Positions 1 to 64,000 of a stretch of DNA of 64,000 nucleotides are shown here, piece after piece. The notes under the pieces were generated by a model that saw nothing but the letters and a program-made list of their open reading frames with translations, searched no databases and was not told where the DNA came from. The stretch is from contig JBLDXI010000009.1 in assembly GCA_047495785.1 (NCBI GenBank), positions 1,364,001 through 1,428,000 of the forward strand, given 5' to 3'. This stretch comes from Lepidodermella squamata (Eukaryota; Animalia; Gastrotricha). The position numbers and the translations under genes are program-made. Position 1 is the first letter of the stretch; the number at the start of each line of letters is the position of its first letter.

Positions 1-34
1 TTTAATGCAAAAAACTGCGGCGACGGTCTGGAGA

Positions 35-654
35 ATGGGTTGGTCTATTCTCTACTTCTGTAAGTGGCCGGAACTCCAACGGAAATGCCAAGAAGCTATA
101 GATCAAGTGATAAAGACCGATAGCATGCCAACTTTGGACGATCGGAAAAAGTTGGTCTACATCGATGCCGTTATGTGCGAAATTTTGCGATATGTAACAA
201 TTGGGCCTAGTTCGTTATTCCACGCAACTAAACATGCCACAGTCGAATTTGAAGGTGAACTTAACATTCCACCCTTTTAAGTGATTTATACTTGTTTAAA
301 CTAGGTTATCGGATCCCCCCTGACACCTGCATTCAATATAACATCTGGGCAGTTCATCACGATGAGAAGTACTGGAAAGATCCTGAAGTTTTTCAACCTG
401 AACGTTGGATCGATGATAATGGATCGTTATTGAATCATACGACGCATTTCATGGCTTTTGGAGTTGGACCTAGAATATGCCTAGGCGAACAGCTTGCTCG
501 ACTGGAATATTTTATTTTTGTGGTTGCAATGCTTCAGCGTTATGATTTTTCCTTTCCGACCGAGGATTACGAGGTGGATGAGGACAGTGGCCATCATAAC
601 GTCACGAACATTCCGCCCAAGTTTGACGTTGTGATCACTCGACGTAATAACTAA
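35..654 (+). pseudogene. 5'-truncated CYP2-clan P450 fragment (gene A), from the end of the I helix to the stop; intron 255-304
   Basis: EILR (ExxR), PERW and FGVGPRICLG heme motif. Near-identical to the 3785-5409 paralog from ~nt 35 onward, but nt 1-34 do not match the expected AGTETT coding sequence. Confidence 0.75.
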
Positions 655-1226
655 CATGATTGGTGCTTCAACGCGAATTATGTATATTTTTCGATCGGTT
701 TTGTCATTTTTCTTTCAAATTTGTCAGCGTTAAGTGTGACCCTATCTATTATGGCTCGCGCGTCTTAATTTTCTATTGCATCCATCACCGGGAAACGAGA
801 CCGCAGACATTTTACCTTAAAGTGATTAGGTAATTTTCCTGATACTTGTTATATCACTGAATACATTTATCGCTGTGTACTAAAATAAAACCACAAAATA
901 ACGGCGTGTGATTATTAACCGGAGTGGTGAAGGAAAGGTTGCCTCGTGAAAGGCTATATTGCCTTTAGGCTCATATTTTTTGACGGACATACTGAACAAA
1001 CACTCTACTCAAAGCACAAATTCGAACTGCAAATTATTAGGGATGAAACGAAATTACAATTTTGGCATATTTCTGATTTTATTTTACTACCATCACCTGC
1101 TACGGCGCTCTCGGCGCGATTACATAGCCTCATAGACTTAGAAATTTATGATGCAATCAAAAATGTAAAAAGGCGATACATAACGGTAGAAAAGATAATA
1201 TGCCGTTTCCCTAAAAAGAGTGATGG

Positions 1227-1785
1227 TTATAAAACGACTTGTAGCCAGTCCCGTGGGTCGTGTGAGAGGCTCCGCTGGCTAGGTTTTCGAACTTCGCGTA
1301 AATGCCAAGCTGGGCACTTATCGGCAAGAACTTTGCGAACGTCTTCTGACGTTGGGCGAATACCACAGACGTAGTTGATGTAGTCCGCCATACCGAGACT
1401 TGCTGCTAAGCAGCGTTCGCCATAGCGTTTGAAAGCATCAAGGAAGACATCCTCAATGGAGTCGACTCCGGCGTAAGCGAATGCGTCAATTATTTCCGTT
1501 TCGAAGGGCAGATCAAACAAGGCTCGAAGGCAGTGGGCTTGAATTTCCGCCAGTTTTCCGACCGAGGAGGGCGCAAGGCAGCGAAGGGCAGGGGCTCCAT
1601 AGGCTACCAAGAACTCCGCAGGGCTGTTTTTATAAAAGAGCACACAAAGGTTTTTAGGCAAAACGTGCCGCTTGGCCAGGGCGGAGAGGGCGCCAAGGCG
1701 AGGCTTCAGTTTTGAGGCAATTATTTCAAGATGGTAATTCCAATTTAGCTGGGGTGTGAGGTATATCCCGACGATGTTGGTTTTC
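1227..1785 (-). mobile_element. Non-LTR retrotransposon (LINE) ORF2 fragment, region just C-terminal of the RT core
   Basis: VGIYLTPQLNWNYHL..ASKLKPRLGAL..LFYKN..LVAYGAP..LAEIQAHCLRALF matches the typical LGVxLDxxLxWxxH ... LYK ... YG ... Q..LR pattern of LINE ORF2. Confidence 0.75.
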
Positions 1786-1787
1786 AG

Positions 1788-2200
1788 CGGTTGATGAAAC
1801 ACGCTTGTCCACGTTATAAAATTCCTTCTCGGCTGTATTTTTTCGATAAAATCATCCCAGCTATGTGTAAGGGCGCTGTTGATGGCATCAAGAACAGCCC
1901 GTTATTCAAGGCGGAAGATTTTTCTTTCACTTCCGACCTGTGGACATCGCGAGCTAGCTGTTGCACTTTCAGCTAATGAAGCGTCGATTTCTATGGTCAT
2001 ACCTGGAATTGGGCAAATCATTCGGTTTCTAAACGAAGAGCTGGACGACGACAGCATCAAAGCAATGTAGGCCAAACTTCTTCAGCAAATTCATTCGCGT
2101 TTTGACGAGTTGCTAAACAACAACAATTATCAAATGGCAACAAGTCTTAATCCACGCTTCAAGCTTGATTTTTTCGAAGACGAGACTGCCGCAAATGTTC
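1788..2200 (+). mobile_element. Internally deleted hAT (ZBED/Ac-like) transposase fragment
   Basis: PRYKIPSR..F..IIP and FSFTSDLWTS (first catalytic Asp) joined directly to SISMVIP ... IHSRF ... MATSLNPRFKLDFF. Contains a frameshift and a stop. Confidence 0.75.
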
Positions 2201-3053
2201 CTCGAAAGCAGCTATGGGCAAATCGACCAGCGACTCCTCAGAATCGAATCGTCCGATAATTTCAAGTTAATTTGAATATGGTTTAATTTCCAGCCACACG
2301 CCGGTTTGATAACTTTTCCGCTTTTCAAGTTCAGCTATAATTTCTTTCCGCCGAATATAATTTCGAGAGCATTTCCGCTATTGCGTTCTCCGCTATTTTC
2401 ATTTCCGCTATAATATGAGTTGCGCCATATACACTATCAAGAGTTCTGCCAACTGACAGTTAAGCACGCTATGCACGTTTTCCGCCTAGGTGATTTTTCA
2501 GATCTTCATTTCAATGATCAGATCATTTCAACAAGAAAGCCACTGGAAGACAAGGTTTTTAAAAAGGAGAGAGAGCTGTTGAGAACTTCCACTTTTAATA
2601 TAGGACAAAACCAATAGGACACAATAGGACAAAAATTGAACGAGTATGCAGTTTAGGTTCAGAAGTAAATCTTTTACGCAGATTTATGGCACCCCCGAGC
2701 GATTTTAAATTTTTGCATTTTTGACTATATCAGCAAACGGTGAGGAATTGGCTCATGATATTTTGTTTCTTCCAATAGCCGAATTCAATTGAATTCAATT
2801 GCGAACTTACGAACAGTTGTATTTGCATATGCAAACTTTTATTCTGAGGGTAATTTAGCTCATTTCAGCATGTAATAGTTGATAACTGAAAGCTGGCAAA
2901 CCGAATGCCCGATTATAAAAACATGTTAGCGTAAAATCTCAGCTAAAAATTATTTAACACTTTAAGCGCCGGGGATTTTCGCGTTTAGCATTCCTGCATC
3001 GCCGGGGTATTCTCGATGTACCTAGCAAAAACTTCGATCCCCAGATTATTATA

Positions 3054-3490
3054 CCGTATTTCATCGATTAATAGCCTCCCTCGAATTAAAGCCCCCTCGA
3101 ATAATAGCCTGAAATTTCCGGCTGTTTTCAGCATTTAAAACTAAATAATAGCCCGCCTCGAATATAATAGCCACGCCTTGCCTTGTCCGAAGCAGGTGGC
3201 GCGATGGAGGAGGGACAAAGCTGTCCTAATTTCGTCGCCTACAACTGCTAAGCGGATTAGAGGTGGTGGACGTTAGCCGCTGTTTGCAGATGTCGAGGAG
3301 AGATTAGCAGCGTGGGTCAGACAACAGAGAAGTCAACCACGGAAACGACTTCCGATGATGAAATTTGCCAATTGCCAATAAATAATAGCCCCCCTCAAAT
3401 AATAGCCCCTCGAATAATTGCCTCTTTTTCGGACCATTTTCGGAGTTTCGGAAAAAATAGTAGCCATGGCTATTATTTGATGAAATGCGG
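3054..3490. mobile_element. Tc1/mariner (pogo/Tigger-like) MITE
   Basis: TIRs CCGTATTTCATCGATTAATAGCC / GGCTATTATTTGATGAAATGCGG, TA on both sides, and internal repeated AATAATAGCC motifs. Confidence 0.85.
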
Positions 3491-3784
3491 TATTTTCTTG
3501 ACGGTCATTGAATTCTAAGATCATTGGTCAATGTCCCGAATTTTTCCGACTTTATTACGTAATAGCTAAAAAACCATAGGTAAATGGTTAATCTATGAAA
3601 TAACGCTTACTCATTTTTGAGTATACGCGACGCTATCCTACAAAACGCTTACTCACTTATGAGTATACGACGTTTTCCTGCAAATTTGATTACTCACCCT
3701 TGAGTTTATGGCAAGAGTATAAAATGATTTCATTCCAAGAGCTGAAAAGCGGATTGAAAACTCTCGTTATTTTGAAAGTCAAAA

Positions 3785-5409
3785 ATGTTTGAAGCATTAG
3801 TGCAAGATGCAGTTTCTTTGCTGAAGTCATGGTGGTATCTGATACCACCCAGTGCGTTCTTCCTCTATGGAACTCAACTCTACATAATTGACTGGTTTCG
3901 GAGACTCCCGCCAGGGCCACATCCTCTCCCCTTCATTGGTAAGAAGCCCAGCCGACGTTTCTAGGCTCTGCTCATATTTCCTATTATTATCAGGCACGTT
4001 ATATCTACTAAGTGATGACATCAGACAGAAACCTTGGCGGCTTCTCAAAAAAGTGGGCGATAAATACGGTCCGGTTTATACCTTTTATATAGGTCAAATT
4101 CGCACGGTTGTCCTAAACTCCTCCGATGTCATTCGGAAAGCTCTGATATCACAAGCAAATGAATTCGGCTACCGTACCGATTCATTTATGCCTGGGTTCA
4201 GTTCTTTAACGCTTGGAATAATCGCTGCAGATGGCGAACTTTGGATTAAATATCGTCGATTCGGCCACAAGGGCTTGCGAGACTTGGGAATGGGGACTAA
4301 TGTAATGGTAACTAAGGTTCAGGACGAAGCTGCTGCCCTTTGCGCAGAAATTGATAGCCGCATCCTCGGCAAGGTCGAACATCACTTTGACAAAATTTTG
4401 AAATGCAGTGTTTCTGACGTAATCTATTCAATTTGTCTGGGTCAGCGGTTGAATTACGACGACCCCAAGTTCACTGAGCTGCTACGATTGGCTACGACTT
4501 TTTTCGAACGGCCGTTGAAACAAAATGTTTTTTTCTTTGCAGTACCTCTCGCCGCTAGGTTCAAACTTCCACCGCAAGTCGTCGATATAAAGAACATCGA
4601 GAATTACGTTCTTACGTTGGTCAGCGATGCTGTCGAAGAGCGTCGGCCTGTTTTCCATCCTGATAACATTAGCGATTTTGTTGATCTTTATTTGAGTATG
4701 GACGATGAGGCGGGTGTCTCCGTGGAAACTTTTGCTGCTATCATGAAAGACATGCTACTCGCCGGCACGGAAACAACAGTTACAGCCATGGTTTGGTCCA
4801 TTCTCTACTTCTGTAAATGGCCGGAACTCCAACGGAACTGCCAAGAGGCAATAGATCAAGTGATAAAGACCGATAGCATGCCAACTATAGAAGATCGGAA
4901 AAAGTTGGTCTACATCGATGCTGTTATGTGCGAAATTTTGCGATATGTAACAATTGGGCCAAATGGATTATTTCGCGCAACTAAGCATGCCACGGTCGAA
5001 TTTGAAGGTCAACTTGAGATTGCGTACCCATTAATTTGATTTAAGATATTTGAAACTAGGCTATCGGATCCCTCCTGACACCTGCATTCAATATAACATC
5101 TGGGCAGTTCACCACGATGAGAAATATTGGAAAGATCCTGAAGTTTTTCGGCCTGAACGTTGGATCGATGATAATGGATCTTTATTGAATCATACGACGC
5201 ATTTCATGGCTTTTGGACTTGGACCTAGAATATGCCTGGGTGAACAGCTTGCTCGACTGGAATATTTCATATTTGTGGTTGCAATGCTTCATCGGTACAA
5301 TTTCTCATTTCCGACCGAGGATTACGAGGTGGACGTGGACGGTGGCCTTCATAACGTCACGAACATTCCGCCCAAGTTTGAAGTTGTGATCACACGACGT
5401 AATAACTAA
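3785..5409 (+). CDS. CYP2-clan cytochrome P450 (gene B); introns 3939-3993, 5008-5059
   Basis: Membrane anchor, PPGP hinge, WxxxRRF, AGTETT, ExxR, PERW, FGLGPRICLG; GT-AG introns restore the frame. Confidence 0.93.
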
Positions 5410-5826
5410 CATTATCAAATTTCAATTTTCGATGGCCCCCTAACGCGAGATTTTATTTTCGTAAATGTAAACTGTCAGCGCAAAGAGTGACCCTATCTAA
5501 CGTCTTCATTTTTTATTGGTTCCATCGCCTCCTAACGGGAGCGAGACCGCAACCCTTTGAACTTAGTGACCTTAGTTATTTCTCACAATTTTTATATCAC
5601 TGAATACATTTATCGCGGTTTACTAAAAATAAAGCCAAAAACTAACGGCGTTTGAGTAGTAACTGGAGCTCTGAAAGAAACGGACCGCTTATTATCTCCA
5701 CCTAGTTAAGGGCCATTTATCATGTATATTTCCTTTCCTGTGGTAAAAATTATCAGTGTCGAAACTTATTTGTTTTTTTCGTGAAGCCTACTTCGCTCTT
5801 GGTGGTGTTCTCTTGGGACAGAAAAA

Positions 5827-7498
5827 ATGGAAACTATTATTGAGAACTTTCTGTCACTTTCCGGTGATTTGTTTAAATCGTGGTGGTACTTGTTAGTTCC
5901 GGGTGTGATCCTGTTCTACGGTTCGCATGTCTTCATTTTCGATTGGTTCCGACGTCTCCCACCTGGACCGCTGCCGCTTCCATTTATAGGTAAAAGAATG
6001 GGCCTTTTATTTATCGTGATTTTTCCTTCTACTAAAATAACAGCTAAATTTGGAATAAATAATGTTTTCACAGGTACGGCGTACCTAATGGAAGACGATG
6101 TTCGTAAGAAGCCGTGGCAGATGTTCGATGAGCTCGGCAAGAAATATGGCCCAATCTACACCTTCTATTTCGGGCAATTGCGCCTTGTCAGCATAAATTC
6201 ACCGGAGCTGATTCGAAAGGCCTTGGTTACTCAAGCAAAACAATTCAACTATCGCCCGCATTCATTCATGCCAGGCTACGGCGATCTGCCACCCGCTGTC
6301 ATTATCGGAGGAGGTGGCGAAGAATGGGTCCGAAATCGTCGTTTTGCGCACAAGGGTCTGAAGGAATTCGGACTAGGAACTAACGTCATGGTTAGGAAAG
6401 TTCAAGATGCTGCGCAGTCGTTGGTTCAAGAACTCGACCGCCGGGCCGGATCAGTGGAAAGAAAAACACGAGATCTATTTCAAATCGCCGTTTGTGACGT
6501 TATTTTTGCCGTACTCTTCGGCGAGCGAGCAGATAACAAAGATTCGCGATTTGTTGAACTTATGGATTTACTTACAGTATTTTTCGAACGGCCTATGAAA
6601 GAGAACGCTATTTACTACGCCATTCCATTGCTCGCTACGCTGAAAGGAACGCCTCAAACAGATGATCTAAAGAATATCGATAACTGGATCATAAAATTGC
6701 TTGAACGATTAATACGTGAGCGCCGCGAAGTGTTCAATCGGGATAATATTCACGACTTCGTCGACCTATACTTGGCTGACGAGGGTAAGCCGCATGGAAT
6801 CGCCGTTGAAACATTTTTTTCTCTTACCCGCGACTTGCTCGGAGCTGGAACAGAGACTACGTCGACCACCCTCAACTGGGCGATTCTCTACCTGTGTGAA
6901 TGGCCGGAAATTCAGAGAAAATGCCAGGAAGAGATTGATCAAGTCATAAAATCAGACGGTATGCCCTCGTTAGAGTACAGGAATAATTTGGTCTTTATTG
7001 ATGCGGTGATGAACGAGATTCACCGACATGTTACGCTAGTACCTGGCAGCGTTTATCATGCCGTCAAGTTCGAAACGGTCGAGTTCGAAGGTTTGCATGA
7101 CATTTTGCGGTAGATATTGTTTTCCTATCTTATTAATTTGTACAACAGGATATTCGATTCCTCCCGATACAGCCATCCAGTATAACATTTGGTCAGTTCA
7201 TCACGACAAAGACTACTGGAAAGACCCGGAAGTTTTCCGGCCTGAACGCTGGATTGCTGATGATGGCTCTCTTCTTAGCCATTCGTCCCATTTCATGCCC
7301 TTTGGTGTTGGGCCAAGGATTTGTGTCGGTGAACAGCTTGCCCGCATGGAGTCATTCATATTCTTCGTCGCAATTCTGCAAAGGTTCAGCTTCTCTTTTC
7401 CAAGCCCTGATTATAAGATCGATTTGAATTCCGGCAGATTCAACATTACTAACCTTCCGCCTACATACGATGTTCTTATAACGCGTCGTCAGATTTAG
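5827..7498 (+). CDS. CYP2-clan P450 (gene C); introns 5990-6073, 7091-7148
   Basis: PPGP, GAGTETT, EIHR, PERW, FGVGPRICVG. Confidence 0.93.
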
Positions 7499-8568
7499 AT
7501 GATGAATACGCAATTTTATTATGCTAGACCAATTAGGCATTGGCTGGCATTCGTCGTAATTACGCTGCATCAGGCAAAATGAAATAGGTGCGCGCTATTT
7601 ATTTATATTTATTTTGATTATTACTATCATCATAAATAATCTATTATAATTGTTGCTTTTAATAAATTCGCTCGATTTTTTGTGTGGATGCGGGAAATTA
7701 TTAGCTTGGCCTCATTCCTGGTGAGTATTGGCAGAGCCTTGAAATTTGAATTGGCGTTGACTCCTCATTCCTGTTGCCGCGACCATTTTTGCACATTTCT
7801 AATTTTACTTGCCCAGCTTATTATCTTTTAGTGGTGTTAAAAAACACATTTTGAGCTTCATTCAATTCGAGAGAACTAGTACACGCGGACCTATCGTTAG
7901 CGACGCGCCAAAACAACCACTTTACTATTTTTAGATCACTATATGAAATTACGATCGGCCCCATCGGCGGCGGAACGTAAATGGCATATTACGATTTTTG
8001 GTGAACGTAATGGTTTTTAACGACGTAGCCGTGGTTCACTTGTACGATCTGAACGTATGCGTATGAGAACGCCAGGCTTGACATATTTTCACCGGTTGCC
8101 AGAAATCGCAACGTTTATGTCATTTTTTCCTCGATCGGATGCCATGACGGCCCATATTAGCTTTGGTAACATCGGGCGAATAAACGCCAGCATTTTAACT
8201 GTCCAAAATGAAAGGAACACTCGAGGTCTACCTCAAGATCTTTCAAATCATGCTGATAACTTTTTTCTAAAAAAACTAATTAACACCGTTATAATAAAAT
8301 GTGTTAGACGTCGTAGGTAAGGAACAAATTTTGACATGACTGAGTGCTAAGTACGAAATGTCTATTACAGGCCGACTGCGTTTTCAGTTTGAAACAAATG
8401 ATTCTCCAGCACCCCTTTTACACACTAAAGGTTATAAATATGACATGTCACGCGTATTTCTTTTTTCTAAGAACACTTTTTTTCATCACCCTCCAATATC
8501 AGCCTATATAAACGAGCTGAACATCAAATTAAAAACTCATTATTTTGGACAATTCTTCGCAGCTGAAA

Positions 8569-10197
8569 ATGTTTGAAGCATTTATGCAAGATGCAGCTTC
8601 CTCACTGAAATCATGGTGGTATCTGATACCTCCCTGCGCGTTCTTCCTCTACGGAACTCAACTCTACATAATTGACTGGTTTCGGAGACTCCCGCCAGGG
8701 CCGCGTCCTCTTCCCTTCATCGGTTAGAAGCCCAGCTGAAGTTTATACGATTGATTTATACTGCTTATTGTTATCATAGGCACGGTTTATCTGCTTAGTG
8801 ATGACATCAGAAAGAAACCTTGGCGGCTATTCAAAAAGTTAGGCGATGAATACGGTTCGATTTATACGCTCTACTTTGGCCAAATGCGTACGGTCATCCT
8901 GAAGTCCTCCGATGTCATTCGGAAAGCTCTGATATTACAAGCAAAGCAATTTGGTTACCGTGCTGATTCATTTATGCCCGGTTACAGTGCTCTGACAGAT
9001 GGAATAGTCGCCGCGGATGGCGAGCCTTGGATTAAAAATCGAAGATTCGGCCACAAAGGCTTGCGAGACTTGGGAATGGGGACTAATGTAATGGTGAGTA
9101 AGGTTCAGGACGAAGCTGCTGCCCTCTGCGCAGAAATTGATGGCCGCATTCTCGGCAAGGTCGAACATCATTTTGACAAAATTTTGCAATGCAGTGTTTC
9201 TGACGTAATCTATGCAATTTGTCTGGGTCAGCGGTTAAACTACGACGACCCCAAGTTCACTGGGCTTCTACGATTGACTACTACTTTTTTCGAACGGCCG
9301 TTCAAGGAAAACGCCATTTTCTTCGCAATGCCTCTAGCCGCGAGGTTCAAACTTCCACCGCAGGTCGTCGATATCAAGAATGTTGAAGATTACGTTCTTC
9401 AGCTTATTAAAGAAGCTGTCGAAGAACGCCGACCTGTTTTTCATCCTGATAACGTCAGTGATTTTGTCGATCTTTATTTAAGCATGGACGATAAGTCGGC
9501 GGTCTCTATGGAAACTTTCGCAGCAATCATGAGAGACATGCTACTCGCCGGCACGGAAACAACGGTTACAACCATGGTTTGGTCCATTCTCTACTTCTGC
9601 AAATGGCCGGAACTCCAACGGAAATGCCAAGAGGCTATTGATCAAGTGATAACAACCGATAGCATGCCAACTTTGGACGATCGGAAAAAGTTGGTCTATA
9701 TCGATGCCGTAATGTGCGAAATTTTACGATATGTAACTATCGCGCCTAATGGAATATTCCACGCAACTAAGCATGCCACGGTCGAATTTGAAGGTATAAA
9801 CTCAATGTCATCTTTTTTAAATGGGACTATTACGGTGTTCAAATAAGGTTACCGGATTCCTCCAAATACCTGCATTCAATATAACATCTGGGCGGTTCAC
9901 CACGATGAGAAGTACTGGAAAGATCCTGAAGTTTTTCGGCCTGAACGTTGGATCGATGATAATGGATCTTTATTGAACCATACGACGCATTTCATGGCTT
10001 TTGGACTTGGACCTAGAATATGCCTGGGTGAACAGCTTGCTCGACTGGAATATTTCATTTTTGTGGTTGCAATGCTTCAGCGGTACAATTTCGCCTTTCC
10101 GAAAGAGGATTACGAGGTAGACGTTGACAGTGGCACTCATAGCATCACGAACATTCCGCCCAAGTTTGAAGTTGTGATCACACGACGTAATAACTAA
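8569..10197 (+). CDS. CYP2-clan P450 (gene D, chimeric 3' end); introns 8723-8779, 9794-9847
   Basis: All P450 motifs present; TATATAAA at 8505. Confidence 0.93.
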
Positions 10198-10614
10198 CAT
10201 TATCAAATTTTAATTTTCGATGGCCCCCTAACGCGAGATTTTATTTTCGTAAATGTAAACTGTCAGCGCAAAGAGTGACCCTATCTAACGTCTTCATTTT
10301 TTATTGGTTCCATCGCCTCCTAACGGGAGCGAGACCGCAACCCTTTGAACTTAGTGACCTTAGTTATTTCTCACAATTTTTATATCACTGAATACATTTA
10401 TCGCGGTTTACTAAAAATAAAGCCAAAAACTAACGGCGTTTGAGTAGTAACTGGAGCTCTGAAAGAAACGGACCGCTTATTATCTCCACCTAGTTAAGGG
10501 CCATTTATCATGTATATTTCCTTTCCTGTGGTAAAAATTATCAGTGTCGAAACTTATTTGTTTTTTTCGTGAAGCCTACTTCGCTCTTGGTGGTGTTCTC
10601 TTGGGACAGAAAAA

Positions 10615-12286
10615 ATGGAAACTATTATTGAGAACTTTCTGTCACTTTCCGGTGATTTGTTTAAATCGTGGTGGTACTTGTTAGTTCCGGGTGTGATCCT
10701 GTTCTACGGTTCGCATGTCTTCATTTTCGATTGGTTCCGACGTCTCCCACCTGGACCGCTGCCGCTTCCATTTATAGGTAAAAGAATGGGCCTTTTATTT
10801 ATCGTGATTTTTCCTTCTACTAAAATAACAGCTAAATTTGGAATAAATAATGTTTTCACAGGTACGGCGTACCTAATGGAAGACGATGTTCGTAAGAAGC
10901 CGTGGCAGATGTTCGATGAGCTCGGCAAGAAATATGGCCCAATCTACACCTTCTATTTCGGGCAATTGCGCCTTGTCAGCATAAATTCACCGGAGCTGAT
11001 TCGAAAGGCCTTGGTTACTCAAGCAAAACAATTCAACTATCGCCCGCATTCATTCATGCCAGGCTACGGCGATCTGCCACCCGCTGTCATTATCGGAGGA
11101 GGTGGCGAAGAATGGGTCCGAAATCGTCGTTTTGCGCACAAGGGTCTGAAGGAATTCGGACTAGGAACTAACGTCATGGTTAGGAAAGTTCAAGATGCTG
11201 CGCAGTCGTTGGTTCAAGAACTCGACCGCCGGGCCGGATCAGTGGAAAGAAAAACACGAGATCTATTTCAAATCGCCGTTTGTGACGTTATTTTTGCCGT
11301 ACTCTTCGGCGAGCGAGCAGATAACAAAGATTCGCGATTTGTTGAACTTATGGATTTACTTACAGTATTTTTCGAACGGCCTATGAAAGAGAACGCTATT
11401 TACTACGCCATTCCATTGCTCGCTACGCTGAAAGGAACGCCTCAAACAGATGATCTAAAGAATATCGATAACTGGATCATAAAATTGCTTGAACGATTAA
11501 TACGTGAGCGCCGCGAAGTGTTCAATCGGGATAATATTCACGACTTCGTCGACCTATACTTGGCTGACGAGGGTAAGCCGCATGGAATCGCCGTTGAAAC
11601 ATTTTTTTCTCTTACCCGCGACTTGCTCGGAGCTGGAACAGAGACTACGTCGACCACCCTCAACTGGGCGATTCTCTACCTGTGTGAATGGCCGGAAATT
11701 CAGAGAAAATGCCAGGAAGAGATTGATCAAGTCATAAAATCAGACGGTATGCCCTCGTTAGAGTACAGGAATAATTTGGTCTTTATTGATGCGGTGATGA
11801 ACGAGATTCACCGACATGTTACGCTAGTACCTGGCAGCGTTTATCATGCCGTCAAGTTCGAAACGGTCGAGTTCGAAGGTTTGCATGACATTTTGCGGTA
11901 GATATTGTTTTCCTATCTTATTAATTTGTACAACAGGATATTCGATTCCTCCCGATACAGCCATCCAGTATAACATTTGGTGAGTTCATCACGACAAAGA
12001 CTACTGGAAAGACCCGGAAGTTTTCCGGCCTGAACGCTGGATTGCTGATGATGGCTCTCTTCTTAGCCATTCGTCCCATTTCATGCCCTTTGGTGTTGGG
12101 CCAAGGATTTGTGTCGGTGAACAGCTTGCCCGCATGGAGTCATTCATATTCTTCGTCGCAATTCTGCAAAGGTTCAGCTTCTCTTTTCCAAGCCCTGATT
12201 ATAAGATCGATTTGAATTCCGGCAGATTCAACATTACTAACCTTCCGCCTACATACGATGTTCTTATAACGCGTCGTCAGATTTAG
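10615..12286 (+). pseudogene. Duplicate of gene C with a premature TGA (Ser TCA to TGA at 11981-11983) upstream of the PERW and heme motifs
   Basis: TGGTCAGTT at 7190 versus TGGTGAGTT at 11978; otherwise apparently identical. Confidence 0.8.
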
Positions 12287-13356
12287 ATGATGAATACGCA
12301 ATTTTATTATGCTAGACCAATTAGGCATTGGCTGGCATTCGTCGTAATTACGCTGCATCAGGCAAAATGAAATAGGTGCGCGCTATTTATTTATATTTAT
12401 TTTGATTATTACTATCATCATAAATAATCTATTATAATTGTTGCTTTTAATAAATTCGCTCGATTTTTTGTGTGGATGCGGGAAATTATTAGCTTGGCCT
12501 CATTCCTGGTGAGTATTGGCAGAGCCTTGAAATTTGAATTGGCGTTGACTCCTCATTCCTGTTGCCGCGACCATTTTTGCACATTTCTAATTTTACTTGC
12601 CCAGCTTATTATCTTTTAGTGGTGTTAAAAAACACATTTTGAGCTTCATTCAATTCGAGAGAACTAGTACACGCGGACCTATCGTTAGCGACGCGCCAAA
12701 ACAACCACTTTACTATTTTTAGATCACTATATGAAATTACGATCGGCCCCATCGGCGGCGGAACGTAAATGGCATATTACGATTTTTGGTGAACGTAATG
12801 GTTTTTAACGACGTAGCCGTGGTTCACTTGTACGATCTGAACGTATGCGTATGAGAACGCCAGGCTTGACATATTTTCACCGGTTGCCAGAAATCGCAAC
12901 GTTTATGTCATTTTTTCCTCGATCGGATGCCATGACGGCCCATATTAGCTTTGGTAACATCGGGCGAATAAACGCCAGCATTTTAACTGTCCAAAATGAA
13001 AGGAACACTCGAGGTCTACCTCAAGATCTTTCAAATCATGCTGATAACTTTTTTCTAAAAAAACTAATTAACACCGTTATAATAAAATGTGTTAGACGTC
13101 GTAGGTAAGGAACAAATTTTGACATGACTGAGTGCTAAGTACGAAATGTCTATTACAGGCCGACTGCGTTTTCAGTTTGAAACAAATGATTCTCCAGCAC
13201 CCCTTTTACACACTAAAGGTTATAAATATGACATGTCACGCGTATTTCTTTTTTCTAAGAACACTTTTTTTCATCACCCTCCAATATCAGCCTATATAAA
13301 CGAGCTGAACATCAAATTAAAAACTCATTATTTTGGACAATTCTTCGCAGCTGAAA

Positions 13357-14985
13357 ATGTTTGAAGCATTTATGCAAGATGCAGCTTCCTCACTGAAATC
13401 ATGGTGGTATCTGATACCTCCCTGCGCGTTCTTCCTCTACGGAACTCAACTCTACATAATTGACTGGTTTCGGAGACTCCCGCCAGGGCCGCGTCCTCTT
13501 CCCTTCATCGGTTAGAAGCCCAGCTGAAGTTTATACGATTGATTTATACTGCTTATTGTTATCATAGGCACGGTTTATCTGCTTAGTGATGACATCAGAA
13601 AGAAACCTTGGCGGCTATTCAAAAAGTTAGGCGATGAATACGGTTCGATTTATACGCTCTACTTTGGCCAAATGCGTACGGTCATCCTGAAGTCCTCCGA
13701 TGTCATTCGGAAAGCTCTGATATTACAAGCAAAGCAATTTGGTTACCGTGCTGATTCATTTATGCCCGGTTACAGTGCTCTGACAGATGGAATAGTCGCC
13801 GCGGATGGCGAGCCTTGGATTAAAAATCGAAGATTCGGCCACAAAGGCTTGCGAGACTTGGGAATGGGGACTAATGTAATGGTGAGTAAGGTTCAGGACG
13901 AAGCTGCTGCCCTCTGCGCAGAAATTGATGGCCGCATTCTCGGCAAGGTCGAACATCATTTTGACAAAATTTTGCAATGCAGTGTTTCTGACGTAATCTA
14001 TGCAATTTGTCTGGGTCAGCGGTTAAACTACGACGACCCCAAGTTCACTGGGCTTCTACGATTGACTACTACTTTTTTCGAACGGCCGTTCAAGGAAAAC
14101 GCCATTTTCTTCGCAATGCCTCTAGCCGCGAGGTTCAAACTTCCACCGCAGGTCGTCGATATCAAGAATGTTGAAGATTACGTTCTTCAGCTTATTAAAG
14201 AAGCTGTCGAAGAACGCCGACCTGTTTTTCATCCTGATAACGTCAGTGATTTTGTCGATCTTTATTTAAGCATGGACGATAAGTCGGCGGTCTCTATGGA
14301 AACTTTCGCAGCAATCATGAGAGACATGCTACTCGCCGGCACGGAAACAACGGTTACAACCATGGTTTGGTCCATTCTCTACTTCTGCAAATGGCCGGAA
14401 CTCCAACGGAAATGCCAAGAGGCTATTGATCAAGTGATAACAACCGATAGCATGCCAACTTTGGACGATCGGAAAAAGTTGGTCTATATCGATGCCGTAA
14501 TGTGCGAAATTTTACGATATGTAACTATCGCGCCTAATGGAATATTCCACGCAACTAAGCATGCCACGGTCGAATTTGAAGGTATAAACTCAATGTCATC
14601 TTTTTTAAATGGGACTATTACGGTGTTCAAATAAGGTTACCGGATTCCTCCAAATACCTGCATTCAATATAACATCTGGGCGGTTCACCACGATGAGAAG
14701 TACTGGAAAGATCCTGAAGTTTTTCGGCCTGAACGTTGGATCGATGATAATGGATCTTTATTGAACCATACGACGCATTTCATGGCTTTTGGACTTGGAC
14801 CTAGAATATGCCTGGGTGAACAGCTTGCTCGACTGGAATATTTCATTTTTGTGGTTGCAATGCTTCAGCGGTACAATTTCGCCTTTCCGAAAGAGGATTA
14901 CGAGGTAGACGTTGACAGTGGCACTCATAGCATCACGAACATTCCGCCCAAGTTTGACGTAATAATCACTCGACGCAACAATTAA
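13357..14985 (+). CDS. CYP2-clan P450 (gene D'); introns 13511-13567, 14582-14635
   Basis: Copy of gene D with its own C-terminal codons and 3' flank. Confidence 0.93.
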
Positions 14986-15848
14986 CATTCGCAACGCAGT
15001 GGTTTTGATGAGTTCAACTTTCACCTCTGAAAGGTGGTACAATATCAAGAAACCTTTCTCTCTGGATCATCCATCTTTGGGTGCATTTGTTCCGTCCTCC
15101 GAGGTAACCCTCTGCAAACTTATAATCAACTTGGCTGTTTTGACCGCTTATTTTTCGAGCGGCCCCTCGGTTTCAATCTGACATGAACCTTCACCGACTA
15201 GCCCCATATTCTGTAATAGCCCTAAATCACGGTAAATTCAATGGTACTAATTACGAATTCAGATTTTCTTAATAAATAAAAGAAATAAAAATATTGCCAC
15301 TTGGATTCTCAGTATAAGGAGAAGGTTATAGCACAAAAAAGCCGCATGGCTGTCGTAGCGGACGTTTCAGGTTGAAAAAAGGTGAATCCTCTATTCCTGT
15401 TATTGTCTCGGCGATCATTATTTTAGCATATTCCTTATTTAATTCTCGACCCGGCTTATTATCTTGGTAGCGTAGAACCACCATTTTTTAGCTTCATTCA
15501 ACTCAAAGTGGCACGAGAATTAAGCAAAAATTTCATGAATGGCAAAAACCACAATTTACATGCAGAAAGCTTTTCGCCTAAAAAAACCTCAAAAGAACCC
15601 TTGAACCCCATACAGTTTCACTCATGTCCCTTTATCCTGGTTCAAATTGCTTCAGCAAATTATGCTTGAAGATAAGGATAATATGGGGTTGTCCTAATTC
15701 CTAATGATCTCATTTATCGGGATTTTTCATTATCCTTTTTTATTTTTTCGTTCATTTACTTTTCTTATTTACTTTGAATTAAGCTTGAAGATAAGGGTGA
15801 TACGGGAACGTAGTTCTTATAATCATAATTTTTTCATTTCAGAAGAAA

Positions 15849-17368
15849 ATGTTAGTAATTATTGCCGGTGTTATTTTCACGATTGGTCTCTACGGATCAT
15901 GGCGTTTTATTCTGGACAAACGGTACCGTCTTCCTCCTGGCCCTATGCCCTTCCCCATCGTTGGCAATGCCGCAAATATGAAGAAAAATCCGAAGCAAAA
16001 ACTGTGGGAAGCACTGCTGGATTTATCGCATAAATACGGCCCAGTTATCACGGTCTATTTAGGCCGACTGCGGCTGATCAACATCAGCGACGCAAAAATT
16101 GCCCATGACGTGCTGGTCGGGCAAGGCAAATCGTTCAACGGCAAGTTGGAACGTCAATTCCCCGGCTTACAATCAATCACCGATGGCATTGTTTTCGCTA
16201 ATGATGAGCAGTGGGTCAGGAATCGAAGGTTCGCGCTTAGAGCCTTTCGAGAGTTCGGTAAATTATTGAGATTTATCTCAAATCCACCTTAATCTTTTGC
16301 TTTTAAGGTATGGGCAAAGAAGTGATGGTTACAAAGATTCACGAGGAAATTCCTTATCTAATTGATGAATTAGAAGCATGTGCCAAACGAGGCGAAAAAT
16401 TCGACCCAGCCACCGCGATAACAAATGCCATTTTCAACATGGTCTGTTCTTTGATGTTGGGGAAGAGATTCGATTCAGCCGATCCGATATTCAAAAAAGT
16501 CGTGTTTTACACTCACGTTTTCACGGCGCAGAGAACAGCTGAAAATTTCTTGTACTCACTGATTCCAGGGCTGCATCACGTGCGCTTGCCCACCGGAATG
16601 AGGTATTTACGCGATTTTCGATCAATGACCCGGGAATTATTGGAAAAAGCTGTCGAAGACCATCGTACTGATTTCAACGTAAATTCGATTCGAGATTTTG
16701 CTGATTTATTCATCAAATACGAGCAGCAAGACAATGCGATTGACATGGACTCACTCATTGACATCATGATTGACCTATTTATCGCTGGAACTGAAACAAC
16801 ATCGACCCTCCTAATTTGGACCTTGTTCTTCCTGACGAAGGACCTTGATATCCAAGCGAAATGCCACGCAGCGATTGATGCCGCTATTGATACTGATCGA
16901 TTGCCAACCATGGCTGACAGAGAACGACTCATCTATGTTGAATCAGTCATTCAAGAAACTTTGCGTCGAGTCACCATAGCTCCTTTGGGGGCTTTTCACT
17001 CAAATTTGGGCGAGAAAGCGGAGATATCAGGGTACGAAATTCCGCCGAATTCTCTGGTAACCGTCAACTACTGGGCTATCCACCACAACTCGGACTATTG
17101 GGACGAGCCGTACGTCTATAAGCCCGAGAGGTGGATTGATAATGACGGCAAAAGGATAGCTCATTCAAGTCATTTCATGGCTTTTGGCCTCGGTCCAAGA
17201 TTGTGCGTTGGCGAATCCCTGGCCAGGATGGAAGCCTTTTTATTTCTAGCAGCAATTCTCCATCGATTTTCGTTCAAATTAGCCACGCCTGAAGTGACTT
17301 ACGACGATGGAAACGATGGATTCTCGCATGGATTTCCTAATTTTTTGGTTGAAGCATCCTCGCGCTGA
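15849..17368 (+). CDS. CYP2-clan P450 (gene E); single intron 16258-16307
   Basis: PPGP, AGTETT, ETLR, PERW, FGLGPRLCVG. Confidence 0.93.
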
Positions 17369-17723
17369 TGTCCAAATTGGTGTTATAAATGCCGTGTACT
17401 GATTTACGAGGTCATTTTTCTGTTGATATCCGTTTATTTCTCACTCCATAGTCCATAGTGGCTGCTTTGCTCTGTTATTGTTTGAATGACGTGAGGAATG
17501 CGCAGTTACCCATATAGAGCGCGGGTTATTTTCTAGGTCAAAATAAATATTTCCGGCTTTAATTATTCGGATTTTTACGTAATAATGAGCCGAAAACGCA
17601 AAAATAATTTGTAACCGCGAATATACACAAAGCGTAGCCTATATAGCGACATATTCACCCTGGACTGATATGTACTGGCGCATGTTGTAATATACGATAA
17701 GGAGAGTGCATGCAAAAAATTTC

Positions 17724-17745
17724 ATTATTATTATTATTATTATTA
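17724..17745. repeat. (ATT)n microsatellite
   Basis: About 7 perfect ATT units. Confidence 0.8.
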
Positions 17746-17971
17746 CGATGTTCATCGACCGCAATGAGCGTAATATATTACTGCTACTACTACTGCTATA
17801 ATATAGAGAAACAGCGTGAACGTCGCCTGTAGTATACTGCCATACAAATGACAGCCTGAAATATTAGAATTGACACACAAGTCGGAAACGCGATTCCATC
17901 AAATCACAGTGAAATCACACTGGGTTGTCAACAGTTTACCTCTTCTCATTTTCGAAATTTACACCTGAAAA

Positions 17972-19450
17972 ATGTTGCTTGTCATCGGTGCGATTGCCGC
18001 GTCAGTCCTAGCCCTGAATTACATCAAGGTATACCTCAGCGATAAAAGATACCGCCTGCCTCCTGGCCCTACGCCAGTTCCTTTCTTCGGAAATCTCTTC
18101 CATCTATTCGCTGATGGGAAGAAGCCTGTGCTATGGAAAACCTTTGCGGACCTAGCTAAAAAGTACGGCGATGTTATAACGTTCTACATGGGCCCTATTC
18201 GAGTGATCGGCCTGAATGACGCCAAAATCATCCACCATACTTTGGTCGATCAAAGTAAGACATTCAGCTGGCGGCTCGATCGATTAATCCCAGGCTTCGA
18301 AACGGCTGGAAACGGAATAGTTCTCGCTAACCACGAAATATGGCGTAAACACCGTCGCTTCGGATTGAAAGCCATGCGAGATTTCGGAATGGGCAAGGAA
18401 GTCATGGTCGTTAAAATTCAGGAAGAAGTTCACCATCTGCTCACCGAGTTCGATAACGCTCTTCGATCGGGAAAGACATTCAACGCTCGGTCGATTATTG
18501 TTAATGCAGTTTCTAACGTGATTTGCTCACTGGTTTTCGGGGATCGCTTCGAGCTGAAAGATGAGAAGTTTTTGCGGTTAGTCACATACGTCGAGACCCT
18601 GGTCGGTAAATCCCACGCTGAGAGCACGTTATTCATCATATTTCCTTGGCTATCTAAAATCGCGAGACCAAGCCAGATGAAGATTTTCCATTTAATGAAG
18701 AAGGAGGTTCAAGAACTTCTATCCACTTCAATAGAAGAGCACAAGAAAGACCATGACCCGGAAAATATTCGAGATTTTCCCGATCTTTTCATCGAGCAGC
18801 AATTGACGAATGGCGACCCGCTTGATCTTGACGAATTCGTTGACATTATGATTGACATGTTTGCAGCTGGAACTGATACAACGACGAACTCAATTCTCTG
18901 GACGTTGCTGTATTTGACACTGTATCCTGACATTCAAAGGCGCTGCCAGGATGAGATAGACCGCGTTATTGATACAGATCGATTGCCAACCTCGAGTGAC
19001 CGGCTTCGGCTGGTCTATCTCGACGCAGTCATGCATGAGGTGCTGCGGCATGCCACGATTATTCCGACGAATTTGATGCATTCAAACGTGGGCGAGCACG
19101 GCCAAATCGCTGGCTACGACGTTCCGCCAAACTCCTTCGTGCTGTACAACACAACAGCGTTACACCACAACGCAGAGTATTGGAAAAACCCGGATGTATT
19201 CGACCCGGATCGATGGATTGATGAAAATGGGAAATTATTGCTCCATTCTTCGCATTACATGCCGTTCGGTATTGGCCCGCGTGTTTGCCTCGGTGAAGGC
19301 CTCGCTAAGGTTGAGTATTTCATCTTCGTAGTCGCAATATTGCATCGGTATAACATCCGATTGGCTACGCCAGGTGCTCGAGCTGAAGACGGCAGCCACG
19401 GTCTAGTGCACAAGCCGCCATATTTTGAAATCGCAATCGAAAGCAGATAA
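17972..19450 (+). CDS. Intronless CYP2-clan P450 (gene F), 492 aa
   Basis: Single ORF with PPGP, AGTDTT, EVLR, PDRW, FGIGPRVCLG. Confidence 0.96.
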   Translation: MLLVIGAIAASVLALNYIKVYLSDKRYRLPPGPTPVPFFGNLFHLFADGKKPVLWKTFADLAKKYGDVITFYMGPIRVIGLNDAKIIHHTLVDQSKTFSWRLDRLIPGFETAGNGIVLANHEIWRKHRRFGLKAMRDFGMGKEVMVVKIQEEVHHLLTEFDNALRSGKTFNARSIIVNAVSNVICSLVFGDRFELKDEKFLRLVTYVETLVGKSHAESTLFIIFPWLSKIARPSQMKIFHLMKKEVQELLSTSIEEHKKDHDPENIRDFPDLFIEQQLTNGDPLDLDEFVDIMIDMFAAGTDTTTNSILWTLLYLTLYPDIQRRCQDEIDRVIDTDRLPTSSDRLRLVYLDAVMHEVLRHATIIPTNLMHSNVGEHGQIAGYDVPPNSFVLYNTTALHHNAEYWKNPDVFDPDRWIDENGKLLLHSSHYMPFGIGPRVCLGEGLAKVEYFIFVVAILHRYNIRLATPGARAEDGSHGLVHKPPYFEIAIESR

Positions 19451-19946
19451 TTAGCTGATATTCATCAGTATTGTAATGCGGCAATGAAACTTATTTTTAG
19501 TAGTTTACCTGTGAAACACGTGTTGATAATCATTTTTAGCAGCACTCAACTATGACTGAGTATAATAACTTTCAGTGTTTTCAGGCAAATAAACTATTCG
19601 TATCAAACTGATAAAACTTCTTATGGTTTTTTACCACTTTTATCCAGGAGCTGTAGAATGAATATCAAAAAATAGCGTAATGTCCACAAGGTGTGATGGG
19701 CAAATCCTATTGCTCCTGTCCTTTTAGGACAGAACAGCATGCATTATTATACTGCGCCGTCGCGGCTTTAGCAAACAAGTACTTGTATAGTTTTTTTCTT
19801 GTAAAAGCGTGTTTCCATTGAGTTGTTCGAGTTTGTGCATGGCTTGAGGACTTTTTCTGTTATGATCCGGCGACATGTCCACATACAGAGCCTTTATAAA
19901 CGCTGACAGAAGATGGCTGTCACTTATTCGAAATTAATTTCCCTAC

Positions 19947-21627
19947 ATGATGGAGCTTCTTAACGGCGAGGTTTTCAAGCAGTTTGTCAAAAGCTACTGG
20001 CAATATATGGTGCCAAGTCTTGTTGTATTCTATGGCTCTTACAAATACATTCTCGACATTTTCTATCGCCTACCTCCAGGACCTTTCCCAGTGCCGTTCA
20101 TAGGTTGGCGAATTGCTTAGTAATTTTCATTTTAATTCATGCGATTTTTGCAATAGGCAGTGCTTGGGTCTTTGCATTTAAGAAAAAGACTCAAAAGGCA
20201 CCTGATATGATCATGGAACTGGCTGAAAAATACGGCCCTATCATGACTATGTACATGGGCCCAACTCGAGCTTTGTTTATCAACGACGCGAAATTGATTC
20301 ACCAAGTCCTAGCGGAGCAGGGCAAGAACTACAGCGGTCGACTTGAGCGGCGTCTACCCGGCCTTGAAACTTTGGGCGAGGGCATAGTCCTAGCCAATGA
20401 AGAGGCATGGCGGCGAAATCGGCGATTCGGTCTAAGGGCAATGCGTGATTTCGGCATGGGCAAAGAGGCCATGGTTCTTAAAATTCAAGAGGAAGCCATG
20501 CATCTTGTTGCCGATCTTGAAGAGATAGCAGCTAAAGGCGAAGCAATTTTTCCCCGTGAACGATTAATCGGGGCCATCTCCAATGTTATCTGCTCGCTGG
20601 TCTTCGGAAAACGGTAATTTCTTTCATATATCGCCGGAAATTTATCAAAAATTCCTATTATTCCTTAAAGGTACCAAGATCCGAAAGATCCTGAATTCTG
20701 GGATTTAATCCATCGACTTGACCGGCTTTCTAACACCCAAAGCGCTGATGCCATCATGATGTCCCTTATTCCAGCGCTGAAATATTTCCGAACTCCTAAA
20801 CCCGTAAGTAACGCCTTCAGAAATCGATAAATATTTTTATCTGATAACCCCATCAGATTCGGGAATTTAACGAATACGATAGCATAATTTCGAACATGGT
20901 CGCCAAAATTATTGAGGAACACCGCAAAGATTTCGACCCGGAGAACATTCGAGATTTTCCCGACTTGTTCATTCAAGCGGAACTTCAGGGCGATGCAATC
21001 AGCTTGAAACATTTCGGGCACATCATGACTGATATGTTCGGAGCCGGAACTGAGACGACTGCAACGTCTTTGACTTGGACTTTCCTAATTTTGACGAAAT
21101 ATCCGGAGATCCAGCGCAAGTGCCAAGAAGCAATTGATGCCGTAATCGATACTGATAGGATGCCGACAACGAAAGATCGGCCTAAGCTGGTTTACCTGGA
21201 TGCTGTTTTGAATGAAACGCTTAGATTTGTGAACGTCCTCCCTCTCGGGCTTGGCCATTCAAACCTGGACACAGCGTCTAAAATCGGCGACTACGACGTC
21301 CCACCAAATACGATGCTCATGTACAACGCCTACAAAGTTCACATGGATGCTGGTTATTGGAAGAACCCTCAAGTTTTCGACCCTGAACGCTGGATCGGCC
21401 CTGATGGCAATCTGCTGAATCACTCAATGCATTTTTTACCGTTCGGCGTTGGACCGCGAATTTGCATGGGCGAAACGCTAGCTAGGGCTGAATACTTCAT
21501 CTTCCTAACAGCAATTCTGCATCGCTTCACCTTCCAACTTGAGACGAAAGACGTGTCATTTTCCGACTGCAAAATGGGAATGGTCAACGCCAGCCCTGAG
21601 TACAAAGTTACTTTGAAACGCCGCTGA
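19947..21627 (+). CDS. CYP2-clan P450 (gene G); introns 20104-20156, 20614-20670, 20804-20856
   Basis: Splicing gives a continuous frame with all motifs; TATAAA at 19895. Confidence 0.92.
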
Positions 21628-21845
21628 TAGGAATTTTTTTTATAATTTTTCAAAATCTTATTTTCATGCGCATTTGCATTGATTTTTTTCTATAAGCGTG
21701 ATGAATAAAGGACGCATAAAAAAGCATGTTTTTTTGTCGGGCGCAGCCGGTTAAAAACTGTCCAGAACTGAATGTTATCTAGCTTTATAAATAGCCCGCG
21801 CATTGGGCTATGAAACGCATTTCTGTATTTTTACTTCTGAAAATA

Positions 21846-23425
21846 ATGATCGAAATATTTGGTCTGATCTCTGGCGGCTGTTTCCTCTTGTACGGTGTCT
21901 TCAAATACCTATCAGACAAACGATACAAGCTGCCGCCTGGTCCCACGCCCCTACCATTCATCGGTAACATCGGTTTGATAGCGGCTAATCCTAGCAAGAA
22001 AATGTGGGAGGTCATGCGAGATGTGGCTGAAAAGTACGGCCCTGTGTTCACAATGTACCTAGGCCAGCTTCGAATGGTCGGTTTGAATGATTCAGCAATC
22101 ATTCACGACACGCTGGTCAACCAGTCGAAAGTATTCAATTGGCGATTCGAAACGGCAATGCCTGGGTTTGAAAATATCCCGGTTGGAATTATCGGGGCTA
22201 ATCACGAAACTTGGCGCACTAGAAGACGATTCGGTTTGAAAGCAATGCGAGATTTTGGTAATTAATGCTAAAATGCTAGGTAAAATCCAGCCTAATTTAT
22301 ACCTTGAATACAGGCATGGGGAAGGAGGCTATGGTTGTAAAGATTCAAGAGGAAATCGGCCATTTGTTGGAGGAATTGGCTAAACGGTCAGGCACCCCAT
22401 TCAACCCTAAACGACTCCTGACGAATACTGTCTCAAATGTGATTTGCTCACTTGTCGTCGGGAAAAGATACGAATACAACGACAACAAATTTCAAAAGTT
22501 GCTAGGCTTAATCGACGAGTTGGTCGTGCAGAGACCTGGTAGCAGCCTTTGGTTCCCTATTTTCCCGTTCATGAGCCGCCTGATCCAACCTAGCCAAGCG
22601 AAGAAATTCATCGCCCTTGAGCACTTGGTAATCGGCCTGGTAACTGATGCGGTCGAAGAACATCGAAGCGACTACAACTCGGACAGCATTCGCGACTTCC
22701 CTGATTTGTTCATCCAAATGGAAGGCAAGCCCGATGCCATGGACTATACATCGTTCAGCAACATCATGGCTGATTTCTTCATCGCGGGTACTGAAACAAC
22801 TTCAACCGCCCTAACTTGGACGCTGCTCTATTTGGGCAAGTATCCTGAGATTCAGCGAAAGTGCCATGACGCAATCGACTCAGTCATCGACACGGACCGA
22901 TTGCCAACTAATGCCGATCGTCAAAATCTGTGCTACATCGATGCAGTCATGTGTGAAGTTCTGCGCCATGTCACTATTGTCCCAATGTCGCTATTTCATA
23001 CAAATCTGGATACACCGGCGAATATCACAGGTAAGATCGTAAAATTGACCTTTTGTTAACTCAGGATTGAATTCCTTATTTCAGGTTATGATATACCACC
23101 GTTTACTATTATCATGTACAACGTAAGCGCCTTGCATCACGAGGCAAATTACTGGGGCGATCCTGAAGTATTTCGGCCTGAGCGATGGATAGACAAAGAT
23201 ACAGGAAAATTGCTGTATCACTCGTCCCACTTCATGCCGTTCGGCCTAGGTCCACGGGTGTGTCTTGGAGAAACCTTGGCTCGCATGGAGTACTTTTTGT
23301 TTCTCACTGCCATGCTTCATCGATTCAAGTTTTCACTCAAGACTGATTACAGCTTGAAAAGCAGTGGCATGGGAGTTATCAACACGGCGCCATTCTACGA
23401 AATTCAAGTCGATCCTAGATTGTAA
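21846..23425 (+). CDS. CYP2-clan P450 (gene H); introns 22258-22313, 23031-23084
   Basis: All motifs present; TATAAATA at 21786. Confidence 0.92.
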
Positions 23426-23620
23426 CAAAACTATAAATTGTTGCCATTATTAAATGAAATCTAGAATCTAGATAAGAATGAAGTAAACGATTTGTGTATC
23501 TCCACGAGATAACGGCAAGTCCTGCGACTTAAAAATGGGATGACGATAGGAAACTATGATAAGGAACCATAAATCCCAAAACCTCAAGAGCCGTAAAGGA
23601 AGATTTTTGTAACAATCAGA

Positions 23621-25143
23621 ATGTTGGAAAAGGTATTGCCAGTAGCTGCTTCAGCTGGTGCTGGATTGCTGATATATGGAAGCTATGGCTTTATTCTTGA
23701 TAAACGTTACAAGCTACCACCTGGTCCTATCCCGCTTCCATTCATCGGTGAGCTTCACGTCATTGAAATGACCACAAATTTCTACATAATCGAATTTAGG
23801 GAACACGCTGCAAATGCAATTGGATGAAGATGGGAAAGTTACGTGGAAAGCTTTTCGAAATTTCGCCAAGAAATACGGCCCCATTTTTACATTCTACTTG
23901 GGGCAATATAGGCTGATTTGCCTGAACAGCGCCGAGTTGATTCAAGAAGTTCTTGTTGGTCAAGCGAAAAATTTCAGTTGGCGACAGGATACCTATTTAC
24001 CCGGTTTTGAATCATTGCCAGTCGGAGTGACAAGTTCAAATTACGATGAGTGGAAAAATAGACGTCGATTTTGTTTGAAAGCTCTGCGAGACTTTGGCAT
24101 GGGAAAAACAGGAATGGTCGAAAAAATCCAGGAAGAAATAGGGATCTTACTCGATGAAGAATGTTAACCAGCCTTTCATCCCGAAAAGACTGTTTGCTAA
24201 CGCTGTTTCTAACGTAATTTGCTCGTTAGTCTTCGGGAAGAGGTTCGAATACACTGACGCAAGCTTTCAGCGACTTTTAGCCTTAGTCGAAGAATTTGTG
24301 AAAACAGATTGGGACGAAGATGGCATTTTCATGGTTCTTCCTTTCATGAAGCATTTAAAATCACCCATCCAGCTTGGTTACATGAATAAGTTCAGCGAAT
24401 TCGTGACTGAAATGTTGCAAGCCGCTGTTGAAGAACATCGGAAAGATTTCGATTCTAGCAATATCAGAGATTTTCCAGACATGTTCATTCAAGCTGAGAG
24501 CCAGCCTGATGCTCTGAACCAGCAGGCGTTTAACAACATGATGGTAGACCTGTTCTTGGCTGGAACTGAAACCACATCAACTGCCTTGACTTGGACTCTG
24601 CTTTACCTAGGCAATCATCCTGAGATTCAGCAGAAATGTCATGACGCAATTGATCGAGTTATCGACACTAATCGGTTGCCTGAGGTTGAGGATAGGCTAC
24701 GCCTGGTCTACATCGATGCTGTCATGTGCGAAGTCCTTCGTCACGTCACTATTGTGCCATTAGCTCTGTTTCATTCAAACTTGGAGAACCACAGCGTAGT
24801 CAGAGGGTATGACATCCCGCCGTTTTCCATGATCGCTTACAACGTCAGCGCAGTTCATCACGATGCAAGCTACTGGGGTGATCCTGAAACCTTTCGACCC
24901 GAACGATGGATAGATGAAAAAGGAATGCTACTACAACACGCGGCTCATTTCATGCCTTTTGGAATCGGCCCGCGAGTTTGCTTGGGTGAGACATTGGCCA
25001 AGGTGGAGTATTTCCTTTTCGTTGTTGCTATGCTTCATCGATTCAAATTTACGCTGAAAACGCCGGTCAGTGTTGATTCTGGAGTTCCAGGTATGGTACA
25101 CGTGCCACCTTCCTTCGAAATTATAGCTGAAAGCAGATGGTGA
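23621..25143 (+). pseudogene. CYP2-clan P450 (gene I) with a frameshift near 24158; intron 23748-23799
   Basis: ILLDE and KNVNQPF are in different frames, whereas paralog J reads ILLDELAKSTNKPF. No GT-AG intron can bridge it. Confidence 0.8.
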
Positions 25144-25465
25144 AAACCCCTCGTAAACCGTGTAATTAAAATTCATTTCAAATTTGCATGTAAATACAAG
25201 CTTTTAGATCAGTTCCGTCAATAAAACCGTGTCGCAAATGAGGATCGATTTGTCGTTGTATAAGAAGCAATACGAGCCTTTTCATTAGGAATTTTGTATG
25301 TATAGCCAAAATGCTCTCGTCTTTCAAACCAGTATATAGCATGCGGTTTTTTTACAATTCCCTTGGCTTGTTTCGTGTTTTCATGTGCGTCTTATTATTT
25401 TCGCGATAAGAGAAAAAATAGCAAAGCAGTTTTTCCAGTTGTACCCATTGAATCCTATATAGAGT

Positions 25466-26941
25466 ATGATTTACGAAGCTTTGCCTTATTTGGTGCCACT
25501 TGGTTGTTTGTGGCTTTACTATGGCATGCATTTCTACCTATCCGATCGTAAATACCGCTTGCCACCCGGGCCTCGACCTCTGCCATTCATCGGCTGCCTC
25601 GGAGTTGTCGCTTCCAATCCTGGAAGAAAAATCTGGAAAATCTACCGTGATCTTGCTGAAAAATACGGCAACGTCTTCACCTTATACATGGGCCAATGCC
25701 GCATTATTGGGCTGAATGACGCGAAAATCATACACGATACTTTGGTGAATCAGTCTAAAGTTTTCAGCTGGCGGCAAGATACCCACATGCCAGGCTGTGA
25801 AATCATTCCTTCTGGCATCATCACAGCCAATCATGAAATGTGGCAAAAGCGGCGTAGATTCGGTCTCAAGGCTATGCGAGACTTTGGTATGGGCAAAGAA
25901 GCGATGGTCGCGAAAATTCAGGAGGAAGTCGGCATTTTGCTAGATGAACTTGCGAAATCAACGAATAAACCATTCGACCCACGGCTACTGGTTACGAATG
26001 CAGTTTCCAACGTGATTTGCTCGTTGGTTTTCGGGAAACGGTTCGACTACGACAACGCTGATTTCCACCGAGTTCTATCAAGAGTCGACGCTATAGTCAA
26101 TTCCTACATCGACGATATCGTGCTTTTCCTAATGTGCCCAGCGCTGAAATACATCAAATCACCAAGTAAAACTGCGAGGTTTCTGGACCTTCAGAAGGTA
26201 GTTCGAGAGCTTGTGACTCTCGCTGTTAAAGAACATCGCGAAGACTTCAACGCAGACAACATTCGCGATTTCCCTGACCTGTTCATCCTAACTGAAATGC
26301 AGGAAGATTCGATAGATTTCGACGCATTTTGCTACGTTATGACTGATCTATTTTTAGCTGGATCTGAAACTACGGCAACTGCAATTACCTGGACAATGCT
26401 TTACTTATCAACCTATCCTGATATTCAACTGAAATGCCACGAGGCTATTGAAGCAGCTATAGATACTGACCGATTGCCTACTACGGCAGATCGATCGAAG
26501 CTGGTTTACATCGACGCAGTTATGAACGAAATTTTCCGTCATGTCAGCATTGTTCCGATGGGCCTGTTTCATTCGAATCTCGACGAGAAAGCAACGATTA
26601 GTGGCTACGACATCCCACCGTTTTCTGTCATCATGTACAACGCTGCGGCTGTTCATCACGACGCGGATTACTGGCAGGAGCCTGATGTCTTCAAACCAGA
26701 ACGATGGATTGGCGATGATGGGAAGCTACTGTCGCATTCATCTCATTTCATACCGTTCGGGCTTGGTCCTCGAATCTGCCTAGGCGAAACTCTAGCCAAG
26801 ACTGAATATTTCCTATTTGCTACAGCTATTCTTCACCGCTTCAAGTTGTCGCTTAAGGAATCTGTTGATATCGATACTGGTTTGATCGGAGTTATTCACT
26901 CGCCACCCAAGTTCGAACTTGTCCTTGAAAGTCGGCAATAG
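25466..26941 (+). CDS. Intronless CYP2-clan P450 (gene J), 491 aa
   Basis: Single ORF with AGSETT, EIFR, PERW, FGLGPRICLG. Confidence 0.96.
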   Translation: MIYEALPYLVPLGCLWLYYGMHFYLSDRKYRLPPGPRPLPFIGCLGVVASNPGRKIWKIYRDLAEKYGNVFTLYMGQCRIIGLNDAKIIHDTLVNQSKVFSWRQDTHMPGCEIIPSGIITANHEMWQKRRRFGLKAMRDFGMGKEAMVAKIQEEVGILLDELAKSTNKPFDPRLLVTNAVSNVICSLVFGKRFDYDNADFHRVLSRVDAIVNSYIDDIVLFLMCPALKYIKSPSKTARFLDLQKVVRELVTLAVKEHREDFNADNIRDFPDLFILTEMQEDSIDFDAFCYVMTDLFLAGSETTATAITWTMLYLSTYPDIQLKCHEAIEAAIDTDRLPTTADRSKLVYIDAVMNEIFRHVSIVPMGLFHSNLDEKATISGYDIPPFSVIMYNAAAVHHDADYWQEPDVFKPERWIGDDGKLLSHSSHFIPFGLGPRICLGETLAKTEYFLFATAILHRFKLSLKESVDIDTGLIGVIHSPPKFELVLESRQ

Positions 26942-26970
26942 CTTTATTTTTCCTGATAAATTACTTTTAT

Positions 26971-28746
26971 TCACGACTTTTTGTCACTCGTTGAAGCAGA
27001 TTGTTGTTTGCTGTTTGAACTAGAAGAGACAGAAACGCGGGATCCAAGCATGATTCTCGCGAAAGCTAGGAATTTCCTGGGTAAAAAGCCGAATAAATTC
27101 ATAAATAGATCGCTTATGTGTTCATCTACCTGTTTGTCCCACAGTAGATTGCAGCGTTACAGAAGTTGAAAAGTGAAGCCAAAGATTCGAAAATGGCCAT
27201 GTTCGTCGAATGCCAAACCGAGCCTATTGACCAAAGAGCCGCGCAATTTGACGGCCCGCACAAGTCGGCGATACTAGCGGCTAACGTGGCGAATTGGTAG
27301 GGTGCCCAAAGAACTACAAAAGCTGCCAAGCAATAGCAGCACATGAATGTTGCCCGTTTCGTCCTGTCGTAAGCGGCGGCTATTTGCGACCTTCGATTGG
27401 CTGATAATTTGCTAGTTGCGTCGCCTTCACTCAATTGCTCAACTGAGTTTCGCTTTTCGAAAAGAGTTAGTAGAATCTTTCCGTAGCAAATGATGAGGAT
27501 AATGGAAGGTATGATGAACTGACCGAGCGAGGCGAAGATCGTGTACCCACGGAAGACAGACTTTTGGAAGTTCAGATCGATTTGAACTTCAACTCTGTCA
27601 TTATAGGCTGCATCGCAAATTGGCATATACCCATCGTAATAGTTATCGCTAACAATAATCCCCTGAATAATTGAAAAAAGCTGCAAGAAAATCGTTTTTA
27701 TATGTGGTAACTTACATTGACGTAAGCTAGCGGAGACGACAAACATAAGGATAGGGTCCATACTCCGCAAAGGCAACGATAGGCTCGTTTTTTAGACATT
27801 TGGCGTTGGCTATTCATTGGATTGCAGATGGCCTGATACCTGCGACAACTTCATTTTGCGTCATTAGGAATCTCAATCCTATTACCTTTCGTAGCCAATC
27901 AAAGCTAGGGTATAAACCGTGGAGAAAATTCCGAACTCGCGAAGGAGGGAAAATAAACGGCACGTAGCCTCTGCTAACCACAACGGCTCGCCAACTATCC
28001 AAGGTGTTGGCGGTAGATGAAGAGTTTTAACTATCTGGTATACTCACAAAAAATTGAAATAATTCGATTTTCCCGCACTTACCTGAATAGGGACACGCAC
28101 GAGTACGTCTAACATGTTGGAAACGATCAAACTCATAACGAAAACGTTAGCTACTGTCTGCAACGTTTTGTTCTTCCTCCAAGTGATGAGAGCTAGAATT
28201 GATGCTTCGAAAACTTTGAAATGAAATTACTACGACCTAGGCTATAACCTCACCTGGGACTGTTAGAAGAATCGCTAGTCCATACATGGCAGAACTGGCG
28301 TAGTAATGCGGCTCGGTTTTAAGTTTCCACGTGTTGTAATCCCGCGACGCCTCAACACCGTCTAACCCACAAAAACAGACGCGATCTTCGGGTAAGGCGA
28401 CAAATCGCACCTCAGCATCTAGTTCTTTGTCGATTGGGCACAACAAATCGGCGACTCTCATGGTGTAGGATAGACACTGGTAGTCAGCGCGGTCTTGCCG
28501 CATGTTTCTAGCAATGTTTTCCCCCATTGCGATGTAGCTCCGAGAGGCATTTGTCTTATTGTAGCGTCCTCGTAAGAAACAAGCCGTTTGCGGGCCTACG
28601 GCGAGAACGTAGGAGTAAACTGTTAAAAATCCTGATATCACGCTCGAGATTGAAGCATTTCCCGATAAATCTGAGGTGTAAGGATTTTGATTTGGCAAGA
28701 AATCAGCTAATGCAGGTTTAAATTCGAAACATAAGTCTGTATTCAT
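26971..28746 (-). CDS. Divergent rhodopsin-class (class A, peptide-receptor-like) GPCR, 6 exons (approx. 28746-28254, 28213/28204-28083, 28034-27886, 27839-27716, 27662-27130, 27076-26971)
   Basis: Spliced product contains LQTVANVFVMSL (ICL1/TM2), TCRL...LALIGYERYQAICNPM (TM3, ERY), GVWTLS (TM4), FIIP..LIICYGKIL (TM5), FVVLWAPY (TM6), NAAIY (TM7) and NRKFLAF (helix 8). Confidence 0.88.
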
Positions 28747-28990
28747 TTTTAATAAATTTAAAAAAATGAGTGCTGGCGCGCAAAATTGATGCCTATCGAT
28801 GCGTTTTCCCATCTGATGACGGGAAAGCGCCAGTCGAGCAAGATTCGGACGATATGCGATGAATAAAAATATGGTTAAATCGCTGAAACCTTGACGTCAG
28901 TCATTTTGGCGCCGTTATCTCGACGCAATAATTATATCAACAACTTTCAATTTTCGAGTTTATGATCGTTTTTCCAGTTATTCTTTCACA

Positions 28991-29691
28991 CCGTAGGGGA
29001 GGGTAATTTTGGACAAAACCATGTTTTTCGAGGATTAAAGATCCGTCCTAATTCTGAAATCAATGATTTTTGGTAAAAAAGATGGGCAATATGAGCCGCG
29101 ATTTATCGGTAAAATTTGGCGATTTTACGATTTTTACCTGATTTTTAACGATCGAAAACAGTTTTGGATAAAGTTGGACAATTCAGGACATTTGCATACA
29201 CAATGGCAATTGTGAATGTTTAGTTTTTTCTGAGCTTTGGGTCGAATTGGGAAAATAAATCATGAACAGATGGCGCATGATCTGATGTTCAAAAAATCGA
29301 GAAACATAATTTGTCGCGAAGCCGCATCTTTATACAGTCCAAAGTTACCCGATTTTCACCTGAACTTCAGTTTAATGCCCTGCGAAAACCAGTCGTTAGA
29401 TCTTCATTTTTTCTTCTGATAACAGAGAGAACAGCGCTCTTAGGATACCCCGCCGATTTTCGTCCCAAAATGATTATTTGCCTGGGAGATAAGAAGGGGT
29501 CGCTAATCGACATTTTAGTTGCCTTGCTTATAACATTTCTTAAAAATCAAGTATTGCTCCAATCACCTTAAGACTTAAGCCATTCGAAAGCTCAGGAGAC
29601 GGGGAATTTCATACAACAAACCCTGTGCATTTATCGTACGGGGTTGCAAAGCTATTTAACTGGAAGTGTCCAAATTTATCCTGATCTACAG
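28991..29691. mobile_element. Degenerate TIR element (MITE-like)
   Basis: CCGTAGGGGAGGGTAATTTTGGACA versus the reverse complement of the right end, CTGTAGATCAGGATAAATTTGGACA. TA after the right end only. Confidence 0.45.
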
Positions 29692-30089
29692 TACTTGAAC
29701 TAAAAAACTGACTCACAAATCGATGCTTGCGGTTTTCATCAATGCATTTTTTGCTTCTATACACATGCATGTTTACTTTCACGCCGTCACATATAATACA
29801 AATGTTGGAAAATAATACAATTGGAATATAAGCCACTTCGTATATAGCTGTACCGCGATTTTACAATATATACCCGCAGAGGACTCTTGCTTTATTGTTC
29901 CAATTAATTTTCCGGAATCACAGCGGTTTAGGTCACGTATCCGTTTATCTCCGCTTAATCAAAACTAGACATCGCTATCAGTTAACACGTGTCCTTGATA
30001 TCTTGAGCATGCTTTCCCTCTTTTTCAATACTGAAATTCTGATATATAAAACTGCTACCCTTCCTTTGCGGCTATAGTGTTATTCCAAT

Positions 30090-31769
30090 ATGTGGTTGTA
30101 CCTCGCAGCGATACCTGCGGCCGCCTTATTGTACGGCACTTACGGCTTCATTCGTGACAAGTTGAGATATAATTTGCCACCTGGCCCAGCACCAGTTCCG
30201 TTCCTTGGTAACATTCTCCTGTTTCCTGATGGCAGGGCCAAAAAAGGCAAGAAGACGTGGCAAGTTTTCCAAGAGTTGGGTCAAAAATACGGCCCGATTA
30301 TCAACACTTACTTCGGCCATTTTCGCACCATTGTCCTTCAAGATGCGAAGCTAATCAGAGAAGTTCTGGTTACCCAAGCTAATTCCTTCAATGGGCGCGG
30401 TGAAGAGTACTTGCCCGGTTTTGAAGAAATTCGGATCGGTAAAATAAATTAATTATAGCCTACCGTTTAGTTAACTTTTTTTGTTAACAGGTGTTATTTC
30501 TACGAGCAACGAAGCTTGGCGCAAAAACAGGCGATTCGGTCTTAAGGCTATGCGTGATTTTGGTAAGACAACTTGTTGAAACCGATGTCCCATAATTTCC
30601 TCCATTTTCAGGCATGGGCAAGGAGGTCATTGCAGTGAAAATTCAGGATGAAGTCGAATATTTAATCGCCGAGCTTGCTTCCAAAAAATCACAGCCTTTT
30701 GACCCTCGAAATCTGATACCAAACGCTGTTTCCAACGTCATTTGCTCTCTAGTTTTTGGGAAAAGGTCAATTATTCCCAATTTTTGCAGTTTTTAACGAT
30801 CTACTAACTTCAGGTTCGAATACAACGACAAGTCATTTCAAGAGCTACTTCAACTAATCGCGCCTCTGGTCAGCGATTTAGCTGGAGATCGAGCAATATG
30901 CTTAATTTTGCCATTCGTATCAAAGTTTAAGCGCATGAAAGAGGTATACCCGAATATAATCGGCTTGATGAACCTCTCGAAATTTTATTTTCAATTTTCA
31001 GACTAAAATTCAGATGGAGTTGACTGAAAAAACTAAGGAGATGTTGATTTCGGCTATCAAAGAGCATCGAGTCGATTTCGATGCGGGCAACATTCGAGAT
31101 TTTCCTGATCTGTTCATCCAGATCGAAAAGCAATCGGACGGACTGAGCTTTGACGACTTCCTCTACGTCATGGTTGATCTGTTCATCGCCGGAACTGAAA
31201 CTACATCGACCGCCCTCAGCTGGAGTCTGGTTTACCTAACAACTTTCCCTGAAATCCAGCAGAAATGCCATGATGCTATCGACGAGGTAATCGATACCGA
31301 TAGATTGCCAGCTCTAGCCGATCGGCCTAAATTGGTCTATATCGAAGCTTTTATGAACGAGATTTTGCGCCATGTTAGTGTAGCTCCGTTAGCTCTATTC
31401 CACTCCAACCTGGACGTGTCTGCCAAAGTTGCCGGTTATGACATACCGCCTAATTCTATGGTAGCATACAACGTGGCTGCAGTTCATCACGACCCTGATT
31501 ACTGGACAGATCCTGATGTATTCAGGCCCGAGCGATGGATAGATGCTGATGGCAAGTTGATGAATCACGCCAGTCATTTCATGCCATTCGGCGTTGGTCC
31601 ACGAATTTGCCTCGGGGAGTCACTTGCCCGAGTTGAATTTTTCATCTTCCTCACGGCTATTTTGCATCGATTCAAATTTTCGCTGAAGTCTGAAGTCAAC
31701 CTTGATCACCATGTTTCAGGGGTGATCAATATGGCACCTGATTTCGAAATAATTGCTGCGAGCCGATGA
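30090..31769 (+). CDS. CYP2-clan P450 (gene K); introns 30439-30490, 30563-30611, 30766-30813, 30944-31001
   Basis: Splicing restores the frame; all motifs present; TATATAAA at 30043. Confidence 0.92.
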
Positions 31770-33779
31770 CAGATTATATTATCTAATTGCCTGGCCGATA
31801 ATCGGTCTAAAATGTGCGTTATAAGCTTATTAAATCAATCAATTATTTAATTGAAAAAAAACAGATTTGTAATAAAATTGAGGTCCTGTTATTTTTAAGC
31901 TCCTTATCTCAAATCAATCACTCGAGAATCAACTCGACCGATGAAGCATCCATTAGTTGATTTGACTGGATTTAGGAACACTTAGATCAGTCCGAGGTAT
32001 TAGCCGCATTTTGACTTAAATTTAGACTGGGGACAAAGCAGCAGGGGTTGATCTGCCTTATATAATCTGGGTAATTAAGCTAATTAATGTCTGGTCGGTG
32101 AAATATGTTGAAATAAGCTAGCTTAAATTATTTTAGTGACCAACATAGTAAAAATAGCGTCAGCTAAAACATCCTGCTTGAAGCCAATCTGGTCTAAACA
32201 AAACCACCGGACTAGTACGGCTTGGAAATGTACTTGTTACAGGTAAGCTTCAGCCTGAGCATGTTGTCTAGTACAGGGTAAAATTACGACAATTTATTTT
32301 TAATTTGCGATTTTCAAATTCGAAACCGGATAGATCTCTATTTCTGCGCCCCCGTTGCTCGCCGAAAAATGGATGAAAACAGCCCAAACCGGACTTTTCA
32401 ACCTTCATAGGACTGGACATAGTCTAAAATAAATAAAGTCCGGTTTAGGCGACAACTTATTAATACGAAAATTCCACACGCAGGAGCCATTAGAAATTCC
32501 GGCGTAGACGACTCCGGCTCTCAAAACTGTCACTGACTTATGTCGATGCTGCTGATAAGTGGCCTAGTAAATGGCTGCTGATTCTTGAAATAGATTGCCA
32601 ATTTTTATTTTATAGTTCATTTTTGCCGCTGAAAAAATATCAACTTCAAATATATAAGGCATCATGACGCAAATGCTTCATCGTTTATTTATGTTTTTCT
32701 ATTCTCATTTTAATAATTCTATATATTCGGATCGCAATCAAAGCTCTGCATTCCACACTTCCGATTCATTTTTGTCCCGTCGATACTTCTGCGAAAGGTA
32801 AAACCATAAACCTCAAAGCGAGATCCAGGCGTTAGATATTATCCGAAAGGAAATCCTTGGAAATATACACCCAAAGTTTTTTATTGCAAATTGCGTCACA
32901 GCGTCCCAAGATTGACTGAATATTACATTCTCGTTAAATACTTTCTAAAGTTCAATTCTATCCATTTTTGCGCTTTTACGTATACTTTTTAATTCAAATT
33001 ATGGGATTATAGCATTAGTTCGAAGTTATTTATCCGAACACGTGATTTAAGTTCACCCCAATTGATGGAACTATTGAAAGTGCTCCAAGTTGTTGGCAAA
33101 TAGATTGGGAGGGTTCGACCTTCTGATGCGATTCATTTTGAGCGGTTAATAGATAAAACGTATAAAACAATTAAATATAGCATAGAGCTTCATTCATATA
33201 CGTGCGCGCATTGACGTCATTTTCAACGCTGCCGGGGAGAAAAACAAGAAAAAAAACAAAAGCTCGCTTTTTTTGAGGCCATAAAAAACTGTTATCATGT
33301 TTCCAACCTCTGCTTATTCATCCCAAGCGCGAAAAATCACGTCGACCGCAAACGTATATTTTTTTACTAAAAAGCTATTGTCTGAGAAGGTAGGTTGTAC
33401 ATTCAAAATCAGCTGTCAGTATTCAGCTGAGCAACTACTTTACGCTACGATTTATCAATTAACTCCTTGATATATTCAGAGTACTACGCGTTGTAGTAGT
33501 AAATAAGTTCTACTATATAGGCGTGCGAGAGCGAATTTCCGCTTGTTTATTGGTCAAAGTCCGAAATTCCACGCCTACATTGATGAACTGCTAGCGTTTC
33601 CATTATTTTTTAAATCGCAATCAGCTGACATTATGAGCGGAAAATTGACACCGCTTTAATTCCATAAATGTCAAAGCTGATGGGTTTGAACAGGGATGGT
33701 ACCCTCACTTTGAAGACTTGAAGGTACAGTCCGATTTTCTTTTCTAGATTAATTTTATCTCAGTATTTTACTACTGCGC

Positions 33780-35576
33780 ATGCTGGCCTTTATTGCGGAC
33801 GCTGTCGCTTTGTCGACCACGTGCGATCCTACAACAATCTTATCAGGTCTCGCCGTGTTACTTATCATATACAGCATTCACCCGTTCATAACCGACCTCA
33901 AATACGACCTCCCACCCGGTCCGTTGCCGGTGCCGTTTATTGGTAACGCCATTAATGAGTCACTGAAAAAGCGTCCTTAATTGGATCATTCCTCCCCTAT
34001 TTAACCATAGGCAATTTTGGCCATTTAGCTCCGCCAAATAAACAACCATGGCAGCACCTTCGAGATTTGTCCAAGAAATATGGCCCCATGTTCAGATTCT
34101 ATTTCGGCCAGTACCGCATGGTTGTGCTATGCGAGTCGAAGATAATTCAAGAATTCCTGGTCAATCAAGCTAAAACATTCAGCTGGCGATGTGACCACTT
34201 GCTGCCCGGTTTCAGCTGCGTTGGCGAGGGGGTCATCAATGCGAATGGAGAAACATGGCGGGCTCGGAGGAGATTCGGCTTGAAGTAAGAAAAACGATGC
34301 AAATTTATTACGTGGCGTTTGAGCTCAAAAAGTTGTCCTTATAACTTGGACACATTTTATACGTAGTCGCGCGCCTACACTCTCAATTCGACCCGAGTGC
34401 ATGGCCGAAAAATGGTTTTTATGCCTGGACAAATTTTGCCCTTTTCATATATAAATTTCACAATTCATCTCAGCTTTATATCAATTTGTTTACAGAGCCA
34501 TGCGGGATTTTGGCATGGGTAAAGAGCAAATGGTTACGAAGGTGCAGGATGAAGTCAAAAGCTTCCTAGCCGAGCTGGAGCTTCAAGTCGGGAAGCCGTT
34601 CAGTCCAAAGCATTTGCTAACGAATTCTATCTCGAACATTGTCTGCTCTCTCATTTTCGGCCGACGGTTTCGATATGACGACCAGGAGTTCCTTGAACTG
34701 ACTCACCTCCTACACACAATGGCTAGCCGGTCGTTGGTTGGCAGCGTGATTTTCCTGATTTTCCCGTTTCTTCGCCATTTTTTCGACTCGGTTCAGGCGA
34801 AAGATTTTGCGAAAATGCAGGCAAAGGTCGTTAAAATGGTAGCTGACGCGATTGAACAGCACCGGGCTGATTTCAATGTCGATAATATCCGCGATTTTCC
34901 TGATCTATTCATCAAAGGCGAGCAAGAGGACGAACTAGGGAAAACTTTGGATCTGAAAGGATTCGGCCTTCTAATGAACGACATGTTCGCGGCTGGGACA
35001 GAGACTACGTCAACCGCCCTTGACTGGACCCTGCTCTACCTGGCAACGTTCCCTGAAATTCAGCGAAAATGTCAAGTTGCTATCGACCAAGCTATCGGAA
35101 CAGACCGATTGGCTGGCACTGAAGATCGGTCAGCATTGGTCTACATCGAAGCTTTGATGCGTGAAGTCTTGCGCCACGCCAGCATCGCCCCTCTAGCTTA
35201 CCTTCACTCGAATCTAGAGAATGGAACGAAGGTAAATGGCCACGACATCCCACCCTATACCATCATCATGTACAACATCACAGCTATTCACTACGACGTC
35301 GACTATTGGAAGAACCCGGAGGAATTCGACCCCGACCGGTGGATAGGCGAGGACGGGTCGCTGCTGAACCATTCGAGCCATTACATCCCGTTTGGCGCTG
35401 GGCCTCGTCTCTGTCTCGGTGAATCACTGGCCCGTGTCGAGTACTTTATCTTCATCGTTGCTATGCTGCAACGCTACCAGTTCCGGTTGAAAGAACCCGT
35501 TGATATCACGAAAGGTGTTCTTGGTATAACCAACGCACCGCCTCATTACGATTTGATCGTCGAGGCCAGAAAATGA
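33780..35576 (+). CDS. CYP2-clan P450 (gene L); introns 33943-34010, 34285-34495
   Basis: All motifs present; FGAGPRLCLG. Confidence 0.92.
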
Positions 35577-35886
35577 CTTGTATTTTCATATTAATTCATA
35601 ACCTGGAAAATTTCAGCACAATTTTTGTTCGAATTTATTTTTAAAACACCAATGTGTTCTCAAATATATATAGCAGTATTTTCGTTGTTTTCAGCTCGAA
35701 AAATTTTCGATTAAAAAAACTGGTGAAGTAAGTGTTGTGAAATAGCGGCTAAAATAAAAAGAAATGTTTAGCTTGCGGTTTTAATCGAAAATATTTTATG
35801 CTTGCTGCAGATTTTTTCAGCTTCGACTTATCAATTTAGATTCCGAACCTCCTATAAATTCTATAGAATTTTATCGAAATTGAAAC

Positions 35887-37475
35887 ATGTGGATTGAAAT
35901 TGCGGCGTCTCTTGCGGCCCTCGCAGTGTTCTTTTCCCGAAGTCATTTATGGGACAAGCTGAACTATAAATTGCCACCAGGGCCAACTCCGATTCCTTTG
36001 TTAGGTAGGAAGGATAAAGTTAAAGAATTAGTGATATTACCTACCTTTTATTTAGGATCTCTGCCAGCGATCTCTAAATTACGAAAAAAATGCGGCAATA
36101 AACAGCACAAAGTTTTTGCTGAGCTGTCGAAGGAATACGGCGACATTTTCATGATCTATATGGGGCAAGTCAGGCTGGTAGTTCTCAACTCAGCTGATAT
36201 AATTCAAGAAGCCTTCGTAACCGAAGCTAATCACTTCTCCGCCAGACCCAGACATGTCCTGACCATGAAAACTAAGTACGGTGTCATCGCTGCGGAAGGC
36301 GAAGAGTGGCGGCAGAGGAGGTTAGTGCACTATCGGTTAATGTTTCTAATTTCATTCATCAATTCTTCTATAAATTCAGACGCTTCGTCATGCGATCAAT
36401 GCGCGACTTTGGAATGGGCCGATCGATCATGGTCGACAAGGTTCACGATGAGGTCGGATTTTTGATGCAAGAAATCGACCGACGAGCTGGGCAACCCTTT
36501 GTCCCGCATATGCTGATCGGCAATGCTGTTTCAAACATCATTTGCTCCATAGTATTCGGAAAGCGCTTCGACTACGAAGACCCTTACTTCAAATCCCTGC
36601 TGGAAGTTACTAATGAATTGTTCGCAATCGACAGCGGGGAAGACGTTAAACATTTGATTTTCCCTGCTCTTCAAAATATCCACATCCCACGGCAATCGAA
36701 GCTTGTCATAAAGCTCGAGCATCTCATCAAAGACATGCTGGTTCAATCTATTGAGGACCATCGAAAAAGCTTTAACCCTGAGCACATTCGAGATTTCGCT
36801 GACATTTACATCGATTGCGAGATGAAAAAGGAAGAAATCTCGTTGAATGTCTTCGCTAGAATGGCGTTGGATCTCTTCCTTGCTGGAACCGAGACGACAT
36901 CCACGGCTTTACTATGGACTATGGCTTGGTTCTGCACAACTCCGGATCTTCAAAAACGAGCTGTTGAAACTGTAGACTCAGTAATGGGTGCATCTGATAG
37001 GCTGCCTTCACTTGATGACAAGCCTGATATGCCATTCATGGACGCCTTACTGTTTGAAGTCCTACGCCATCCCACAATCGTTCCTTTGAGCATTCTCCAC
37101 GCAACCATTGGAGGTGGGAAATTAGCAGGTTACGATGTACCGGCTAAAACGATAATTATTCCGAACGTTTGGAAGGTTCACCACGACGAATCGTACTGGA
37201 AAGACCCGAATACTTTCAACCCTGACCGGTGGCTGGATGGTAACGGGAAACTTCTCTCGCACGGACATCATTTCATCCCATTCGGAATCGGACCCCGAAT
37301 TTGCCTGGGCGAGTCACTGGCCCGTGTCGAGTATTTCATTTTTCTGGTCGCGATGTTGCAGCGATTTACGTTTTCCTTAGCCCCTGGAGAGGCGGCTATT
37401 GACTTCGAGGATGGCTTTTCAGGCATTACCTATGTACCTCCTCGGTATAAGCTGGTCGCCACACGCCGAGCGTAA
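35887..37475 (+). CDS. CYP2-clan P450 (gene M); introns 36005-36055, 36321-36379
   Basis: All motifs present; TATAAAT at 35853. Confidence 0.92.
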
Positions 37476-37694
37476 CTCAAAGATAATATAGCAATCAAAA
37501 TATTGTTTACACAATAATTGTTCTTATCTGTCCACCGCAAACTTCACAATCACGTTATCTTTAGCCTTAATCCTTGAGAATAAAGGAGAGATTGCCGTGT
37601 CTGAAATTGTTGTGTTGTTATGCAACTACAAAGTATATAAATGAGACTTGGAATAACTCATTTTTTTGTTTATAGGGATTAAAAGCCATCAGTC

Positions 37695-39392
37695 ATGATT
37701 CAGTTTTTGATCGCTTTCATAGTGGCCCTTTTGATATGGACCTCCCGAACTTTCATCATCGACTGGTTCAGGTTACGCAATCCGCCTCCCGGTCCTCAAC
37801 CGATACCTTTCTTCGGTTAGTTCCTCGCTATCTAATGTCTTTTGGTACCATTTAAAATTATTTTTAAGGAGCCATACTATCGTTGAAAAAGTACGCAAAA
37901 GGTCGCAAACTGCTGCCATTCGAGCTGTGGCGTGATATGGCGCGAGATTACGGGAATATCCTCGTCTTCTACGCTGGACAAACGCGATTCCTACTTCTCA
38001 GCGATGAAAAATCTATCCACGAGGCATTTGTTCAAAATCACGACGACTTCGGCCTTCGACCTATTGCATTCAATAATTTCCCAGTAAAAATCGGCATCAT
38101 TGGCGCACATGGGGAAGAATGGCGGTCACGCAGGTGAACGAAAAAACCAAGTTGTTATTATCTAAAAATTCATTTTAAACCCGTTCCAGGCGCTTTACCA
38201 TGCGAGCAATGAGAGATTTCGGCATGGGCAGATCAAATATCGTAGAAAAAGTTCACGATGAGGTCGGTTATTTGATGCAAGAAATCACCAACCGTGCTGG
38301 AAAGGCATTCGTCCCTCATGAGCTTATTCAAAATGCCGTGTCTAACGTTATCGGAGGAATCGTCTTCGGAAGACGGTTCGACTATCAAGACCCATATTTC
38401 AAGTCTTTGCTAGGTGTGATGGAGGAATTTTTTTCTAATGAAGCGCTTGGAAATTTGCGACGTCATATGGTCCCACTTATGCAACGTATTCAGCCACCGA
38501 AAGGGGTAAATTTCACCAAGAAAATTCGATTTATTTTTAAAATTGGCTTCTAGATCGGAATTTTGATGCGGCTGGAGAAGCTCATCGCTAAAATGCTTCT
38601 TCAGTGCATAGAGGAACACCGGAAAAGTTTCAACGCCGATCACATTCGCGATTTTGCGGACTTGTACATTGATTCGGAGCTGAAGGGTGAAGCTCTCGAT
38701 ATTGATTCGTTTGCCAGGTTAGCCCTCGATCTCTTCTTGGCCGGCACTGAGACGACAGCCACTGCTTTGCTGTGGACATTAGGGTGGATGTGTAAATATC
38801 CTGAAATACAAAAGAGAAGCATTGACGCCGTTGATGCCGTAATGGGAGCGAGTGATCGTCTGCCGTCCTTGGACGATCGACCTGATCTGGTTTACATTGA
38901 TGCAGTCATGAGTGAGGTCTTGCGCCATCCGAGTGTTGCGCCTCTTGGCGTATTCCACGGAACGGTTAATGGAGGAAAACTCAGCGGTAAGTATCTTTCA
39001 AGCCGAATAAAATCCTAAGTGTTTTCGATGTTACGATTCGATGTTTAGGCTTTGACATTCCTGGTAGAACTGTTGTAATATCGAATATTTGGGCTGTCCA
39101 TCATGATGAAAAGTATTGGAAGGACCCGAATAGCTTTAACCCAGATCGTTGGCTGAATGCTGACGGCAAGCTCATCAATCACGGCAATCACTTTCTGCCA
39201 TTCGGCGTCGGGCCTCGCATCTGTCTCGGCGAATCACTGGCTCGAGTTGAGTACTTCATAATGTTAGTATCAATGCTACAGCGATTCACATTTAAATTCG
39301 CGCCTGGTGAAGATTGTGATGTGAATAATGGCACTTTCGGCATCACCTACGTTCCACCTCACTACAAATTGATCGCTACTCCCCGCAATTGA
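37695..39392 (+). CDS. CYP2-clan P450 (gene N); introns 37816-37868, 38134-38189, 38506-38553, 38987-39048
   Basis: Splicing restores the frame; FGVGPRICLG in the last exon; TATATAAA at 37634. Confidence 0.92.
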
Positions 39393-40244
39393 AACTGATA
39401 ACAACTTTTACTTCATGAATGGATTGTTTAGATGTGATTGCCAAAGCAAATAAATTCAGAATTGATTTCAAAGGGCAATTTTTGAGCAGAAATACCTCAT
39501 TTCGGCCGGAATTAGGACACTGAAACCTGTGCAGCAGTTTTTTGCACGAAACTTATACAGGACTACAAAATTAGCCATAAATCAAGGTAAAATCGTCCGG
39601 GCTTGCGGTAATCGGCATTCGATAGCCCAAGAACTCCTCTATAATTCTGTATTTGCCGAATATTTTCTAAAAATTCACCTGCCTGGCGAAGTAGGAAAAA
39701 CCCAAAAAGTGCCCGGATTATTAGGGCGCGATGCTCTAATTACCGAGCTTTTTAATTCGCATAGCTTTTCGAATTTTTTACTAATTAGCCGCGGTACAAC
39801 CCAACATAGGATCAGGCAAACTATTCAGCTTGATTTTGATGTTGGCTATATTATGTCCAACGTTAGGTTGATACGGTTCGGTTGATCCCAGCAGCTTCTG
39901 GTACGGAGTGTTGTGATTTGATCCGTAAAAAGACAATTTTATTGCTTATCATACGAGTTGGCCCCACTAACGCATGAGGCGCATCGAATCTTCATACATG
40001 TTGCATACGTGTACTATAATGATTAATATCAACGTGTACAACCAACCACAGGACGACGCGACCTACTACGCATACGCAAATAGAGGCAATTGTTTGAATA
40101 GCGGAAATGCGTTCATGATTGTGTCTATCACAGGGCCAATTCTATACAGGGCATGCCTATATAAAAGCCGGCTTTTTATCACATGCCGTTAATTGTTCTT
40201 AGTAAAATAAATTGTTTATCAATATAGTCTTAATTAATCAAAAA

Positions 40245-41893
40245 ATGCTACTCGAAATTTTAGCAGGCATAGTTGCCTTGATTTGTATCGGCTCAAGGCG
40301 ATATATTTTTGATTGGCTACGCTGGAAGAAGCTTCCTCCTGGTCCTATGCCTGTTCCATTTCTTGGTAAATTGACTTTCTAGAAGTATCAAATACCTATG
40401 TCCTATGTTGCCTGTCATTATATAGGAACATTACCTGTCTTGACCAAACTCGCGAAGAAAGGAATAAAACTGCAATGGCTGAGAATGGATGTGTTATCGC
40501 AGACCTACGGCAAAATATTTACTATGTATCCTGGGCAGATACGAATGATTGTCCTGAATGATGCTGACGTCATCCAGGAAGCCCTGGTACTGCAAGCCAG
40601 CACTTACGCAGCTCGCCCTCCCACAATCATCCGCGAGAAATCAGGCATCGGAGTCGCCAATGCTTCTGGCGAGGAGTGGCGTACTAGAAGGTCAGATTTT
40701 CAAAAAATAACCACATCCTCATCTCATTTCAAGATCTACTCCCCAGGCGGTTCGTCATGCGATCAATGCGAGAGTTCGGTATGGGTAGGGCTAACATTGT
40801 CGAGAAACTGCATGAGGAAGCTGCGTTCTTCATGCAAGAAATCGACAATCGCGCCGGCCAGCCATTTGTGCCCAATATCTTACTGGGCAATGTTATTTCC
40901 AACGTCATTTGCTCGATCGTTTTCGGCAAACGCTTCGACTACGACAGCGTGTTTTTCAAAGCTCTCATTGCTAAGACTAACAAATTATTCGCGACCTCGC
41001 CAGGTAGTGACCCTACTCACCTAATATTTCCAGTTGCTCAGCTCTTCTACGTGCCTAAAATCGTGAGTCTTTTTGATTATTCGAAAACTTATTTTATACC
41101 ATGTAATATTAAGGTAAGAGTGGTCAATGAGACCCTCGATATAATTAACGGGATGATGCATCAATCGATTGAAGAGCACCGCAAAACCTTTTCGCCAGAC
41201 CACATTCGAGACTTCGCAGACCTGTACATCGACGCTGAACTAAAGGGAGAAGGCGTGATGACCGTTGAAGAGTACTCTCGAGTAATGTTGGACGTTTTTC
41301 TCGCCGGAACTGAGACGACAGCAACAGCTCTAAACTGGACGCTTATTTGGTTTTGTAAACACCCTGAAATTCAAGAAAAAGCCATCGCAGCTGTTGATGC
41401 CGTCATGGGGGCAACTGACAGACTGCCGACCCTAGACGATCGGCCAGAGTTGGCCTACATTGAAGCGGTTATGTTTGAAGCCCTGAGACACCCTACTGTC
41501 GGGCCTCAAGCTCTGCCGCACGCAACCGCCGAGGATTCGACGCTTCGAGGCTACGACATTCCGGCAAAAACGTTAATCTATACCAACGTCTATGCTGTTC
41601 ACCACGACGAAGCGTACTGGATAGATCCTTACGTATTCCGCCCTGAGCGTTGGCTTGACGATAGCGGAAAGCTGATAAGCCACGGCCACCATTTCATGCC
41701 GTTCGGCTCTGGCCCGCGTATCTGTCTAGGAGACTCGCTGGCTCGTGTTGAGTACTTTATATTTCTAGTTTCTTTGCTGCAACGATTCTCCTTCTCGTTC
41801 CCGCCGGGCGAAGATGTCGACATAACTGCAGGCACGGGTGGTATCGCATATGCTCCACCTAAATACAACCTATTGGCTACTCGTCGATCATAA
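40245..41893 (+). CDS. CYP2-clan P450 (gene O); introns 40366-40425, 40691-40746, 41063-41113
   Basis: All motifs present; TATATAAAA at 40158. Confidence 0.92.
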
Positions 41894-42162
41894 ACAATAG
41901 TATTTCTTTGTAATATCACAGATTGTTGTATAGAAGTAAAAAATTACTTGAAAATTCGGCCATTCCGTGTCCATATTCCGGTCCATTTTACTGAAACTGA
42001 TAAAAAACCACATGTCCTTAGTCGTGGAAAACTTATCTGAAAATAAAGGGCGCAATTTTTATCAAACGAAAGATGTTATGAACTTTGGATCCACGAATGA
42101 GACTGGGTCATTAATTGCATTAATTATCATTTATAGCATTAATTTTACTTGATTCAGCCAAC

Positions 42163-43802
42163 ATGCTTCTGTATGTCGCGGCTGGTATTGCTGTTCTACT
42201 GTTGATAGGGTCCAGGAATTACATCAAGGATTGGTTATTTCGTAAAAAGCTTCCACCAGGGCCGCGGCCTGTCCCATTTCTCGGTAGTTCTCGCCGATTC
42301 CCCCAAAAGTGACATCAATTTTTTGTTAAAGGAACTCTTCCGTTGCTGGCTAGGCAGGCTCGACGTGGCATTAAACTGCAATGGCATAGAATGAACGAAC
42401 TTTCTGAGACTTACGGCAAAGTGTTCACAATTTACGCCGGACAACAGCGGATGATAGTATTGAATGATGCCGATATTATTCAGGAGGCTCTAGTTGACCA
42501 GGGCGCAATTTTTTCTGGGCGCCGCGGCCTACTCGTTCCTGATCCATCTGGTTTCGACGGCATTGGAAGCGCGAGCGGCGAACCATGGCGAGTAAGAAGG
42601 TTGTTCTATAACTGATTTCTGAGCTTTGATGAGAGTCCATCTTCGAAAAATAGGCGATTTGTTATGAGATCTATGCGAGAATTCGGAATGGGACGCGCGC
42701 ATATTATCGAGAAGCTGCACGATGAAGCGTCGATTTTTATCCAGGAAATCGACGGTCGCTCCGGAAAACCATTTGTACCCCACATCTTACTGGGCAACGT
42801 TGTCTCCAATATCATTTGTTCGATCGTGTTTGGCAAGCGATTCGACTACAGCAACGAGTTTTTCAAAGATGTCATCGCCAAATCCACAGCCCTTTTCACA
42901 ACATCGCCTTTAAGTGACATGATCAACTTCATTTTCCCCATCACCATCGGTATCCATGTTTCTAAGATTGTAATTATTTCCTCTCACAATTTCTGCATTA
43001 TAATCTAAAAAATTTCTTTCAGACAAAAATGCAGGATGGCCTATTCGTGTTGTTTTATGATATGATGCAGCAATCGATTGAGGAGCACCGAAATTCCTTC
43101 TCGCCAGACCACATTCGAGATTTTGCCGATCTGTACATTGACGCCGAACTCAAGGGAGAAGACGTGATGACTATCAAAGAGTACTCGCGTGTTATGCTGG
43201 ATGTTTTTCTCGCCGGAACGGAAACAACATCGACCGCTCTAAACTGGACCTTGGTTTGGCTAAGCTTAAGGCCTGACATTCAGGCGAAAGCAATAGCGGC
43301 GATTGATGCTGTCCTTGGAGCGAGTGATAGACTGCCCACCCTTGAAGATCGACCAGAGTTGGCATACATTGACGCGATTATGTTCGAAGTCCTGAGACAC
43401 CCTACTGTCGGCCCTCAGAGCCTGCCCCATGTTACAATGGGTGACGCTGAGCTTAGAGGCTTTGATATCCCAGATAGAACCCTGATTTACACGAATGTTT
43501 ATTCTGTTCACCACGATGAAGCCTACTGGAAAGATCCTTACGAATTCCGCCCCGAAAGGTGGCTGGACGCAAACGGGAATTTGATTAACCATGGCCATCA
43601 TTTCATTCCGTTCGGCACTGGGCCAAGAATATGCCTCGGTGACTCGCTCGCCAAGGTCGAGTATTTCATTTTCCTTGTTTCTTTACTCCAACGGTTTTCG
43701 CTCTCGTTTGCCGAAGGACAAACAGTCGATATCACGGCAGGTACCGGGGGCATAGCCTACGCTCCTCCCCAGTACAAGGTCGTGGCCACTCGTCGCTCAT
43801 GA
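42163..43802 (+). CDS. CYP2-clan P450 (gene P); introns 42284-42331, 42600-42653, 42970-43022
   Basis: All motifs present; close paralog of O. Confidence 0.92.
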
Positions 43803-44266
43803 GTATCATAGCAGCATTAACTATTTACCCTATTGAAAATTGAAAATTGATGAGAGAGAAAACCTTTTATTGGTATACTGTGTTATCAGTAAAATTATCA
43901 AAGCCATACTCTAACGCAATATTATGTCGGACAAGGTCGTGGTCTAGCTACCAGATAAATATGTGGCTTCAAGATGCGAATTCCAGTTTTTCACTAACAG
44001 CAAGAAATTATGTAAACACTTCACCGTTCACGATTTACTGATCCAGCTGATTTCGGACAAAAATAAGGAGAGACGATTTGACTATTTAATAATCAACATC
44101 TAGCAAGATTTCAAATATCACCGGGTTATTGACATATGGTATATAGTAACAAGATTTGGTAAGTCGCATGGAACTAAACAGTTTAAATTAAGAATCGAAT
44201 TGAAAATTGCTCATATCAACCTGCATCATCTCCACCAGCTTTTGCTCCAAGAAACTAGCTGCGAAC

Positions 44267-45765
44267 TCACGGGTCAAACGGGGTTTTCGGCTCATTCTTC
44301 ATGATGTTATTGATCCACGGAATGTGGTAGGAAATCGAAGTGTACATGCCAGGAACGCCTTGGAGAAAACATTGGTGATGCATTGGTCACATGAGTGAAA
44401 ATTACCACGAGAGGCGCATTTGCTGGCTCCATAAGAGACAGCTCCAGCAAGGATCCACTTCCCAGCTACCCCTTTCTCCGCAGCAATTTTGTTTGATTTA
44501 GGTAGCTTGCAAATCAAAGGTCCACCGCTAAAAACATAGAATTCAACGTAAAAGCCTACATTAGTTTTCCAGCTAACCTGTCACCGAGACAGGTATCTTT
44601 TTTAAAGTCTTCGGAGATGGCGCAGATGATCTTGCCGTCCTTCATGTGGTCCCTCATGTGCCAGATTTTGGCGCACTGGTCTATGTCGAACACTGGGATT
44701 TCGATCTCAAGTGCAACGTCACTGCCTTTTCCTAATACATTTTGTGAAATATAAATGTTCAGATAAAAAGTCATCACACCTTGCTCAGTACGACCCCAAC
44801 CGGCTGAAATTCATTAAGGATTTTAAAGTCAGCGGGAATTTAATGTTTTTGATAAAGTCACCGGCAATGCACCTTGTTCCAGTCGGATATTCGAGGCCAT
44901 GTGGGGGCAACGGCGGGATCAGAGCGTGCAAGTCCTTCTTGATTGGTCGCTTCAGCTTCAACAAAGCAATGTCCCATCCGTTACCGATATTAGAAGCTAA
45001 AAAAATGATTTCGAATGCGATCAGCTTATACAAACACTCGAAAGTCCATTTGAGTTGCGTTTGCTGATTGGTCAATCGATCGTGAATATGGCTCCATCAT
45101 GAATCATTCGGTCGTGCGATCAGTTAAATCTTTTGCAACAAGAGATTTTACCGCAGTAGTTGACGAAGATTGTTAGTGCGTAGTCATTGGAAACCATGCA
45201 ACTATGCAAGGTCATGTTTTTCGTTCAAATTTATTAGTGGATTGCGCGGTCGAATGTTTCACGCCGGAGTCATAGTAACGGCCGATTGACAAATCAACGT
45301 GCATGGCGGTGCCGCAATGAATGACAAAAACTAACCGTTGACATTTTCGTGAGCCCAGAACTTTTCGACCTCAATATCTTCAACTAAGTGGTTTTGAGCG
45401 GCCGTCGACATGCGATGAGCTCCAACACGAACGACCAGCTCATCGACTGGAATACGTTTGGTCATGTTTCTGACGACGCAGTGCGCAGCGGTGAGAATCC
45501 ATTGGTCGGCAATCAGCGATGCGCCGCAAGCGTAGTGGTACTTGCGACCTGCCTGACGGCTGTTGGATTCGCTGCGTATATCCAGCATGCCGCGGGGCTT
45601 TAGCAAAGCCGCCATAAATTTCCAAGACTCCTCATCGGTTTCAACACCGTGCACAATGCGGAGATCGAATTTCTTGCCACTGCGACTATCCGGATCATTT
45701 TCGACAGGGAAATCGCACAGTAGGCCAGAGGCTAGAATACCGATGACGAATAAGTTCAACATCAT
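44267..45765 (-). CDS. Secreted trypsin-like (S1A) serine protease 1, multi-exon
   Basis: Signal peptide, R|IVHG activation site, LTAAHC, DIALLKL, DTCLGDSGGPL (Ser codon split by an intron), Asp189, PGMYTS. Confidence 0.88.
45035..45305. mobile_element. Diverged copy, in opposite orientation, of the MITE at 50757-51085; lies in protease 1 intron 1
   Basis: Collinear matches to the reverse complement of 50757-51085 (ATTGGTCAATCGATCGT, TTTTGCAACAAG, TGGAAACC, ATTTATTAGTGGAT, GTCATAG). Confidence 0.75.
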
Positions 45766-46204
45766 GGTGAAAATATTCAAGTATTCACACAATGATTAAC
45801 CAATGCTGATAAAAAAAAATGAAGTTTTTTCTTTCTTTTCCTTTACGCATTTGAACACCTGCCAATCGCCGATGTTTTTTTGTTTCCGTAGTATATGCAT
45901 AGTATTGTCTTCGTATTAACCCTTTGTACGACGCACGGTAAAAACGACAGAAACGCACGATAGAAAGGCATCTGTCTTTCGGGAAGAAAGAAATTCGCCA
46001 AATTATTGAGGTAAAAAAAATCTTCATCACGATCACATCGAACATCGACAATCTGCATGCTAATAATCCGATGCGTTATTGGCGAAGCCCCCGACGCGCT
46101 CGGAGACTTTTGTTCACATGCAATAATCCAAATACCCTTCGCAGCTCCCGTTGAACAGTTCAGGTTCCGAAGATGCGCCTTGCGCCTTGATTTCATAATG
46201 GCTA

Positions 46205-46372
46205 CCCGTAGCAGCATTTTCCACTTTTATAATTTATTATGCAAATGAGCTTGAAAAATACAAGAAACAAGATTTTTTCCTCGAACCTTTTGCTGGCAAA
46301 TTTTTCTTGTATCCTGTTTTTCTCAAACTCATTTGCATAATTAATTATAAAAGTGGAAAATGTTGCTACGGG
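46205..46372. mobile_element. 168-bp palindromic (foldback) MITE, TA-flanked
   Basis: Arms of ~70 bp: CCCGTAGCAGCATTTTCCACTTTTATAATT... / ...AATTATAAAAGTGGAAAATGTTGCTACGGG; TA on both sides. Confidence 0.9.
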
Positions 46373-46769
46373 TATGACTGCCAAGGTAGAGGAGAAATTC
46401 ATGTTCAAAACCTAAAGTGTCCGGAACCTTGTATGAAATAATGTCTGAAATCCACCGACATATTGTTTGTCGGCTTATTTAATCTGATAACCCCTCAATA
46501 CGACGCGAAATGATAGCGTGGTGAATCCTTATCAATTTGCTGCACTGACAACCCAAAGAATTCCACTGCTAGACAAAAAAAAGAGATTAAAAATGGCGAA
46601 ATGAATTCCGGTGCCGCGAAATATAGTTCTGCCCACATCCACGGGCATCATTTTTACCCCATCGAGTACTGCTTAACTCGGCAAGATAAGAAACTCGAGC
46701 AAATTCCCGCCGCTGCAATTTTTGTTGTTATTATTTCCTTCTCATCCTTAATTTTGCGTACTAATAACG

Positions 46770-48411
46770 ATGGTACTATTGTATGTTGCGGCCGGTTTTG
46801 TTGCTTTGATTCTCATTGGATCTAAAGTTTACATTTATGATCGTATCAAATATCGGCGACTACCCCCCGGCCCTATGCCTGTTCCTTTCCTTGGTAAAAG
46901 CTCGAAATATCAAATGAAGTAGCTTCAAAACACCCTTTCACAGGAACTTTGCCTGTCATGTCGAGATTCAATAAAAGAGGCATTCGACAGCATTGGAAAA
47001 TATTTGAAAAACTCTCGGAAACCTACGGCGATATTTTGACAATGTACCTCGGCCAAAGAAGAATGATAGTTATCATGAACGCGGATGCTGTTCAAGAAGC
47101 TCTTGTTAACCAGCCTGAAGCGTTCTCTGGCAAACCTTCCGTAGTAGCTACCGATCATTCAGGGATCGGAATTGGCCAGTCTAATGGTGAGGAGTGGCAG
47201 TCGCGAAGGTTAAAAATCACTTACTTTAAGTGGCAGCATTTCAAAAGTAAAATTGATTATAGGCGATTCATCATGAGGTCGATGCGCGACTTCGGCATGG
47301 GCAGAGCTAACATTGTCGAGCTAATCCACGACGAATGCAGCTATATCGTGAACGAAATCGACCAACGCTGTGGAAAGCCCTTCGAACATCATACTTTGTT
47401 GGGAAACGTTATATCTAACGTCATTTGCTCCATGATATTCGGCAAACGCTTCGACTACAACGACGAGTTTTTCGAGACACTAATTCGAAAAGCAACCGCT
47501 ATATTTTCCAGTTCACCGTATGGAAATAGCATCAACCTTATCCTTCCTATAACTCACGAACTGATGGTACCACACATCGTGAGTTTCACTGATAACTTCA
47601 AAATTGTATAAGCCTAAGACTATTCTAATAGCAAAGGAAAGCTGTGGATCTCCATGAACATATTCATGCAATGATGGTTCAAGCGATCGATGAGCACCGC
47701 AAGTCGTTCTCGCCGGATCACATTCGCGACTTCGCCGACCTCTATTTGGACGCCGAGCTGTCTGGTGAACAAATTATGACTCAACGGGAATATTCCCGCG
47801 TCATGTTAGATTTATTCTTGGCCGGAACTGAAACAACCTCAAGCACTTTGAACTGGACACTACTTTGGTTGTGCATGCTGCCGGAAATACAGGATAAGGC
47901 TCATCGAGTTGTTGACGCGGCTATGGGAGACGGCAATCGCTTTCCTACGCTCGATGATAGGCCTCAACTGGTTTACATTGAAGCTTTGATGAGCGAGGCC
48001 CTTAGACACCCTACTTTATCACCGCAAAGTGTTCTTCACGCCACCACGCAAGATGCAAAACTCTGCGGCTATGACATCCCAGCGAAATCATTTATCTACA
48101 CCAACAACTACACCATCCACCATGACCCGTCATACTGGAAAGATCCAGACACGTTTGATCCTGAGCGGTGGTTAGATGAGAATGGCAAGTTGATCAATCA
48201 TGGGCACCATTTTCGCCCGTTCGGTTCTGGGCCCCGTGTTTGCCTTGGCGAGTCCCTGGCTCGAGTGGAATACCTCATCTTTCTAGTGTCTCTTCTGCAA
48301 CGGTTTTCGTTCAAGTTTGGACCTGAAGAAAATGTCGATTTAGATGCTGGCTTTGTCGGCCTGGGTTACATTCCACCGGTTTACAAAATTGTTGCGACTC
48401 GAAGGGGATAA
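46770..48411 (+). CDS. CYP2-clan P450 (gene Q); introns 46894-46943, 47209-47262, 47579-47631
   Basis: All motifs present; same intron set as O and P. Confidence 0.92.
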
Positions 48412-48582
48412 GGATTGTATGTGGCATTTACTTTATCCTACTATTGATTTGTCTTTATGCTTAATAAATTGCTTCCGATTAATGTAGAACTCTTAACCCT
48501 TTATAGGAATTTACTTTGTTCAGGAAAGCGCTGGAAAAGTATAGTGTAAGGCTTCACCGGGAATTATTTGATAGTCGGAAAT

Positions 48583-49819
48583 TTAAGCATTATTTTTCAT
48601 GACTTCCTTGATCCAAGGAAGATGGTATGAAATTGACGAGTACATGCCAGGCATTCCTATTCGAGAAAAAATAGTTAATATTAAATTATTTATCCAGCTT
48701 AAATTCTCACCCCACTCAGCACACTTTGCACTTCCGAACGAAACAGCGCCAGACAAAACCCATTGACCTGCTACTCCACTTGCAATAGCTGCCGGGTCAT
48801 CCTTTGGCATTTTGCAAACCAATGGGCCGCCACTGAAATTAGGTTTAAAATCAAGCGTAAGTTAATTCCTATAATGTATACCTGTCGCCAAAGCAGGTGT
48901 CCCTAGTGAAATCAGGAGCAATGGCACAAATGATTTTTCCATCCTGAGCTGATTTGTGCAGGTACCAAACCTTGGCGCAGTCTTCCATATTGTAGACAGG
49001 AATGTCAACTTCTTTCGGCAAATCGCTGGGCCAGCCTAATTAAATTTAATTACTAATTAAAGGGTAATACTATTAGGGAATGAAAGTTTACCGCTTTCAG
49101 TAGTTCCCCACCCGGCAGCGAGGCACTCCGTTCCAGGAGGGTAGTTAAGACCAGCTGGAGGAAGAGGAGCGATAGCGGTAGTAGGAGACAGGTTTACAGG
49201 ACGCTTCAGCTTGATCAGTCCGATATCGTTGCCCTTCACCAAATGATTAGCTGGAAAAAAGCAATAAATTTGATTAAGGATTAGGAATGAAATTAGTGGG
49301 CTTACTGTTGAACTTGGGATGCACGAATATCGCCTCGATCTCGACATCGTCGACATTGGCGTTTTCGCTAGCATTCGACATTTGATAGGCCCCAACGCGG
49401 ACGATAGCATCAGCCTCGTTAATCACTTCATTGTCGCCGTCGACGAGGCAATGTCCCGCCGTGAGAATCCACTGAGGGTCAATTAGCGAGCCACCGCAAG
49501 CCAAGTTGAATTTTTCGTCCTTCTCGCGAGCAGCAGAGGCACTACGGCGCATCGATAGGCGGCCCTCCCCGTCAGGCTTCAACAAACCAGCCATGAAGCG
49601 CCACGAATCAGCATCGGCTTCAACTCCGTTGATAACACGGCGTTGCAGACTGTTCAAGTTGCGCGTTGATGATTCAGATTTGTTGTTAGGACGGGTGCTT
49701 GGGCTATAGGCGAAGCTGTCAGCGTTGAACCAGTTCGGAAGGTCGCTATCATTTTCAATCGGAAAATCAGCTAAAACACCAGCGACGAAGAGAGTCGCAG
49801 TAAAAACGGTGATAAACAT
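48583..49819 (-). CDS. Secreted trypsin-like serine protease 2 (more divergent, longer propeptide)
   Basis: R|VING, LTAGHC, NDIGLIKL, DTCFGDSGGPL, GMPGMYSS. Confidence 0.9.
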
Positions 49820-50458
49820 CAAATCCTTATAAGCCGAAAGTGTGTCTTGAAAATGATAAAAAAAATCAGCTAATATGACAAGATGTATCAGCGCTCCGCA
49901 ACCACCGCGCTCTCAGTTTCTTCAGCTGCCCGACGTCATCAAAACCCACGCCATTTCGCTACATTATTATTTGCTTCCCACGATTACGGCTTGGTATTTG
50001 GCAAAGGTCGCGGTGTATGGTGAACTCCCGCTCCAATTTGCGAATTCCTATTTTCCACACGCCAATCTCGCCATTTAATTGTGACGCATTACCGAGTTGT
50101 GGCAGTTTTGACCAACAGCGAGGCTGTTTCATCATTAAGTTGAAAGTCGAGTATTTACCTTAATATTTTACTGCAATAATGTATAACTGTAGATTAATGA
50201 TCACCTTATGAGAACTATTTTGAGGAAAATTATAGAGTTCAGATAAATAGAGGTTCAAGTGTCGGATAGTAGGTTTCTTATTAATTGGAAAGTTTTGATT
50301 CAGCATAATTTCAAATATCACCGGAACATGGAAAAATATTAGAAAGATTGCTTAAGCTGCACCGGATATTAAAGAATAATCAAGACTCGAAATAAAAATT
50401 GCTCATATCAGCTTGCATCTTCTCCACCAGCTTTTGCTCCAAGAATCAAGCTGCGAAC

Positions 50459-52005
50459 TCACGGGTCGAACTGCGTTTTCGGCTCATTCTCCATGATGTT
50501 TTTTATCCACGGAATGTGGTAGGAAACCGAAGTGTACATGCCAGGAACACCTTGGAAAACATTGTGATTAGAAAATTGACAGATCTGATTAATAAAATTA
50601 CCACGAGAGGCGCATTTGGGCGCTCCATAAGAAACAGCTCCCGCCAAGATCCACTTGCCAGCTACTCCTTTCTCCACGGCAATTTTGTTAGATTTGGGTA
50701 GCTTGCAAATCAAAGGTCCACCGCTAAAAAAAACAACGGTGGATTTTAATTCACGACATTGTGGAACCACTAAAAAGTTGAACTTTGGCGCGCGCGCTGA
50801 TTGGTCGGTTTATTGTTGCTATGACCCCGGGATGAAACATTTCTGTCATGCGATCCACTAATAAATTATTTTATATTTATGTAAAAAATGACCTTGCCAC
50901 ACCCTCTGCACGGTTTCCATTGACCACGAGCGTAAACTCCATATTAATCGTGGCAAATTACCGCAGCAAAAAACACTTGTTGCAAAACTTTTATGGATCG
51001 CACGTTTCATCCGGGAGTCATAGCTACGATCGATTGACCAATAGGCGTGCGCGTCAAGATTGGACTTTTGAGTGGTTCCACAATGGACTTGATTTTTCAG
51101 CGAACCTATCACCGATGCAGGTATCCCTTTCGAAGTCCTCGGAGATTGCGCAGATGATTTTGCCGTCCTTCATGTGGTCCCTGAAGTGCCAGACTTTTGC
51201 GCACTGGTCAATACTGAACACTGGGATTTCGACCTCACGCACAACGTCACTGCCTTTTCCTATATTTCCAATCTAAGTTTTTACATTATTTGATAAAAGT
51301 AATCTCTATACCTATCTCAGTGCGACCCCAACCGGCTGAAAATTATTCAGGATTAAAGTCCGGGATTTCATTTTCCGCAAAAAACTCACCGGCAATGCAC
51401 TTTGTTCCAGTTGGGTATTCGAGACCGTGTGGGGGCAACGGCGAGATCAGAGCGTGCAAGTTCTTGTTGATAGGTCGCTTCAGCTTCAACAAAGCAATGT
51501 CCCATCCGTTACCCAAATGAGAAGCTAAACAAATAATGACGAATTAACTCTGCTATCTTCCATGACAAAACTGACTATTGACATTCTCGTGAGCCCAGAA
51601 CTTTTCGACCTCGATATCTTCAACTAAGGGGCTTTTGGCAGCTGTGGACATGCGATGAGCCCCAACCCGGACGACCATATTATCGACTGGCTCACGCTTG
51701 GTCATGTTTCTGACGACGCAGTGCGCAGCGGTGAGAACCCATTGGTCGGCGATCAGCGATCCGCCACAAGCGTAGTGGTACTTGCTACCCGCCTGACGGC
51801 CGTTGGATTCGCTGCGTATATCCAACATGCCGCGGGGCTTCAGCAAAGCCGCCATAAATTTCCATGAGTCTTCATCGGATTCAACGCCGTGGATAACGCG
51901 ACGGTCGAATTTGTGGCCATTTCGACTATCTACGTCATTTTCGACAGGGAAATCGCACAGTGAGCCTGAGGCTAGAATACCGATGACGAATAATTTCAAA
52001 AACAT
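50459..52005 (-). CDS. Secreted trypsin-like serine protease 3
   Basis: R|VIHG, LTAAHC, DIALLKL, DTCIGDSGGPL. Confidence 0.88.
50757..51085. mobile_element. 329-bp MITE with CATTGTGGAACCACT TIRs and a 2-bp (GA) TSD, in a protease 3 intron
   Basis: Clear TIRs; the empty site AATTCAAGACTTGAT is visible in the paralogous intron at ~60766-60780. Confidence 0.88.
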
Positions 52006-52271
52006 GGTGAGAAAATTTGAGTATTTAAGAGATAACAATGCTATGAAGCTTTTCCTTTCTTTTCTCTAACGCGCATCCGCCAGTGGTATTTGATCACCTG
52101 CCATTCGCCGTTAGTTTTGTTCCTCCATTTTAACTTACAGAAATTGGCGATGACTCGTCGCATGCGAACTACAACCTTTCCGCGTTTAACCAAGCCATTA
52201 TTCATCTCCATATTTCGATCGATAGTCGATAGTTAGAACTGTTAAAAAAATGATTTGATGATAACCGCTCT

Positions 52272-53180
52272 TTTAATCGAATTTTCTTCTATCATAAAAT
52301 CATAAAATGTGTGGTAATTCCTACCGTCACCTACGCCTGTGAAACCTGGATCCAAGGTTAAATGTCACTTTCATGCGCTGGCTCAGAACCATTATGGGAT
52401 TTTTTAGAACAGATTATATTAGATATTAGATTGATCTGTGACGTTTTGGAATTAAGTAAAATGATTGAAAAGCATCGTTTGAAATATTTCGGGCACATTA
52501 TTCGCCAAGACGAGTATGAAGCTGAAAGTCTCACGAATGCCATATATCATTGGAAAGCGGTCGACCCGAGTTGGTACTTGCCTCGCGGTAAACCGCCAAC
52601 CCGCTGGACCGATAGCTTGAAAAGGAGTCTTCTTAAAATTGGGTTGTTCGATATTCATGTGAAATATATTAAAAACCCAAACGAGCTAGTTAGACGCGGG
52701 AGACCTCGTGAATCGACCCTGTTAATGCGACGCACTGAAATTCACAAAATTGCGGATCTAGAATTAGCGGAAATAACTGCCAGAGATCGGGATGAATGGC
52801 AATTAGTGTGCAATAGCATCGAAAATTATGAATTTTTGGGCAAAAGCAGGTTGTTCGCGACCGATCTGTCGGCCCCTGAAGCCGATCGACTGTCGTCAGC
52901 CGTCCCCTAAACCCTCACGGGTAAGGCCTTTTTTTCTACTCTCTAATATTAACATCACATGCCTACGGAGGACGAAAAATAAAACTGATTCATTTGGTCA
53001 TTTGGTCATAAAATCCAAAAATGTCGGCGGCACGTGGGTGTTGTTGTGACTGCCCAATTCCAAATCAGCATATGGTACTGCATGAAGCCAATTGTTTGAT
53101 GCGGGTTTATTTTCGGGCAAGCCTTCGCCCTAGTCATCTAGCATAAAATCGGAAGCGCTTTTGACAAATAATGGAACCAA
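52272..53180 (-). pseudogene. Decayed 3' remnant of a P450 paralogous to gene R, interrupted by a LINE
   Basis: ADLELGSHNNTHVPPTF at ~53020-53070 versus VDLESGSHNITHVPPKF in gene R; 52271-52300 matches 61941-61970. Confidence 0.75.
52311..53005 (+). mobile_element. 5'-truncated RTE-clade LINE with a ~19-bp TSD
   Basis: PTVTYACETW, RLKYFGHIIR, RGKPPTRWTD, ARDRDEW; AATAAA at 52978 followed by a (CATTTGGT)2 tail; TSD TCATAAAATC(AT/CA)AAAATGT at 52292-52310 and 53006-53024. Confidence 0.88.
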
Positions 53181-53969
53181 GCTGGAAAATTCCCGTTGTA
53201 TCTCTTATTGTTCCTTTTTCAACGTAGTGCGACGATGGCTCGGTAATAACGGAGATGAATTAGCTTATAGCACAGGACTTTGGCTAGTATTGATTCACTT
53301 GTTGACGATTGACGAAGCGACGCCTCGACGGGGCAATAAAAAAACGAATTGATAAACAGCAATAAACACTTGCTGCGCAGCATGATTCATTTGCTCGGCA
53401 AAGCCATGGCATGTATGGATAATACAATGGTGTCGGTTGCACGGTCAACGGTATTATTCAACGGTTATAAGGTTCAACTTGAATAATAAATATTGTGCAA
53501 TATCACATCCCCTAAAACCGTACTCAATTCGCGGTGATGATGAACTTGCGCTCCAAGTTGCGAATTCCTATATCTTTCCGCAATGTCAATCTCAAAGAAT
53601 TACCGAGTTGCGACACATTACCGAGTTCGACCAACAGCCAGACTTCAATTCATAAAAGTTGGAATTCGAGTATTTACCTAACTATTTTATTGCAGTCATG
53701 TATAGCTGTAGATTAGTGATCTCTTCTTGAAAATTATTTTGAGGAAAATTATAGACTTCAGATACACAGGTCAAGTTTCAAATTTTAGGCTCATTATTAG
53801 GTGCAAACTTTTGATTCAGCAATATTATATTAGTACCGGATTATTGAGTTATATTAAAATGAGTTTTTAAGCTGCACCGGAACTTGAGGATGAATCAAGT
53901 ATCGAAATGAAAGTTTATCAGCTTGCATCATCTCCTCCCATCTTTTGCTGCAAGAAACTAGCTGCGAAA

Positions 53970-56900
53970 TCAAGGGTCAAACGGGGTTTTCGGCTCATTC
54001 TCCATGATGTTTTTGATCCACGGAATGTGGTAAGAAACCGAAGTGTACATGCCAGGAACACCTTGGAGCAAACATTATACAGGGTGTTTAAAATGTGGCG
54101 CACACTGAATAACCTGCGGCAAATGTTTACCGCACAACACACTACAAACTATACACTGGACTACTGCACACTGACACCGCATTGAATTTAGCAGCGCGCT
54201 TTCATCAACACTAACTTTCCAACGAAGGATAAGTGACATGGTCAACGCCAAGTCGCTAACCACCCAGCACCAAGCTGAATTTTTTTTCATTATCGTTCGA
54301 TAGCCCAATGCATGCGCTACCAGGCTAAGTACTCGCGCCCGAAATCCATCCAGCCGTAATATTGTAAGAAGTCTGACTCGAAAACTTCAAATGGCCGTCA
54401 TGAGGCAGTAATTCTCTATAAAACGGGTGACATTCAGAGGATTGAGCTCCTTTGACCACTGGGCGGATTTTCGATTTCTGGACGTTGTCGTATAGCCCCA
54501 AGTCGAATCAAGACGAGTCACAACAGAGGCAAAAATAGTTCAAATACTATAGTATAGTATAGTATAGTATAGCAGTTTTTAGACAAAGACAGGTGTCGTA
54601 CCGACTACTCGAAGCTCCAAACCGCTGGGCGGATTTTTGATTTTTTGGTGTCGGTTAATAGCCGGTAGATGCTCTATGAATGTGGTCTCTCGCGCAATGA
54701 AATCATTTAATAGCATCGCAAAATAAATGCTCGCGAAAACGAGTCAAAATGGGCTCAATGGGGGCATTTTTCCAAAAACCGTAGCCATTGGGTCAGACGT
54801 GTAGTTCTAACCGCGTATTTGATTTTCGATTTTGTAGACAGCCCGACTAACATCCAATAGCATCCAAGCCACTAAAATCGATCCATAATATTTTGAGTCA
54901 AAAAGGGGGTAAAAAGGCAGTTAGTCCAGCGAAATTCTTCCGGTAATGGTTGTAAAAGTGGCCAAAATCGTGTGTCCTGGCATCTATCGCTTTAGCTGCC
55001 ATTTCGCCAATTCGTGGCATTTTTCCTCGAGCCTACAACCATGGGAAAGAGGACACTCGCCTGAATTTTTTGAGCTATAGCTCATTGTCGTGTGATGAGC
55101 GGGTGGGAAGTACCAGGTCAGCAAACTCATTTTTTAGGTTGGCAAATCATAACCATTTAAAAAAATCATATTTTGTCTCTTATATCGCTAACCGTTTATA
55201 ACATCGGATTTTTTTTAAATCCCCGCGGAATAACTCAGAGGAAGCTTGCCAGCAACTCGTCTGATCATAACCTGGGGTTTTGACCGCTCAGAGAATCGTA
55301 AAACTGTAGTTATCACGTCCGTCTGCATGAGTGGGGTTATTCTTCACTTCACGAATGAAGCCGTGAATACTGTTACTGCCAGAGTCTCTGAGCGGCTGAA
55401 CCCCCAGGATATGATCGGACGGGTCGCCGGCAAGCTCCTTCCGAGTTATTCCGCGGTGAATTTAACAAAATGCGACATTCAGAGCGGCACGCGATGTGAG
55501 AGTCGAAATCTTGTTTTTTCAAATGGTTGTCATTCAGGATCTTAACCCTTTCATGGCGGAATTATTTACCTGCGGTAGAAAAAATATTTAACAGCTGTTT
55601 TGGGGGTTTTCGAAGGCCCTGATCACGATTTTGAAATCCTTTTGTCTTTATCTATCACTGTTAGGGCTGTACAAAAAGAGGGCGAAAATAATAGCACTCG
55701 CACCGTACTGCCGGCACGGTCAACTACGGTGCAACTACGGTGCCGGTACGGCCGGTCATCTACGGCGCCGTAGCGATTCCGTAACTTTTAGAAAATTCCC
55801 CCTGACTTCAAATTTATGAAATCTAACAAAATATCATATCACCAATTAGGGATACGGATTGGCCAATAAGCTTAATATGAACCGGCGATAAAAGGTCACG
55901 TAAGCATTAATGAAAAATCAGGTAAAGGCTTCAGATTACAGTCCCGCTCCTGAAAACGTTTGAAAGCATGTATAACTGTGAAACGATATATTCAATCACT
56001 ACCTGGAGGTCGACAGTAACAAGGCGGAAACAAGAATGACGATTTCACTACGGTTCGAACTGACCAATGTGCCCTTGAAGTAGTTACACCTGTGATGACG
56101 AGCGCCAATAGGCTGATTTCAGACTAGACATTTTAGCCCGGTTTAACGGGTTTCTGAAACTAAATGGCCCATCCTGGGTAGCCATCGGCTTCCCTGGGAT
56201 CCCAGCTATCAGATGGATATGCTGGAACCCGCCCGCCTTCAAACACTAGGTCAACCTGGGTTCCCAAAGTTCCCCATAACATAGCATTTTAGGCTGATTT
56301 TAGAGTTTGGGTTCCAGCCCGGTTTAACGGGTTTCTGAAACTAAATGGCCCATCCTGGGTAGCCATCGGCTTCCCTGGGATCCCAGCTATCAGATGGATA
56401 TGCTGGAACCCGCCCGCCTTCAAACACCAGGTCAACCTGGGTTCCCAAAGTTCGCCATATCATAGCATTTTAGGCTGATTTTAGAGTTTGGGTTCCAGCC
56501 CGGTTTAACGGGTTTCTGAAACTAAATGGCCCATCCTGGGTAGCCATCGGCTTCCCTGGGATCCCAGCTATCAGATGGATATGCTGGAACCCGCCCGCCT
56601 TCAAACACTAGGTCAACCTGGGCTCCCAAAGTTCGCCATATCATAGCATTTTAGGCTGATTTTAGAGTTTGGGTTCCAGCCCGGTTTAACGGGTTTCTGA
56701 AACTAAATGGCCCATCCTGGGTAGCCAACGGCTTCCCTGGGATCCCAGCTATCAGATGGATATGCTGGAACCCGCCCGCCTTCAAACACCAGGTCAACCT
56801 GGGTTCCCAAAGTTCGCCATAACATAGCATTTTAGGCTGATTTTAGAGTTTGGGTTCCAGCCCGGTTTAACGGGTTTCTGAAACTAAATGGCCCATCCTG

Positions 56901-59900
56901 GGTAGCCATCGGCTTCCCTGGGATCCCAGCTATCAGATGGATATGATGGAACCCGCCCGCCTTCAAACACCAGGTCAACCTGGGTTCTCAAAGTTCGCCA
57001 TATCATAGCATTTTTGGCTGATTTTAGAGTTTGGGTTCCAGCCCGGTTTAACGGGTTTCTGAAACTAAATGGCCCATCCTGGGTAGCCATCGGCTTCCCT
57101 GGGATCCCAGCTATCAGATGGATATGCTGGAACCCGCCCGCCTTCAAACACCAGGTCAACCTGGGTTCCCAAAGTTCGCCATATCATAGCATTTTAGGCT
57201 GATTTTAGAGTTTGGGTTCCAGCCCGGTTTAACGGGTTTCTGAAACTAAATGGCCCATCCTGGGTAGCCATCGGCTTCCCTGGGATCCCAGCTATCAGAT
57301 GGATATGCTGGAACCCGCCCGCCTTCAAACACTAGGTCAACCTGGGTTCCCAAAGTTCGCCATATCATAGCATTTTAGGCTGATTTTAGAGTTTGGGTTC
57401 CAGCCCGGTTTAACGGGTTTCTGAAACTAAATGGCCCATCCTGGGTAGCCAACGGCTTCCTTGGGATCCCAGCTATCAGATGGATATGCTGGAACCCGCC
57501 CGCCTTCAAACACCAGGTCAACCTGGGTTCCCAAAGTTCGCCATAACATAGCATTTTAGGCTGATTTTAGAGTTTGGGTTCCAGCCCGGTTTAACGGGTT
57601 TCTGAAACTAAATGGCCCATCCTGGGTAGCCATCGGCTTCCCTGGGATCCCAGCTATCAGATGGATATGATGGAACCCGCCCGCCTTCAAACACTAGGTC
57701 AACCTGGGTTCCCAAAGTTCCCCATAACATAGCATTTTAGGCTGATTTTAGAGTTTGGGTTCCAGCCCGGTTTAACGGGTTTCTGAAACTAAATGGCCCA
57801 TCCTGGGTAGCCATCGGCTTCCCTGGGATCCCAGCTATCAGATGGATATGCTGGAACCCGCCCGCCTTCAAACACTAGGTCAACCTGGGTTCCCAAAGTT
57901 CCCCATAACATAGCATTTTAGGCTGATTTTAGAGTTTGGGTTCCAGCCCGGTTTAACGGGTTTCTGAAACTAAATGGCCCATCCTGGGTAGCCATCGGCT
58001 TCCCTGGGATCCCAGCTATCAGATGGATATGCTGGAACCCGCCCGCCTTCAAACACCAGGTCAACCTGGGTTCCCAAAGTTCGCCATATCATAGCATTTT
58101 AGGCTGATTTTAGAGTTTGGGTTCCAGCCCGGTTTAACGGGTTTCTGAAACTAAATGGCCCATCCTGGGTAGCCAACGGCTTCCCTGGGATCCCAGCTAT
58201 CAGATGGATATGCTGGAACCCGCCCGCCTTCAAACACCAGGTCAACCTGGGTTCCCAAAGTTCGCCATATCATAGCATTTTAGGCTGATTTTAGAGTTTG
58301 GGTTCCAGCCCGGTTTAACGGGTTTCTGAAACTAAATGGCCCATCCTGGGTAGCCAACGGCTTCCCTGGGATCCCAGCTATCAGATGGATATGCTGGAAC
58401 CCGCCCGCCTTCAAACACCAGGTCAACCTGGGTTCTCAAAGTTCGCCATATCATAGCATTTTTGGCTGATTTTAGAGTTTGGGTTCCAGCCCGGTTTAAC
58501 GGGTTTCTGAAACTAAATGGCCCATCCTGGGTAGCCATCGGCTTCCCTGGGATCCCAGCTATCAGATGGATATGCTGGAACCCGCCCGCCTTCAAACACC
58601 AGGTCAACCTGGGTTCTCAAAGTTCGCCATATCATAGCATTTTAGGCTGATTTTAGAGTTTGGGTTCCAGCCCGGTTTAACGGGTTTCTGAAACTAAATG
58701 GCCCATCCTGGGTAGCCATCGGCTTCCCTGGGATCCCAGCTATCAGATGGATATGCTGGAACCCGCCCGCCTTCAAACACTAGGTCAACCTGGGTTCCCA
58801 AAGTTCCCCATAACATAGCATTTTAGGCTGATTTTAGAGTTTGGGTTCCAGCCCGGTTTAACGGGTTTCTGAAACTAAATGGCCCATCCTGGGTAGCCAT
58901 CGGCTTCCCTGGGATCCCAGCTATCAGATGGATATGCTGGAACCCGCCCGCCTTCAAACACCAGGTCAACCTGGGTTCCCAAAGTTCGCCATATCATAGC
59001 ATTTTTGGCTGATTTTAGAGTTTGGGTTCCAGCCCGGTTTAACGGGTTTCGAAGACTCCCAAACGCATCGCGGATTGTCCACGTCTTCATATTAGACACG
59101 CCTTTGTAAGCAGATCGCTGCAATTAGTATTGAGTGCACCTATCCCTTGTGATTCAACGGATATACATTCAGCCCAAGCCATTCAGCTGGCTACATGCTG
59201 ACTTTTCGAAAATTTGTATCCTAACTGTGTTTTTCAGTTTTCGACTTGTTTTCAGGTAGCCTACCTCTTATCGACGGTGTATGCGAAAATTCGTGAAAAT
59301 CCCATTAAGGTTATCATGTTTTTAAAAATATTTTGAGCTGGCCGTAGCACGCGAAAATGCTACGTAGCACTGTGGTAGCGCTGAAATAGCAGTCGACGTA
59401 GCGCTACCGTAGCGGCCCCGTAGTTGTGCTATTTGAGTGCTATTATTTTCGTATACTGCCGAAATCGTCCTATCCGCCCAGCTGATTTCAGGCGATTTTT
59501 CGAGTACCCTAATTTCTGTGTCAGGTGCCTTCAGTTTTGGAATTTTAGATTATAAATTACTCCCATGAATGTCCCTAAGAATCCCCCTAACTTATATCAC
59601 CAAAAACATTCAGAGTGAAAAAGTTTTAGAGGCTCAGCATTCAGATCTGAATTCAGCTTTTCCAGTTATTGCTCGCGACAGTTTTTGCAGCGCAAAAATC
59701 ACGCACTCCGCCTATATAAGTCTGGGCGGATAGGACGAATTCGGCCGGTTTAATTGAATATCAATAGCGTCGTCACTTTTAATTTCCAACTCGAAAAAAT
59801 TTAAACAGAGGTCAATGAGACTATGGCGGACACTGTGGTATTTTTTGTTGGATCAAAAAATGATCAGAAACCTATGAAATTTCAAGTTGAAAAAAATCGA

Positions 59901-61697
59901 AATTTCATTTCAATCTCAGGTTAACTATTTTCAAATTGCTAGTATGTCCTGACCATGCAAGATAACGGTGCCCTGGTCTCAAAACCTTGTAGCCAACATC
60001 GAAGAGCAAAATTGCTCAAAAGGGCGATCAAGAATTCATCAAATTCAATTTTCTGCGATTTTCCAAAGTCGAAATTCCGAAATCGTCCTTCCCGCCGTGA
60101 AAGGGTTAAAATATGAGATCGTTGACTTCCCACACGCTCATCGCCCAAAGTTGAACTTTGGCTCAAAACAAATCAGGCAAGAGTCCTCTTTCTGACGATG
60201 CTGGCTGGAGGAAAAATTCTACGATTTGGCGAAATGGCAAGCAAAGAACTTGAACCAAATTTATAGGACAAGCTGTATTTGGTCTTCCTTAAAAAAAATC
60301 AGACTGTAATTTGTAATCAAAATGTTGACCTTAAATACCAATACTGCGCTATTCTGCTAGGAGACTACTGACATTCACCATCCTTCATGTGTTCTACGTT
60401 CTACGGCAGTATACAATAACAATCAAGGTTGATGATCGGGCATAAACAAACGCGCATACGCACTATATGACATACACATTAAATAATGGTGGGCGCGCAA
60501 AAATTTATTACACGGCATGGATACCATGGTAACCGTATCCCGCAAATTATTGTGTGTGCGCCACATTTGAAACACCCAGTAACTAGACACTTCATTGGTC
60601 ACATGAATAAAAATTACCACGAGATGCGCATTTTGTGGCTCCAAAGGAGACAGCCCCGGATAAGATCCACTTGCCAGCTACCCCTTTCTCCGCGGCAATT
60701 TTGTTAGATTTAGGTAGCTTGCAAATCAAAGGTCCACCGCTAACAGAATAACAAAAGTATATTTCAATTCAAGACTTGATTTGTTTGCTAACCTGTCACC
60801 GAAGCATGTGTCCCTTTCAAAGTCCTCGGAGATGGCGCAGATGATCTTGCCGTCCTTCATGTGGTCCCGTAAGCGCCAGGTTTTAGCGCACTGGTCAATA
60901 CTGAACACTGGGATTTCGATCTCAAGTGCAACGTCACTGCCTTTTCCTATATTTCCAATCTAAGATTGTCCAATATTTGATAAAAAAAAAATCGTTATAC
61001 CCTGCTCAGTGCGACCCCAACCGGCTGAAAATTATTAAGGATTCAAGTTGGTGATTTCATTGTTTTACATAAACTCACCGGCAATGCACTTTGTTCCAGT
61101 TGGGTACTGAAGACCGTGTGGGGGCAACGGCGAGATCAGAGCGTGCAAGTTTTTGTTGATAGGTCGCTTCAGCTTCAACAAAGCAATGTCCCAACCGTTA
61201 GCCAAATAAGAAGCTAAACAAAAAATAATGCCGAATTAAATACGCTATCGTTAATGACAAAACTGACAATTGACATTCTCGTGAGCCCAGAACTTTTCGA
61301 CCTCAATATCTTCAACCAAGGGGCTTTTGGCGGCTGTTGACATGCGATGAGCCCCAACGCGGACAAGCAGCTCATCGACTGGCACGCGTTTGTCAATGTC
61401 TCGGACGACACAATGCGCAGCAGTCAGAATCCATTGGTCAGCAATCAGCGATCCGCCACAAGCGTAGTGGTACTTGCGACCTGCCTGACGGCCGTTGGAT
61501 TCGCTGTGAATGTCCAGCACGCCGCGGGGCTTCAGTAAAGCCGCCATAAATTTCCACGAGTCTTCATCGGTTTCAACGCCGTGGATAACGCGACGGTCGA
61601 CTTTAAGGCCATTACGGCTATCCGCATCATTTTTGACAGGGAAATCGCACAGTGAGCCTGAGGCTAGAATACCGATGACGAATAATTTCAAAAACAT
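53970..61697 (-). CDS. Secreted trypsin-like serine protease 4; last intron expanded to ~6.55 kb by nested transposons
   Basis: Exons at ~60618-61697 carry the His, Asp and Ser motifs; the last exon GVPGMYTSV...PFDP* is at 53970-54061; no disabling mutation seen in the exons. Confidence 0.8.
54548..54572. repeat. (TATAG)5 microsatellite inside the mariner-type element
   Basis: Directly visible in the sequence. Confidence 0.8.
55546..60105. mobile_element. Non-autonomous piggyBac-type element, 4,560 bp
   Basis: TTAA-CCCTTTCATGGCGG ... CCGCCGTGAAAGGG-TTAA. Its removal restores a continuous palindrome arm. No transposase ORF seen. Confidence 0.88.
56135..59050. repeat. Satellite array: 16 complete 181-bp monomers plus 20 bp
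   Basis: AGCCCGGTTTAACGGG recurs every 181 bp (56135, 56316 ... 59031); no indels seen and only a handful of recurrent variant sites. Confidence 0.97.
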
Positions 61698-61942
61698 TGT
61701 GAGAAATTTCGAGTATTCATACAAGAGATAACAATGCTATGAAGTTTTTCCTTTCTTCTCCCTAACACATCCGCCAGTGGTATTTGATCACCTGCCATTC
61801 GCCGTTAGTTTTTTGTTTCCATAAACTCATAGAAATTGGCGATGAATTGTCGTATGCGAACTACAACCCCTCCGCATTAAAACAAGCCATCATTCATCTT
61901 TATATATTTTATAAAAGAAAATTTATTGATGAGTTCCTATTT

Positions 61943-63618
61943 TTATTCGAATTTTCTTCTCTCAATAAAAACTTTAAATTTTGGCGGCACGTGGGTGATG
62001 TTATGACTGCCCGATTCCAAGTCAACATCGTAACCGTCAGGAAGCGAAAATTTGAACCGATGAAGCATAGCTGTCATGAAAATGAAAAATTCTAATCGAG
62101 CCAGTTGTTCGCCCAGGCAAACACGAGGACCAACACCGAAGGGCATGAAGTAGTTAGAATGCGACAACAACCGGCCATCAACAGGGTCGATCCAACGCTC
62201 GGGTCGAAATTCGTCCGGGTCTTTCCAGTAATTCACGTCGTGATGTAGGCCCCATATGTTGTAGCTGATCATTGTATAGGGTGGTATATCGAAGCCATTT
62301 AAAGTCGTTGCTTCACTTAATGATGCGTGAAATAAACCGCCGGGCGCAATTGTCACATGCCGAAAAATTTCGCACATAACAGCATCGATATAGACTAAAT
62401 TATCGCGATCTTCAGGCGTCGGTAGCCGGTTAGTCTTAATCGCCCGATCTATGCTTTCGTGGCATCTCACCTGAATTTCCGGCCACTTGCACAGGTAAAG
62501 GATCGCCCATGTTAGAGCACTTGCTGTTGTTTCAGTGCCGGCGCCAAACATGTCACGGATGACTGGGTAAAATATTTCCTCGGTTAAAGGGTCGTTATTC
62601 GAATTTTCCTGAGCAGCGATAAATAAATCTGGAAAATCGCGAATGTTATCCGCGTTAAAATCGCGCCGGTGTTCATTTATCGCTTCGTTTAAATAATTTC
62701 GTATGAGATCACAGATTGGAAGAGCATCTTTAATCTAAAACAAAAATATTGGGAAATTTCAATAAAAAAAATGAAAAATACTCACCAGAGGCGGTTGTGT
62801 CAACCGACCCAAAATAGGAAAGACGAAAAACAAAGCGTTTTCGTTGAAAGGCCTCGCCGTGAGTTTGTACATGAGATTGAGTAAGAGAAGGAATTTTTCG
62901 TCGTTATAATTAAACCTGAAAAAAATTGAAATTCGCAGTTGCATAAAATGAAATTAATAAGGCACCTTTTCCCAAACGCTAGCGAGCATATTACGTTAGC
63001 AACCGCGTTTGCCATTAGTCGATCGATGTCAAAAAATTCGTGTTGCAGCTCGATTTTGGAGTCGAGCTCAGCGATAAGATGATCGACTTCGTCGTGAATT
63101 TTCGCAACCATTGGCATTTTGCCCATGCCAAAGTCTCGCATAGCTTTCTGGCAAAATCGCCGCTGCTGTTGCCACAATTCGCCATTTGCAGACAGCAAGC
63201 CGTAAGGATAGCCATTAAAGCCGGGCATAAAGCATTCTGGCCGGTTGCTGAACACACGTGCCTGGGTGACAAGGGCTTCTCGAATGAGATTGGGCCCATT
63301 TATGCGGATGATACGATATTGCCCGAAGTAGAACGTAAAAATCGGCCCGTATTCGTCAGCAAGTTTAGTCAAAACGCGCCAAGGCTTTTGCTTTTTGTTA
63401 GTCCCACGGCAGAGTCCACCTTAAAAAATATCGAGTAGGGCGTTGATTAACACGCGAAATATTTCCTTACATTTTCTTAGTAAAAATCTCTTTTGTGTGC
63501 CAATAAATGGCCAGGGCAGTGGGCCAGGTGGCAAATTGTAGAGTAGCCTATCCAGGATGTATACTTGACAGCCATAAGCCAGAAAAATCAGGAAAAAAAT
63601 TAGCAAAAATATAACCAT
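61943..63618 (-). CDS. CYP2-clan P450 (gene R); introns 63470(or 63500)-63420, 62965-62916, 62785-62735
   Basis: PPGP, WQQQRRF, GAGTETT, EIFR, PERW, FGVGPRVCLG. Confidence 0.9.
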
Positions 63619-64000
63619 AACCTAGAGCATCGATTTAAAAATGCATTTCATTAGTTCTGGCTATTTTGTACAAACTTACGGCCACGACAGCTCGCATGTC
63701 TTTGCTGTAATAAATGATTCGTTTGCGTCCGATGAGACATCTGTATGAGAGAAATCGATAATGACGCGCGTGCGCCTTAACGCACTCGCGTATATTAATA
63801 GTGCGCGCAAACATACGCATGTTTAATTTATTCCGCGCCTTCTGTCTCGCAGAGTGGGTAGGGCATGCGAGCTGTTATGTAGACTGTTACTTCCGCTCAC
63901 TTAATACTAACAAATAGTTATTGACAAAGGCTGTCGGGGTCACAACACCCGGCTGCTATAACCCTTAATTTCAAAGCGCGAAAATGTATAATATAGCAAA

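Follow-up and report, generated by a model that had tools for sequence, protein, structure and literature searches.

The last intron of a trypsin-like serine protease gene in the window (the whole 64,000-nucleotide stretch of Lepidodermella squamata DNA analyzed here) very probably accommodates four different gene-less DNA transposons, nested one within another in what was once an intron of about 54 bp, together with a local array expansion inside the youngest of them. From the outside in, the order is protease intron, outer TIR element O, foldback element P, TTAA element T, inner element X, and an array of 16 units of 181 bp. The nesting and its boundaries, the TTAA duplication, the lack of a duplication around X, the copy numbers of the families, and the locus-specific variants of the monomers were all observed directly. 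The first-pass annotation had described a four-level nest of transposons within a protease intron; all the features that it listed were recovered where it had placed them, and the intronic nest was borne out, whereas the number of levels rose to at least five, the palindrome being a separate foldback MITE. The features, with the evidence for each, are as follows.

61254-61697, minus strand: first exon of the trypsin-like gene (Pfam Trypsin, E 7.7e-12)
60618-60739, minus strand: penultimate exon of the trypsin-like gene, SGGPLICK...ASRG, completing the GDSGGP active-site motif (translation)
53970-54061, minus strand: final coding exon of the trypsin-like gene, VPGMYTSV...FDP followed by a stop (translation)
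54062-60617, minus strand: last intron of the trypsin-like gene, now 6,556 bp (splice sites read)
54080-60579, unstranded: O, outer non-autonomous TIR element (inverted-repeat pair, family terminus matches)
54080-54131 and 60528-60579, unstranded: TIRs of O, 52 nt (inverted-repeat pair)
54991-55545, unstranded: left part of P, comprising left arm, loop, and start of right arm (inverted-repeat pairs, family copies)
60110-60277, unstranded: right part of P, comprising the remaining right arm to a TA-CAG-type terminus (paralogous copies)
55542-55545 (left) and 60106-60109 (right), unstranded: TTAA target-site duplication of T (paralogous empty sites)
55546-55680, plus strand: left end of T, terminus CCCTTTCATGGCGG (terminus matches, intact copies)
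59459-60105, plus strand: right part of T, ending ...CCGTGAAAGGG (genome candidates)
55681-59458, plus strand: X, inner non-autonomous element, 3.8 kb, boundaries +/-1 nt (copies, comparison with intact T); 5' end GGCGAAAATAATAGC..., 3' end subTIR then GTATACTG
55683-55699 and 59435-59451, unstranded: subterminal inverted repeats (subTIRs) of X, perfect over 17 nt (inverted-repeat pair)
55681-56134 (left) and 59051-59458 (right), plus strand: arms of X (own-genome searches)
56135-59050, plus strand: 16 x 181-bp array within X, with a 20-nt direct repeat starting AGCCCGG at its borders (Tandem Repeats Finder)

The host gene, which from its sequence is probably a digestive-type (trypsin-like) protease, lies on the minus strand, and its exons, catalytic motifs, and splice sites are all unbroken despite the insertions. 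The intron runs from a GT donor at 60617-60616 to an AG acceptor at 54063-54062 (minus strand). Once the composite is subtracted, about 54 bp of host intron remain, such that successive nested insertions have enlarged the protease intron approximately 120-fold. A P450 exon neighbors the protease locus; a search with it recovered no close relative, the best match standing at 41% identity. The region 54078-60581 contained no ORF longer than 99 aa and none resembling a transposase, and an Rfam scan of 53500-61500 returned no match. Genome-wide, the terminal motifs occurred 61 times for O, 226 times for T, and 31 times for X (at most 1 mismatch in the 17-nt subTIR), against 0, 0, and 1 occurrences of the respective reversed controls; the counts are so far from those of the controls that the features are not due to chance.

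The two ends of O, taken with the TA that adjoins it at 54078-54079 and 60580-60581, extend over 54 nt (54078-54131 versus 60528-60581) and are 81% complementary. CAGGGTG TIRs with TA at both ends had been reported here, correctly as to their position and the TA, but the right end reads CTGGGTG, with a mismatch at element position 2. These ends belong, as had been supposed, to a genuine TIR family, in which other copies are likewise flanked by TA, and many of the terminus matches form pairs 1.7-4.5 kb apart. A further terminus pair, 4.8 kb apart, is present on C54. In the three copies that were read (that of the window, the 3.9-kb L087, and the 1.8-kb L088, the latter two non-coding and with TA at both ends), TA stood beside six of six termini, where it may be part of the terminus itself, and a transposase ORF was found in none. 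We found no empty site for O. Based on sequence, we tentatively assigned O to the Tc1/mariner type: O and P both resemble MITEs of this type in having TA next to CAG-type termini, with TIRs of 52 nt in O. As a point of difference from these MITEs, the interior of the window copy of O has nothing in common with those of the other family copies.

The palindrome that constitutes P is formed by 54990-55297, which pairs with 55382-55541 and, on the far side of the TTAA element, with 60110-60246. This pairing on both sides of T bore out the earlier proposal that a TTAA element interrupts the right arm of the palindrome. Family copies of P were located at C15, C54, C23, C3, C20, C42, C1, and C56, and paralogous copies continue unbroken across the 55545/60110 junction, where they carry a single TTAA at the site of T insertion; the TTAA duplication attributed to a CCC...GGG element is thereby demonstrated. 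P is a near-complete palindrome, as are many Tc1/mariner-derived MITEs, but the copy in the window differs from foldback MITEs in the absence of its left terminus, the left arm being without its terminal ~31 nt.

T terminates in a 14-nt inverted pair beginning CCCTTTCA, with one mismatch, and would measure about 786 bp when 55542-55687 and 59458-60109 are joined. Approximately 37 of 40 scored candidates matched 59458-60109 at 85-93%, and in intact copies this part is contiguous with the left end. The ten intact copies that we read measured 735-795 bp, which leaves no space for a 181-bp monomer, and each passes uninterrupted through the site at which X is inserted in the window. With its duplicated TTAA, CCC...GGG termini (14 nt, starting CCCTT), non-coding sequence, and abundance, T resembles MITEs of the piggyBac superfamily, and we consider it a probable piggyBac-type MITE. 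No transposase ORF was present in T. The genome yielded 78 matches to PF13843 (DDE_Tnp_1_7). The only piggyBac family compared, which is the best preserved and has four near-identical copies, ends in a different terminus and was rejected as the partner of T; this one-family comparison thus yielded no autonomous piggyBac sharing the termini of T. On C19, two T termini lie 2.37 kb apart, with no PF13843 match there.

The subTIRs of X are offset by 2 nt from its 5' end and by 7 nt from its 3' end, and the last 8 nt hold a 6-nt palindrome, GTATAC. Its arms comprise imperfect inverted repeats of about 70 nt with repeated CTACGG motifs, and when joined the ends fold to a long hairpin; two 11-nt direct repeats and a further small hairpin, unrelated to these, also lie in the left arm. 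The X family numbers approximately 15-20 copies, the usual form being 1.06 kb long with one 181-bp unit between short direct repeats. At least eight copies (among them those at C10, C20, C42, C32, C85, C21, and C24) have the same ends within unrelated flanks and lack a duplication, and comparison with the ten intact T copies showed the insertion of X into T to be precise, with no duplication and an ambiguity of 1 nt. A duplication of fixed sequence was rejected for X, the two ends having a single G in common.

Within X, Tandem Repeats Finder delimited the array to 56135-59050, with a period of 181, 16.1 copies, 98% matches, and no indels, and a 16 x 181-bp array between TTAA-flanked termini was thus found just as first described. 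Three blocks of 362 bp in this array are 100% identical, which suggests that multi-unit blocks may have been duplicated during amplification. Copies of X have 16 units in the window, 10 at C20, 4.75 at C42, and one each at C10, C32, and C3; the first three are the only arrays in the assembly, amounting to about 31 units, and all other matches are to a single unit within an X copy. The flanking direct repeat is already present in single-unit copies. Monomers clustered strictly by locus, with 2 label changes (the minimum possible) versus a shuffled mean of 11.8 and none of 200 shuffles as low, although support in the monomer tree was modest (78-86), and the variant table held no derived variant common to different arrays. 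The array belongs to X, and because arrays occur at only three loci and their monomers group strictly by locus, they appear to have grown or been homogenized in place. The birth of satellites from internal transposon repeats has been reviewed (PMC9659126, PMC12628747), and the 181-bp array resembles such cases in that an internal segment flanked by direct repeats expands and that the arrays are scattered, euchromatic, and genic. Unlike a classical satellite, the 181-bp repeat exists on a very small scale, with arrays that are neither long nor numerous across the genome.

The position of the array between TTAA-flanked termini had led the first-pass annotation to regard it as the cargo of a piggyBac-type element, a vehicle that seeds ready-made arrays. 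On the present evidence, it is highly improbable that the 181-bp array is a native part of a TTAA (piggyBac-type) non-autonomous element and is spread into genes by it. When the supposed arms were searched against the genome, the left one split at 55681-55687 and the right one at 59458-59464 into two unrelated families, each arm proving to be a composite of a short T end and an X arm, such that another element, with termini of its own, encloses the array. In addition, intact T copies are monomer-free in a family that is abundant, the monomer-bearing loci C20, C10, and C42 are without surrounding T sequence, and own-genome searches for the array between the same arms detected no other X inside T. 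X itself usually has one unit, and the arrays, at three loci only, hold locus-specific variants. T is the host of an array-bearing X and not the carrier of the array. We likewise give very little credence to an assembly artefact, in which the junctions or the length of the array would reflect misassembled repeats. The junctions were read from the assembly alone, and arrays that are 98% identical across 2.9 kb are difficult to assemble, but the TTAA duplication with its paralogous empty sites makes a coherent junction, X is inserted precisely relative to at least ten intact T copies, the splice sites at both ends of the intron are unbroken, and the arms and array of X are arranged alike at two further loci.

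A different history for the arrays, in which an array-bearing X master transposed, the three arrays were inherited, the single-unit copies like that at C10 are collapses, and the variants arose by later homogenization, appears unlikely. All three arrays belong to X copies of the youngest subfamily, whose arms are 96-98% identical, and all begin in one phase, at position 455 of X, as inheritance would have it, yet this common phase is expected in any case because of the flanking direct repeat. Older X copies (73-90% identity) are all single-unit, the arrays have no derived variant in common, and the first unit of the C20 array groups with the single unit at C10, as expected from a one-unit ancestor. 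Growth in place therefore remains our preferred account of the three arrays, but their births may not have been fully independent, as traces of an inherited array could be lost through concerted evolution.

The composite does not act as a single mobile unit. A duplicate of the whole was not found in own-genome searches, a BLAST comparison of the composite region with the remainder of the window gave no match, and nothing points to the movement through the outer TIRs that had been suggested. The order of insertion follows from the nesting and from identities to sister copies that rise inward (the arms of O are 81% identical to each other, P is 85% identical to its nearest copy, T at most 93%, X 97-98%, and the monomers 96.7-100%). 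O, the TA-flanked and presumably Tc1/mariner-type TIR element, would have entered the ~54-bp intron, after which P, the foldback MITE, would have entered O. T, a TTAA-duplicating piggyBac-type MITE of ~786 bp, would then have inserted into the right arm of P, followed by X, at that point ~1.06 kb long with its 17-nt subterminal inverted repeats, which would have integrated into T without target duplication. Finally, the single internal 181-bp unit of X, bracketed by a direct repeat of 20-45 nt, would have been expanded to 16 copies, presumably by slippage or unequal exchange.

As to its class, X may well be a rolling-circle, Helentron-associated (HINE-like) non-autonomous element, an assignment that we make tentatively. 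Hallmarks of HINEs are a subTIR of 11-17 bp located 2-4 nt from the 5' end, a palindrome after the 3' subTIR, which itself lies 38-60 nt from the end, central tandem repeats, and the lack of a duplication, with HINE-Mo of a mite, DINE-1 of Drosophila, and Cg_HINE of oyster among the relatives that have central tandem repeats (PMC4067079, PMC7492417). X is like HINE/DINE-1 elements in being non-coding and without a target-site duplication, in a subTIR that begins 2 nt inside the 5' end and, less clearly, in a short palindrome that follows the 3' subTIR, in a central satellite-like 181-bp block of variable copy number (1 to 16 units at the same internal position), and in its insertion into other transposons and gene introns. 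In contrast to HINEs, only 7 nt separate its 3' subTIR from the end, the palindrome has only 6 nt, the inverted arms reach ~70 nt, and most copies have one unit rather than an array. Also unlike HINEs, the flanks of 8-11 copies exhibited no TT or T-rich target preference, and neither a 5' inverted repeat complementary to the subTIR nor a left-flank microsatellite was seen in the left arm. No Helentron partner emerged from the subTIR search (no more than 1 mismatch over the 17 nt), in which the 31 matches included no long pair of the kind expected for an autonomous partner. In favor of a Helitron-like context, the genome has at least 41 matches to Helitron_like_N; comparing these 41 with the 31 subTIR matches revealed no Rep gene within 100 kb of X termini. 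A canonical Helitron (5' TC, 3' CTRR, A/T target) was rejected from the termini in both orientations.

Somewhat less probably, X may not be a rolling-circle element: it could be non-autonomous and of Crypton type, dependent on a tyrosine recombinase, or else could be one of the cut-and-paste TIR elements and integrate, unusually, without duplication. The imperfect inverted arms with their CTACGG motifs and long hairpin lend X a cut-and-paste look, and a T-rich target is absent. However, an autonomous partner of any class with X termini was not found in the subTIR search, and the 5' offset of the subTIR, the palindrome after the 3' subTIR, the central repeats, and the lack of duplication are those of HINEs (PMC4067079, PMC7492417). 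More doubtfully, X may pair with an unusual duplication-free lineage in this genome (a Rep-Pif1-GIY-YIG Helitron-like or a Crypton-type lineage), its unit expanding independently at three loci.

The locus is, on the whole, a neat but unexceptional case of something already known to happen. It offers a base-resolved teaching case of how the 54-bp intron of a compact gene is enlarged by nested insertions, and of how a tandem array forms from one internal transposon segment between short direct repeats, both being processes with ample precedent, including that of HINE/DINE-1 elements and oyster Cg_HINE. It also carries the lesson that a carrier should be named only once the arms around an array have been compared with the genome, the TTAA element here being a bystander. 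Of broader interest is the identity of the enzyme that mobilizes X: if X does pair with an unusual duplication-free lineage, its copies, with 1, 4.75, 10, and 16 units, would form a small natural series that shows the birth of a satellite at base resolution in a class of transposon that has hardly been described.

The whole nest lies in the last intron of a trypsin-like serine protease gene on the minus strand, recognized by translation. Its first exon has a signal-peptide-like start and TAAHC, while later exons carry DIAL and GDSGGP.

Protease gene features (window positions)
61254-61697, minus strand: first exon; Pfam Trypsin match, E 7.7e-12
60618, minus strand: end of the penultimate exon, with GT directly after
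54062-60617, minus strand: last intron, 6,556 bp
54061 to the stop at 53970-53972, minus strand: last exon, with AG directly before

With 6,502 bp (the insert plus one TA) removed, the last intron would measure about 54 bp, and the other introns of the gene are similarly short. Immediately upstream of the gene is a cytochrome P450 (PF00067) terminal exon (61946-62698, minus strand). Its closest database relatives, one named CYP2U1-like and from Branchiostoma, are just 36-41% identical, and the protein collection therefore contains no near relative of the host.

The first-pass annotation proposed four nested levels from the sequence alone, and searches of the 121-Mb animal-type assembly, in which the window is G000:C9:1364001-1428000, confirmed the nesting but made it deeper. 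We recovered the satellite array at 56135-59050 (Tandem Repeats Finder: 181-bp unit, 16.1 copies, 98% matches, no indels) and the element around it, here T, with TTAA at 55542-55545 and 60106-60109 and termini starting CCCTTTCA and finishing TGAAAGGG. T breaks the right arm of the palindrome, here P, such that 54990-55297 pairs with 55382-55541 plus 60110-60246. The outermost element, O, does have an inverted pair of 54 nt (54078-54131 and 60528-60581, 81% identical) with TA outside, but its right end has CTG rather than CAG (element position 2). Assigning superfamilies from target duplications and termini holds for T (piggyBac) and is plausible for O (Tc1/mariner). Between 54078 and 60581 there was no ORF above 99 aa and none resembling a transposase, and an Rfam search of the region gave no match.

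The additional level emerged from the presumed piggyBac arms, both of which proved, on comparison with the assembly, to be composites of T and of an inner element, X. The left arm (55542-56134) matched two unrelated families: query positions 1-146 hit many loci at 86-94% identity, and positions 136/140-593 only about eleven. The right arm (59051-60109) divided likewise, with positions 408-1059 found in about 37 of 40 scored candidates at 85-93% (306 candidates at first look) and positions 1-408/414 in just three of those scored, on contigs C42, C10, and C20, at 98-99%. In intact T copies the two abundant pieces adjoin: all ten copies read fully, 735-795 bp long with TTAA on both flanks, ran uninterrupted through the breakpoint. 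An 18-nt motif of TTAA plus terminus occurred 226 times in the genome, versus 0 for its reversed control.

The genome holds 78 piggyBac DDE matches. Four copies (contigs C55, C44, C67, and C73) are about 98.7% identical across some 2.6-2.8 kb, all with a DDE reading frame open for 353 aa and with the same right end before TTAA. They look like a recently active autonomous family. It is the best-preserved piggyBac family and the one checked as a partner of T, and its terminus is unrelated to that of T. On contig C19 (3281105-3283475), two T termini in the correct orientation are separated by 2,371 bp, or three times the length of a usual copy. As this contig has no piggyBac DDE match, they probably bound a further T copy that has itself received an insertion.

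X (55681-59458) comprises the rarer arm pieces and the array between them. Copies on contigs C10, C20, C42, C32, C85, C21, C24, and elsewhere have the same end bases, starting GGCGAAAAT and ending GTATACTG, in mutually unrelated flanks without target-site duplication. Relative to intact T copies, insertion was precise, with no loss or duplication beyond a 1-nt ambiguity (G). Perfect 17-nt subterminal inverted repeats are separated from the element's ends by 2 nt (5′) and 7 nt (3′), and inward of these repeats are weaker inverted arms of about 70 nt with recurring CTACGG motifs. The 17-mer occurred 31 times at no more than one mismatch; the occurrences that paired spanned 610-3,769 bp, and none formed a long pair.

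Conserved ends and insertion without duplication made a rolling-circle transposon the first candidate for X. Helitron_like_N has at least 41 genome matches, with long open frames; no Rep gene was found near X termini. Compared with published hallmarks of HINEs (PMC4067079; PMC7492417), X shares a subTIR beginning 2 nt inside the 5′ end, absence of target duplication, and central tandem repeats. Its 3′ subTIR is followed by a palindrome of only 6 nt (GTATAC). It lacks the TT target, the 5′ inverted repeat, and the microsatellite, and its 3′ subTIR lies at a different distance from the end. We put a HINE-like identity slightly below an even chance; a Crypton-type or unusual cut-and-paste element is possible.

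P proved to be a separate family of about 723 bp (54991-55545 plus 60110-60277), with the same span in copies at at least eight loci. In several copies the sequence continues unbroken where the window copy is split by T, with just one TTAA at that point, which proves that T duplicated the TTAA. Full copies have about 31 extra terminal nt, starting TA-CAGT, that are missing from the left arm in the window. At one locus (G000:C15:526145-526902), P is doubled, the copies being adjacent or nested. One of them has its internal start point in common with the left-truncated P of the window, a hint of a subfamily whose left end is shortened.

The O terminus motif had 61 genome matches, versus 0 for a control, with many pairs 1.7-4.5 kb apart. 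Two non-coding copies with TA at both ends, L087 (G000:C4:407900-411930, 3.9 kb) and L088 (G000:C74:472920-474806, 1.8 kb), have a common interior that is not that of the window copy, which matches both in the TIRs only. The O family includes many TA-flanked copies of 1.7-2.0 kb that lack a transposase ORF. L087 seems to contain internal repeats, as L088 aligns to several staggered stretches of it at 66-79%; in L088, Tandem Repeats Finder detected no array. The remainder of the left half of O gave scattered matches to other repeats in the assembly. It includes an (ATAGT)x5.8 microsatellite (54544-54572) and a motif of about 23 nt, beginning CTGGGCGGATTTT, that occurs twice (54461-54483 and 54624-54648) and resembles the T subterminal motif CCGCCCAG.

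Identity rises inward through the nest.

Identity by level
O, arm versus arm: 81%
P versus nearest copy: 85%
T versus nearest copy: at most 93%
X versus nearest copy: 97-98%
Monomers versus one another: 96.7-100%

This gradient fits sequential nesting rather than transposition of a ready-made composite, which the first-pass annotation had thought possible and of which the genome holds no second copy. That annotation's proposal that a piggyBac MITE seeds the satellite is refuted, as the 181-bp unit was never in the T copies read and X lies inside T nowhere else.

The usual form of X is about 1.06 kb with one 181-bp unit, as on contigs C10 (arms 96-97% identical to the window), C32 (90%), C3 (about 80%), C24, and C2. 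Arrays occur at three X loci only, namely the window (16 units), C20 (10), and C42 (4.75, with a small junction deletion), and start at an identical internal position. Already in single-unit copies, an imperfect direct repeat of 20-45 nt flanks the unit on both sides, and slippage or unequal exchange classically acts on such repeats. None of 22 variable alignment columns had a derived state common to different arrays, while each array had private variants in many of its units. On the maximum-likelihood monomer tree, locus labels changed twice, the minimum possible, against a shuffled mean of 11.8 (0 of 200 shuffles as low); branch support was modest (78-86), and the first C20 unit clustered with the single C10 unit. 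Array-bearing X copies could conceivably have inherited a small ancestral array. Nevertheless, the private variants, grouping by locus, flanking repeat, and single-unit usual form together argue that the three arrays grew, or at least were homogenized, in place. Three 362-bp blocks of the window array are identical, and it therefore grew via duplication of multi-unit blocks. The locus is an ordinary, if unusually clean, nest of non-autonomous transposons, the innermost of which bears an array that expanded in situ.
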